This document shows, one piece after another, positions 1 through 62,477 of a stretch of DNA of 62,477 bases. This DNA is from Craspedostauros australis. Its lineage: Eukaryota. Every line of letters starts with the position of its first letter. Position 1 is the first letter of the stretch. The notes beneath the pieces are model-generated. The model was not told where the DNA came from and made no database searches. It was given only the letters and a program-made list of their open reading frames with translations. Made by a program: the position numbers and the translations under genes. Where the stretch lies: NCBI GenBank assembly GCA_030167865.1, contig JALAGF010005348.1:1-62477 (forward strand). Direction: 5' to 3'.

Positions 1-995
1 CAACTAGCGCTATCGTGGAGGAGGTGTGGGATGGTCTCATCGGAACACCTCAAAAAGAGACTAAACAATTCAAAATCGGAACAAACTTGCTGAAACGAAG
101 AACAGCAAAGGGTTAAGTTGGATCGATGTAGTCGTAGCCAAAGGGCTGAAACCCGAAAGAGATCGGAAAATATGNACATCCATCGGTCCATAAAACATAA
201 AATAGGAGCAATAGCAGAACCAAAATGGATCAGTATATGTTTTAGATCTATGAGGATTACGAATATGCGCTTAGTTTTTAAATCGGAGGAAAAAAGTATG
301 AAAGTTCATTTCAAACAGTTGGTCGACTCGCTCGAGGGGCTCTTAGTGACACAAGACCAAAAGACTTGTGCACAATAGATACTAGTCATGAATAGAGCCA
401 CTCAAGCAATCACATTGTCAGTCTCACCTACGAGTCGTGTTAACAGTCCGTCCAGTCATATTAGTCAAGACTAAAACTGAAGTCGGATGAGTCATTTTCC
501 AACTCGAAGTCTGATTAGTCAAGACTTGATCATGAAGAAATCTTTGCATAGTCGTACGACTATGAGCAGGATCATCGCCACCCAAACCCTGACCTCCATC
601 CTAAACGAGAAGCCTGGTAGAGAGTGGCACAGGTTTGGGAGAAGTGCATGCATGGGTCTTGAGATGCATGAATACTATTGACCAAGCGGTGCAGGCAGCA
701 GAAGAGAGAGAGCTCAAGTAATCATAATTTGGTTTTACATCAACAACAATATCAATCGTAAAAAGAACATCAATCGTCCACCAGCATAAGGCACAATGCA
801 CCACGAGCGACGAGGGCACAGCGGCTCACGATCACTGCAGTCCATCTCATTCCCCCTCTCTGGGAAGTGAAAGTGTTCATGATCACATCGGCAATCAGAG
901 TGATGGCAGCCTCCCTGGAGTTGTCATTGAGTGTGCATGACTTCTCTCTCATTTCCAACAGGGCCAATACGCCTCTTTTGAAAAGATCGCAAGTC

Positions 996-2498
996 TCATT
1001 CTGCTCGTGTCAAGTCCAACGTGTCCCACCACGCTGGAAGCGCAGCCTCCACATCTACGCGGTGCTCTGGTATGCTCAGTTCCGAGGCATGCAGGCAGAA
1101 CCATCGTGGATCTATCGCCCTATCACCATCCCCATTGATTTTGCGGATGGAGTCTCCGACGTCGCATGGCTTTGGTCCATACGTTATGTCCAACATAACG
1201 GGGGCGCCCAATGCTTCGGCTGCGTGGATTCGGACCTGATGCTTGCGCCCAGTGTTCAGATCGACCTTGAAGATTCCAATGCGCTCTCCCGTCCTTCGGA
1301 CAAAGCGGAACGTTGAGCTCGCTGGATGGTTCTGCACTGGATCGTCCACATGGATCGCATCCTTCGTGAGATCGTCGTCGTTTCGATCGTCAGGCAGCAC
1401 AAGCGCTGCAGTGTACACCTTCTTGGCACGTCGCAAAAAGAACGACGTGACCAGTCTGGCGTGCATGTCGTTGGTTTTGGCAACGATCATGCATCCCGAC
1501 GTGCCTCGGTCCAACCGATGCACGATCCCCATTGCCTCATGATTCAAGGTGGACATTCGTAGGTTCAGTGCCATGAAAGCATCTTCGAGGCTGATGTCCA
1601 CAGTATCTTTGCTGCCTTTGCGGCGACTTGCACCGCCCTCCTTTGATGGCTTGCGTTTCTTCCCGCCAGTCTTCCCGGCCGTCGTCTTCCGAGCATGAAA
1701 ACATGCGACGCCGTTGGGCTTGTTGATCACAACGTAATCATCCGTCTCGGTGAGGATGCTGAATTGATCACCGAGCATCGACTGAAGCTCGGGTGTCATT
1801 TCTGTGAAGCTCTCGGGCGTATGCTTCCTCTTTGCTGCGGCCAGCGCCTTGCGACGTTGACTCCCGGCCAGCTTTTTGCTTTGTCGACTTGCTTGATCCA
1901 AGATGGTATCGGCCTCATGTCGCAAAGAGTCGCTCCTTTGCATCGCATTGTACGCCAGCGAGCATGTCACCAGGTCTGCATCGATGGCTTTCTTGTTCTT
2001 GACGTCAGGATCGTTGTCGCTACTTGCATCGTCGATGGGAAATGCCCCAAAGAGCTCCTGCGCTCGGATGGCGCCCAGTGACGCATCTGGGGTCAGCGAG
2101 CACGACGCGATCAGAGAGTTCATCATGGACGCGACCGTTCCACGTCGCCCATCCGACGCCGCAATCACGTCATCCACGATGGATACCCAATCCCTGTCGT
2201 TGAGATCATTCGCGATGGCAATGATGCCGTCCGTTTCTCGTTCGGCGAATTCGTTCCGTAGCCGGTCGACCAGGGTATCTTGCGTTGACGTCGCACAACT
2301 CGGAGTATGCAATCTCGTGGAGCGCAACCATCCTCCGGCCAGGCGCGTGGCGCAGGGTGCCGATCGCTGGTTGTGTGGACGAGTATACAGCGACAGAGCT
2401 CTGCGGCTGTTGCCGGCGAAGAAGAGGAGCATCAGCGATGATTTGAGCATCGGTTGGCTTGAGCTGATCATGGAACACTCACAGCTGCCGTACTTCAT
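996..2498 (-). CDS. RluA/RluD-family RNA pseudouridine synthase, probably organelle-targeted, with an N-terminal helical (PPR-like) extension
   Basis: Motifs VVINKPNG, IVHRLDRGTSG (catalytic Asp), TGRKHQVRIH, GAPVMLDITYG and LHASEL. Hydrophobic N-terminus (MLKSSLMLLFFA). The start is uncertain, with ATGs at 2498, 2471 and 2450. Confidence 0.88.
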   Translation of the reverse strand: MKYGSCECSMISSSQPMLKSSLMLLFFAGNSRRALSLYTRPHNQRSAPCATRLAGGWLRSTRLHTPSCATSTQDTLVDRLRNEFAERETDGIIAIANDLNDRDWVSIVDDVIAASDGRRGTVASMMNSLIASCSLTPDASLGAIRAQELFGAFPIDDASSDNDPDVKNKKAIDADLVTCSLAYNAMQRSDSLRHEADTILDQASRQSKKLAGSQRRKALAAAKRKHTPESFTEMTPELQSMLGDQFSILTETDDYVVINKPNGVACFHARKTTAGKTGGKKRKPSKEGGASRRKGSKDTVDISLEDAFMALNLRMSTLNHEAMGIVHRLDRGTSGCMIVAKTNDMHARLVTSFFLRRAKKVYTAALVLPDDRNDDDLTKDAIHVDDPVQNHPASSTFRFVRRTGERIGIFKVDLNTGRKHQVRIHAAEALGAPVMLDITYGPKPCDVGDSIRKINGDGDRAIDPRWFCLHASELSIPEHRVDVEAALPAWWDTLDLTRAE

Positions 2499-2570
2499 TG
2501 GATGGAGGGTGTCGTGCAATTACGATCACGAGCACGAGTGCCTGTGCGGAAATGCAGATGGTGGAGATCT

Positions 2571-2597
2571 CTCACTCACTCACTCACTCACTCTCTC
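2571..2597. repeat. (CTCA)n microsatellite
   Basis: ctcactcactcactcactcactctctc. Confidence 0.8.
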
Positions 2598-3055
2598 AGC
2601 TGGGTGGCGTGTGATGCTGATGGATGGGGATGTCCGAACACTCCCACAGAACGAAAATGAGTTGATTGGTGTCGGCCATAACCACTTTGCTAATTCCACG
2701 AAACGTTTTTCCACGTTCAAATTAAACCCCACGTCAGCAGATTATTTCTTACTAAACGCTACGACTATTGTACCACCCACACAAAGACAACTCGCGCCAA
2801 AAATGCTTCATTCGTCGGCTCTCCAAACGGCGGTCATGTTCGCCGAGCGTCAAACAGTGCACTCTCTCCAATCGCAGTGGTGCCAGAACATGCGTGCGAT
2901 CCTTGACGAGCTGCTGTGCTATCATCATACAGGCAGGTTGCGCGTGGCATACTATTCAATCCATACAATGCACACCCTGCACAACATGCAGGCACGAGTG
3001 AAGTTAAGAGCCGTGTACTAGTAGTAGTAGTAGAGAGAAGGTGTACGCATATGTC

Positions 3056-6000
3056 CTAGCCAGCGGGCACTGGATTGATGAGTCTATTTTGGAAGCTGCC
3101 TTGAAGGAGGAAAGTGAAAGGGAGCTTATTCCGCTTGCACAGAACGATCAGATTCCACCACAGGGTGGCACGGATGTCTGCTTGGCCTCTCCACTCCGGA
3201 TCCAGGATGGCCTCGCCGCCGTTTTCTCCGGACACGAGCGGGTGCAGCTCCTTGCGCAGTACCCACGGCGACAGAAATTCGCAGTACAGCTGCGTCCCAG
3301 CCCCCTGCGAGCCCATGAAGGTTGGAGATGTGCACGAGACAGAGAACCGTGGCACGAATTTGTGGTTGCATTGAGGGCAGGTCGTGGTGAAGTCCTGAAA
3401 CTCGCAGGGCTTCCACCCGGCGATGATGTGCGATTCCTCCATGGCATTGGAGCATCTCGGGCAACTGTCACCGCTCAGATCGATGGACAGACCTGGATAC
3501 AAGAAATCCAGCAGGCTCTCACCAAGAATGATCTGCTTCTCCAAGTGATCCGACACGGGCAGCTTCTTCTTTGCCTTCCTCTTTTTGCGTCGTCGATAAC
3601 GACGGCGGCGGCGATTGTTGATTTCGGTCTGCTGCTTCTTGTGCGGTGTCAACCAATCGAGCATGGATGTGCTGATTGCGGACTGCAAGTAGCTTTCCCG
3701 ATTGGAGGTCACGGAAGCGCCATCCGACGACGCGTCGGACATGAAGTCGCTGCCTTCCTCGTCGGATGACGAGATGGCACCCGTCTGTGTCGTCGACGCC
3801 GTGGCGTCACCGCCCGCCGAGTTGAGCTTGCGCTTGAGGAAGGTCGCGTACGCATCCGATGTGCGGCTGCGCACGAATTGATCCCTTTTCGGCGAGTCCT
3901 TCGTCCCGTTGCCTTCGTGGTGCGCGAAAGCCTCCATGAAGCAGGTCAGGACCTCCTTGTCGGGGACCAGCCCTTCCTTCTTCATGGCGTCGATCAGTTC
4001 CAAGGCTCGCTTCGTGTCGCCGCAGCGACCGCAGGCAGCCATGAGCGATTTGAAGAGATCGCTATTGGAGGCAAGACCGCGTGCTTCCATGATTTTCAGA
4101 GTATCCATCGCCAAGTCCAGCTGGGCGGTGGCCACATCTCTGGCCTCCTCGTACTCAGCAACATGCTCATCTGTATCCAGGAGGCTCGTGCCTCGTTGTT
4201 CGTGAGGCGACAGCGTGAATTTGGAAATCACATCGTAGGCATGCTGCGCCTGCGTATTTATCTCGTCAATGTAGCCCTGCGGACATGGTGAGGTGGTGAC
4301 GTAGACCACTGCATTGCTCACGGCTCCTCCATCTGGACATGGCTCGCACATGGTGCGGAACGTCAGGTCATCCAAATTCGTTTTGGAGAGCTGGAAGACA
4401 TCATAGTCATCCTCCTTTTGCTCCTTGGTCTCGTCTGCGATGTTGGCGCCCTTGGCATCGGCTGCTTTCGCGTCAACCGCAGAAGTGGACGCGGCGTCGG
4501 TGATTGGACTGACAGTGGCAGCGTCAGTGGCAACAACAGCAACGGTATCAGTAGAGGTAGCAGCTGTATCAGAGGTCGCAACGGTGGCAGCAGTGACGCT
4601 GGTGGCAGAAGCGTTGATGCTCGGGCTGGTACCGAGGTGAAATGTTTCATCATCGACGATCGTCTCCATCTTGAGTTCGCGGCGTTTGCGTTGGAATTGC
4701 TCCCATTCCCGCCCGATCACGGCCGTGTAGGCAAAGAAGAAGACTGTGAAGGACATTGCCTCCTCCGACATGCTGTCGTAATCGCCTCCCAGGAACAAGT
4801 TCTTGTCGCCGTGCTCCTTCAGCGGCGACATGGCTCGCAGGTGTGAGACCAACGCGGCTTGTCGATCGAACTCCGCCGTGATCATCTTTGGAATTGGTCG
4901 CGGTTCCGCGAACAAGGTCTCATCGAACGCGTCAGGCCATGACTTGTACGTCGAGTGCTTGCCGTCGGTGGTGCTGTCGGTGAAGTGCTTCGGCAGATCG
5001 GCTTCATTCGGTTGGATGGCTTGGAACTTGGTGAGGGCCTTGTGTGTTTTGGCCGACTGCAAGAACGGCGTCTCGACCTTGCGCAGCTTCAACCGGCTCC
5101 GGTTCAGTTTGGCATCGATGCTTTGATCGAAGAAGATGATGTCAGGAAGCCCAGGGCTGTACAGGCGCTTGGTCATGAAGCTGTCGAATTGCTGCGTCAT
5201 ACACATCTCGGTGAGGAAGTCTTCGTATTCAGGTTTTTGGGATGCGATGAAGCCATCACGGTCGAAGGATCGTCGCATGCTCCAGGTCATCCATTCTGAG
5301 GATCCAGGGATGGGCGACAGGGGCGAATCATCCTTGGGCATGTCCAGGAACTTGCGATAGTCCTTGAGGACGGCAACGAAGAAACGCAGGAAAGCCTCCT
5401 GGACTGTATCCCACTGGCTCTGGTCCTTCATGATCGCCTCTTCGTCGACGATGTTTTCTGAATCCGGCGTGAACTGCAAGTTGAAGGCATGATCGTAGGT
5501 GTGGAGCTTCTCCTTCCATCTCGTATCGCCCTTGTCCCTGCACATCGACTTGAACTTCCAGAAGCTGAGCTTGTTGGACGTGACTTGCTTGTACTCCTGC
5601 TCGAGTCCCCGGGTCTTCCAGAACAGGTGCCCTGCTGTGTCCTCCAACGCCGATTGGAGCTTGGACCACTTCTTGCCTGGCAGCGGCGGCAGCGGAGGCG
5701 TTGCCTGTCCGAAGAGGAGGCTATTTCGATCCAAATCCACGACGATCGTCTCTTCGTTGAGGTTCTGCTGCGCGCACAGCCAATTGTCTCTCGTGACACC
5801 GCATAGATACGGCACGGGTGCATCGAGCATGGGACAGAGGAAACGCGGCAGCATCGGGACGTAGAGATGCGTCCATTCCATCGGGAAAAGCAGGGAGCCA
5901 AGGATCTCTGCACATATCGTCAGGAGGGAGTACTGGCTGCTGACCAGGAGGATCTTCCGTTCCATGACGAGGCAGTACCACAGATGGAGGATGTTCTCGG

Positions 6001-7411
6001 TGTCGAGACAATCGAAGAGCACCTGGTACGGCAACGCGACGTAGGCGATCGGCAGCTTCGCCGGAGGCGCCCAGAAGCGAATCGTGGAATCGAGGATGTT
6101 GATTCGAACTTCGAAAGCACCAGGTGGCGGTGCTGGGATTTCTGCGCACAGGTTCATGATGTAGCGTTCGATCGGAGCGACCATGACATTGGTGCTGGTC
6201 GCCAGGCGGTAGAGTTGGGCCAGGTACTCTCGGAATGCTCTGACGTATGGCCAGATGGAGAGAATGCAAAGGCATTTGGGTATGTAGACGGGAGGCGCTT
6301 CGGCGTTGACGGAAACCTCGACGTTGCCAGCGCTCGAAGCGTCGTGGATGAGGCTGGCCTGCCGCCATGGGTCTCCGGCAGACGGTCTGTACTCCTCGTA
6401 GAAGGTGAGGCAGGTGCCGTACAGCTTGCGTCCCTTGTCGTCGGTGAGGACAAAGTGCGACACCTGCGGCAGTTCGTACTTCATTGTCGGTTCCACGTGC
6501 TCGCCGTTGGGGAAGCAGAATTGCGTGACCATGGGATTCAAGGGACTTGCTTGATGGTCGGTAGAGGGGTATCGTGCTGTGATCCTGGGTTGGAACCTGT
6601 ATCCATCGACGGCCCCATTTGGCTTCCCGTCAGCACCAAGCCCAACATGGATGTTGCCGTGCGTCGTCGTCATTGCCGGTTCGGCAGATCTACTGCGCTC
6701 TTCGGTTATCGTGCCCGAAATGTCTTCCTCCTTGCTCCACTTGCCACGCGGTTTGGGTGGCTGGACAACCTCCTCTTCGAGCTGGTCGGAATCCTGCGTG
6801 TCGAGAGAAAATGATGCGTTGATGGCCTGCACACTGCCGCTGACCTCACGCTTGCGGAATGGATTCTTCATTGACTTCGACAGCTTCTTGGCGCTGGCCT
6901 GAATGGACCTCGAGAAGTCCATCGTTCCACCAAATCGCTCCTTGGTGGTTGTGCTGGGATTGTTCGCGTTGCCACCGCTCCTGTTGCTTCGCGCTGGCGT
7001 TCGCAGCGTGGCATCGGACACCTCATTCTTCGGTCGCTTTGATGTGGTGCCTGGTTGTTTCTGTGGCTGTGTCTTCGACTGCCCCTTGGACTGCATCTGA
7101 TTTGGTTTCGTGGAACGCACGTTCAGTCTGGATGGCGTCGAGGGTGTTGGCGTTGCTGGTGCTGGAGACAGCAGTTGTTTGCGCTCTGATTTGCTGCTGG
7201 CAACCGAGCCTGTCGTTGACACCGACCGACGAACTCTCTGCGGCGTGGTGAGCTTGTCTGCCTTCTTCGGCGTGGCCAGAGTTCGTTGCGGAGCGCAGCT
7301 GATCACCAGGAAGTACTCCACCAGCCTCTGCACTGATGTATCATTGCTCGCGCTGCTGTTCAGGTTGCCGGGCGTCGACACAGCGCCATGATCCGCTTTG
7401 TGTTCCGACAT
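3056..7411 (-). CDS. DENN-domain Rab GEF, DENND4/CRAG-like (uDENN-cDENN-dDENN, PPR motifs, C-terminal Cys-rich region), single exon
   Basis: uDENN: RLVEYFLV..., FCFPNG, HFVLTDDKGRKLYGTCLTFYEE. cDENN: PKCLCILS, ERKILLVSSQ, LLFPMEWTHLYVP, LDAPVPYLCG, VVDLD. dDENN: VQEAFLRFF...TQQFDSF. PPR: FKSLMAACGRCG...MKKEGLVPD. C-terminus: CPRC...CPQCNHKFVPRF, FLSPWVLRKEL. The first ATG is 7411; the track start at 7543 is GTG. Confidence 0.9.
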   Translation of the reverse strand: MSEHKADHGAVSTPGNLNSSASNDTSVQRLVEYFLVISCAPQRTLATPKKADKLTTPQRVRRSVSTTGSVASSKSERKQLLSPAPATPTPSTPSRLNVRSTKPNQMQSKGQSKTQPQKQPGTTSKRPKNEVSDATLRTPARSNRSGGNANNPSTTTKERFGGTMDFSRSIQASAKKLSKSMKNPFRKREVSGSVQAINASFSLDTQDSDQLEEEVVQPPKPRGKWSKEEDISGTITEERSRSAEPAMTTTHGNIHVGLGADGKPNGAVDGYRFQPRITARYPSTDHQASPLNPMVTQFCFPNGEHVEPTMKYELPQVSHFVLTDDKGRKLYGTCLTFYEEYRPSAGDPWRQASLIHDASSAGNVEVSVNAEAPPVYIPKCLCILSIWPYVRAFREYLAQLYRLATSTNVMVAPIERYIMNLCAEIPAPPPGAFEVRINILDSTIRFWAPPAKLPIAYVALPYQVLFDCLDTENILHLWYCLVMERKILLVSSQYSLLTICAEILGSLLFPMEWTHLYVPMLPRFLCPMLDAPVPYLCGVTRDNWLCAQQNLNEETIVVDLDRNSLLFGQATPPLPPLPGKKWSKLQSALEDTAGHLFWKTRGLEQEYKQVTSNKLSFWKFKSMCRDKGDTRWKEKLHTYDHAFNLQFTPDSENIVDEEAIMKDQSQWDTVQEAFLRFFVAVLKDYRKFLDMPKDDSPLSPIPGSSEWMTWSMRRSFDRDGFIASQKPEYEDFLTEMCMTQQFDSFMTKRLYSPGLPDIIFFDQSIDAKLNRSRLKLRKVETPFLQSAKTHKALTKFQAIQPNEADLPKHFTDSTTDGKHSTYKSWPDAFDETLFAEPRPIPKMITAEFDRQAALVSHLRAMSPLKEHGDKNLFLGGDYDSMSEEAMSFTVFFFAYTAVIGREWEQFQRKRRELKMETIVDDETFHLGTSPSINASATSVTAATVATSDTAATSTDTVAVVATDAATVSPITDAASTSAVDAKAADAKGANIADETKEQKEDDYDVFQLSKTNLDDLTFRTMCEPCPDGGAVSNAVVYVTTSPCPQGYIDEINTQAQHAYDVISKFTLSPHEQRGTSLLDTDEHVAEYEEARDVATAQLDLAMDTLKIMEARGLASNSDLFKSLMAACGRCGDTKRALELIDAMKKEGLVPDKEVLTCFMEAFAHHEGNGTKDSPKRDQFVRSRTSDAYATFLKRKLNSAGGDATASTTQTGAISSSDEEGSDFMSDASSDGASVTSNRESYLQSAISTSMLDWLTPHKKQQTEINNRRRRRYRRRKKRKAKKKLPVSDHLEKQIILGESLLDFLYPGLSIDLSGDSCPRCSNAMEESHIIAGWKPCEFQDFTTTCPQCNHKFVPRFSVSCTSPTFMGSQGAGTQLYCEFLSPWVLRKELHPLVSGENGGEAILDPEWRGQADIRATLWWNLIVLCKRNKLPFTFLLQGSFQNRLINPVPAG

Positions 7412-10400
7412 TCTATCGTGCTGTTCAGGTGGTGCTGAGAATGCGATCGGGTCGGCAGCAGCGTTGTGGTTTGTCCGTCCCCTTTTTGCCTTGGTTGGTG
7501 TGTTGCTTCTGTTGCACCCTTCTATTGGCACTATGTGTTTCACTGTTCTTTTGTCGTCTTCCGTCGTCTCTTCAGGTTTTCCGCCTGCACTTGTGCAATG
7601 TTGTCTTCTTGAAGCTCCTCACAAAGTCTTCCTCCACAATGACGCGCAGCTCTTCGTCAATTGAATTCGAGGGAAAGTGCCCTGTCTCTTGGTACGAGTG
7701 TCGTGTTGTGGAGCGTCCTGCTCACTCTTCCGATCTGCTTGTATTGTCTAATATAGTCGAATAGTACAATAGGTTGCTCTCCTGTCTCAAGAATTGCTTG
7801 AAATTGTGCTCATCTCGTCCTCTGGTGTGCACCATCATGTGAATGGCCATCTCCTCACCGTTCGTCCGATCCTCGTGATGTTCGATGTTCCATGTGCGAT
7901 GCCCGCAAGCGCTTTCGTTGACACCACACTTTGTCGTGTGGGGTGGATTGTCGTTGATTTTGATCGGGGAAACACAATTACGAATTGCCGGCCGGTTGGT
8001 GGTGGGCCGTGCCCGCTCGCTGTGCGTCAAGGAACCACAACCCATCAACGGACGGAGGCACGTAATTCAAGATGCCATTGGAAGTTGCGACCGTTATCCG
8101 TTAATGTTGTGTTGGAAATGAATACAATTCAATGATCAACTGTTTTCTTCCTTGTGATCGTTCGAGTCGATGGACAGGTATCACTTGAAATCTAGAGAGG
8201 GAGAAATGTGATGCCATTCTTGGAAAAGCGGAATTGTGGTGTGGTCTCAACGCGGAATGCGCAGACGAGAAGTCGTGCCCGCTTCTTACGCAAGAAGAAT
8301 GGGAAACCCGAATCCAGAGATGAAGTTGTGTTATCGGTTCTGGGTGCGGGCCAGCCAAGCAAGGAGAATGAGCTCGTTCCGAATTGAGCAATCGGTGGAG
8401 GGGCCGTTGAGCGATGAGGTTTGGATTGGATTGGTCTGCAGGGTACGTTCGGCACGCACGGCACGTGTAGGTAACGGGAGGGGTGGACAAGTTACATGGC
8501 TGCGATGAACTCGATTGTTCGGCAGGTATGAGTGTGTGGGGGTTCGGAGGCACGGCCATGGTGATTAGAAATGTGCGCTTGGACGATGGCATGATCGTGA
8601 ATGCGGGTGTTGTTCTTGTTCTTGTTCTTTTCGTGTCTGAAGCGACGCTGATGTTTCACATTATGGTTTGGATGATGATGATGTTGGTGTTGGCGTTGTT
8701 CCTGCTCAACGAATTGATACGAACCATCAACACCAAGGAGATGAACGAACAAATGAGATGCCTGATGGATGGATGAGTCCCATACACTGTGCTGCGATGC
8801 AATGCAATACTCTGATGGCACATCGAATACCATATAGTACGCGTGTGGTGCTCCCAACCTTCAATCACAATTGCCTCCTCTGTGCCCACAAGAAACAAAC
8901 AGCTCATCCAACGACAAAAACTGTTTTTCCGTTCTTCCTCCTCCCAGTCCCGCGCGTGGTGTGCCTCACAGAGCGAAGAAAGATCGCGCCTTCGCCAATC
9001 GGCGCATCCACATTCACAATTGATCAGAAGGCCCCATCACATGTCCATCGGCTTCTCTCTGTGGGCGCAAAGAGTTCTCCTCGTCTCCTCATTCAGGCGT
9101 CACTTGCACGTCCGACATGTCCCTGAAACAAAATTGATCCTCACAATTTGGCATTGCAACAACAACAACAACAACAACGACGACGACGATCGCGATGTGC
9201 ATCGCATTTCATCCTGGCTCATGAAGGCCGCAACCATCCCATGCACAGACATCAAACTTCGTCGTCTGCCGAGGGCATGAGGGGCAAGGCAGGTGCATGT
9301 CGCTTGAGCGAAGTGGAATCACGAACAAGCAAGAAAACAAACAGAACCATCACTCCCTCCACACGAGCACTCTATCCGCGCACAAACACGCTGCTGGCAC
9401 AGCGGACACATGCGCGAAGTCCGTCCAATGTACCATATCACTGTCATCTCGGGATCAGCAACTCCACCAAGGGTCTGATAAAGTGATTGGAACATGCTGT
9501 AATAGAATACCATACTCCACTGTGCTCCAACGTCCCGATGGACATCTATTCTGTTTTGAGCAAGTGGATTTGTTGTGCACAAACCCGGTCTCACTCGTAT
9601 GAGTAGTCGTACCACACACCAACACGAAACGAAGTGACGACTGTGTAGAGCGCCGTGCTTTCACCGTACCAGTTCCAATTTTATGTGCACGGGTGCGACC
9701 AACGAGCACGAGTGTGCGGACGAGGACGAGCTGCGTGGATGAGGAGTTCCAACCAACACGCACAGCGCACACAGAAGCCGCAAAGCGTGGTTGTGCCAGC
9801 GCGATCGTGTTTCGAGTTTTTGTTTTGGCGCGACACGTCCGTACGTCAACCGGTGGCGAATGACACACGGCGCGCCGTTGTCGATGTTGTCACTGCTGTC
9901 TTTGTGCGACATGCTTGGTAGATCAGCAGCGAAATCGATGAAAAGAGGACAACGACAGCAAAAGGGAATCTCACCACGAACCAGAAACAGAAACAGCAGC
10001 AACGACCACCAACATCAAACGCAACGGCGGACGGCAATGGAGTTTTTTGAGGCTGAAAGCGGATGCATCCAGATGAAACATAGCGCACAGCGAGTTCGAT
10101 AGAGAGCCATTTGAGGTGGTACTTGAGTCCAAGGTACGATGGAAAATTCGCGCAGACCGCAGGGTGTGCGTCGTCGTTCGTGGGCGGGCGGGGGATGCCT
10201 TGGTCATGGTTTCGCTTGGGTTTTGTATCCGCATGGTCTGGTTTTGCGCCATTATCGTTTTTGGCGTGCATTTGTCGCGGTGATCATGTGGGGAATGGGA
10301 AGGACAGAAGAAGAACGAATGGAATAAATCAATCAATCATTTTCGGATGGAGTTTTCGTCATGTCCCAGGTGTTCACCAGCCACCCCCGATGGCCGTGGA

Positions 10401-10950
10401 GACAGGATCGGCGGCCATCGGGAATACCCAGCAGTATCTTCCCAAGCAGCGCTCGTACCTGAACTTCCAACTTCAAATACGAACAAGAGCACGAGCATGA
10501 GTACGAGTACGAGTATTTGGCAAACACGAGACCGACAAATAATACCCACGGGCGGCCACATTTCGTATCCCGACCAGACCTCCTCCACCCTCTCGGTCTT
10601 CTTGTGGGCCTTGCTGGGGTCTACGAGCTGCGACTTGCACCACACACAATTAGTTCGGCGCGTGCATCGAATGCTTGGCCTCATTTTTGCTCACGCAACA
10701 ACTGGTTCCCCACGAACTCCACTCGTTTTCTCCCTTTCGTACACTCGCAACACACTACTTCAGACCACCATCCTTCCTTCCCTCTGTTCACATTTGATCA
10801 CGTCCTACACACAACCCATCGTAGTAGTACGGCCTTGTTACATCGGTTGCGTTGGTTGCATTGGTCACACCCAAGCAGACAGCAGCAAAAACAAACACAA
10901 ACTAACAACAACAACAACAACAGCCGCCATTCCTCGTATCAACAGCGACG

Positions 10951-13900
10951 ATGGTACGCAACAGCAGGCGCGCGGCAGCCAAGCCGGTCAACTACGCCGC
11001 AGAGCAGGAGTTCAGCGATGGCGACGTCTTCGAGGACAGCCCCGGTGAGGAGCCAACGCCAGTCAAGAAGAAGAGGTCACGCAAGTCAGGAGGCACCAGG
11101 GTGGTGGAGACCTTCAACGACGACGCCGAGGATGACGGCGTCTACCGCCCGCCCAAGCCCATCTTCACGGAGAAGGGTTACGATAGCAACCTCCCACCCA
11201 TCCGAGAACGATTCCCATTCATGCCCGAGTACGAGGCGGATGGATCTCCCAAGATCGATCTCATCGTGGGACGTCGTCCCATCGACGAGAATGAAAACAA
11301 GAACAAGCTCGGTGATGATGACGACGACGACGACGATGACGACGACAACAAGATGGGCGAAGATGCTGAAAACAACAACGACGCCAACGACGACCATGGT
11401 GAAGATGGTGCGGGCAGCGAAGGCAATGCCCCCAAGGGACGGTCAAGACGGCGCAGGTCATCGACCAAGGCCAGCAAGGCGAAAACCAAGAAGAACAAGA
11501 AACGCAACGCCGCGATCTTGGTGGAATACGAGTACCTCATCAAGTACAAGGGCAAATCCTACATGCACCTGGAATGGAAGAGGGGTGCCGACCTCGAGTC
11601 CATGGGCAAAACAGCCAAGGGCATGTACAGACGCTACCTCAAGAAGGTCGCGCAAGGCATCGATGATGAGCTCGAGGATCCCAACTTCGATCCCACTTAC
11701 GTCACGGCGCAAAAGATCATCGACCAGGCGGAACAGGAAATGACGGTGGAGCTTTCCGACAAGGAACTTCTCAAGTGGGAAAAACAACGAGAAAAGGAAC
11801 TTGCGGCAGAGGAAGGTAGCGACGATGAAGACATCGATGAAGGCGGCGACGCGACCGGGGACGACAAAGACAAAGAAAATGCCAACGAGGATGACAACAA
11901 TGAAGGTGCCGATGATGGCGATGGTGATGGCGCCAAAAAGAAGGAGGCTGACGCCGAAGATGATAGCAAAGAGAACAATGGCGACGATGGCGACGATGAC
12001 GACAAAAAAGACAAGCTTGGCGAGAGCGAGGACAAAGAAAAGGACCCAAAAAGCAAAGGTGAGTCTCGCATTTCATGTTCCGCGGTGCCCGGATTTTGCT
12101 GGTGTACCACACTACTTGTTGGCTGCATGCCAAGAAGACTTCAATGCTACGCATCGCTTCATGAGCAACTACCCATGCTGATTGCAAGCATTTGCAGATG
12201 CATCTGCCAAACCATGGTATTCTCACACTCTTCACTCTCTCCAATGACTTTCTTTGCTCGTCCTTCACATGCATACCAAACCGTATTCATCCGATCGTCT
12301 CGACTCCGCACACCACAGATGCTGCTGTGGAGGAATGGGGTGACGAGGAGATCGACTTTTCCGCTCTGACGATCGAGAGACTGCGAGGCGTCCTCATTAA
12401 GGATGGACCGTACTACCCCGTTTTCCCCAACTGCAACAATCCGTACCGAGATGGCTACGTCACGGAACCACCGAAGAGACCGAGGGCCTGCTACCTCTTC
12501 TTCCAATGCGCCATGCGATCCTACTTCCAAAAGCGCAACAAGACCGCGACTCAGGGGGAGCTCATGACGATCCTTGGCGATCACTGGCGCACCATGACGG
12601 ACGAGCAGCAAGCACCCTTCATCGAGCTCGCGAATGAAGAAGCCAGGCAGTACGAGAAGGAGAAGGCCATGCTGGAAAAGGCGCAAAAGCCAAACGAGAT
12701 GTGGCAGCCGATCCGGCGCTGCCGCATGGTGCTGGAGCGATTGGAGAAGGACAGCTTCGCCGACATCTTCCTGGAGCCTGTCGACCTCGAAGATTTTCCA
12801 GACTACGAGGACATCATCGACCAGCCGATGGATCTGGGGACCATCAGGAAGCGCCTCAACACGAAGAAGTACCAGGGGCCGGAACAGTTCGCCCGTGACA
12901 TGCGCAAGGTGTGGAACAACTGCAAGATCTACAACAGGCACGGCTCGGCCATCTGGCACGTTGCCGACTACATGTCCAAGCAATTCGAACGTCTGTACCA
13001 TGCCTGGGTGCTCGAGTTCCGCGAACGCTACCTGCGGTGGGCGCAGCCGAAGGCCCGGCCGTGGGAGCACACGTGCAGAGCCCATGACGGAAAATGCGGC
13101 ACGAAGGATGACCACATGGTGCTCTGCGACCACTGCGACGCCATGTACGGCTTCCGATGCGTCAAGCCGCCGCTGAAGAGGCTCCCCAAGGGCATCTGGC
13201 ACTGCCCCGACTGCAAACCAAAGCTGCATTCCGTGCGCGGTGTACGCATGATGTCCGCGATCGCAGAGCAGGCCGCTCGCAAGCGCGCCGAACTCGGAGA
13301 CACGCCGAAACGCAAGGTCAAGCAGATGATGTACCTTGTCAAGTGGGTCGGCTTGGGCTACGAGCATTGCACGTGGGAAACGAAGGACGATATTGGCAAC
13401 CTAGGCCTCATCGTCGGCTTCCACAAACTCAACAACTCGTATCCAGACGAGCCAGACATGCCTGCGGCTGTCATCGAGAAGCATCTGGATTCCACGAAGC
13501 ATATCCAAACGGAGAAGGCCGGGGGGCAGACCTTCATCCCACATCTGCGGTCGCAGCTGTACGCGCAGACACGAGCATTCCATTTCACCAAATTCGGTCT
13601 TGACGTGCCCGCGTTGGTATCTCAGCACTGTGGCTCCCGAACAAAGGCCATCACTTACACCCCACAGAACGACGTGATCCGGCGCGAAGTGCTCGGTTGC
13701 CTCACAGACTTGGTGGAACGCACCGCGACCAACCCAGAGAGGCATATTATGACCGTCACCAGCAGGCTACCGCCGTTGATGAGCGGCGAGTACGATGCCA
13801 TCATCCCGATCACCTCCAAAGGCTTGATGATGAACGTGGGCGAAATCAATGGATCCGTCGCATTCTTGGGATACAGACAGTTTCCCGACGGCAGTGCAGG

Positions 13901-16900
13901 CCCATCCGAAATCAAGCAACTCGTTCGCAACCCCGGCGACAAAATCATCGCAGTCGATGGCACCAGCACGGCCAAGAAGTCCTTCAAGGAGGTCATCAAC
14001 ATCCTCCGTGAGAGCGGAAAGAACAAGTTCGCCGTCATGCGCTTCCTGGAAAACAAGTTGTCTGTCTGCGCTGGTGAAATTGCCAGCGTGGGTGCCATCG
14101 GACGCTTTGTGATCGAGAGTCTCAAGGACAAATTCGCCACAGAGAGACGGCGAGCGATCGCCAACCGCAAGGACAACCTGCTTGAAGAAGAACAAGAAGA
14201 GGAGAAGCGGATAGAGGAATCCGATGGCAGCGCCGATGAAGAGTCCGATGAGGAATCGGAGGGAAGCTTCGAGCCAGAAAGCGATGAAGAGGATATCGGA
14301 ACCAAACTCGACAGCGGCGACAAGGCGACCATCAAGGACGGCGTCGCTCGCGGAGACATGGAGATCGATGAGCAGCAACAACAGCAACAGCAGGGTAACA
14401 ATGGCCAACAGCCCCAGACTTCAGCAGATAACGCAGGTGGAGAGCAAGCCAAAACAGCAGCAGGCGCCGACGCGGAGGCTGCTACAAACGATGCCGCCAA
14501 TGAACCAGATCCGCTGGAGAACGCAATGTTGAAGCGCCCCGAAACTACCAAGTCCATGGCCTACCGCCTGCTAGGTGTGGAGATTGATTACAGCAGCGAT
14601 GAAGGAGGTGACGAGGACTGTGCTTACTTCATCGATGGCGTCGATGGCACCTTTTCAACGCAAAAGGCTCTCGCAGCACGAGCGGCCAAGCAGATGGACG
14701 TCAAAAAAGGAGTTGGAGCTTCAGATGACGGTGAGCACAAGTCAGCAGCAAAAGCGGACGTGGATTCGGATGCGGACACATCATCGGTAGATGCCGATAG
14801 CGAAGCCAAGACCAATGAAAGCGCGGAAGAAGACGCCAAGCCAAAGGCAAAGGACAGCGATGCAGCCGGCACGAAAAAGGGCAAAGCTGAAGCGGAAGTC
14901 ACGTTGCCGGTGAGGAGAACAGATTTCACGTCGCTGGGTGATAGGAGCAAGCTCGCCGTCGCCGTCGCACTTTCCAGCAAAATGCCAGACCCAGTTGACT
15001 TTGATCGATACCCACTGCCGTCGACGAAGGCGGTGGAGGAACAGAGGCAGAAGGAACTCGAAGCGCAGAAGAAGCTGGAGGAGATTGCCGAAGAGAAGCA
15101 AGTTGCGCTGCAGGTAAAGAAGTCGACAGTGAAGATCGAGCAGGTCAGCATCAACACCAACGAAGCGGTGCACGTTTGGGCCAATGCCGAAACTGCCGCA
15201 GGAACATTGCAGATCAATCTCAACCAGCTGCGACAGATCCTGGGAGGAGAGTACGATGAAGACTTGGGAGACGAGCTCGGTGGCTTCAAGTGGAGGTACG
15301 CAGATGTTGGGGCGGTAGTGACAGCGCCCACCAACGAGAAGGACTCCAAGCGAAAAAAGAAAGGCCGCGAGGCCTGGTTGGAGTTCCGCGACAAGCTGTA
15401 CGACCCCAGCGAACCGCACATGTACAAGAACAACAACCGCCTGCGTGATTACCAGGTGGAGGGTGTGAACTGGCTTGCAAGCACGTTCTACAGGAAGCAC
15501 GGTTGCATCTTGGCAGATGAAATGGGACTCGGGAAGGTAAGGTCCAGTGGTCGGAATGTCGTGTTGATCTTGCGCGCTGGTCGCGTTGCTAGATGAAGGA
15601 CGTTGGATTGGAAGGTTGTGTGTATTGCATCAGCATCAGCGCTTCCTTTCTCTCTGTCACACCAGCTCACTCACCTCATGCATCAAACTACATCGCACAC
15701 TGCTCCACCATCACTTTCATTTTCATTATATGTATCATCACACGTACCATCACACGTACCATCACAGACTGTGCAAATCGTCACGTACATCGAGCACTTG
15801 TTCCGTGTCGAAAAGATTCGTCGTCCGTACCTTGTGGTTGTGCCTCTCTCCACTGTGGAGCATTGGCGTCGAGAATTCGAAGGTTGGACGGACATGGTCT
15901 GCTGCGTCTACCACGACAGGCAGAGGGTGTGGCGTGATGTCCTCCGTGAGTACGAATGGTACTACGAGGACCGGCCGCATACGCCGGAATACTTGAAGTT
16001 CGACGTTCTGGTGACAACGTACGATACCCTCATCGGAGACTTCGACGTGATCAGCCAGATCCCGTTCAGAGCAGCCGTGGTGGATGAGGCACATCGATTG
16101 AGGAATCAGAAGGGAAAGCTCCTCGAGTGCATGAAGGAGATCAGCGCGAAGGGAACCCTGCATTACGGATACCAAAGCCGCGTGCTGATGTCTGGCACCC
16201 CGTTGCAAAACGACCTCACGGAGTTGTGGACGCTGCTCAATTTCATCGAACCGATCCTGTTCCCCACCCTCGACCACTTCCAGGCACAATTCGGCAACAT
16301 GGCCAACCGTGGACAGGTCGAGGCGTTGCAACAAAAGATCTCACCATTCATGCTGCGGCGCGTCAAGGAAGATGTGGCGAAGGATATCCCCGCAAAGGAG
16401 GAGACGATCATCGATGTGGAACTCACGAGCATCCAGAAGCAGTACTACCGCGCCATCTTCGAGCACAACCATGCCTTCCTCAACATGGGAACGTCACGAT
16501 CCAGCGCACCGAAGCTGATGAACATCCAGATGGAGCTGCGAAAGGTCTGCAACCATCCGTGCCTCTTGGAGGGTGTCGAGCACCGTGAACAGGAGCGCCA
16601 ATTCAAGGAATTCCTTGAGCGCGGTGAGTTCGAAGGAAAGAGCCCGGAGCAGCAACAGCACATGCTCAACGAGCAGATGTACATCATGTCGAGCGGAAAG
16701 ATGGTCCTGATGGACAAGCTCCTGCCGAAGCTGCGCCAGGAGGGTCACAAGATCCTCATCTTCAGTCAGATGGTTCGCATGCTGGACCTGATCTCGGAGT
16801 ACTGCGAATTCCGCAGTTTTCCGTATGAGCGTCTGGACGGTCGAGTGCGCGGCACGGACAGGCAAAAGTCCATCGATCGGTTCGAACGTGACTCGAACTC

Positions 16901-19900
16901 CTTCCTTTTCCTGCTGTCCACGAGAGCGGGAGGTGTGGGAATCAACCTCACGGCCGCCGACATCTGCATCATCTTCGACAGCGACTGGAACCCTCAGAAT
17001 GACGTGCAGGCGCAGGCCCGTTGCCATCGTATCGGGCAGACGAAGGACGTCCGCATCTACCGTCTTGTGACGAGCCGAACCTTCGAGCAGGAAATGTTCG
17101 ACAGGGCCAGCAAGAAGCTAGGTTTGGAACAGGCAGTGTTGGGTACTTTCGGCCAGGACAACGACGATGACAAGCCGACGAACAAGGAGATGGAGCAGTT
17201 GCTGAAGAAGGGCGCTTATGCCCTCATCGAGGATGAGAATGATGAGATCGGCAAAGCTTTCTGCGCAGACGACATCGATAGCATCCTGGCCAAGCGCACG
17301 AGAACACGCGTCGTGGAAGGAGCCAAGACGGCGTCGTGGCTGAACAAGCAGGGCATGGTGGTGAGCAAGTCCAAATTCACCAGCGATAGCAAATCGGCCG
17401 GCTTGGACATGGACGATCCCCTGTTTTGGCAGAAGGTGATGCCTGATTTCATCACTCCCACCATCATGCTGCAGAAGATGCACGACCTGTCGGACGAAGT
17501 CTTCGGAACGACCACCAAGCGAGGTCGTGGCAGAGGCCGTGGACGTGGTCGACCGAAGGCGCCCGAAAACGAGGCCACCAACGTAGACAACCCCCAGAAC
17601 GGCGAAACATCATCCGGGAATCCAAACGACATGGCTGCAGACAACAAACCAGAGCAACAGGGTGACAATGCCATGATGAATGGAATCAACGATTCGAACG
17701 GAGGGGAAGAAAAGAAGGACAACGAAATCATGAATGGCGACGGGACCGGGAAAGATGCGAATGGGCACAGCAAGTCTGACGTTGTGGATATGGATGTCGA
17801 AGGAGGCGGGGATGGTGGCAAAGCGAACGAGCAGGGCAAAAGTCAAAATGGTGGAGGCGATGCCGATGCTGATGCGGACGAGAATGACGAAGACGACGAC
17901 GATGATGATGATGAGGAGGAAGATGGCGAGAAGAAGTACAAACTCACACTGACTAACAAGAGGAAGGTCGCCAAGTTCATGTCTGATCTCAAGAGCATGA
18001 TGGATGACATTTTTGACGAGGCGGAGGATGACGCGTTGCCGGCAGAAGAGAAGCAAACTGCGCAAAAGCTGCTGCTTACCATCAGCGTCAAGGAAAAGCT
18101 GTTCAGCGAGGATCAGCGACACCTTGCCAAGACCATGCTCAACCGCCTCGAAGGCAATCGTCGGCGTCGCTGCCGTACCTCGGACATGCCATCCACACCC
18201 AAGCGGCGCGGCCGCGAGAGCTCTGGCAGCAGGACCCCGATCCGTGAGGAGCTCCTCATCACCAGCACAAAGAAACCCAAGCGCAAACGTCGCACGAAGG
18301 CCGAGATTTTGGCAGACAACGAGCGCAAGAGGCTAGCGCAGGCCGGAGGATCAGACGACGAGGGCCGCGGCAATGGAGACGAACTGTTCAAGACGCCCTC
18401 GGATGATGAAGCCGGATGGTCTGACGGCGATGACATCTTCGACGCGAGCAAGAAGAAGATCGTCATCAGCCAGAAGGAGGCGAACCGCCGTCGCCAGTGG
18501 GCCGCCGGTGACGATGCAGCGACTGCCGCAGGACGCGCCTGGCCAGCCTTCCCGCGCGATATGGTGCAGAAAGTGTTGCACACCGTCCTGGAGGAGGTCA
18601 TGATCATCGATGACGCTAACGGTGGCATCTTCTCCGTGCCTGTGCCAGAGGATGAGTTCCCTGAGTACTACGACCAAATCAAGAAGCCGATGGATTACGG
18701 GACCATGCAGAAGAAGCTCGAGCGCAACGAGTACCGATCGGTCCAGGCGATGCAAAGGGACTTCATCCTCGTCATGCAGAATTGTCTGCAGTTCAACTCG
18801 CCGAACTCCAACATCGTCACGGAGGCAAGGCAGCAGGCGCTCATGAGGCCATCGATCCTGCGAAAGGCCGCTCTGAAGCACAACCTCTTCCTTGCCGAAG
18901 ATGGATCCGTTCTTACCATCTCGGATGAGACCGACAAGAAGGTCCAGGCAAACGCAGCCACAGCGGAAGGGGCCAAGGGTGGAGCTACCCCCAAGAAACG
19001 ACGCAGGAGGCGGACCAAGGCCGAAATGGAAGAAGCCAGGAGAAAGGAACGAGAAGAACGGGAAACCGCTGAAAGGCTGGGTCTCCCAATCAAGAAGGTA
19101 CGTGATGGAGTAAATGGAGTTTGTACGTGGGGTCGCGCATTTGCGAACTGCCCGAGGTACTCCGCAAGGCAAGATCACTTGTCCATCTGCTCTCGCGTGT
19201 TGTTGCACAGTTCATGTTTTCCTCACCGAAATCACAATCTCAATTCTGCCCTCCTGTTTTTGCTCTGCCACGATTGCAACTTGGACGCAACTTCACAAAC
19301 ACTCGGCGTCTTGAAACGCTGTAATACTATTGCACGACTATGCATTTCCCCTTCACGGATACAACGGTTTCACAGAAGAGGGTCAGACGAACGAAATCTG
19401 AAATGATTGCGGCGGCGGCGGCAGCAGCAGCCGAAAAGGAGAAGAAGGCGAAAGAGGCAGGCACGCCAAAGATAAAGGTCAAGGTAAAGAGCGAAAAGGA
19501 TTCACCAGCATCGCCGACCAAGAAGAAGCCGAGGATTAAGCTCAGCCTGGGTGGAACGGAAAATGGTTCCGCGCCCCACAGCGACAAAGTCGCAAAGAGG
19601 AAGCGACCTGACGACGATGTCACTCCGGCGAAGACGAAGGAACCTCAGGATTCGAAGGAGCAAGCCCAACGCGGCACGCCAGTGAGGAAGCGCACGAAAC
19701 AGGTGTCGACTCCAAGGCGAGGCAACAAGAAAACCAGAAGCTCACCGCACGGGGACGTACGCCCGGGCTCTTCGGAAGCAGGCGGGTCGTTCGGAGACGA
19801 CGGCGGATCCAACGATCCCGGTGCGGTTTACTTCCTGCTTTCCCAGATCAGGAGCGAACGCGAAATCCTGGACACGAAGTTCTCTTCTGCCAGACGCAAC

Positions 19901-20290
19901 TTGACGAAGCGAGGGCCGTGGAAGCTTCCCAACGTCTTGAAAGACCACTTCAAAGAGGTGGCTTTGGCTGCCATTCAGAAGATGAATCGCAATGACAAGT
20001 ATTCCGTCTTCGTCGAGGCGGTGACAGATTCCGAAGCGCCTGGGTATTTCGACGTCGTGAAGAGGCCAATCGACATGTCCATTATCCGTCAGAACGTCGA
20101 CGATGGCAAGTATGGGTCAGGGTCGGAGGCAGCGACGAAGTTCTACGAAGACGTCCTGCTCATGTTCGACAACTGCGCCCTGTACAACGATGAGGATGGC
20201 GAAGTCATCGAGGAAGCAACGAGATTGCTGGGCCTGATCCCGGAGGTCTTTTCGGCAGCCTGCGTCTCGGTCAACAGGAAGAAGAAATAA
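10951..20290 (+). CDS. CHD6-9-type SNF2 chromatin remodeller, ~2856 aa (chromo, HMG box, bromo, PHD, chromo, PDZ, NUMOD1-like, SNF2 ATPase/helicase C, AT-hook, 2 further bromodomains); exons 10951-12058, 12319-15536, 15768-19097, 19376-20290
   Basis: Four ORFs join in frame through GT-AG introns (donors gtgagt, gtaagg, gtacgt; acceptors cag). Walker [12 protein letters not shown] spans intron 2. Other motifs: [59 protein letters not shown] (CHD7-like). Chromo motifs [15 protein letters not shown] and [16 protein letters not shown]. Confidence 0.93.
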
Positions 20291-20735
20291 GACACCTTGA
20301 TCTTGCACTCCATCACTGAACGAATATCCACGCGTGCATGTATGTATGCATGCATGCTGGTTTAAGGAGAAAGTCAAAATTACGTTGTGCAAGTCTGGTT
20401 TCAGGGGATGACATCTGCGACATTATCGTCAAGGATCAATCGACGAAAAAGCGCGAGATGGGAAATGACGCTCACCTGCAGTGCAAGCATGGTATTGTGC
20501 GAGTCATGGGAAAGGGAACACACTCATTGTGAAAAGCTATGTACTATTCGTAATCAGTAAAAACTAGAGTGGCAACTACGAGTACACTCTCACTTGCGTT
20601 CACACACATCCAAGTCTTGTGCGAGCTTATAGTGGAACTGGCGCATTCATGGATCTCTTGCGCAACACAGGTCGCGTGGGCTGAAGAATTTCTGTGCACC
20701 AGATACGACTGGAGAGAGGGAGCGCTCGACCCTGC

Positions 20736-22994
20736 TCAACATGGAATGGATGCGATGTCGTGCTTAAAGTCGAACTGTCGACCGAAGGTGAAGTCCATCC
20801 ACGTTGCGCCCGCAAACAGTGGAGAGCATGGGTGTGTAGAGCAGGTAGTGCAGTGAAGTTGGTGAGCGAGTTTGTCAGCGAATACGAGGATGCGCCCAGA
20901 CAAGAGCAGAGAACTTGGAACCCGATTATGCATGGAATACGACACACATCAACGAGATACCAAAGTTGCCGTGCATCAAAAAGCGACACAAGACAGCGTT
21001 CACATGGGACTGACACCTACCATGAAGTTCTGGTCCTGATCTCGGACCCATGTGACCATGGCTCTGTGATACCCGGTCATGATCATGTGATCATCGACGG
21101 CGGTGCGCGATACGTCGACTTGGTTGAAGAAATCGCACGGTGTGTAAGCCGCGGTGTATCCCACGCCATCGCGGTACATGTGGATGCAAGACCCGGGCGG
21201 GATTAGGACCGGTTCCGTGCGCTGTATGCCCGCCGAGTGCCTTGTGTGGGCATCAGCATGCTTGCCGCTGTCGGCGATTTGACGAATCGGATGATCAGAT
21301 TTGTCGGCAATCAACGCCTCGAACCACTTCTTCAGATCATCGGCCTTTGGTACCAGCTTTGCAAGGGGTGACATCTGCTTCGCGCGGGCGACGTAAAACT
21401 CGAGATCGGCATGGAACTGCTCCTTCCATTCGAGCTTCATCATGTCCAGCAGCACGTTGACGAGCGTTGCGCCGCTCATGCGCGGCACGATGTCGGAATC
21501 GGCGACGATCGTTTCGACATAATCCTTGACGGATTCCGACAACTCTGGTGACAGCAAGGCCGGGCATCCGAAGCCGACAGCCTCGACAGTGATGAAGTCG
21601 TACTCGTTGAACTCCATCGCGGCGATGGTGCCTGCTCCAGCTCCCAAACTGTGACCGACGATGTACAGCTTGATCCTCTCCCTTCCCGAGTGCTCCAGCA
21701 ATTGCCGAAGCTTGGGCAGATGCTCTTCGGCCAGCTCCAACCCGCCTTGCAGAATACCACCATGCGCAAACCCATCACGGTACGGCACCGGTTCCAGCAT
21801 GCCGTCCGACAGAACATCCGTCAATTCCTTCGTGCCGCGCACCACCAGCACGACTTCGATTTCGTTGCTGCGACCATTGCTGTCCGCATCCTCCTCATAC
21901 TCCAGCCACGGCTTCGATTCCCATGGCATGATGGATTGCATGGCATCGGCGTGATGCCTTGGCTTTTTTTCGTGCATGGGCGCCATTTGTTTGTGCACCA
22001 GCAAGAAGTTGGCCGGATAGTTGGGACGGCTTTCGGTCGACCCGTAGACGAGCTGCCAGGAATTGTTGTGGAATCGTCGCAGGCCATCGGCAAAGACTTG
22101 CAACGAATCGACGTAGGCGAGCTGCGATAAGTAGAGCGCGTCATGGAGCTCCACCATGACATTGCGCGGGACTTGATCGTACCACAGGTGCTGACGACGT
22201 TTCCAGGAAACATTCTTCTGGCTGTCCTCGTAGGCCAAGAAGTAGACGACGGCAAGGGGGAATGAATCGAATCCCTCGAAAACCTTTCCGAAGGTGCGAT
22301 CAAGCTGCTTGAGGACGTCGTCGAGAGCGCTGAAGACCGCTTTGATGGCGTCGATGGTGGGGATTTTGGTGCTGCTCTCCTTCCACTGTTGTGAGATGGT
22401 GGTGAGACCTTCCAAGAAGGATTCCTTCTCCTCGTCGCGAACTTGAGCGTGATCGTTGTCGTGGGCGTCATCGGTGTGTGAGATGCCTTCAATGAATGCA
22501 TCAAGCCAATTGGGAGACGTTGACTCAGTGCTGTCCGCCGCACTCGAAGCGTCGTCACCGGAGCGGATGTTGCCATGCTGCGCACTGGCATCCGCACTGT
22601 CGCCCTCTGGATGAGTGCTGGTGACATGCGACAGAAAGGAATCCGATCGACTGTCCACGTCATTTTGACCAAAGACGTTGTTGCGCAAGAAGATTTGCAA
22701 GTCGTTACCCATCTGCTCGATCCAATTGGAAGTGTTGGTACTGTCAAGATCCGGAGAATCTTCGGACAGCCTGTCGAACAGCGTCGATATCTCATCAAGT
22801 CCATTTTTGGCCGAATGTTGTCGTTGGTCATGACGCCTGTTGCCATTGTCGGCGCTGCGTCGCCTTCGTCGTCGGCTCTGACGGGTTTCATGCTGATGCG
22901 AACGATCGGATGCGATGGAGCAGATCGACAGCGTGCAGATCATGAGGATCAGGAACCAGACCCTCCTGGCTGCCATGATGCGAAGCTGACTCAT
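20736..22994 (-). CDS. Lipase class 3 (alpha/beta hydrolase) with signal peptide; exons 22994-21021 and 20774-20736
   Basis: VVRGT, AHGGIL, IVGHSLGAG (nucleophile), DIVPR and DHM motifs. Hydrophobic N-terminus (VWFLILMICTLSICSIA). The short terminal exon FDFKHDIASIPC* is inferred from gtaggt...cag. Confidence 0.88.
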
Positions 22995-24901
22995 GCTGCC
23001 GCTGCTGGTGTTGTAATGACTGCGATTGTTGCTGATGTGCTTGTTGGCTGCTTGTCTTCGTGGTTGACGGCGCTGGTTCGTATCAGTGGATTGCGATCAG
23101 CGGGTTGCGATGTTGTGATCAGATGAAAAGGAGAAGAGAGGTTGACAGAGTGATGGCGAGGCTCGTTGTATAATATGAACCAAGTCTCTGGAGTACGAGC
23201 CCTGGATGCCCAATTGACCCGTGGCACATCCCTTCTCCTTTCGGTTGGTTGCCTCCCTTGTTGCTTCTCTGCCTCCCTTCCACTTTGTGGATACCAACAA
23301 CTTCCCACGATCGTGTTGCGCATCTGTATCTTCTGTGGAATTCTTCTCGTTCCATTGTTGTGGAAGGAACAAGGAGGAACAAACTCCAAGTCAATATTCG
23401 TGACTAGAAATAGCGAATTTGATGGGATTGGAAGTTCTTCCGTCAATTTCTCTTTTTTAGTCGACTGAGTCATTCATTTGACAAAGTTAGTGAGATGCCG
23501 GATACATTTTGAATAAAAGTTATATCCAAGCATGGATACTTTTTGATCAACCCATCTTGTCTCACACACGGTGAAATGGCCAATCTTGTGCTGTCACACT
23601 GTGTGTTTGAAGCCCGCACAAGACTCGGATGGAATTTCGACTCCAATGGCGCAACCAACGTGACCATCACCACATCCAATTGCGGACAACACGACTCTTG
23701 GCCATGTTGGGATTGGATAACCGAGCCACACGCAAAACGAATGGTGCGACACACACGAAGGGCAGATGCGGCTCTGTGGATGGGAGTAGAGTGCTGTGGC
23801 TCGTATCGAATCTGCAAACCAAAGCCACCAAGGTCGAGCCCGGAACACAAGGAGTTAGTCTCCGGAGCGACAACGAAGAAGCGGAAGACAACGAAGGAGT
23901 GAACATCGCAAGCGGAGAGAAGAGTGAGAGACGGAAGCAAGACCACACTCGCACTGCACTCTCTTCATCATAGTCGTACTCATGCACACGTTGGGCAACT
24001 CGCACATCCGCAACCACCGACGAGAGGCAACGAAAAAGAGGTTCAAACAACGACGCACGTTGTGATTGATTTCAGTGTCGGAATCGTTGGTATTGGGACT
24101 CCATCCAACGTCCCATAATCATTGATTGCCAGAGAGAGGAGCCGTGCTCGACTCTTGCTCTGCACGAACTTACAGGTACTCCTGTTTGTGAGGAACAAAA
24201 ACGGCAGATCAAACAACGAGGTTGACTGTCGGAGTATAGCGAATCGCGGCAAACCAAGATCCGTGGCCGCAAAAAGCGCGCCAAAGCGGGGTCGGCCCAA
24301 AGAACGTTACGAGTGCACGAGAGCCCTCGTGTCAGTACCCTGTCGAGCTCTTTTTCGCTCCACACTCTGATCTGGTCTGTTGCTGCGCTCTTCGCGATCC
24401 AAGCAGAGCACAAGCACACACCACGAGGCCACGAGGAGGACAAGCACAGCACTTGTCACACTCGTACTCAGCGCGGCGCTCCGAGCCACCAAGGATCGCC
24501 TTCAATCGAATCAGCGCCATCAACGGTAGGATCCATTCGCAGCAGACAGCACGCACATCGGCCATCGATTTACATCCATCATCGTTGTCATCATCGTCAT
24601 CATTGTCATCATTGTCATCACCACAATCACCATCACGTTGTGTGAACCATCGACATCACCACAGATTGCGCCACAGTTGACGCCTTCCGGATTCAACATT
24701 CAGCAGTTGCGGAAGAGGCCAATCGCAAACAACGACAACAACGAGAACGATAACAACAACTGCCCGCGCATCAACCAGCTCACTATCTCCGTCTCTGTCT
24801 CTATCCATTGCATGCTCGCAGGAGAAACCATACTCACACATATAATAGGAGTACAAAGTCAAGCGCAGCCAAACAGCGCCGCGTCAGACATATAATCCAC
24901 A

Positions 24902-27900
24902 ATGGGACAGTGCCAAAGCCAACCTGGCGCGAATGCCAGCCGCAGCAGGTCTGCGGGCAAGAAGAAGAAGGCAAGCAGAAATGCAATCAAAGGCATGAAC
25001 GTGAGCCCAGGGCAACCGCAGCAGAAGCAGCAGAAGAACAAGAAATCGAAGAAGTTCAACAAGCTCTCCATCCTCACCATGTCCACGTCGAAGTCGTCCA
25101 ACGGCGACAGCCAGATGGATCTTGCATCACCTTCCGAGAACACAGCCGCAACTCACCCGCCAACACCCATGGGGCTCTCCTCGCCTCAGTCGTCTACGTC
25201 CCCCAGCTCGACTGGCCGCACTCTCGAGGCATTCAGGTCCCAGACCAGCGCCAGCAGCAACGTGGGAAGCAGCGTGGTCAGCAGCAACACGGGCAACGAC
25301 TCCGGCTACGAGTATTCGGAAGACAGCAACAGCATCGCCGCGCACAGCCACATCACGTCCAACAGCACTCTCGAAGCACTGCAAGAGGAAGATGAGGAGA
25401 CGGAGGAATGCGATGCAACCTCCGGACACCAACATCAGACCACAAACAATGACAACGCCAGCCTTGCCTTGGTGGATTTCTGCGACCTCATGGCGATGCA
25501 GCAGGGGGCACAGTCGCAGAGCGACAATCATGTCGTAAGCCGACAGCTGGTGCCGCCAGATGATGGATCGCTCGCTGCACCCAGCGATGAGGAGTCTCTG
25601 TCTGCTCAGTCCAGATACAGCAAGCACCACCCATCCTCATCGTCGGTCATGGATGCATCGGACAGCGAGGTGTCTCTCGAGCCCAACCTGAGACGCAGCA
25701 CGTTGAAGAAGACCAGAAGGAAGAAGTCCAGCAGCAAGAGCAGATCACGCAGCTCGCACAAATCCAAGCCTGGAACATCCTCCACAGTCACACCAGCGTC
25801 GTTGGCGACATCGACATCAACATCATCATCCGTTGCGATCGGATCGATACCTTCACCTCCAACAACGAAAAAGATGAGGGGGATTATCCCATCACCTGAG
25901 CGCGTCTTTGCATCCCAAACGAACGTCAAGCTTCTGCACCAGAAGATCATTCGACCATCCAGCATCATCCATCGCAAACCATCCATCAATAGATCCACTC
26001 CAGTGCGAAACGCCAATGATAGTAGCAATGGCAATATCAACAACAACAATAGCAATAGCAACGGCATGGATGCTGACATGGGACCCACACACTCATCTGA
26101 AAATCCGATTGCTCATTCCAACAACGACGGTGGCAAGGTCATGCCAGATGCGGAGGAATCGGCGGACTTGCCAAAGGAATCAGTGGATGCGCACACCCTC
26201 TCCGACTTCAACAAGCTCAAGCTGCAGGTCCAACTTGCCAAGCGAGCTGACAAGCAGAAGCGCAAGAAGGACAAGATCAAGGAACGCATGGAGGACCTGC
26301 AGGGGTACAAAGACTTGTGGGGTGACTTCGAAAAGATCGAGAATCAGGTCCGAGAATCCGACACCGAAAGCGTGGGTGGGGATGCTCAGCATCGCTCAAC
26401 CAGCGCACGACAGAGCGACAGCATGAAACTCAAGGACTCAAACAGCTGGTACTTTGACTTCTCCATGATAAGCGACAAGGACAAGCCGGCAGCCCGCACG
26501 AAGGGAGGTGATGCTCTCTCCCTGCAAGGCACGAAGGGCGGCCTCATGCTTGGCATGGGCGGCGGCGCCGCTGATGATGACGCTGACAACCGCAGCCAGT
26601 CGAATTTCTCTTTGCTTTCAGCAGCGAGCATGGAGGCGCAGAAGCGAATCTTCGAGGAGAAGCGCCGCGAACGAAGAAACCGACGCAACAGGCAATCCAA
26701 ACAGAAGCAACAGCCCAAGTGGAAGCGAAAGGACAGAATAAAGTCGGACGATGATGGATCTGTCTCGTCGAACAATACATCCACCAGCCGCCTCAGCCAC
26801 GCAAGCGCATTCAAAGGTCAGACGGAGGAGGGCGACTACGGACCCCCGCGACGAATCATGGGCAACTCGTCTGCAACCAAGGTCGCACAAGAATCCGACG
26901 AAGAGACACCGCCCCGGTACAACTACCAACGATACGATGACGTCGAAGATGATGCCAACAGCCTCATCAGCGGCTGCACATTGGATCAGGCTTTCGTGCC
27001 CGAGGGAGATTACGGCGTGGTCCGCCGTCGCAGACGCAGCGCATCGTATCAGAATCACAACGACTGGGATGACGATTCGTCCATCTCGACGCAAGACAAC
27101 AGCTGGAAGAGCCTCATTGCACGTGACATCCAGCAGACTCGTGCCATGACGTCGAAGCGCCGCTACGACACCCCCGTCGCCATGGAAATTCGGAATCTCG
27201 CGAAGCAGGCGCCTGTGCAGAAGTACGGCTTCGACCCCTCAGCACCGCTGTCGGCGCAGCTCGATGCCCTCTCCAACCGAATCGACAACTTCCAGTCTTC
27301 GGAGACTGATCAAATCAACGATACGGTCACACCGGCGTGGCATGATTATCAAAATCCGTTGCGAACGAAGCTTGGCGAGGCGAACAGTTCGGACCCAATA
27401 CAGATGACCGTCATCACGCTCGATCCCAAGAAGGGGACCTTCAACAGACTTGACGAAGCATCACAGACAACACCAACATCGTCAGCAACAGCAGCTCGAG
27501 CAGGTGCCGGTGGTTCGGCCAAGGCAACACTTGGGACTCCCGAGATCAACAAATCTCTGGACAGCGATGCGACGCCAGTCATGAAACCATCGACGTGCGT
27601 TCTGACACCACCGTCGCCTGATGCCCCCTCTTCCTCCGCCCTGTCCGCTGCAAAGCGACAGCAGATGGAAATGGAATCAGAGAACGGCGCTGGAGATTCG
27701 ATGATCGACGAGGATGTGGACGAGAATGACGTCAGTGGTTTCGGCGCCCCTCTTGGAGCCTACAATCCAAACTTGGCGATGTTGTCGAGCGACGCATTCT
27801 TGGACATGGCCGCCGTATCCGCTGCTACAACAAACACTGACGATGTCATGGATCACGGTAGCAACGACAGCGATGACGAGCCGATCGTCGATGACTTTGC

Positions 27901-28930
27901 AGAGCGACTGGCAGCAGTGAAGAAGCGGTACAGCTCTGGCCATGATTTGTCAGTTGCAGCAGCAAATCGTCCAAAGCCAAAACCGCAGGGTGCAGGCAAG
28001 TACGACCCCAAGCTCACAATGTTGTCCACGGAGCAGTTTCTGTGGATTGCCAGCGGTCCCAGCGCGAATTTGATGGAATCTATCGAACGCAGCAAGGAAG
28101 CGCCGGAGCCGCCGCGCGAGTCGCATGTCCGAAATCTGTTTTTGGATGATTCGGTGGACAGCTCAGCGAAGGGGACCAACCTGCCGTCGCCGTCGCCGGA
28201 AGCCAAGTATGAAGAAGAGAAGAAGGAAGAGTCTCAAGTGGGCGTCGGCGCCACAGATGGAGTGGCGGAAGCAGAGGGAGGGGTCTCGGCGATGTCATCT
28301 GTGTCCGATGGGGACTTCTGCAACGACAGCACTGAAAGCATCCGGAGCAACGGCTTCCGCGTTCTCCATACGGGTGAGATTGTGCCATCGGACTCGCCAA
28401 TGACCGGCAAGCCCAAGCTGCAGAGTACCGATCCCTCGACGACCGTCGGCGTCATCTCCATCGGCGTCACGAATGGAGACGACCAATCTTCCGACTCGCT
28501 TTCCAACCCATCTTTGGACACATCTTTGACTCAAAGTCGCGGTGGCGAACATGAAAATGAGCATGAAAATGGAAGTGAAGAAACAGACAGCACGGATGCA
28601 GAACCACCATCTTTGTCTCTCACCACGAAGAAGAACGACGATGGTGTCGACAAGGATGGCACGAGTATGTACGTGGCGGGTTCTCGCCATTGCTTGGGCG
28701 CAGCAACAGCAATTGATGGGAAAGAAGGCGATGGTGTTGACGGTGGAATGAATGGAATCGTATCCACGACGATCAACAGCATGAGCGAGAGAGCGGGGAA
28801 AGATGATGGTGAAGGGAGCGGCATCGCCAACCATGTCACTGGCGGAGTTGAGGCGTTGCTTGACAAGTACCGCGCCACCAATGCGGATTTGGGAATAGGA
28901 GAACATTCAGAGGTGGAGGAGGAGGTCTGA
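24902..28930 (+). CDS. Hypothetical 1342-aa Ser-rich, largely disordered protein with predicted N-myristoylation/palmitoylation (MGQCQS)
   Basis: Long uninterrupted ORF with coding-like codon usage. MGxCxS N-terminus followed by a Lys-rich tract. No recognisable folded domain. Confidence 0.8.
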   Translation: MGQCQSQPGANASRSRSAGKKKKASRNAIKGMNVSPGQPQQKQQKNKKSKKFNKLSILTMSTSKSSNGDSQMDLASPSENTAATHPPTPMGLSSPQSSTSPSSTGRTLEAFRSQTSASSNVGSSVVSSNTGNDSGYEYSEDSNSIAAHSHITSNSTLEALQEEDEETEECDATSGHQHQTTNNDNASLALVDFCDLMAMQQGAQSQSDNHVVSRQLVPPDDGSLAAPSDEESLSAQSRYSKHHPSSSSVMDASDSEVSLEPNLRRSTLKKTRRKKSSSKSRSRSSHKSKPGTSSTVTPASLATSTSTSSSVAIGSIPSPPTTKKMRGIIPSPERVFASQTNVKLLHQKIIRPSSIIHRKPSINRSTPVRNANDSSNGNINNNNSNSNGMDADMGPTHSSENPIAHSNNDGGKVMPDAEESADLPKESVDAHTLSDFNKLKLQVQLAKRADKQKRKKDKIKERMEDLQGYKDLWGDFEKIENQVRESDTESVGGDAQHRSTSARQSDSMKLKDSNSWYFDFSMISDKDKPAARTKGGDALSLQGTKGGLMLGMGGGAADDDADNRSQSNFSLLSAASMEAQKRIFEEKRRERRNRRNRQSKQKQQPKWKRKDRIKSDDDGSVSSNNTSTSRLSHASAFKGQTEEGDYGPPRRIMGNSSATKVAQESDEETPPRYNYQRYDDVEDDANSLISGCTLDQAFVPEGDYGVVRRRRRSASYQNHNDWDDDSSISTQDNSWKSLIARDIQQTRAMTSKRRYDTPVAMEIRNLAKQAPVQKYGFDPSAPLSAQLDALSNRIDNFQSSETDQINDTVTPAWHDYQNPLRTKLGEANSSDPIQMTVITLDPKKGTFNRLDEASQTTPTSSATAARAGAGGSAKATLGTPEINKSLDSDATPVMKPSTCVLTPPSPDAPSSSALSAAKRQQMEMESENGAGDSMIDEDVDENDVSGFGAPLGAYNPNLAMLSSDAFLDMAAVSAATTNTDDVMDHGSNDSDDEPIVDDFAERLAAVKKRYSSGHDLSVAAANRPKPKPQGAGKYDPKLTMLSTEQFLWIASGPSANLMESIERSKEAPEPPRESHVRNLFLDDSVDSSAKGTNLPSPSPEAKYEEEKKEESQVGVGATDGVAEAEGGVSAMSSVSDGDFCNDSTESIRSNGFRVLHTGEIVPSDSPMTGKPKLQSTDPSTTVGVISIGVTNGDDQSSDSLSNPSLDTSLTQSRGGEHENEHENGSEETDSTDAEPPSLSLTTKKNDDGVDKDGTSMYVAGSRHCLGAATAIDGKEGDGVDGGMNGIVSTTINSMSERAGKDDGEGSGIANHVTGGVEALLDKYRATNADLGIGEHSEVEEEV

Positions 28931-29511
28931 GCTGAGTTTGAATGTCTGATCTGATCTACACATATGGTATTGCTTGTACATAGCAGTACCAAGTAGAGCA
29001 TGTACGTAAGATACCGTAGCAGAATATGAATGGTATGCTATTGTATTACACATCACAATTGGAGATTGAAAAGTGCCATCATCTCACATGAATGCATGCA
29101 TGAACATGAGGTATTCGATACATTGTGCATAGCCAATCTGCGAGTATGGTTTGGTAGCATAGTTCGGGATGCAAGTTACGAGCACAAATCGTACTGGTAG
29201 AATCCCTGGTCTACACTCAACACGTTCATGCCGAACGAGCATCGTGTTTGGTTTTCCGACAAAACAAGGTCTGTCCGTCATCCTGTCGTGTGCTCGAAGA
29301 ATGAAATTTTCGCGTCACCACACACAAAAAGAAGAATTTCCCCAACCGTTTCTTCTTTTGTCCACGTTTGGCATCATCTGTCAATGCCAACCCACAGTGA
29401 TGTTGAACGATGTGAGATGATGTGAGACGATGCGGGGAATCAAAGTCTGAGGTTTGATTCACCACGCTCCCACCATCGTGATCACAACCACCGACGTTCT
29501 GACAGCCTTTG

Positions 29512-30798
29512 ATGTTCCGTCCCTGCAGCACATTGCTTGCAACCTGTGTCGCGTTGTGGTCAATGCCATCGGCCGCATTTACGAATCGGGCAATCAGAGC
29601 AGCATTGACATCACGACGATTTGCGCCCACCATGGCCACGAAAGCAACAGAAGCTGCCCAGCAAGCAGCGATCGCAAAGATCGTCCCCTGCGATGCCGCA
29701 AGCCTCAAAGAATGCGGGGCGCGTTTGCGGGATGGCGAACTGGTGGCGTTCCCCACGGAAACCGTCTACGGATTGGGATGCAACGCCATGGACGCCGATG
29801 CCATCACCAAGGTCTTTGAGGCCAAGGAACGACCGTTGACCGATCCCTTGATAGTGCATGTTAACGGTCGGTCGAGTGCATTCGAATTGTGGGACACCAC
29901 GTCGCAAGCTCGATCGGCCTTGGATGCCATCTGCGATCAGTTCTGGCCAGGACCGCTGACCATCGTCGCCAAGGCCAAATCGGACGTGCCGCCCATCCTC
30001 ATGGCCAACACTGGATTCGTCGCGTGCCGCTCACCGTCGGGGGATATCGCACGGCGTCTTATCGATGCGGCTCGGGTGCCGTTGGCTGCTCCAAGTGCCA
30101 ACAAGTTCGGTCATGTGTCGCCGACCAAGGCGAGCCACGTTTGGGATGACCTGCAGAACGAAGACGTTTGGATCGTGGATTCGGATGCTGCGACTTCGCC
30201 TGAATCATCCGATGTTGTTTGCAACGTTGGGGTGGAGAGCACGGTTGCCAAGGTGGATTGTTCGTCGGAATGTGCAGGCCGTGTCGTGCTGTTGCGACAA
30301 GGTGCCGTGTCACTTCAGGACATCTCCGAGTGCCTGCAAAAGGCAGGGCTCGGGAATCAGTTCCATGTCGAGACCAAGACGCAGAAGACGATATCGGATC
30401 ATATTGCCACGGTGGCGCCAGGCCAAAGCATTCGGCACTACTCGCCGGATGTGCCAAGTTTCATCGTCGCCAAGGATCGATGTGACGATGCGTCGGAATT
30501 GTCTCAAGCCGAACGGAGCTTTCTGTCCACATCCGTAATCATTGACTTTGGTGGGATACTGAAGCGTTGGGAACCCGCCTGCGTCGCGTACAGAGACTTG
30601 AGCGCCGGTGGAGACTCTGCGCAGGCCGCCAAGGCGTTGTTTGATACTCTGCGCTGGACAGAGCGGGTGGAAGGGGCGCAGCGCGTGCTGTTCCCTGAGA
30701 TTGTGGAAGACCCGACGGCCAACGATGCGCTCGTTTTGACATTGAAGGATAAGTTGACGCGGGCTGCAAGTGGCACCAGAATAGACTCCCTGCGGTAG
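29512..30798 (+). CDS. SUA5: Threonylcarbamoyl-AMP synthase, Sua5/YwlC type (YrdC + Sua5 C-terminal domain), with probable bipartite plastid presequence
   Basis: VAFPTETVYGLG, KERPLTDPLIVH, FWPGPLT, AAPSANKFG..SPT, GVESTV and APGQ...HYSP motifs. The N-terminus TLLATCVALWSMPSAA-F resembles an ASAF cleavage site. Confidence 0.93.
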   Translation: MFRPCSTLLATCVALWSMPSAAFTNRAIRAALTSRRFAPTMATKATEAAQQAAIAKIVPCDAASLKECGARLRDGELVAFPTETVYGLGCNAMDADAITKVFEAKERPLTDPLIVHVNGRSSAFELWDTTSQARSALDAICDQFWPGPLTIVAKAKSDVPPILMANTGFVACRSPSGDIARRLIDAARVPLAAPSANKFGHVSPTKASHVWDDLQNEDVWIVDSDAATSPESSDVVCNVGVESTVAKVDCSSECAGRVVLLRQGAVSLQDISECLQKAGLGNQFHVETKTQKTISDHIATVAPGQSIRHYSPDVPSFIVAKDRCDDASELSQAERSFLSTSVIIDFGGILKRWEPACVAYRDLSAGGDSAQAAKALFDTLRWTERVEGAQRVLFPEIVEDPTANDALVLTLKDKLTRAASGTRIDSLR

Positions 30799-31265
30799 CG
30801 GCCGACCAGCAGAATATGAGGATGATGGTTGCACATATATGATGTAATCACTGAGTTATTTATTTGTTTGAGTTCAAATCACTGTCATGGATGGAGAGTG
30901 TGATAGGGCCAGCACCAAAGCAACGAATTGCTCGTCTGCAGTGCGAGTATCAAGAACTTTTTTGCTACACTCTGTGGTGCTCGTACATAACTTGAGCCCA
31001 CTCAACTCGATGAATTCAATACAAATATGAATGTAGGGTGATGTTCGTATTGCTGTGTCGCATCGCCGCAACATCTGTCTTACTGCGCTGTGTGGAGCAT
31101 GCCCACGTAGAGTACGTACGGACGTGTGGATCCACGACAACTCCGCGCCCCTTGTCCCTGCAATGATCCGTTTGCTCGTGGGGCCATCCATGAGTTCCTA
31201 TCATCCTCGTAATTTGCATGAACAGCGAGGGTGAAACCAAGAGTGGCAGCAATGCTGCCATTGCT

Positions 31266-31697
31266 CTATCCGCTCCCAGAGAATCCCAGGATCTCGCACA
31301 CCTCGGCTGGTTCGTCGCAATTGAACACATAGATGTCCGTCTTGCTGTCGCTCCCGTTGCTGGCGCTGTTTCTCCTGCAAGCCACCTTGAGGCCAGGTCC
31401 GTTCTTGGCGATGTAGCCAGTCTCCCACTTGAGGTTCTTGCGGATGCCCCATCCAGTCCATTCCAGCAATCCATCAATGTTCTCCACCACCTCGACCGAC
31501 TGAATATCCGAGCGATCCATCTCCTTCTGCGACAGGCTCATGGAGTAGCCAAAGCACAGCTTCTTGTCCGTCACCTTGACCTGATACTTCCAGAAGAAAG
31601 GCATAATTGGGAACGCGATGATGAGCACCGGCAGAAACGGAGGGGTGTATGACTCCTCGTAAAGGGCGCCGTTTTCATTGTTGGCTGTTTCCGTCAT
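31266..31697 (-). CDS. Small hypothetical protein (143 aa) with one hydrophobic segment and a WxGWGIR motif, resembling a prokaryotic PH-like membrane protein family
   Basis: Clean ATG ORF after a CAA-rich 5' region. Sequence PFLPVLIIAFPIMPFFW, then DIQSVEVV...EWTGWGIR...GYIAKNGPGLKV...YVFNCDEP. Confidence 0.7.
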   Translation of the reverse strand: MTETANNENGALYEESYTPPFLPVLIIAFPIMPFFWKYQVKVTDKKLCFGYSMSLSQKEMDRSDIQSVEVVENIDGLLEWTGWGIRKNLKWETGYIAKNGPGLKVACRRNSASNGSDSKTDIYVFNCDEPAEVCEILGFSGSG

Positions 31698-32563
31698 TGT
31701 GGCTGTTGTTGTTCCTACGCTTTGATGGTCAAGTCTTCACTGTGTCAGCACGATTATTGAGCGCAATGTCTCGTCTTGTGCATGCTCTTCTTCTCGCACT
31801 TTGTTTCGTGCTGTTTATGAGACCCCGCTTACAAATCAACGCTGTGATTGAAATCACACAACCGCCTCGAGTTTGCCTTTGGCACCTTGCTGACAGCAAC
31901 GCCTTCCGTTGAATGACAAAGTGTCTACCCCAGCGGTAGCTCTCTCGCTCCACATCCTCATCCTCATCTGCCATGGCAGTAGTAGTTGCAACATGTCTCT
32001 CTCGATGAGATCATCTCTGCTTCCTTTCGATCGTTTGTGTTGAGTTTTCTTCGCTCGTTGTTCTTGTGTTCGCTTTCGGTAGATGCACGATTGTTCTTGG
32101 AAGCGCTCCACGATTCAATCCGTGGAAAAAGTCAAGCACAAACGACCACTACGATTAAGTGTCCCATTCGTTGATAATACAGTCTGACATTCAGCCGAGA
32201 CGCATCTTTTTTCCACTCCTCCATTCTTTCACGACAACACCAACGAGTCCACATCATCTCGCCCCGTTTTCGTTTCTGCCACCAAGTCACACCGTCGCGG
32301 CCTCCAACCACCACCGCTTCTTTCGTTTGTTGCTGGCTGTTGGCTGTGTGGTTGTGTGTTGATGGATGCCTGTGTGTGCGTTTGGATCAGGACGACAAAA
32401 CCGAAGGCACAGCCGTGCTACTTCTGTTGCCTCTCCCCGATCGAGTGCAGTCGAGACAGAGCCAAATACTCTTCTCCATTCCAGAAGATACCCACACAGG
32501 ACGATTGCGAATACACCATATAGAATAGTATAGTATTCTATAATACATCAAACACACGCACCG

Positions 32564-35500
32564 ATGACATCCCTTCTCCGATACGCCAACAGGCTGTCTT
32601 CGTCCTTCGGGACGCCGATGCTGCGACGCACTGTGCTGCCATCTGCAGGCACTACATCGCCGTTCGCCGCCAACGCTTTTGCACGATGGATGAGCACGGC
32701 CAATGACGAGCAGGTGCTGCGCAACATCGGTATCAGCGCTCACATCGACAGCGGAAAGACGACGTTGACGGAACGCATTCTCTTCTACACGGGACGCATC
32801 AACTCCATCCACGACGTGCGTGGCAAGGATGGTGTGGGTGCCAAGATGGATTCCATGGACTTGGAACGTGAGAAGGGTATCACCATCCAAAGTGCTGCCA
32901 CATTTTGCAAGGTATGTTCGTTGCGTTGGGTCCGTCTGCGATTGCTGCTGCAATAGAATGGAATGGTCGGTCACAAGAGCCGATCATTGGTGATGAAGTG
33001 CTGGTGTGGAGTGGATGCCTGGATACTATCCAGTGCGATGACACACCCCATTAGTATTCGATTCCGCAGCCTCTTTGCTGCGCTGTACTGTACACCATCG
33101 AATTCGACAGATCCCCCTCCTCACATGACGTCTCATTTCATGTCATTTTGTCGCATTCAATTGTATGCATACATATGGTACTTTCTGCATTTGCATGTGC
33201 ATGTGCGGCACCATGTTGATGCTTGGCGGCTTCTCGCAGTGGAACGACAACCAAATCAACATCATCGACACGCCAGGTCACGTCGACTTCACCATCGAAG
33301 TGGAGCGTGCGTTGCGTGTGCTGGATGGCGGAATTCTGGTGCTGTGCGGCGTCTCCGGTGTTCAGTCCCAATCCTTGACCGTGGATCGTCAGATGAAGCG
33401 TTACAACGTCCCGCGCCTTGCCTTCGTCAACAAGCTGGACCGGCAGGGATCCAACCCGTTCTCGGTCATCGAGCAGTTGCGTAATCAGTTGAAGCTGAAT
33501 GCTGCCGCCGTGCAGGTTCCAATCGGTTTGGAGGGCAACCATGAGGGTGTTGTGGATCTCATCACGAAGACGGCGATATACTTTGATGGCGAGAAGGGTG
33601 AGGTGCTCCGTACCGGCGACGTTCCAGCAGATATGGAGGATATCGTGGAAGCAAAGTACGAGGAATTGATCGAGAAGCTCGCAGACTGTGACGACGAGAT
33701 TGCCGAGGTCTTCCTCATGGAGGAAACTCCTGACGAGGAGACCGTCAAGGCCGCCATCCGTCGTCAAACCATCGCGTGCTCCTTCGTGCCCGTCTTCATG
33801 GGTTCGGCATTCAAGAACAGAGGCGTGCAGCCGCTTCTGGATGGTGTCATCGACTACCTCCCGCAACCCACTGAGAAGGAGAATTACGCATTGGACAGAA
33901 GTAAGGATGAGGAACCGGTCAAAGTGTCTGCGAAGAGCGACGATAAGCTGCTGGCATTGGCATTCAAGCTGGATGAGACGCAGTACGGACAGCTCACCTA
34001 CATGAGAATCTACCAGGGCACGTTGAAGAAGGGGAACTTCGTCACCAACGTCAACACTGGCAAGAAGGTGAAGCTCGCTCGCATCGTGCGCATGCATTCC
34101 GACGAGATGGAGGAGATTGATGGAGCCGGAGCAGGTGAAGTCGTTGCCATGTTCGGCGTGGAGTGCAGTTCGATGGACACATTCTCCGATGGTGATATGA
34201 ACTTGGCCATGAGCAGCATGTTTGTGCCGGTAAGTGTGAATATTTGCGGACTGCTTGGGGGTACAGATACGTATGTGGGATGGCGACGGTGCGAATGCTG
34301 AATTTGATCTTGATGCTCAAGCATGGCATGCATGCATGCATGCATGTATGAAGCAGCGAGATTAGCACAATACGGGGATACTGGGCGAGATGGCATATCA
34401 TTGCAGAAAATGTCCGGTTTTGGCAAGTTCTAACTTGATCAATCCAACGTCTCACCCATGCGTACTCTTTCTACATATGTTGATACGGACGTGGCTGCTA
34501 CGGTATACGACTCCATTCCATGCTGCATGGACGACCATGGTTGCCCGGCGTTGTGCGGTACGGGCAATCATGTGTATTATCACCCTCGATTGCCGGATCA
34601 TTCACTCCTTGCGATTCACAGGAACCCGTGATGAGCCTTGCCGTGAAGCCAAAGCAAACCACGCAACAAGTGCAATTTGGAAAGGCATTGAACAAGTTCA
34701 CCAAGGAGGATCCAACCTTGCGTGTCAAGGTGGACGCAGAGACGAAGGAAACGAGTGAGTGCATGCGCTGTTCATGTGTATGTGCGTGCGTCATCTTCGA
34801 ATGGGAACTGCATGGAGCGACCAGTATGATCTGCACATGAGGGGAGTTGGAGCTTGAACCCTGGGCGTACTCTTGCTCTTGGCAATCCCGTTCCTCACTC
34901 ACAACTTGTCCCCGTCACTTTGTTTTGTGTTGCTGCCCTACACTGTTATAATGCATGATGAAACCGCAACTGCTATCCGCGCTCCAGTTCTGAGTGGAAT
35001 GGGCGAATTGCATCTCGAGGTTTACGTCGAGCGCATGAACAGAGAGTACGACGTGGAGGTCGTGACAGGCCAGCCCAACGTGACATACAAGGAGACCATC
35101 GGCAAGAAAGAGACCTTCGATTGGATTCACAAGAAGCAGACTGGCGGTGCCGGTCAATACGCCAGAGTGATGGGGTACATCGAACCGATGTCGGAAAGCG
35201 AGCAGAAGGAGGAGGGCAAGCCATACGCCTTCCTGAACAAGTGTGTTGGTACCAATATTCCGCCGGAGTTCTACTCCAGCTGCGAGAAGGGCTCCGAGGA
35301 TGCCATGGCGGAGGGTGCCCTCGTCGGGTGCGAAGTCGAAGGCGTCCGCGTCGTCCTGCAGGACGGTGCTAGCCACGCGGTGGACTCTTCCGACATGGCC
35401 TTTCGAACCTGCATGGCAGCCGCCGTGCGTGACACCATGAAGAGAGCCAACCCTAGCGTGATGGAACCCGTGATGCGCGTGGAGGTGGAGATCCCATCTG

Positions 35501-35766
35501 AATTCCAGGGTGGTGTCGTCGCTGCCTTGAACCGACGCATGGGCATGATTCAGAGCAGCGACGTGAACGATGACGGAAGCGGCATCAAGATCGTCTCCGA
35601 AGTCCCGCTGGCCAACATGTTCGGATACTCCACGGAGCTGCGCAGTCAGACGCAAGGCAAGGGAGAGTTCACCATGGAGTACGAACGACACACTCAGGTC
35701 GCTCGCAACACCCAGGAAGAGCTGATGAAGAAGTACCAGGAGGAGAATGCCAATGAGGCGGCCTAG
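32564..35766 (+). CDS. GFM1: Mitochondrial elongation factor G1, ~749 aa; exons 32564-32911, 33240-34229, 34622-34754, 34988-35766
   Basis: Arg-rich presequence. Motifs [75 protein letters not shown] and [12 protein letters not shown]. The exons join in frame through canonical GT-AG introns. Confidence 0.96.
34326..34346. repeat. (GCAT)n microsatellite in an EF-G intron
   Basis: gcatgcatgcatgcatgcatg. Confidence 0.8.
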
Positions 35767-36016
35767 CGAGAGACTTACGACGAGTACCATGCATAGTGGC
35801 TTGGGAGAATTGCAGAGTTCCACGTTATTACTCCGTGTTGAGAGTGACGGAGTAGCAGTACTGGTATGACGCCGCCTGGGCCAACGGGCAACAACACACT
35901 CAAACACGAGATTCCTTTCCTTCTTGCTTCCTTGCTTCCGGTTGGTTGATTTGTCTGTTTGTCTCCGTTGGTCGTCCAGTCAGGAACTCAAATGTGGGAT
36001 GGCAGAGAGCCGAGCA

Positions 36017-36035
36017 CTCTCTCTCTCTCTCTCTC
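36017..36035. repeat. (CT)n microsatellite
   Basis: ctctctctctctctctctc. Confidence 0.8.
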
Positions 36036-37891
36036 CAGAATAGGAGGTACTCGTCGAGCGAAGCAATCCAATGATGTGGTGCGATGCTGAGTTGCATCAC
36101 ATGCATAAGTATGAGTGGAGTAACATGATGTAGTCCGTGCGTACTCTGTGGTGAATGTGTGGAGGGGCTTTTGCAAAGACCACGGACTTCCGGTCAACCA
36201 ATGAACACGAATCCTCTGGCCTCTCCTTGCGGAGAAGAAGGCCAAACGCTGGAAGATGAACCAACGAGTAGAGTCGATGACGATGACGATCAGGGACGAA
36301 AGTGTTGTTGTGTGGGTGTAAAAGCTCGTCGTCGTTTGCATCGCAGATCAGGTCTCTCCAGAGAGAGGCGGAGAGAAGGCAATACAATATTAGATCATCC
36401 GCTATCGACGTCATTGTGGGAGATCGCAGAGGTGATGGATGCACAAGTGCGTACTCGTATCTGACTTGCACCAAACGAATAAAGTTCGAGAGTTTGGTTC
36501 CTTCGTTTCTCCGCTTTCACCACGGCTTTGGTTGGATTGTTTGGCTTTCTTTCTTGTTCTGACCTTCGACGCTTCGCCTGTGCCAGCCACCGCAGAGGAG
36601 TAGCGCTTCCATGATCGAATCTGATGATGTGGCGGAAGGAATGTGATTCCTCTCTGTGATGTTCGCGTTGCTCGAACTTTCCTCACATGAGCACGGATCC
36701 TTTCTTTGGAGAACATCGCCGAAACTGGAATTGCTGGCAGTTTGGTCCGCTCTGAAGGCGTTTGGCCCGGCTTGCGAGATTCGATCTGTTTCCACGATAC
36801 GGACTACAAGGCACACGATCGCACCAAACACGTCGGAAGCGAACAGCGATGCGGACTGTGAGTCACATGTCGCTGCGACATGCACATGTGATTTCGCGTG
36901 ACTTGTGTTCAAGACCCAGTGTCACGCTGTTGCGGGCAAAGTGCGAAATGTGCGAATGAATGGGAAAGAACACCACCAATGCGAACAGAATAGCTTGCGC
37001 ACATCACCAAATGGCGCGAAAAGTTGCACGAATCATTTTAAGAATGCGATTGTGTGCGACATTGTACGCGGACGCGTTGGCTTTTGTGGATGGCGCACGA
37101 GATTCGACGAGCGACGGCATGGTGTGACGTTCGAGAGAATTCGCCTTCGAGCAATGCTGCAGACGACGATCGCGAAAAATCAAGGCGAGAAATGCTCCCA
37201 TCACCTCGGAAGTGGAGAAACAACCTCATGCCGGCAGCAACACATGAGAAGAAGTTGGTTGCGAACCATCAGGTTCTTCTCTTCTGCACCCTCATCCAAA
37301 GTCGTGGCCGCGCAACCGATCTTCTGGAATTGGTGACATCCTCGGTCTGTGGCATTCTTGTGACTCTCCTGCTCTCCCTCTCTCTTGTTGCCTTGGGTGG
37401 TGTGGTATCATCGCAAAAGGCCCGTCCGTGTGCGACCTCATAAAAACAGAGAGTCATCCTCTTGTGCACAAGAGAGGCACAACAGGGATACCACACCAGT
37501 CAATCAACTTACACGGTTGCGATTATCGAAAGTCACTTGCATTTTCAAACGGAATCAGCTGCTGTTATCGAAGGTGCGAATCTATCACAACACAAAGACA
37601 TACACGCACGCACAACTGCCCAAGCGCCTCCTGCTTCGACCAAAACCATCGCATTGCCTTCACTTCGCTTCGCTTGGCTGTGTTATTGGCACATCACCAT
37701 ACTAGTACAGTCCGACGTGTTACACGCCACCGCATTACCGCATCGCCAACAGTTCAGTCCGCTTCATTGAGGACCTTCGCTTCACAGCCACACAGCCACA
37801 CACCCGCAACTGGCGTGAGCGCGGAGAAGAAGCCACAGACAAAAGGCAGCACGGAGCCAACAATAAAGAGCCAGCAACAAGGAGAATCATC

Positions 37892-39828
37892 ATGTCTTCT
37901 CTCGTCAGCATCCTCCCACAAATCGGAGGCCCCCCTTGCGGATCCACCATCACCGGCGAAAGCGGAAGCGGACACAATCGTCGCAGCGGCCGCAGCAGAA
38001 GAAGCATCGGCCTTCATTTTGGCGGGAGCTCTGCTTCTCGCACAGCCATGGCAGCAGCCCCAGCCACCAATTCTGCACAAGGCAACGAAAGCGACGCCAG
38101 CAGCGACGACAGTATGAGAGCCAGGCGCATTTCATGCTTCGATGCGAGCCAGATGCCGGAGACCAGCATCTGCAAGCGGGAGATGCACTCCTTCTCCGTG
38201 CATCACAGCCCCTCGACGTCCAAATGGATCGCCACCATCGTGCGTCCCACGATCGTCGACCAAACTGTGCCATCGTCCGAAACAACAGGCAGCGGCGGAC
38301 GTCAACGTTATGCCAGCTTCTCATTCAACTCGCAGCGCGAAGCCAACAACTTCGCGAAGGCATACTCCCCGCCCAAGATGATGGTCAACAAGACGCAATG
38401 CTGCGTCTGCGACAAGCCATTCGATCGCAGGCTGAGGTCGCACAGCTGCCGCAACTGTGGCGTTGCCGTCTGCGATAAATGCTCGGCTCGCTGGGGTGTC
38501 AAGATGATTCCCCGCACCTACCTGCCGGCCATGTCCTCGCTCACCGTGCGTGTTTGCACGTCCTGCGATTGGCTCAGCAACGCCTTCTGCATGGCATTGC
38601 TGCAAGGGCGTTACGAGAATGCCGTCAAGTTTTACGAATCGGGCAATGTCAACATTCGATGCAGCTTTGCAGACATCAACAAGGAGGCCATGTTCCCCAT
38701 TCATTGCGCGGTACGTTGCGCTGTACGCAGGATTCGAATGCAATCCAACTTCTGGACAGTTGTCGTTGGGTCGTGTTCCGCTGAGATGCTTCGAGGAAAT
38801 TCACTTTCGCCATCTGTTCGGATCGGATTGGACGGGTTCCCACACCAAACTCGAATCTCTCACCCCATTCCCTCCCTTGCCTCTCCCATCATCAATTCCA
38901 TTTCTCATCACCCTTGGATCGATCTCGCATCATGCCAAATTGTGCTGGATGGCCACATGCTCTACACAATACAACGCAATGCAATACAATTCAATATCTC
39001 GCCATTCATGACTCTGCTCTATTCTGTTTCAGGTGATGGGCGGCAACCTCAAGATCGTCAAGTGGTTGATCGAAACATTGGAGTGCCCATACTCCGTGCG
39101 TCGGGACATTCGCACCAACGCGCTGCAATCCGTGCAGACCTCCGCCAACCGCACGCTCATCGACCTGGCCATGACAGGGAAGCCAAAGATCGATATCCTC
39201 AGCTACCTCGTCAAAAAGAACTTGAGCGTGTTGGATACGAAGGATCCCAACCTCGCGCCTCAAACTCTGGAGCTTCTCATGAAGGCAGGATTTCGATTTG
39301 ACCTCGTCGCGGACGATGAGGAACCCAGCACGGCATACGAAAGCATCGATATGTGCGAGTCCTCCGTGGGCACGGGCATCGAAGACGCGGTGAGTCCACA
39401 GCAACATTGCGCGCGCTGCAGATGATTCCTTGGTCACCTTGATTCTTACGTCGGTTCTGCGGGAGATCGACTCTGCCGAATACCTGTTGATGGTCCTCGG
39501 CATCAGAGAATGAGTCATTTTCGAAGTGCTCAATGAAATTTTGTTCGCACGCCTTGTCCTCTCCTCGTACTCACACGACCTCTTGCTCGCTCTTCCAAAT
39601 CATCTTGCGTGACTGCAATTGCAAACTAATGCCCTGCCATGTCGCACCATGCTCTATCACGCCAACCGCGGAAATAATATCCAGTGCATCTTGTGCTGCG
39701 AGCAACAGATGGATTGCGTCCTGACTCCATGCGGTCATCAAATTTGCTGCAGTCGTTGCGGAGACAATCTCCGCAAATGCCCAATCTGCAAGAATGAGTG
39801 CACCCCACTCCGCATCTTCCGCATGTAA
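37892..39828 (+). CDS. FYVE zinc finger-ankyrin-like-RING (C3HC4) protein, putative E3 ligase, ~439 aa; exons 37892-38710, 39033-39389, 39685-39828
   Basis: FYVE: CCVCDKPF...HSCRNCGVAVCDKC...VRVCTSC. Ankyrin-like: FPIHCA|VMGGNLKIVKWLI. RING: CILC...CVLTPCGHQICCSRC...CPIC. The GT-AG junctions are in frame. Confidence 0.85.
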
Positions 39829-40638
39829 TTCTGACGGCTGCAGAGTTCGTACCATACGCACGTACGAGCTACCACACCAATCCATACATTAGCCAACCCA
39901 CACATGCCATAGCATCACGAACTCGAAACCATGGCATTGCATTCGATTCATCGCCCTTTCATGGACCGATGAAGGACAGCATCAGCTGTCACATGCGCAT
40001 TTTGCACACATCTTTTGGATCATTGTGTATCTATTACAATATCACACAAAGTCCTGCCAACCGAGTACATACAGCACTCGGTACAAGCACGAGGACGATT
40101 ATACACATCGCTACGATCCCACACACCATTTTCACACTGGACTTTCACACAGCACAGTCACTACCATAATACAATCAACAATCACATGCCCGCATCACGG
40201 CATAAGTTAGATCACCAACTAATATTATACAATATAGCACTAGCATTAGCATCAAACGTTTTCGCTAAACCAGAGTCATGCAAACACGGAGCCCAGCTTG
40301 CTCACATGCATTGATGTATGGAGACTTGCTACGAGGAGTCTGTGTGATACGGGCAACATCGTACCATGTCATTTCTCGTCTTGGCTTGGAATGGTATGAA
40401 GTTGTCTCTGCATTGCGGCCGTACCCCTTCGAGCCAAACGGAATTGCCTGCCACTCTCCGGACACTCAATGCGTACTCAAACTGCCTCGTCTGTGGATGT
40501 GCACTCCGAAGCGCGCCTCGAAACACGCCGTATCATGTACAACATATCCATAGAAGTAAAGGATAGAGACCTCTGACTTCGCTTTAACAGAATCCTACCA
40601 GTATTTGCTTCCTTCTGGAGTATAGTTTTACAACCGCG

Positions 40639-41888
40639 TCACTCAGAACCACCAAAGATTCCAAGGATTCCGCCGAAGATTCCTCCTCCTCCTTCAGGCT
40701 GTGGTGGTGACAGTGCAGCGTCGATCTGCTCCTGCGTTGGCTGGGTGACGAATGTCTTGCCCTTGATGAATCCCTGCTCCTTCAGGCGCATGGCCTGCGG
40801 GTTCTCCAGCAGTGTGAATGCCTTGCCATCGGCGTTGAGGATCAGAACCGATCTGTCGAATGGGCCGAAACTTGCGGACTGTTGAAAGTTGAGAAAAAGG
40901 GTGTCGAGGCGAGTAACGCCATTGTAATTTGAGATGCAGTGCGAGTGGGTTTGAAGGAGGCATCATCAGTGAGTTGTCCTTTGAACGGTAAACAGTGCAT
41001 GCAACACGCATGCAATGTATAAGACGACCAACCAACACATATCCAGCAGATCACGCAACACAACGTACCGCATCGTTTTGCATGGTCCGTATTTGAACAT
41101 TGAGATCATTCTTCTCCTTGTTGTCTTCCGACTGCTGGCGCAGCTTCATTATGAGCTGATTGCCCTCGGCTTCTTCCGCCAAGGTCGTCTTCTCCGCATC
41201 CTTGCGCTTTCTGAAATCGGCGGGATCGCGGAAGTACTTGTCCGCCTTGTCATTGTCATTGGCGCTGGTACGTTCCTCCGTCTTCAAGCAGGCTCCAAGT
41301 TTTCCGCGCTTAGTGCAGATCTGTGATAAATGGTTGGCAGCGTCGCAGAGAGCGGAAGGGAATGGCGATGTGAAGTGGGAGAGGTGTTAGATTCAGCACG
41401 TAAAGCAGCGTCTTCCGCGCCTTTCCACAGCAAAAATGTACAAAGCGCATGCATTTGGAGCAACTCCGACTCAGCCGTTGAATACTGCCATTGAATCGAT
41501 CGACGAATCAACTGGTCGGTCAGATGCTTGGCCACCATCGTTGCACATATCTAGCACTGACCATGACTGTTTCACCAGTGAAGAGAGTGGGTGCCTCAGT
41601 CTCGCGTCCGTACTCATCGGCACCGGCGGCTGCGGGATCCATGGCGAGGGCGGCCACGAGGGCAGCGGATGCCAAGAACTTGATCATGGAGGACGGATCC
41701 CGTCGTTGCATCTGCGCCTCATCGGAATCGTTGGAGGCGAACAGAGAGGTGGGATGGGCGGCGGCAGTTCCCCGTTGCAGCTGGGATGCGGTATTGAAAG
41801 ATGGTGCGAAGCCGGATGCCGTTGGCATGGACACCAGCAGCATCATGCAAGCGGCGAGATTCGTGTATCTGGATTGATCTGGCGACAT
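40639..41888 (-). CDS. Uncharacterised plastid (probably thylakoid-lumen) protein, ~272 aa; exons 41888-41562, 41320-41069, 40878-40639
   Basis: Signal peptide ending TASG-FAP, then a transit peptide, then RR...hydrophobic core...AGA (lumenal signal). The three exons join in phase 0 through gtcagt...cag and gtacgt...cag, giving ETVM|ICTKRGKLGACLK...QNDA|SASFGPFDR...GIFGGSE*. Confidence 0.82.
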
Positions 41889-42241
41889 AGTTGCGTTGAC
41901 GATAGCGTTGACGATAGCGTGATGATAGCGATTGATTGGGATTGGATGATGGATCTGTCCGTCTCTCGTGGAAGACCAAAGACGCGAAAGGAAAAGAAGA
42001 GAGTGATGGCGATGGACGATGGTGAATGTTGTTGTTGTTGCTGTTGTCAGTAACAGGACTACGGCGGGCTCGCACTCGTCCCTGGTTTCAATTGACAACC
42101 TCCATCCAGATCCGCAGATGTCCGATGTTGGGCGACACTTGGAGGAGGTCGGAGGGCGATCCTTTTCGCGTTCGTTTCTGTTTCCACTTCTTCGCTTGTT
42201 GTGACGTGACGAGGATGGATTTTCGTTGTTGAGTTTGTTGG

Positions 42242-42352
42242 CAAGATGACGTCACACCAGAATGACCCAATTGACTCCTGTTGATTGTTTCATTTCAAAG
42301 CGTCGAAAGAAACCACTGTTGAGGTATCTATTGGTACTCAAGATGACGTCAC
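42242..42352. promoter_or_regulatory. Two identical CAAGATGACGTCAC elements (palindromic TGACGTCA bZIP-type core) in a divergent promoter
   Basis: Exact 14-mer at 42242-42255 and 42339-42352, plus TGACGT at 42202. They lie between head-to-head plastid-targeted genes. Confidence 0.5.
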
Positions 42353-42850
42353 CGGAGTCATCGCAACCAACACGAACGACAAAAGACGCAAGCTGTGTGC
42401 TGACGCTGTTTTTGCTTGATGTGGCTGACACCAACCACGACAACCCAGGAGAGAAATGGCGGAAAGGAAGAAACAGTGGCAAAACAACACGATCGCACTG
42501 GATACGACATCAACAACGACCAAGAAGACGGAGAAGGGGACATCAGTCGTCATCACACATCAGTCGCCCACACACATCAATCGACAGAGAGAGTGAGGGA
42601 GAGAAAGAGAGACCGAGACAACCAACAACTCCACGAGCACTCTCCACCACGACACGCGCAACCAGATAACCTTCCCACGATCGTCATTGGATTGGAACTC
42701 TTCGACGAATCATCCCATCACACCCAACATCACGAAAGCAGAGCAATCCAATCCGCTCCTTTGTTTTAAGAATCTTCAAGGCCACAACAGAAGCAACACC
42801 GACAACGTTGAGAGCAACCTCCTCCTCAGACTCGTACTGCGTTGATCAGA

Positions 42851-43519
42851 ATGACAAACATGCTGAACCGTGTGCTCCCGCTCTGCATCTACCTTGTGCT
42901 GCAGATAACGAGATCGGCATCTTTCACGATCTCGGATTCGCGATGCACCTCAAGACAATCGCTGCAGCGCCAGTTCCAGCGCTCGGACGAACGTCGGCTT
43001 CAGAGCCTCGAGAAGCACCAGCAGCGCAGAACGACGCTGTGTTCATTATCGGTGCAGATCATTGACAAGAGCAGCAGTAGCAGCAGTGAGGAAAGCGAAC
43101 AGAAGAAGGAGAAGCCGGCAGTCCTAGCACCGGCGGACGACGAAGGAAAGGAAGAGCAGGAAATCACCATGGAAGACAACAACGGCAACACCATCCGGAT
43201 GGGATCCATCATCCGAGTCAGCTCCGACGGCGTCCGAGCATTCCAGGTCGCCGCCAAGGCCCGAGGCTACTTCGACGATGACAAGAACTTCGTCGCCACG
43301 CCGGATGTCACGCAGCGAATCGACAAGTGCCTGCGGCTGCCAGTCGGATTGCGCGGCGTCGTCAACAAGATGTACGACGTCGATGACATCAGCGCCAACT
43401 CTCCGGTGCGTGCCAAGTTCGTTCCCGATGAGCACACCGAGGAGGGCTATAGCTCACCCGTCGCCTTCCTCATGCACTTTGGACCCGAGGAGATCGAGGT
43501 TGTGGTTGCGGAGGAGTAG
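42851..43519 (+). CDS. ftrV: Ferredoxin-thioredoxin reductase variable (alpha) chain-like protein, plastid-targeted
   Basis: Signal peptide ending RSAS-F. The C-terminal SH3-like pattern IRMGSIIRV...GLRGVV...ISANSPVRAKF...FLMHFGPEEIEVV parallels FTR-alpha (KVGDRVRV...GxEGEV...SANLPxxVxF...HLxxxELE). Confidence 0.72.
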   Translation: MTNMLNRVLPLCIYLVLQITRSASFTISDSRCTSRQSLQRQFQRSDERRLQSLEKHQQRRTTLCSLSVQIIDKSSSSSSEESEQKKEKPAVLAPADDEGKEEQEITMEDNNGNTIRMGSIIRVSSDGVRAFQVAAKARGYFDDDKNFVATPDVTQRIDKCLRLPVGLRGVVNKMYDVDDISANSPVRAKFVPDEHTEEGYSSPVAFLMHFGPEEIEVVVAEE

Positions 43520-44363
43520 GAAGTGGTAAAGAGTATGGTAGTGGAAGCATGCATGATGGAATTTGGCATACGACAAGGCCAACAAATGGAAGGGACGTCA
43601 TGGAAAAAAGTGCTTTGATGGCAACTCACCAACAAATAGATGAGCGGAGATGGAAATTGGATGGAGATATGGATTGAAGGAACAGGATAGGAAGTTACAA
43701 TAACGACAACAGCAACAACAACTACAACAACAATAGTCATGGTGGCCGCGGCGTAAGGAGAGGGCGCATTGCTATTAACGGAGAGGAGAGAGGAGTGTAG
43801 CAGACAGATGGAAAGGTCGAGGAGCTCGATGAAGGCAATCACAGAAACAACAGAAACGACAAACAGGTAAACAGACCCGCAATTTTCAAGGCTCTCGCCT
43901 CTCTCTCTCTCTCGAGCATTCTTCCTTCCAATGCCTGATGCAACCCTGGGTTTTGTTGGCGATCTCCTTCTCTCCACGAGGAGAAAGGGGAAGTAGAGCA
44001 AAATAACTTGTATGAAGAGAGCTATCATGTCTGAGAGGCAGCCGAAAAGCGGCAACCCTGTGCATGTGCTGCCCCAACACAAGATAACGGCAGAGTCGTA
44101 CTGGAACATGATCGTTGATCTGAATCTATTACACATGTTTGCATGGGTAGTGACTAAGATCACGCCGACACCAGCGTCACTCATTTCTTGTTTGTGCCGT
44201 ACTCATGCGATGTGAAAAGTCTCCCCAAGTGTCGCCTGCTGCCACTCTCAACATTGCAACTATTACATGAGCAACTCTGGAGCGGTCGGAGGATGCACAG
44301 CGCTCTCCTCCAGTATTTGAGTCGATATGCCCAACTACATAGTGATTACTCCCCGTGGCAGGT

Positions 44364-45546
44364 TTATTCCTTCTTCTCCTCGACGTAGTCTTTGACGTAC
44401 TTGGCACGGGACGGGTGATCCTCCTGTGGGCGGTTGAATGGTGTCCAGATTGGCTCGCCGATGAAGAGTCTCATGGCCTTGATGTAGTCGGTCTCGTCGC
44501 ACGTGAAGCGGTGGTAGATTCCTTCTGGCAGTGTCATCAGATCTCCCTTCTTGATGTGGATGCGCACCCACTTGTCGCTCGTGTCGCGAACGTCGAAGTA
44601 TCCGCTTCCGTCGAGAATGTAACGGATCTCCTCGGCGTTGTGGATGTGTTCCTCGAAGAAGGCCTTCACCTTGTCATCGTATCCTGGCAACAGATCAGGG
44701 CGGATGGAGATGATGTCAGCGTACGAGTAGCCTCTGTCATCGCGGATGCTCTTGAGGCGTGGGTCCAGGGCATCCTGAAAGGATTGAATGGAGTACGGGC
44801 GCGAGTACGAGTGCGAGGGATGGGGAAGTGCGAACATGGTGTATTGGCATAGCAGATGCGAGCAGAGCACAACAGGGCAAATCATGACGTTGCAGTCGTG
44901 AATGAAATGATGAGAGACGAAGGCATGGCAAGCTAACAAGATACAGATCCAAACCAATAAATGTGTACGACGCCAAGCGCAGCACACGTATTTTGTCGCA
45001 CACTCGTGTATCCAAGCTGCGCAACCATCTTCTGCCCAAACTTTTGGAAGCAATACAGTCCAAGGATGCATCAGCATTGGCGTGACCTCGCCGTAACCTC
45101 GTTGGGCCCTTCAACACGCTTCAACAATCTTCAACGCCCTCCAGGTCCTCAGGGGCAAATGCTGCCCAAACACAGTGTTCATGGAGACATGTCCATGCAG
45201 CAATGCTCTCAAGTCTTCCCTGCATTTGTATTCCACCCACCTTGGGATCCCATGGGACGGCCTTGACGGGGTACGTGAAGGTATCAGCATCCATCTTCCA
45301 GTACTGGATGCCGAGCGCACGCAGCATCTCGACGGTGGCCGGGACGTTTGGAGTCTGGCGGTTGGCTGCCTTCTGGTCGGCGACCTCACCGTCTGCCATC
45401 ACCCACGCCTCCGGCCACTCGGAGTCTGGGCTCTGCGGAGTCGACATCTTTTGCTTCTTGGCTTCTGGCGTTTCTTCTTCTGCCTTGGTTTCCTCGGTGG
45501 CCTTGATGTCCTTGTCGTCTTTCGTTTCTTCGGCTGCCGATGACAT
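44364..45546 (-). CDS. ADI1: Acireductone dioxygenase (methionine salvage), ~238 aa; exons 45546-45241 and 44774-44364
   Basis: Cupin metal motif [26 protein letters not shown]...LPEGIYHRF, plus [17 protein letters not shown]. In-frame gt...cag intron. Confidence 0.94.
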
Positions 45547-46415
45547 GAGTCCGGTTCTTTTGCTTGTGCTTTTTATGAGCTGGATGGGTTGTTGTCTCTA
45601 GAACTCCTCTTGTTTGAAATAGTGCGTATTTCTGTGGTGTGGTGTGAGACGAGTAGGCAGAGTATTCCTCTCTCAGGCTGCTTCCCTGCTGTGTTCGTGT
45701 GCGTTTCTACGTGGTTGTGTGAAAACAAAATCCAGATGTTGACCATTGGTTTGCGTTCCTGGTTGGCTTGCCTTGGCGCGAGAGAGGATACCGCGTAGTC
45801 GTAGTCCGACGATCTGTGTGAGATGATCCATGAGGAACAAGGGTGACAACGTCGGTTGCGTGTGCCCGATCTTACGATCTGCGAACTGCGAACTGCCATG
45901 GCTGGTTACCTTCTCTTCCACCCTTGCGACAGTCACAGAGCAGGGTTCTTCGTGGTTTGGGCCGGTGCCATCGACGAAGTCGGGTTTGTCAAACAGCGCG
46001 CTGCTCTGCGCGAACGTTGACACGACTGCGTGGTTCGTCGACGCGAACTCCAAAGCGCTAAGTCTGTCCGCTGACATCTACGTAGAATCTGTACCGAATC
46101 TGAACGAAGGGAGACTTTCGCACGTCGCAACGCGCGATTCACAGGCAATAACTTCCGAGACAGACTCGGGTAACACGGATTGGATCCGAACTTAGGACAG
46201 AAATAGACCCAAATGGATGATCAGTCTGTTATTGGACCGTCAAAATGACCGCTTTGCGAACCGCATCATCCGGATGCGCTGTCAGGAGAAACAAGCCTGC
46301 CGTGCAACACGCGAGAAGAGCGTGCCAAATCCCGCCATCCTGTCTGCTCACAAAAACGAAACCAATCGAATCGAACCAAAGAAACGAAAAGAAACAAAAC
46401 AACAAGATCGCAACC

Positions 46416-48699
46416 ATGTACGTGCATGCGGCCTTCGCGACGTTGCCGCAACGACGATGACAGGGCGATGGTGGCGGCAATGTTGTTGTTGATGTTGACA
46501 ATGATGATGATGATGATGATGATGGTGTTGATCGCAACGGCGGTTAAGAAATTGTTGATATCATGTGATGGACAAGGTGGTTGGCAGGAAGGTTGATGAT
46601 GGCGACGTTGGAATCAATGTCGGTGATGAGGTTTCGTGCCGTCTGTGTTGCAATTGCGTTCGGATGGATCTTTCAAAGGAGAAGGCCTACCATTTCTCGT
46701 GCTTGTCTGGTCTCTCCCGTCGAGGATCCTCCGTTTGCTCCTCTTCACGTTTGTGCGATGCAAAAGGCAACAACAGCAGATCGAACGAGCAATGAGGCTC
46801 ATGACAGACATCTGCCTGCCATGTCTTGAAAGAGGAAGCGTGCATGGTGCAAGTGTCCAGATCTGCACGTCCTCCGATCCTGTTTCTCACTTCGAACTTT
46901 CTCTGATGATTCATCGTCACATGAACACTCCTGAATCTCTGCACTGACATGAACAAAAACTCTACTCCACAACAATCACATCCGCAACACAATCAACTCG
47001 TCTATCTGACGATGTGATGCTGCCCTCGACCATTCTTCGCGCGTTCTTCACGCATACGATGCACAGGTCCAACCCAAAGGTTTTCTTCGATATGAACGTT
47101 GGCGGCAAGTCCGCTGGACGTGTCGTCATGGAGCTCCGTGCCGATGTTGTCCCAAAGACTGCCGAGAACTTCCGCGCTCTCTGCACCGGAGAGAAGGGAT
47201 TCGGATACAAGGGATCCAGGTGAGTAGGTGCAGAGTCTTGCCTCTTTGTCACGTCAAATCGCATCGCGCGATGCCATGGGTGCGCTGTTGTCATTGGGAC
47301 GGAAGACAACGTGCTGGTGTCTCCTGTGTCGCTCGCATGTGTGTCATGGATCAACTTCAACAGTCTCGGATTCTCAAATTCCTCACAATACCCATCAATC
47401 TTTTCCCTTCTTTCTCTTCCTTATCCGTCAATGCTATCACGTAGCTTCCACCGTGTCATCCCAGGATTCATGTAAGTTCGTCAATCGCTTCCAACGTCCG
47501 AATTCCTCCACACATTTGCCTCCACAATTTGATCTCAGAGAAGAAGATCAAGCAGTGCGTCGGGGGTGTGAAGTAGTGTGCTGAAAGTAGGACTGCAGCA
47601 CACGCATGGTTCCTTTTTGTCATGTCCGTGACACATGCAAAGATATGACTAACATGCTCCACTACATTTGCTTTGTTCGCCACCACTATTCTTGTTGCGG
47701 ATCCATCTCATGACCATTCACACACCCACAGGTGCCAAGGAGGTAAGTTCATCGATCGATGTTTGCGTCATGGGTGCTGATTCCTTGCATCAGTGTTGTC
47801 TGCGAGGCGGAATTCGGTTTACATGGCTACTTGTGCTGGTGCTGGTACTAGTACTAGTATTGTGATGGTGCCATACATAACAATCGCAAAGCTAACACCC
47901 CGATTATACCCTCTGCGTATGTCTCCAACTACCACGACTAACGCAATCACAACAAACGCAACAAACGACGATAACTCAACATTCAGGTGACTTCACCAAC
48001 CACAACGGAACTGGAGGAAAGTCTATCTACGGAGGAAAGTTCGCTGATGAGAACTTCCAGCTGACGGTAAGTGCGATGTCAATCTGCAAACAAGCTTGTT
48101 CGGTATGCTGCAATCAAATCAAATCGGGAACGAGCAAAAGGGGCCACCGCTGATGGCACAAACGTATGCAATTCTTTGTCATCACGTATGCATCGATCCT
48201 CACTTTACTCTATCACATTTGACTTGCTTCATTTGACTCCGCACGCATCCCGACCTTGGCGCCAAATAGCACACCGGACAAGGTATCCTCAGTATGGCCA
48301 ACGCCGGACCACACACCAACGGATCGCAATGTAAGTATCAATCTCTCGTCGCAGTTTGTGGGTTTGGATTGCGGTTACGCGAGTGAATGTTGGTGTTGGT
48401 GTTGGTATACTTTCACACAGCAACCTGCCGCTCTACTGTTCCTGTTGCTCCTGTGATTGCGATCATTCCTATCATGGCGCACACCTTCAATCCAACTCAC
48501 CCTCATTCTCACGTCCCATCCAACCGCTATGCCCACAGTCTTCATCTGCACCGCCGAGACCACGTGGCTCGATGGAAAGCACGTCGTGTTCGGATCCGTC
48601 GTTGAAGGCATGGACGTCATCAAGGCCATCGAGGGGGTCGGATCCCGAAGCGGAAGCACATCCCAGCGCGTCATCATTGAGAACTGCGGACAGCTTTAG
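46416..48699 (+). CDS. PPIA: Cytosolic cyclophilin A-type peptidyl-prolyl isomerase, 164 aa; exons 46416-46417, 47067-47219, 47445-47471, 47732-47742, 47987-48066, 48270-48330, 48539-48699
   Basis: The spliced exons total 495 nt (164 aa + stop): MSNPKVFFD...[52 protein letters not shown]...[26 protein letters not shown]. All introns are GT-AG. The first 2-nt coding exon is an inference. Confidence 0.93.
46501..46524. repeat. (ATG)n microsatellite in the first cyclophilin intron
   Basis: atgatgatgatgatgatgatgatg. Confidence 0.8.
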
Positions 48700-49429
48700 A
48701 GCGCTCTTCGTCCTTGATCAGATGAAGACCATCTCCCCGGGGTCAACACATACGAACACGCGCGCTTTAGCAGTCAGCGCATTGGAATGACAAGATGAAT
48801 GTCGTCGTTGTAGCCCATGCTACTCCCACAACGCGTGATAATGCACACCAAACGTAGAACATGAATCAAACCATTCTCATTACCACTCGTACTTTCATCC
48901 ACGGATGCAGCCTACTCTGCTCTACTCGTGCTGTATGCAGTTCTTCATCTTCTGGCCTCCCTCCCGTCAGTCGAGTTGCCTCGTGCGTCAACGAAACGTT
49001 CCAGAGCCATCGCGGTTGGTGCTGTTGTCCCGTGTCTATCTCCGCGCGCTTAGCCTGCCGCTTGTTTTTGGAACGCAACCAAACAGCGTCGTTGTTGATG
49101 AGGCATCGTGGATCTTTGTCCAGGCGCTTCGCTTGACTCGACACACAAATGCAAGCGAACACACCAACTGAGCTCGACACACGATCCACTCTTGCCCAAG
49201 TGTCCTCTCTGTCTCCTATTTCTTGGCGCGCACTGCTCCACTCCAAACCATCGACGTATAAGACGTATTATTATCCATGATACGCTCAGCTTGAGGAATC
49301 AGACCAGGCCGTATGACATAATACAGCGTATTATTCTATATAATATAATAATAGAAGGACTCTCTCAACAAACACAACGCAACAGAGTTGAGCACAACAG
49401 AGCGAAGCGAAGACAAAACGCGCTCCGAA

Positions 49430-51771
49430 ATGAAGACCGACAGGGACGACGCAGGGGTGAAGATGGTGACCATTGCATCGCCTGAAACCGTCGGTGCAAG
49501 CACCGTTCACAGCGCAACTAAATCTCCCGCTCATGCATCGGCAATGGCACAAGATGCAGCGGCAAATGGTGCGGCGGGACATGCACATGCGCTGTCACAG
49601 GACAAGGCAGCGACGCGTGGCAACGGAACGACGGAGGTTGGAGCAACCAAAGCAAACGCAGATGAAGCAGAACCACCCGAACAGACAGAAGAGAAGCCTC
49701 TGCAGATCGGTGATAGATGCGAGGTGCTTTGGAGGGACAAGACGCAGCAGCTGCAGGCAATCATCATCGAGCGCAGACCCGTCAATTACACACGAAAGAG
49801 AAAAAAGAAGGGCAAGACCAACGATCCTGATTTGGAGACTTTGAAGATTGATGAGATTCAATACTACGTCCACTATGAGGGGCAGGACAGGTGAGTTAGG
49901 ATCAGTGGGAAGGAGAGAGAGAGAGAGCTGCTTTCGACTGAGTACTCGTTGAGTACTGTGATCTTGCCCCATGGCTTGCGTGTGATTGTTGGTGGATACT
50001 CAACTCTCACGGTTCTATGCGTGATGGTCCAGTGCCACCAGCGCACTCATCTCAACTCACACTCTCTTTCGTCCATGCATCAATACACACACAACATCGA
50101 CAACGACAACGCTTCCCCTTCCTCTTTCTTTTTGCAGACGACTCGATGAATGGATATTGATCGACAAGTTCATTTTGGGGACCCTGAAACGTGTCAAGGA
50201 CGAATCCGACGAAAAGGCGGACGACTCTCGCAAGCTACGAAGGAGGAGTGGCGTCTCGTCTCACTCCGGGTCAGGACACGCCGGTTCGGGCGGAGGGCAT
50301 GCTGGTTCATTCTCCATGTCGGGCGGGAACTGGCACGGCGGATCCGGTGACCCCTCCTTGGCTGCGTTGGAACGGGAGCACGAAGAGACCACGAAGGTGA
50401 AGAATATTGAAAAGATCGTCATGGGTGAATATGAGGTGGAGTGCTGGTACTTCTCACCATACCCGGAGGAGTACGCGCAGGCGGAGCGATTGTACATCTG
50501 CGAATTCTGTCTCACGTACATGAGAAAGCCATCCACGTATCGCGATCACAAGGCCAACTGCGCGTGCCGGCACCCACCTGGCAAGGAGATATACCGCGAG
50601 ACCGGGCTCAGCGTCTTTGAGATCGATGGCAAGGAGCACAGGGCGTATTGCCAAAATCTGTGCCTTCTGGCAAAGTTGTTCCTGGACCACAAGACGCTGT
50701 ACTATGACGTCGACCCATTCTACTTTTACATCATCTGCCAGGTGGATGACAGCGGAGCGCATATCGTCGGGTACTTCTCAAAGGAAAAGGTGGGTCCGTT
50801 ACAAGCGGGTTCTTGAACTGCGGTGAAAGTACTGCATGCGCAACCGAACAGTGCATTGGCTTTGGAAGGAATTGTGGAGGGCGCGGTCGTTGTGCAGGCG
50901 ATGGTGGAAGGTTACTCCGTGTACTGTCTGCATGCATACTCGCATCTGGTTGTGGGGTACGGTGTCGTTGTAATTGTACCTACGTTCGTACTTGTGCCCG
51001 TATCACGCAATGGACTCACCCATCCACTTCAAAACCAATTACAAACCAACCAACTGTTGTCGCAACAATCACCAAATGGAAACAACACGCAGGTGTCGCA
51101 AGAGGACTACAACCTGGCATGCATCCTGACTTTTCCACAATACCAAAAGCACGGATACGGGAAATTCATCATCTCATTCTCTTACGAACTCACCAAGCTG
51201 GAGGCAAAGACGGGATCTCCCGAAAAGCCTCTGTCCGACCTGGGGAAGATCTCGTACCGCAGCTATTGGAAGTACATTCTCTTCAACATATTCTCAAAGC
51301 ATGATCCAACAAAGAACATTTCGGTGGAAGACATCTCCGTGCAGACGGGAATCAAACGGGAGGACATCATCTCGACGCTGCAGTCATTGGACATGATCAA
51401 ATGCTGGAAGGGACAACACGTGATCTACGTCAAGCAGGGTCAGATCAACGAATACATGAGCCAGGTGTAAGTGTGTATGTGTGGTGTGATTGCGTTGTGA
51501 TGCCCATTGTATTGGATGCTACGTACTCGTCCAGGTCCGCGCTGTCCTTTCACCCAATGATGTTTTTGCACCAAGGATACTGCATCCGCATCATGCTCTC
51601 ACTCCATGACACATCTGCGTATCCATCCCCTCTCTTCTCGTGCGGCTACGGCTACGGCATTGCTGCATACTTTCCATGCATGCTTTCACTGTCTGCTCAT
51701 TCTGCAGGAGGCATCCACGATTGTGCAAACCTGACTGTCTCGAATGGAAGCCACCGAAGTCTAACAATTAG
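49430..51771 (+). CDS. MYST-family histone acetyltransferase (Esa1/Tip60/MOF-like) with chromo-barrel, ~516 aa; exons 49430-49890, 50138-50789, 51093-51466, 51708-51771
   Basis: Tudor-knot: [16 protein letters not shown]. Other motifs: WYFSPYP, C2HC finger [55 protein letters not shown]. The terminal exon supplies the conserved KPDCLEWKP. Confidence 0.94.
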
Positions 51772-52066
51772 CGAAAACACACAAACACATACAACCGCAC
51801 CTACTCGTACGGAACACACACGCCAGCACCTCTGTTGCGCAGGGCGGCGATTTGAGATGTGGAGAAGAACGCAGCGACATGACAGTAGCCTTCTGCTCTC
51901 CTGCAGTTTCAAGACCTTACCATTCAAATGTAGCCCGGCGACTGCTCTATGTGTATCTTATGGAATGGAATATTGGTGATTTGCGAGTTTGTCGTGGTAT
52001 TATCATGGTTGTGGTTGTCGTTGCTCAGTGGTCATAGCGATGACAATGGCGATGACGATGAGACAA

Positions 52067-54193
52067 TTACTCCTTGAAGAATGGATTGGAAAGCAAACCT
52101 CTCGCCGTCATGATCTTGGAGGAACCCTTGTTCTCGACGGCCCGTTCCCGTGCCAGGAACAGGCTTTCCAACACCGTCCAACCAGCACCATCATTCTCAT
52201 CCAGCAGTTGGACCAAATCGTCCCACGCTTCGTCAGCGTCCACGTATTCACGGAACTGGTCGATGTCCTTCTCAAAGATGTCTGCCAGCAAGCGCTGCAT
52301 CGTATCTTCGTCTGTCGCCGGCATCTGGTACCCCGGTCTCGGCGAAACAGCCAGAGTGGACAGCAACAATCCAAGAAAGACGAATCCCAGAGCATGCAGG
52401 TCCTCCGCCATCGCAAAGTTCGTCACGTCGAGTGACTTCTCACCGCGCTTGAAGCTAAAGCCGAACGTGCGTGCTCTGACGCAGAACTCTTCATCGAAGG
52501 CTGCTTCTTCCAGCTTGCCCGAAAAGCCGAAGTCCGCCAGCTTGATCACCAACGGTTGCCTTCGCGTCATGTATACGTTGGTTGTTTCCTGCTTGTCCTG
52601 ATTCACCGACGTGATGACGAAGCTGCTTCTGCCGATGCTGCGATGCGCGATGCCGTCTTCATGGAGCATCGCCACAGCTTCGATGCACTTCTTCATGATA
52701 CCCTTGACGACGTAATCGGCACGCTGGCGGAATGGCGGCAGCTCCGGTGGTTGGACGACGTTGCCAAAGAAGCCCTTCTTGGGCGGTATCCGTGCTCGTC
52801 GTTCTTCAGCAGGAACACAGTACGATGCAATGGAGTTGAGGCCCGCGTATTCGTACACCACCCAGATGGCACCTGGTTTGGGCGGCGTCACGCTGAGTGC
52901 TCTGTAGAATTCGTTGGGATCCATCTCATCCTCCAATTCGGCAAGATCAACCTCTCCGTATATGCCAAGGAACGGCGCCCTTCGCAGTCTGCCCGCAAGA
53001 TCCACGACGTTGCCGTTGTCCTTGCGAGCCATGGTAGATCGGGAAGCGGACAGACGGATCCATTCACCATCGACGGCATCTTGAACGTCGGAAAAGAGGT
53101 CTGATTGAAGCTTGCCGACGGAGAGTCGTTCATACCGTGCCAGCTGCTGTGCCATCTCACCGGCGAACTCCTTGATGAGGACGCGGCGGTCCATTCCGCG
53201 GGCGCTCATGAGGCCACCGATCTGGCCGACGAACTCCCCACGGAAGATCCGGATCTGTGTGGGGAGGTGTGGATAGGTACAGGGTGGGGAATGCAGTTGG
53301 CAGGGAACAAACAAGCAAGAAGAGTACGGGGATCCAGTTGGTGTTAGTGCGCACGTGCATAGAGTATGCATGTGCCGTTGCATTCCCACTTTTGTGAACA
53401 ATGATCGAAGAAATACGCAAACAGCCACGTGCACGCTGGATTCCTCTCAAACCGAATAGCATACCATGAGACCAATCTCAACAACAACAACAACAACAAC
53501 AGAATGAAACAAGCTCATAAAGATGAACGCGAATGCTGACACCGGCAACGATTCACGCACCACCGAGCCGCTCTTCTTTCGTGTCCTTCGCGGTTGCGAG
53601 TCATCGAATGGATTGGGCTGCACCTTGCGACGATCGTCAGGATCTTCCTCGTTGGCGTAGTAGTACTCCCAATCCGTGACTTCGTCGAAGCCCATGTTGC
53701 CCACAAAGTCGGAGAGGATGACATCTGGTCCCAACGAGAACAATCGTGACTGCGTGCCCGTGAGGTCCTTTTGGGACTTGGTGGCCGTGAACAAGGCCGC
53801 TGTGGAAGTTGTCTCGTCGATGTTTGCATCAGTTGGATCCTCAGCCACAACGTCGTCGCCAGTCAAAGGCTGTGGCGAAGGCGGTGGTGTGGAAGACGAT
53901 GACGACAATGATTCTGGTGATGGAGGAAAGAGAAGAGACATATCAGTGTCCATGCTGTCCTGCTCACCAGGAACGAAGTCACCAAAATCGGACGTCCATT
54001 CATTGTCGTCATCATTGTCTTTGCCGTTCTTGTCGTTGCTGCTGACTGCGAACAGAGGCGCTGCACCTCGTGCCTGGCATCGCAGCCCAGGACTTGCAGC
54101 AACCACCGTGAAAGCATCCGCCGTGTATAATTGCGACACTGACAGCAACAGCGCTGAAATCATCAACGTCGCGGATGACGATGAGGCCGACAT
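52067..54193 (-). CDS. Plastid-targeted protein kinase-like protein (probable pseudokinase), ~606 aa; exons 54193-53561 and 53254-52067
   Basis: Signal peptide ending TADA-F. Kinase-fold motifs VLIKEF, VVYEYAG, LHEDGIAHRS, IKLADFGFS, EDLHALG, GAGW and TARGLLSNPFF. Phase-0 intron gtgcgt...cag. Confidence 0.85.
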
Positions 54194-54488
54194 GATGGAA
54201 CGATCAATGCGCCCGATTCGTTGTTGCCTCCTGTGTCAGTCTGTCGGGGTTGCCTCTCACGTGGGTGGGCAGTAGGAATTGTTGGCAATCTTGGGTATTG
54301 TGATGGCGTGGAGATCAACAGGGACGGATGTCGATGATGGCTCTCCCTCCCTCCCTCGTCGCAGTGTTGCTGCCATCAAACGTGATCCCGTGATCTCTTG
54401 GGTTCATTCGTTGGATCCAGCACTGTTACCGTTGTCGTTGTTGTTGATTTGGTGACACGTTTTCGTCATGTTTCGCCATCTCTTCTTG

Positions 54489-54500
54489 AAGATGACGTCA
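54489..54500. promoter_or_regulatory. AAGATGACGTCA element upstream of the plastid pseudokinase
   Basis: Same 12-mer as in the 42.2-42.35 kb promoter, about 300 bp upstream of the ATG at 54193. Confidence 0.4.
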
Positions 54501-55396
54501 TGCTCCATCTTTTTATTCGAAGGAGTCGATGATTGCATGTGCATTGACTTCGTCAACGATCATCTGGCGATGTCTTCGAGCGTTCGAACGGCCGAAAATT
54601 TGTTTATTGCCTATGTGATGAACGTTAACGGACGTTAATTTCACGCCTATCAAAATGTGACGGATACAGCGAGAGTGTGTGTCGCACTTACAGACTCTGT
54701 TGGACGGCAGCGAACTTCAATTTTTCATTCGAAGATGTTGACAAGACTGAAAAATTGGCTCGACAACCAATGGACGCGCTCAACATTCCGATGAATCACG
54801 GAAGAAAAATTTCGGTGAGAAAATTTCATCACCGCGGCACAAACATCTCCCTCCACAACTCTCAGCGATCGATAGCGCGGCGTTACAACACGTGCGGACG
54901 TGAGCAACATCATTCGATTGAGAGGCGAAGAGAGGTGCAGATGCATGGCATGGATGTTCGGGCGCATTCAACAGACAGGTCCGCAGATACAGTCGACATT
55001 TTAGAGTAGAGGGGCAGGGAATCGAGTAGGAGACGCAGATTGGACGGAGATAGACACAGAGCAAGGCGACGGAGGAGAAGACAAAGACTAAAGCCTCGGA
55101 GATTGATTGACAACACATTCCGTCATTCTCAACGTCCCATCATTTTCAACACTCATCGTTGTCGCAGTCATCGTCCATCATCGTTCATCATTCAGAACTC
55201 TCTCTGAGAGCGCCTCTGGGACGGTTGGAACGCTCATTCTGCTGAATTGTCTGAATATTGGTGAAGTCCATCACTACAGAGCAAGGTTCTGGCAGCGTGG
55301 ATTGTTCCTGCAAGCATAGGAGTACGAGTACGAATACGAGGACGAGCACCATCACAGGGAAGCCACAGACACAAATCGCAGGTGCGATTGAGGAGC

Positions 55397-58300
55397 ATGA
55401 CAACAAGAGCAGTGGACATTGCCGACATGAGTGCTGGAGCGCCCATCAGCGGCATTGGCAATGGCGTCAACAATAGCGTCAACAATGGCGTTGGTAACAA
55501 CAGATACGCGTACGGCAACGGGCTGAGATCGCCCACGTCCATCAACACATCACCGAGGCATGCTCGCAACAAGCCCATGGCCATGAATCAGCGCAACGCT
55601 CACATGCAGCAGCACTTCCAGAAGCAGCCGCAGCATGCCGCCAGCATCACCAACCAGGGACGCCCCATGGCCAAGGTCACGGCCAAGGGCTACAACACAG
55701 CGCAGTACCACAGCCGGATGTACAAGCAGAACCTGCAGCACAAGGACCCCAACGGATCCCACACCGATGACATGTTCAAATCGCAGCGCACGGCTCCCAA
55801 CTCGCCTCAGCACGAATTCCTGCACCCCACGATGTGCATGCCAATGCCCATGAACCTCATCGGCATCAACACGAGCGCTACGGCGTGCGTCAGCGACACC
55901 GTCGAGGTCTCCAAGGACTACGCTAAGAAGTACGAACCGAAGGCCAAGCAGGGATGGCACAAGGCCATGGATGTGGCGGAGGAGGCAGGCCGCGCCACGG
56001 CTGCGGGGGTGCAGGAGTTCTCCATCACGGCTGCCGAGGTCTACCGCCAGGAATGCCGCAGCAACGATCGCGGCAACGACGATGCCTTCTTCGTCAATCC
56101 GCAGTCTCCATCGGCATCGCCCAACGATGACAGCAGCATCGTCGATGCCAACACGCCCAGCCGCAGCCGAAGTCGAGGCAACGGTCACATCTCGGAATCC
56201 TCCTCGTCCAACGATGATCGCAGACGCCGACGTCGCGGACAGAGCCGTGGCCGATCGCGAGAACCCAGGGATCCGGAACCCTTCCAATCGCACAAGGGCA
56301 TGCGATACCCAAAGGCCATCCACATCATGAAGGAGCCCGTCAAATCGCAGACGCGGCAGCAGGAACCGCCGGACACTCGCTTCAAGGAGTCGGAGATATT
56401 CACGGGTCTCGTCGACGATGATCGGCCCAAGTCCACACCGCGGCGCAAGGCTCCGGCTCAGACTGGCGATAGCGACAACAACAAGATGTTGCGGGAGGCC
56501 CGTCTGCAGCTATTCAAGATGGGGCAGAATGAAGAATTCTCGGAATCCGAGGTTCGGCTTGTGCGTGCGTTGGATGAATTGAAGCGCCAGGATGAGACCA
56601 TCGAGAAGCTGCATGGACAGCTGCGCGTGTCGACGAAGGCGCTCAATGAGACCACCAAACAGCTGGAGGAATCGCGGCTGACGGCGCAGAAACGGCAGTA
56701 CGCATCCACGGAGACGAGGGCCAAGGCCGTGCAGGAAAAGAAGCGCCTCGAGACCATACTGGCCAAGGAGATCAATGACAAGCGCAAATTCAAAGCGCAG
56801 ATCTCGCAGCTGCAGACCGATGCGGCGCAGCTCAAGGTGGCACTGCGCATGGCCCGCTCCAAACCGCGTGAGGAACCCGAGGGACGTAGCAACCCGCAGA
56901 CGCCCACCACACCGGAGAAGAGCGGATCCTTCGACAAGTCGGCCAGTTCCACGGCGCAGCTCATAGCGATGCGCGCCGAGCTGGTCGATCTGCGATCGCA
57001 GTTGGCCGAGGCGCATGCCGCCAAGATCGATGACTCCTCCTCCGTGCGCAGCACCACCGAAACCGAACGATTGACATCGACGGTGGTGGAGCTCAACAAT
57101 CAGCTCAATCAGCTGCGCCAGATCGAACAGCAGCTGACGGAGGAGAAGGCGCTGCATGCTGGTGAGGCCGACAAGCTGAGGCGCACCGTCAAGCAGCTCG
57201 AGACCAAGTTGCTCGAGACGGAGGAGCGTCTCACGAAGAACCTCAAGACGGCCAGCGAGACGGAGAATTCGTTGCGCGCGGAGCTCATCAAGTCGAGGGC
57301 CAACGCGCAGCGGTTGGAACGTGAACGGCAGCGCAAGCGCACGGGCAACAACGGGGAGCTGGAGCGTCTCAAGAAGCAGCTCGTCAGCGCCAAGGACGAG
57401 ACTTCCAAGCTCAAGCAGAAGATCAAGGATGATCAGCTCACCTTCAAGAACGAAGTCCTGCAGCTCAAGAACGACATGAACGGCTACAGAAAGAGGATGA
57501 CGCAGAACAACCAGCAGGGCCTGCTCAAGGGCACGGAGCACATGAAGGAGAAGCGGCGCTGGGAGAAGGAGAACACACGCCTGTCCAACGAACTCAGGAC
57601 GGCACAGGAGAAGTGCGTCAAGAACGAGACCATCATCACCACTCTGGAACATCAGCTCAAGACCACCAACAAGCCTGGCCAAAGTGCCGCGACGATCAAG
57701 AAGATCCACAGCCGTCAGGAGGCCATGCTCAAGGAGCAGCTGTCCGCGGCCGCTGCGCATGAGGCATCCCTCCAGGCCGAGCTCAAGCTGCAAACCCAGC
57801 TGCGCGATGTCGCAGAACGCAAATCGACCAAGTTCAAGATGGAGGCCGACCGCAACCGCAAGGCATCGTTGGAGAACACTGCATTGCGTCAAAATGAGAA
57901 GAACCTCAAGCAGGAGGTGCTCAATTTGACCGTCAGGCTGTCAGAGATGGGGTGCGAGGAGAAGAAGTCAGAGGTCATGGACGATGTCGAAACGCGCGTG
58001 GCGAAGGAGCAGGCCTACCTCAATGAGATCTTCATGCTCAAGAACGGGCTGAGAGAAGCGCAGAACAAGGCCCAAGAGGAGCGCTTCCAATTGGAGGAAA
58101 GCCTCAGGGTGCTGCAGGACAACGAGACGAAGCGCGTTGCGGAAATCGAACAATTGCAGAAACATAACGAAGAAGCACGTCAGGAAGACGCCAAGCTGCG
58201 TGCGCAGATGGCGTTGCTCAAACGGCAAATCGGCGGGTCCTCCAACACGAGACCGTACGCCATGATCCACAGAACGCCGTCTGCCGTGTTCGGCACGAAC

Positions 58301-59086
58301 GATGACGGTCAAACCGTCGCGACAGTGCGGAGCCTTGCTGCAAGCGTGAAGACCGTGCCTGCCGAGATTGGAATCGTGGTTGCATCGCAAGACTCTCCAG
58401 CAACTTCCACTTCGAGAGCAACAGGTGTGCCCCCGGCTATCGTGATGTCGGCATCCACATCTACAGCAGCTGACCAAGGGTTTGGACCAGACTCCAAACT
58501 CTCGAAGCTCCGCAAGGAGCTCTCAGCTGCCAGGGCTCGATTGGCCGCAGCACGAGGCGAACCCAAGCCAATCGTACAAAGCAAGCAGCTGTCCGGTAAG
58601 GAGACTGCCGCATCAAAGTCAAAGTCAACGCCAGTCGTTACGCCTGAAAAAAAGAAGCGAAGGGATATTCCAACAACGGTGACCACCGTCGCCACTTCGT
58701 CCAGCGCATCAGCGACAACGGCACGCACAGCATTCTCGACACCGGCGATCAACACTGCAGCAACAACCGTGACTGCAACGACGACGACGACGGCGGAAGA
58801 ACCAGAAGACAGTTTGGCGCAGCTGCAGAAAGAACTGGAGCAGTCCAGCATGCGACTGACTGCAGCCAACCGAAAGCTGGAAGGCCTGGTCAACACCAAC
58901 GACAGCCCTCGCGCGCGCAGCAGCAACAACAACAAGGCGGTCGAAGTGGCCAAGGCACTGTTGGAGAAGTCCGCAGGCAAGCAGAACGAACAGAAAACGC
59001 AGATGCCGCCCTCGCGGGATAGCGATTCCATCAACGAGGTCACGACGACCGCTTCTGAGGGGGGATTCGAAGTGACGGGAGGGTGA
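55397..59086 (+). CDS. Hypothetical long coiled-coil protein (~1230 aa)
   Basis: Long ORF with coding-like codon bias and an extended E/K/L/Q heptad-rich central region. A possible donor (gtgagt) at 59083 could alter the extreme C-terminus. Confidence 0.8.
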   Translation: MTTRAVDIADMSAGAPISGIGNGVNNSVNNGVGNNRYAYGNGLRSPTSINTSPRHARNKPMAMNQRNAHMQQHFQKQPQHAASITNQGRPMAKVTAKGYNTAQYHSRMYKQNLQHKDPNGSHTDDMFKSQRTAPNSPQHEFLHPTMCMPMPMNLIGINTSATACVSDTVEVSKDYAKKYEPKAKQGWHKAMDVAEEAGRATAAGVQEFSITAAEVYRQECRSNDRGNDDAFFVNPQSPSASPNDDSSIVDANTPSRSRSRGNGHISESSSSNDDRRRRRRGQSRGRSREPRDPEPFQSHKGMRYPKAIHIMKEPVKSQTRQQEPPDTRFKESEIFTGLVDDDRPKSTPRRKAPAQTGDSDNNKMLREARLQLFKMGQNEEFSESEVRLVRALDELKRQDETIEKLHGQLRVSTKALNETTKQLEESRLTAQKRQYASTETRAKAVQEKKRLETILAKEINDKRKFKAQISQLQTDAAQLKVALRMARSKPREEPEGRSNPQTPTTPEKSGSFDKSASSTAQLIAMRAELVDLRSQLAEAHAAKIDDSSSVRSTTETERLTSTVVELNNQLNQLRQIEQQLTEEKALHAGEADKLRRTVKQLETKLLETEERLTKNLKTASETENSLRAELIKSRANAQRLERERQRKRTGNNGELERLKKQLVSAKDETSKLKQKIKDDQLTFKNEVLQLKNDMNGYRKRMTQNNQQGLLKGTEHMKEKRRWEKENTRLSNELRTAQEKCVKNETIITTLEHQLKTTNKPGQSAATIKKIHSRQEAMLKEQLSAAAAHEASLQAELKLQTQLRDVAERKSTKFKMEADRNRKASLENTALRQNEKNLKQEVLNLTVRLSEMGCEEKKSEVMDDVETRVAKEQAYLNEIFMLKNGLREAQNKAQEERFQLEESLRVLQDNETKRVAEIEQLQKHNEEARQEDAKLRAQMALLKRQIGGSSNTRPYAMIHRTPSAVFGTNDDGQTVATVRSLAASVKTVPAEIGIVVASQDSPATSTSRATGVPPAIVMSASTSTAADQGFGPDSKLSKLRKELSAARARLAAARGEPKPIVQSKQLSGKETAASKSKSTPVVTPEKKKRRDIPTTVTTVATSSSASATTARTAFSTPAINTAATTVTATTTTTAEEPEDSLAQLQKELEQSSMRLTAANRKLEGLVNTNDSPRARSSNNNKAVEVAKALLEKSAGKQNEQKTQMPPSRDSDSINEVTTTASEGGFEVTGG

Positions 59087-59683
59087 GTCTTTGTAGTTGC
59101 CAATGGAGATGCATTTTGCATCACTCGGCTTCCATGCTGCGTTTGTGTGTGCGCTGCGCTGGTGCGGAGTATGCTGTGCCCTGACGTATGATGCCCAAAC
59201 AAATTCACCACTCACAAACCAAGCATGAATGCCGCTGCTGCAAACTGCAATTACATCCATTCTACCAACCTTGCGCTGTGAATGACCGAGCACAGATTTG
59301 GTAACATGTGAAGTGAGATGGAAATGGTAGAGCACCGGCCTGATGGTGCACAGAACATCGATGGCCATGGGGGATGGGGGGAAGGAAGGGACGGGTCGAT
59401 GTCGATGTCCGTACGTTTGGATTAACTACAGATAGAGAGAGGAGTGCTCTGCCAAGATCTAGATCAGTCTGACTGTACGAGCATGACAGTAACTTCGCAT
59501 TGCGCTGTATCGAATTGCGCTATCCGGAGACACAAGGCCACAGCCGCAGTAGATCGTAGGACTGACACTGGTCCTCATGAATCGGTTTGCAAAGAGAGTG
59601 TAGTTGCGAATGCGTTGTCGTCAAGGTCGAGTCTTGTGTCCATTTGTGATGTCTCATGATGTTCCCAACCTGGTGAAGCATAG

Positions 59684-59732
59684 NNNNNNNNNNNNNNNNN
59701 NNNNNNNNNNNNNNNNNNNNNNNNNNNNNNNN
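59684..59732. other. Assembly gap (49 N)
   Basis: Run of N. Confidence 1.
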
Positions 59733-60629
59733 NATAGCATACCTATTGGCACAAACTCAACGACAAGAGGGTAATCTCCGAACAGTGCAGGTAGTGAATC
59801 GTGGGGCGCGGATGCGCCCCTGATAAACATTGAAACAACCCAGCCCCCTGCTCTTTCCTTTTCCCCCCGCGACCACAACTCATGTTCCTTCCATCGTCGC
59901 AACAAGCGAAGCATGAACGAAGCGAATGGACCGAAACAACCGCGATGGTCTGGTTCACTTTCCTTCCTGCTCCGTGGCGATTTTAGCATCTTTTTGGTCG
60001 GAAAAACAATAAAAATGAAGGCAGACTTTCTTTCGCTTTTCTCACTTTTTGACAACGACCACTCGGGGTATGGTTGAAGCAAGATTCATCACGGAATGAC
60101 AAAATGGCCCCCTGGCGCGGGTGTTCAATCAATCCCTCTCTTTCTGTCCGTGACCTTGCTGAAGAACAAGGACGATTGCGGCCACGATCACAACTCCACG
60201 CGCGAGTTGTTGTTCTCGCATGGAATGAAATCAATACACTGCATAGTATTGGTATGGTAGTTCATCAACAACCTGTGCGTAGCAACGGTTGAGAAAGCAT
60301 TGACAACGGTAGCAACTTGAGACATCTACCGAAAGAGTCACAGACACAAGACGAAAGGCATCGCGGGAGCGTCATCCAACCCTCATTCGATCCCACGCGA
60401 CTGTGGAGATAACTGCTCGCGCTTGATTGTCCTCGTACGCAATGGTACTGGTCGCGACATCAGTGATCCAACAGTCATCATTGGTGCGAAACTGCTACCA
60501 CAACAACAGCGCAACCACTCCATAAGTATAGTACCACCATCTTGTCTGACATTGCTATCCACACCAGCGGGATTGACGATGGCATCCTTGCGTATTTGTG
60601 CCCGCCACGAGGAGTTGAATGTTGGCTCT

Positions 60630-60745
60630 TCAGACATGAATTTCAATCTTGTGTTGCCAACGCTTCCAACGGAATATAGAATTGCCCTGTGCATTTGCAT
60701 CTCGATGCATATCCGTGCTATACAATCGGGAATGCACACGAGGCA
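60630..60745 (-). pseudogene. Possible degraded fragment of a Methyltransf_22-like methyltransferase
   Basis: The minus strand gives VCIPDCIA...ILYSVGSVGN, followed in another frame by KIEIHV*. This recalls the WVCDPHRI...YSVGSxGN...CEIHxFD motif order. Confidence 0.25.
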
Positions 60746-61894
60746 CTCTGCCAGTTGATCAATTCTAGCTCATCCTTGCGCAACTATGACCAGAGAGCTT
60801 GGGCCTCCCAAGAGAGTCGAAGACTGCGGTTCCAATTGCATCCCAATAGACCTGTCTTGTGGCTCGTCAAATCGCTTCCGGGTCGAGTGCTCTGCATCCA
60901 AACGCAGAAGACCAAAAGTATGGCGGAGGCGGAGATGAAGACTGTCTGATCTTGCGGTCATCGTGCGGAATACAATAGACTCCGATACAACTCTTCTTGA
61001 TGTCAATGAATGGCGCAGCGCCATGGCGACAAGGAACGTGGGAGTGGAGGGGTACAATGATGCATACTTTTATCAACTGTTTTGCCGAGAGAGCCCAAGC
61101 GCATTGCTATCCCAGAGCAGGATCAGCTCCTTCGCTTCTCGGTCTCTTCGGATTGAAGCCATGTCTCTTTCAGGGCCGGGGCTTCCCATCGCGAATGAAA
61201 TCACGAATGGAGGGTGATATGCAAGCCTCGAGTCCCTGGGAGGACACGTAGGATGGTATGGTGTAGGTAGGTACGAGGAGGTAGGCAGATATTGAGTTTC
61301 TGAGTCGAAGCGAGTTGTATGGTAGTATATATGGCACGGTGCTTCACTCCTTTCCAAGGCTTTGGACCATGCTCCCGCCTCCTGAGAATACCTTACTGCA
61401 CGAGTAATGCTTGTCAAGTGCTCTATCAACTCAGCTACGCCTCAATCCCTCCCTCAATCCCTCCCTCGATCCATTTCCATCTCATAAAATCCAACTGCTC
61501 TCACAAAGCAAGCGCAAATCAAACACAAAGAAACGCAAGAAGCAAGCAACCAAACGTGAGTAGCTTCTGCTCGTATTCGTCCTGCTTCATCTCGGTCCTC
61601 TTATCATCCTCCAATACGGCTCCCGCGCTTCTTCCCAATTCCATTTCACTCCTTTGCGATCTGCTACACGCTCTCGCCTCCTCTCGATGGCGTTGCATAT
61701 TCGTACCATTGCTCCACGAGATCCCCAAATTCTAACCTCGTTTCGTCTTCAACCCTTTGCTTCTCCTATCTGCTGGCTCCCCAAACAACCACAAACGTCG
61801 GTATGGCATGGCATGGCACAATGCCCTACTCTGGGAAATCCTGTCACATCCGCAGCGAGTTCATATCAGACAATCAACGAAGACAACGCTGACC

Positions 61895-62477
61895 ATGAAC
61901 GTCAAGACTCTCCTGGGATCGCTCGTGTTGAGCCAGATCGGCAGCAATGCCGTCCATGGCATGTTCGACACCGTCTCTGACGCTGGTGGATCCAACTCGG
62001 AGCCATGCCCGTTGGACTATCAGTTGCTCCGTTCCAGCGACTTCCAGTACTCGGGAGCACCAATCGAGATCGTGAGCCAGGACACCAGCTCCGTCTCCTT
62101 CAAGGTTTACAACGTGTGGCCACAAGACGGCCGCCCCACCGCCGAGATCTACACCGAGTACTCCGAGAACAACAGCATCGGCGGTGTCAACTGCGAGATG
62201 TTCGCCAACGTCCCGGCCAACCAGGACGTGGGCGAAACCTTCACTGCGCAGTGCTTCCAGACCAAGCCAAAATCGGTCGTCACCCTCTACGTGCGTGATC
62301 CCGACATCGACAAGACCATCGGAACTGGCAAAGTTCCGCAGTGCTGCCATGCCGACCTCTCTATCCAGTACGCAGTCCTCAAGTTCACCTACGTGCTCGA
62401 GTGCGTCCCAACCTGCGAAGATCCCACCCCATTCTCCAGCTGCGGTGACGGCACAGTGGATCCAGGTGAAGAGTGCG
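61895..62477 (+). CDS. Secreted cysteine-rich extracellular protein, 5' part only (runs off the window)
   Basis: My translation from ATG 61895 is open to the window end: MNVKTLLGSLVLSQIGSNAVHG...CPLDY...PIEIVSQDTSSVSFKVYNVW...FTAQC...VPQCCH...FTYVLECVPTC EDPTPFSSCGDGTVDPGEEC. C-ending codons are strongly favoured. It is absent from the ORF track because there is no stop. Confidence 0.85.
   Translation, partial: MNVKTLLGSLVLSQIGSNAVHGMFDTVSDAGGSNSEPCPLDYQLLRSSDFQYSGAPIEIVSQDTSSVSFKVYNVWPQDGRPTAEIYTEYSENNSIGGVNCEMFANVPANQDVGETFTAQCFQTKPKSVVTLYVRDPDIDKTIGTGKVPQCCHADLSIQYAVLKFTYVLECVPTCEDPTPFSSCGDGTVDPGEEC

Follow-up and report, generated by a model that had tools for sequence, protein, structure and literature searches.

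The window (the whole 62,477-nucleotide stretch analysed, contig JALAGF010005348.1 of Craspedostauros australis) carries on its forward strand a four-exon gene (10951-20290) encoding a CHD-type remodeller of about 2856 residues. The exons (exon 1, 10951-12058; exon 2, 12319-15536; exon 3, 15768-19097; exon 4, 19376-20290, stop codon included) are open reading frames joined at GT..AG junctions with matching phases. Intron 1 (12059-12318), which is predicted from the sequence, extends from the GT at 12059 to the AG at 12318 and interrupts a single codon, GAT once joined across the junction. Intron 2 (15537-15767) interrupts the SNF2-related domain. The N- and C-termini of the encoded protein agree with those of the full-length diatom proteins P0001, P0005 and P0009. 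A pseudogene or a chance open reading frame was rejected on the grounds that each of the four exons is conserved, at 55-77% identity, in many diatoms.

Because intron 1 is a prediction and the exon 1/exon 2 junction falls in acidic low-complexity sequence, exon 1, which encodes chromodomain 1 and the first half of chromodomain 2, could in principle be a separate upstream gene, with the remodeller beginning in exon 2. Such a gene-model artefact is highly improbable. The GT..AG junction matches in phase, and no alternative is free of stops. Moreover, the point corresponding to intron 1 is read through as a single open reading frame in eight orthologous contigs from a metagenome collection (L001, L005, L008, L010, L011, L013, L015 and L042), and both halves of chromodomain 2 lie within one frame in these contigs as well as in annotated proteins of Nitzschia, Seminavis and Mayamaea. 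The full-length proteins P0001-P0025 also begin as exon 1 does (MVRNSRR.. versus MSDEPRRSRR..) and run on to the ATPase.

The SNF2-type ATPase (15450-17036) is preceded by two N-terminal chromodomains, the combination that defines the CHD family. It is matched by the Pfam SNF2-rel_dom family across intron 2 (E = 1.4e-55) and by Helicase_C at 16704-17036 (E = 1.3e-24), and among solved structures it is closest to CHD1 and Chd1 (E = 8e-112). Two bromodomains are found at the C-terminus, bromodomain 2 at 18603-18830 (Pfam E = 3e-19) and bromodomain 3, encoded by exon 4, at 19967-20221 (E = 4.1e-20). No BRK or SANT family was detected in any exon by Pfam at E <= 0.1, and the protein was not assigned to CHD6-9 because it lacks this type of C-terminus. 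The segment between chromodomain 2 and the ATPase (13740-14075) may be PDZ-like, as evidenced by Pfam matches below the cut-off (PDZ_6, 19.7 bits, E = 7.3e-4, cut-off 27; PDZ, 16.2 bits, E = 0.014, cut-off 23.2) and by the precomputed PDZ families of the relatives P0315 and P0258. A conserved motif ahead of the ATPase (15105-15320) corresponds to no credible Pfam family. Searches of the ESM Atlas returned just generic bromodomain and PHD clusters at 0.77-0.80, under the level that counts.

Chromodomain 1 (11245-11655) consists of a beta1 strand (11245-11280), a loop insert of about 80 acidic and basic residues (11281-11520), in agreement with the acidic interruption reported in the preliminary description, and a beta2-beta3 unit with helices (11521-11655). 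The Pfam Chromo match in exon 1 is weak (E = 0.0078, under the cut-off). In an AF2 model of the N-terminal half of the window protein, the domain is predicted to contain strands at residues 17-25, 108-114 and 123-126 and a helix at 135-150, and residues 12-154 superpose on whole chromodomains across the insert (Z 7-8.3; 52-60 of 52-60 residues). The beta1-beta2 loop appears to be interrupted in both chromodomains 1 and 2.

Chromodomain 2 is encoded in two parts. The first half (11698-11754, exon 1) comprises the beta1 segment YVTAQKIID (11698-11724) and an acidic extension (11725-11754). The second half (13308-13463) comprises a basic extension, beta2, beta3 (HCTWE) and the C-terminal helix. 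YVTAQKIID is separated from YLVKW, which starts at 13332, by 449 coding residues, close to the 440 or so first estimated. The Pfam Chromo match at 13314-13403 (E = 9.4e-09) covers only positions 13-42 of the 53-position profile, and the first strand is absent from it. The second half is related to chromodomain 2 of yeast Chd1 (phmmer E = 3.6e-08).

The two halves are joined in P0331, a 1643-residue CHD relative whose precomputed Pfam domains include no bromodomain family. The exon 1 half aligns with P0331 residues 915-997 (BLASTP E = 8e-11) and the second half with residues 991-1035 (E = 1e-08). A profile of the first half matches P0331 at 963-982, 10 residues before its YLVKW at 993, with a domain E-value of 8e-06 in a search among 10 hand-picked relatives. 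The short linker and FNPDYVEV-type strand that mark subfamily III are present in the window protein, which is colinear by BLASTP with a relative bearing DLFNPDYVEVEKVLDESE. P0331 is taken to be of the CHD6-9 type because its sequence resembles the CHD7-type motif; on this basis, the CHD6-9-like motif recognized in the preliminary description is borne out by the agreement with P0331. What is observed directly is which domains are present, that chromodomain 2 is split, that the split is conserved and that both halves are colinear with this uninterrupted relative.

Between the halves lie, in order, a helix, an acidic linker, an HMG box, a bromodomain, a PHD-like finger and a second helix; Pfam located the three domains at or near the positions first proposed for them. 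The helix leaving the chromodomain (11758-11811) is conserved in the alignment and predicted in AF2 models of both the N-terminal half of the window protein (residues 185-202) and the orthologue L001 (174-199). It is followed by acidic low-complexity sequence to the end of exon 1 (11815-12058), the length of which varies among orthologues (alignment columns 230-400 are gappy) and which is modelled with a pLDDT below 50 in L001. The HMG box (12471-12668), flanked by long acidic tracts, is matched by HMG_box (E = 6.4e-12; 46.2 bits, cut-off 25.4) and HMG_box_2 (E = 4e-09), and three helices are predicted at residues 294-358 of the L001 model. Among the relatives, Pfam detected the HMG box only in those of the diatom type. 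Bromodomain 1 (12720-12968; Pfam E = 3.7e-24) superposes in the L001 model on solved bromodomains with Z 15-16.6 and an rmsd of about 1 A, and it retains the asparagine of the ..CKIYN motif. This conserved asparagine is the acetyl-lysine anchor of bromodomains.

The zinc finger (13095-13214) scores 23.8 bits against Pfam PHD in context and 30.2 bits alone (cut-off 24), and the region is modelled with block-mean pLDDT values of 81-87 in L001. The C4HC3 ligand set is incomplete, as glycine occupies the canonical histidine position (DAMYGFRC); alignment with L042, which retains the histidine (DAMYHMFC), identifies this residue as glycine and not the phenylalanine originally proposed. An additional conserved cysteine (DGKC) is present. 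From its sequence, the finger is best called PHD-like. Of the 61 relatives scored, 23, every one of the diatom type, have G, S, N or A in place of the histidine, and 32, which are of the type without an HMG box, keep it. A conserved helix leads back to the chromodomain (13236-13307; predicted at 550-562 in L001), and its S, A, E, A, A, G and P positions hardly vary.

The set of 61 relatives was derived from 80 proteins matched by the profiles of both halves, 19 of which were removed by position or regular-expression filters; near-duplicates are included. The insert ranges from 258 to 454 residues and contains the bromodomain motif C[KR]x[YF]N in all 61. The flanks of the insert are charge-complementary in 61/61 relatives with both halves: the 10 residues following beta1 are net negative (mean -3.5) and the 10 residues preceding YLVKW are net positive (mean +4.5). 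This complementarity is weak evidence, as many chromatin proteins contain stretches of acidic or basic residues and sequence relatedness confounds the count.

The same region could also be read as a tandem and not a nested arrangement, in which the cassette lies between chromodomain 1 and a truncated chromodomain 2 devoid of beta1. The "first half" would then be the tail of the inter-chromodomain linker, and the sheet of chromodomain 2 would be completed otherwise, for instance by a histone tail that binds there, in the manner of HP1-type chromodomains. Pfam reports two separate Chromo matches and calls no split domain, and phmmer set the first half against the linker of yeast Chd1 (2h1e 100-110) and not against beta1, at a non-significant E-value of 0.028. 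Both results suit a tandem order, but in P0331 the motif, 10 residues and YLVKW follow one another as one chromodomain, and the complementary flank charges found in all relatives also speak for a connection between the halves.

Structural models bear on the same question. The preliminary description had called for a structure prediction of the spliced window protein; the AF2 model obtained is that of the orthologue L001 (77% identical, 635 residues, 36-row alignment; mean pLDDT 74, pTM 0.51). It contains long strands at both halves, from which co-folding would follow by interpretation of the model. Residues 157-171, corresponding to 11707-11751 of the window, form one unbroken 15-residue strand, and residues 567-579 form a 13-residue strand, with 10-residue-block mean pLDDT values of 74-82 and 75-88, respectively; no further unpaired strand of such length is present. 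The second half continues with a strand at 588-590 and a helix at 598-608. When the N-terminal half of the window protein was folded alone as a control, chromodomain 1 still folded and segment 165-184 was coil. The 15-residue strand thus appears solely when the C-terminal half is present, and the strand before YLVKW extends past the usual beta2 by 7 residues on its upstream side and requires a partner; both points speak against a tandem arrangement. The pairing of the two L001 strands was deduced from DSSP strings. In fold searches with the 635-residue model, including Foldseek against the PDB, every match shown was a bromodomain entry, in some cases including neighbouring domains.

The two halves of the window protein were also folded as separate chains with ESMFold2. 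The score was 0.57 in 3/3 runs, with at least 90% contact agreement and a partner pLDDT of at least 68, and the best of three controls scored 0.00. The mark is reached by 51/78 solved complexes and 2/108 mismatched pairs. The score falls in the "weak support" band. Values up to 0.60 include just 5/78 solved complexes and all 4 passing mismatches of 180; in this band, wrong passes outnumber right ones unless the guess was likely beforehand. The result may partly reflect resemblance to solved tandem chromodomains, and it leaves the tandem reading some room. Taken with the colinearity of P0331 and the L001 strands, we consider the tandem reading unlikely. The original proposal that a reader cassette occupies a chromodomain loop is upheld in that the flanking segments abut in P0331, the first strand forms only alongside the second half, and the flanks are complementary in charge; that the two halves co-fold into one domain is a step we infer from the model.

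We therefore favour a nested reading, which we regard as likely: the protein would be a CHD-type remodeller in which the beta1-beta2 loop of chromodomain 2 is enlarged to about 450 residues and holds the acidic linker, HMG box, bromodomain and PHD-like zinc finger. The halves of chromodomain 2 would pair through a long antiparallel two-stranded ribbon, formed by the acidic strand after beta1 and the basic strand before beta2, and the reader cassette would consequently jut from the double chromodomain on a stalk. By family analogy, the cassette may bind DNA through the HMG box, acetyl-lysine through the bromodomain and a histone tail through the PHD-like finger. The double chromodomain of Chd1 and CHD4 is packed against both the ATPase and nucleosomal DNA; a cassette that engages its ligands could therefore direct the motor to its targets and possibly control its gating. 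A multivalent nucleosome reader-remodeller function is conceivable.

The insert might instead be mainly structural or regulatory, for example autoinhibitory, and not a reader of histone marks. A PHD-like finger lacking a zinc ligand may not bind tails, and the loss of the histidine in the 23 diatom-type relatives is in line with this; the long acidic tracts flanking the HMG box may act as DNA mimics or associate intramolecularly with that box or with the ATPase, and a pTM of 0.51 is compatible with various domain arrangements. We find this rather doubtful, as the acetyl-lysine asparagine motif is intact in 61/61 relatives and the modelled bromodomain closely resembles ligand-bound ones (Z 15-16.6). 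In addition, the PHD region alone exceeds the Pfam cut-off and is modelled with good block-mean values, and the histidine is retained in the relatives without an HMG box. A bolder extension of the nested reading has, in our view, little likelihood: the split chromodomain 2 would be an ancient mechanical coupler, stramenopile-wide and perhaps SAR-wide, whose ribbon stalk relays engagement of the cassette on acetylated nucleosomes to the ATPase gate, such that acetylation directly turns on the CHD motor; reader domains nested within a chromodomain would then be known for the first time.

The preliminary description suggested that the architecture may be specific to diatoms or stramenopiles; the insert is not confined to diatoms. 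Bromodomain and PHD insertions were also identified in brown algae, a chrysophyte and oomycetes, and the homologues include the oomycete protein P0040 of Peronosclerospora. The layout is common to many stramenopile algae and water moulds and has been little remarked on in print. Nor is the linear architecture new: its order was tabulated for Phytophthora (PMC4030286), and a bromodomain between chromodomains was described for Tetrahymena CHD1 (PMC12361904). In a literature search on split, interrupted or discontinuous chromodomains, we found no description of a chromodomain as host of reader domains; wider searches yielded reviews and, beyond these, just the two papers named above. Possibly new are the interpretation as a nested arrangement, the presence of the HMG box and the missing PHD histidine. 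Tetrahymena CHD1 was not among the best 150 matches of an exhaustive profile search, and none of 15 long multi-stretch matches that were checked carried an SNF2 motif or a chromodomain.

CHD remodellers are usually pictured as beads on a string, with reader modules placed serially before the motor. In the window protein, entire reader domains seem to lie within the loop of a chromodomain, and the family is conserved among diatoms, brown algae, a chrysophyte and oomycetes. A genuine nesting would be a natural example of domain insertion into a chromodomain and would suggest a way, open to testing, in which the CHD chromodomain gate could be coupled to histone acetylation or to DNA shape. Two changes on the way to diatoms, acquisition of the HMG box and disappearance of the PHD histidine, would further serve as markers of stramenopile chromatin evolution. 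Diatoms are genetically tractable, and the idea can therefore be tested. A real nesting would also correct the printed view that an inter-chromodomain CHD bromodomain is unique to Tetrahymena (PMC12361904).

Several known systems share parts of this organization. CHD1 and yeast Chd1 (2b2w, 2h1e, 3mwy, 5o9g) are the best solved matches to both the ATPase (E = 8e-112) and chromodomain 2 (E = 3.6e-08) of the window protein. Chromodomain 1 of CHD1 carries an insert in the beta1-beta2 loop, as does chromodomain 1 of the window protein, but that insert is short and free of domains, and the SANT-SLIDE DNA-binding region of CHD1 was undetected by Pfam in the window protein. CHD3/4/5 (Mi-2) proteins have an HMG-box-like region and two PHD fingers ahead of tandem chromodomains and are not known to carry bromodomains. 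Similar accessory modules (HMG-like, PHD, chromodomains) are combined on one CHD polypeptide, in series before the chromodomains in Mi-2 and apparently inside one of them in the window protein. Nested or split domains are known from signalling proteins, such as the PH domains of PLC-gamma and syntrophin, and from CBP/p300, in which a RING lies within the PHD. In these proteins, entire domains are inserted into a loop of a small fold, which re-forms around them; the host fold differs from that of the window protein. CBP/p300 also features a bromodomain followed by a PHD, although the Foldseek matches are poor (rmsd 11-16 A).

A close published layout is that of Phytophthora infestans PITG_03401, listed in 2014 as "Chromodomain-containing protein (D)" with the order Chromo-Bromo-PHD-Chromo-PDZ-SNF2 (Table 2 of PMC4030286), which has its counterpart in the window protein, with a possible PDZ-like segment at the PDZ position. 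According to that entry, PITG_03401 has no HMG box and features additional C-terminal PHD fingers in place of the two bromodomains; its PHD retains the histidine, whereas the window protein has glycine. The table lists the domains only, and the second chromodomain is not read as split there. Tetrahymena thermophila CHD1, a ciliate protein compared here by its published description only, has a bromodomain between its two chromodomains as well as PHD fingers, and it is reported to cluster with human CHD6-9 (PMC12361904). It shares with the window protein the CHD remodeller type, the inter-chromodomain bromodomain and the PHD, and no HMG box is listed for it. In the review, the layout is called unique to Tetrahymena, a statement contradicted by the stramenopile relatives, since they too have an inter-chromodomain bromodomain.

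The uninterrupted CHD6-9-like protein P0331 provides a further comparison. Unlike remodellers of this type, the window protein has no BRK domain detectable in the Pfam search. In both proteins, chromodomain 1 is followed by a short linker, then by the F(N/D)P.Y(V/I)....(I/V)(I/L)D strand and finally by YLVKWxGLxYxxxTWE, and a loop of 10 residues in P0331 occupies the place of the 449-residue cassette in the window protein.

The remodeller gene lies on the forward strand (10951-20290) and comprises four exons (10951-12058, 12319-15536, 15768-19097 and 19376-20290), delimited by open reading frames and splice junctions. All three introns are GT..AG introns with matching phases, and the codon divided by intron 1 reads GAT once joined. 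The predicted product is approximately 2856 residues long, and both termini agree with those of full-length diatom proteins. Analyses were carried out on exon-by-exon translations and on uninterrupted ORFs of orthologues in place of the spliced protein. Exon 1 is very unlikely to belong to a separate gene: 8 of the 51 loci recovered in a metagenome scan feature a single uninterrupted ORF spanning chromodomain 1 to chromodomain 2. A search of a 5.8-billion-protein collection yielded 296 matches out of 1441 candidates. In the best 28 of the 120 listed, HMG, bromodomain, chromodomain and SNF2 families occur together on one protein of about 1930-2870 residues, mostly 2400-2900; Nitzschia, Seminavis, Mayamaea and Thalassiosira are among the sources.

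Pfam matches on the exon translations revealed the HMG box, bromodomain, PHD finger and chromodomain of the preliminary description, and the domain layout is real and conserved. Exon 1 has a weak Chromo match (E 0.0078). Exon 2 encodes an HMG box (E 6.4e-12), a bromodomain (E 3.7e-24), a PHD finger at 13095-13214 (23.8 bits against a cut-off of 24; 30.2 bits for the segment alone) and a Chromo match (E 9.4e-09) confined to profile positions 13-42 of 53, which leaves out the first strand. A bromodomain accompanies SNF2-rel_dom and Helicase_C in exon 3, and exon 4 encodes a further bromodomain. Two of the three bromodomains are in the C-terminal third (18603-18830 and 19967-20221), where oomycete-type relatives feature PHD fingers instead. 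The halves of chromodomain 2, YVTAQKIID (11698-11724) and YLVKW (from 13332), are separated by 449 coding residues, close to the 440 estimated earlier. One detail of that description does not hold: where a PHD finger normally has histidine, the window protein has glycine (DAMYGFRC vs DAMYHMFC in the orthologous locus L042) and not phenylalanine.

We consider it likely that the cassette (acidic linker, HMG box, bromodomain and PHD-like finger) is nested within the beta1-beta2 loop of chromodomain 2, the two halves being predicted to co-fold. P0331, a 1643-residue CHD protein, lacks the insert, and its precomputed Pfam domains include no bromodomain family. The first-half HMM matches P0331 residues 963-982 (DLFNPDYVEVEKVLDESE; domain E 8e-06 in a search space of 10 hand-picked relatives), and YLVKWRGLGYDEATWE begins at residue 993. 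In BLASTP alignments, the exon-1 and exon-2 halves match P0331 residues 915-997 (E 8e-11) and 991-1035 (E 1e-08), respectively; two stretches that 449 residues separate in the window protein therefore lie side by side in P0331. Past beta1, BLASTP set DKELLKW (11758-11775) on LQYLVKW of P0331 (988-997), an alignment that may be fortuitous or may preserve a vestige of the original beta2; the 11758-11775 segment is helical in the predicted models.

The sequences flanking the insert are complementary in charge. Both HMMs matched 80 collected proteins, 61 of which were kept after filters. In 61/61, net charge is negative (mean -3.5) over the 10 residues that follow beta1 and positive (mean +4.5) over the 10 that precede YLVKW, a pattern that is supportive only, because the set includes near-duplicates and related sequences. 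The insert ranges from 258 to 454 residues, and the bromodomain Asn motif is kept in all 61 relatives.

An AlphaFold2 model of the 77%-identical orthologue L001 (36-row alignment, mean pLDDT 74, pTM 0.51) features two unbroken strands, one of 15 residues (157-171; beta1 and its acidic extension) and one of 13 (567-579; the basic extension and beta2). Chromodomain 1 and PHD strands are short and accounted for, so that each long strand would have the other as its only length-matched partner. When the N-terminal half of the window protein (11206-11814) was folded alone as a control, chromodomain 1 was retained, residues 12-154 matching whole chromodomains across an insert of about 80 residues (Z 7-8.3), and the first-half segment (residues 165-184) was coil. 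Two-chain ESMFold2 runs of the window halves scored 0.57 in 3/3 runs (best of three controls, 0.00), with at least 90% contact agreement and partner pLDDT of at least 68, and were graded "weak support"; the mark is reached by 51/78 solved complexes and 2/108 mismatched pairs, and only 5/78 solved complexes reach it with a score of 0.60 or under, as do all 4 passing mismatches of 180. This pass may partly reflect memorisation, by the predictor, of tandem chromodomain structures already solved. Counted against nesting are a phmmer search that placed the first half on the yeast Chd1 linker at a non-significant E of 0.028, and three fold searches with the full L001 model, in which all matches shown were bromodomains. 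On balance, the sequence comparisons and models suggest that the nested interpretation is probably right.

The insert, at first thought to be possibly specific to diatoms or stramenopiles, is not confined to diatoms, since a bromodomain and a PHD finger occupy the same position in brown algae (Ectocarpus, Ascophyllum and Scytosiphon), the chrysophyte Chromulina and the oomycete Peronosclerospora, as well as in a record assigned to the foraminifer Bolivina by label alone. Pfam detected no HMG box in any of these proteins and found it only in diatom-type proteins; an HMG-like stretch was recognised by eye in two non-diatom relatives (P0033 and L029/P0034). An exhaustive profile search returned 29,083 proteins at E <= 0.001; the second-half motif is present in 35 of the 149 listed representatives scanned, mostly with a bromodomain or PHD motif upstream. 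The PHD histidine is retained in relatives without a Pfam-detected HMG box (32/61), which keep the canonical C4HC3 set. In diatom-type proteins this histidine is replaced by G, S, N or A (23/61) and there is a conserved extra cysteine (C-x6-C, DGKC; 13095-13214 in the window); the second ligand position (C-x2-[CHST]) is variable. A C-terminal zf-CXXC domain (PF02008) occurs in some diatom-type and other relatives (P0015-P0017, P0020, P0025, P0034 and P0037) and was not found by Pfam in the window protein. Accessory modules of this CHD family vary by lineage. Between the first half and the HMG box, the acidic linker differs greatly among orthologues (alignment A4, columns 300-420); one of them, L008:529-2658, has a long (SQ)n repeat there. 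Stalk and domains are conserved, and the tether is free to vary. In L029, the same gene as P0034, a short segment with two in-frame stops (3301-3378) separates the HMG-like stretch from the bromodomain; it is probably an intron, positioned unlike that of the window.

PDZ domains are unusual for CHD remodellers. A PDZ-like segment, under Pfam cut-offs, lies between chromodomain 2 and the ATPase (13740-14075). It is conserved in the orthologue consensus, precomputed PDZ matches occur in relatives P0315 and P0258, and the domain order tabulated for Phytophthora, Chromo-Bromo-PHD-Chromo-PDZ-SNF2, lists [PDZ] (PMC4030286). Just before the ATPase (15123-15302), a strongly conserved motif (STVKIEQ...AAxTLQ...GGFKWRYA) is present in all orthologues, L042/P0035 included, and matches no Pfam family; it may resemble the small helix-turn-helix modules with which homing endonucleases bind DNA.

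The closest solved structures to the ATPase are those of CHD1 and Chd1 (E 8e-112). Chd1 and CHD4 have their double chromodomain packed on both the ATPase and nucleosomal DNA. If the cassette projects from chromodomain 2 on a beta-ribbon stalk, it could supply further contacts to DNA, acetyl-lysine and histone tails, and these might couple to the chromodomain gate on the ATPase. Searches for a split or interrupted chromodomain in literature outside subscription journals and supplements, with the papers listed judged by title and abstract, recovered no account of such nesting; within the literature covered, the nested reading, the HMG gain in the diatom lineage and the altered PHD ligand seem not to have been described. 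Tetrahymena CHD1, which clusters with CHD6-9, carries a bromodomain between its two chromodomains (PMC12361904). That report describes this arrangement as absent from other lineages, a claim contradicted by the relatives found here. The linear domain order itself is already on record for oomycetes (PMC4030286), and a similar one for a ciliate (PMC12361904).
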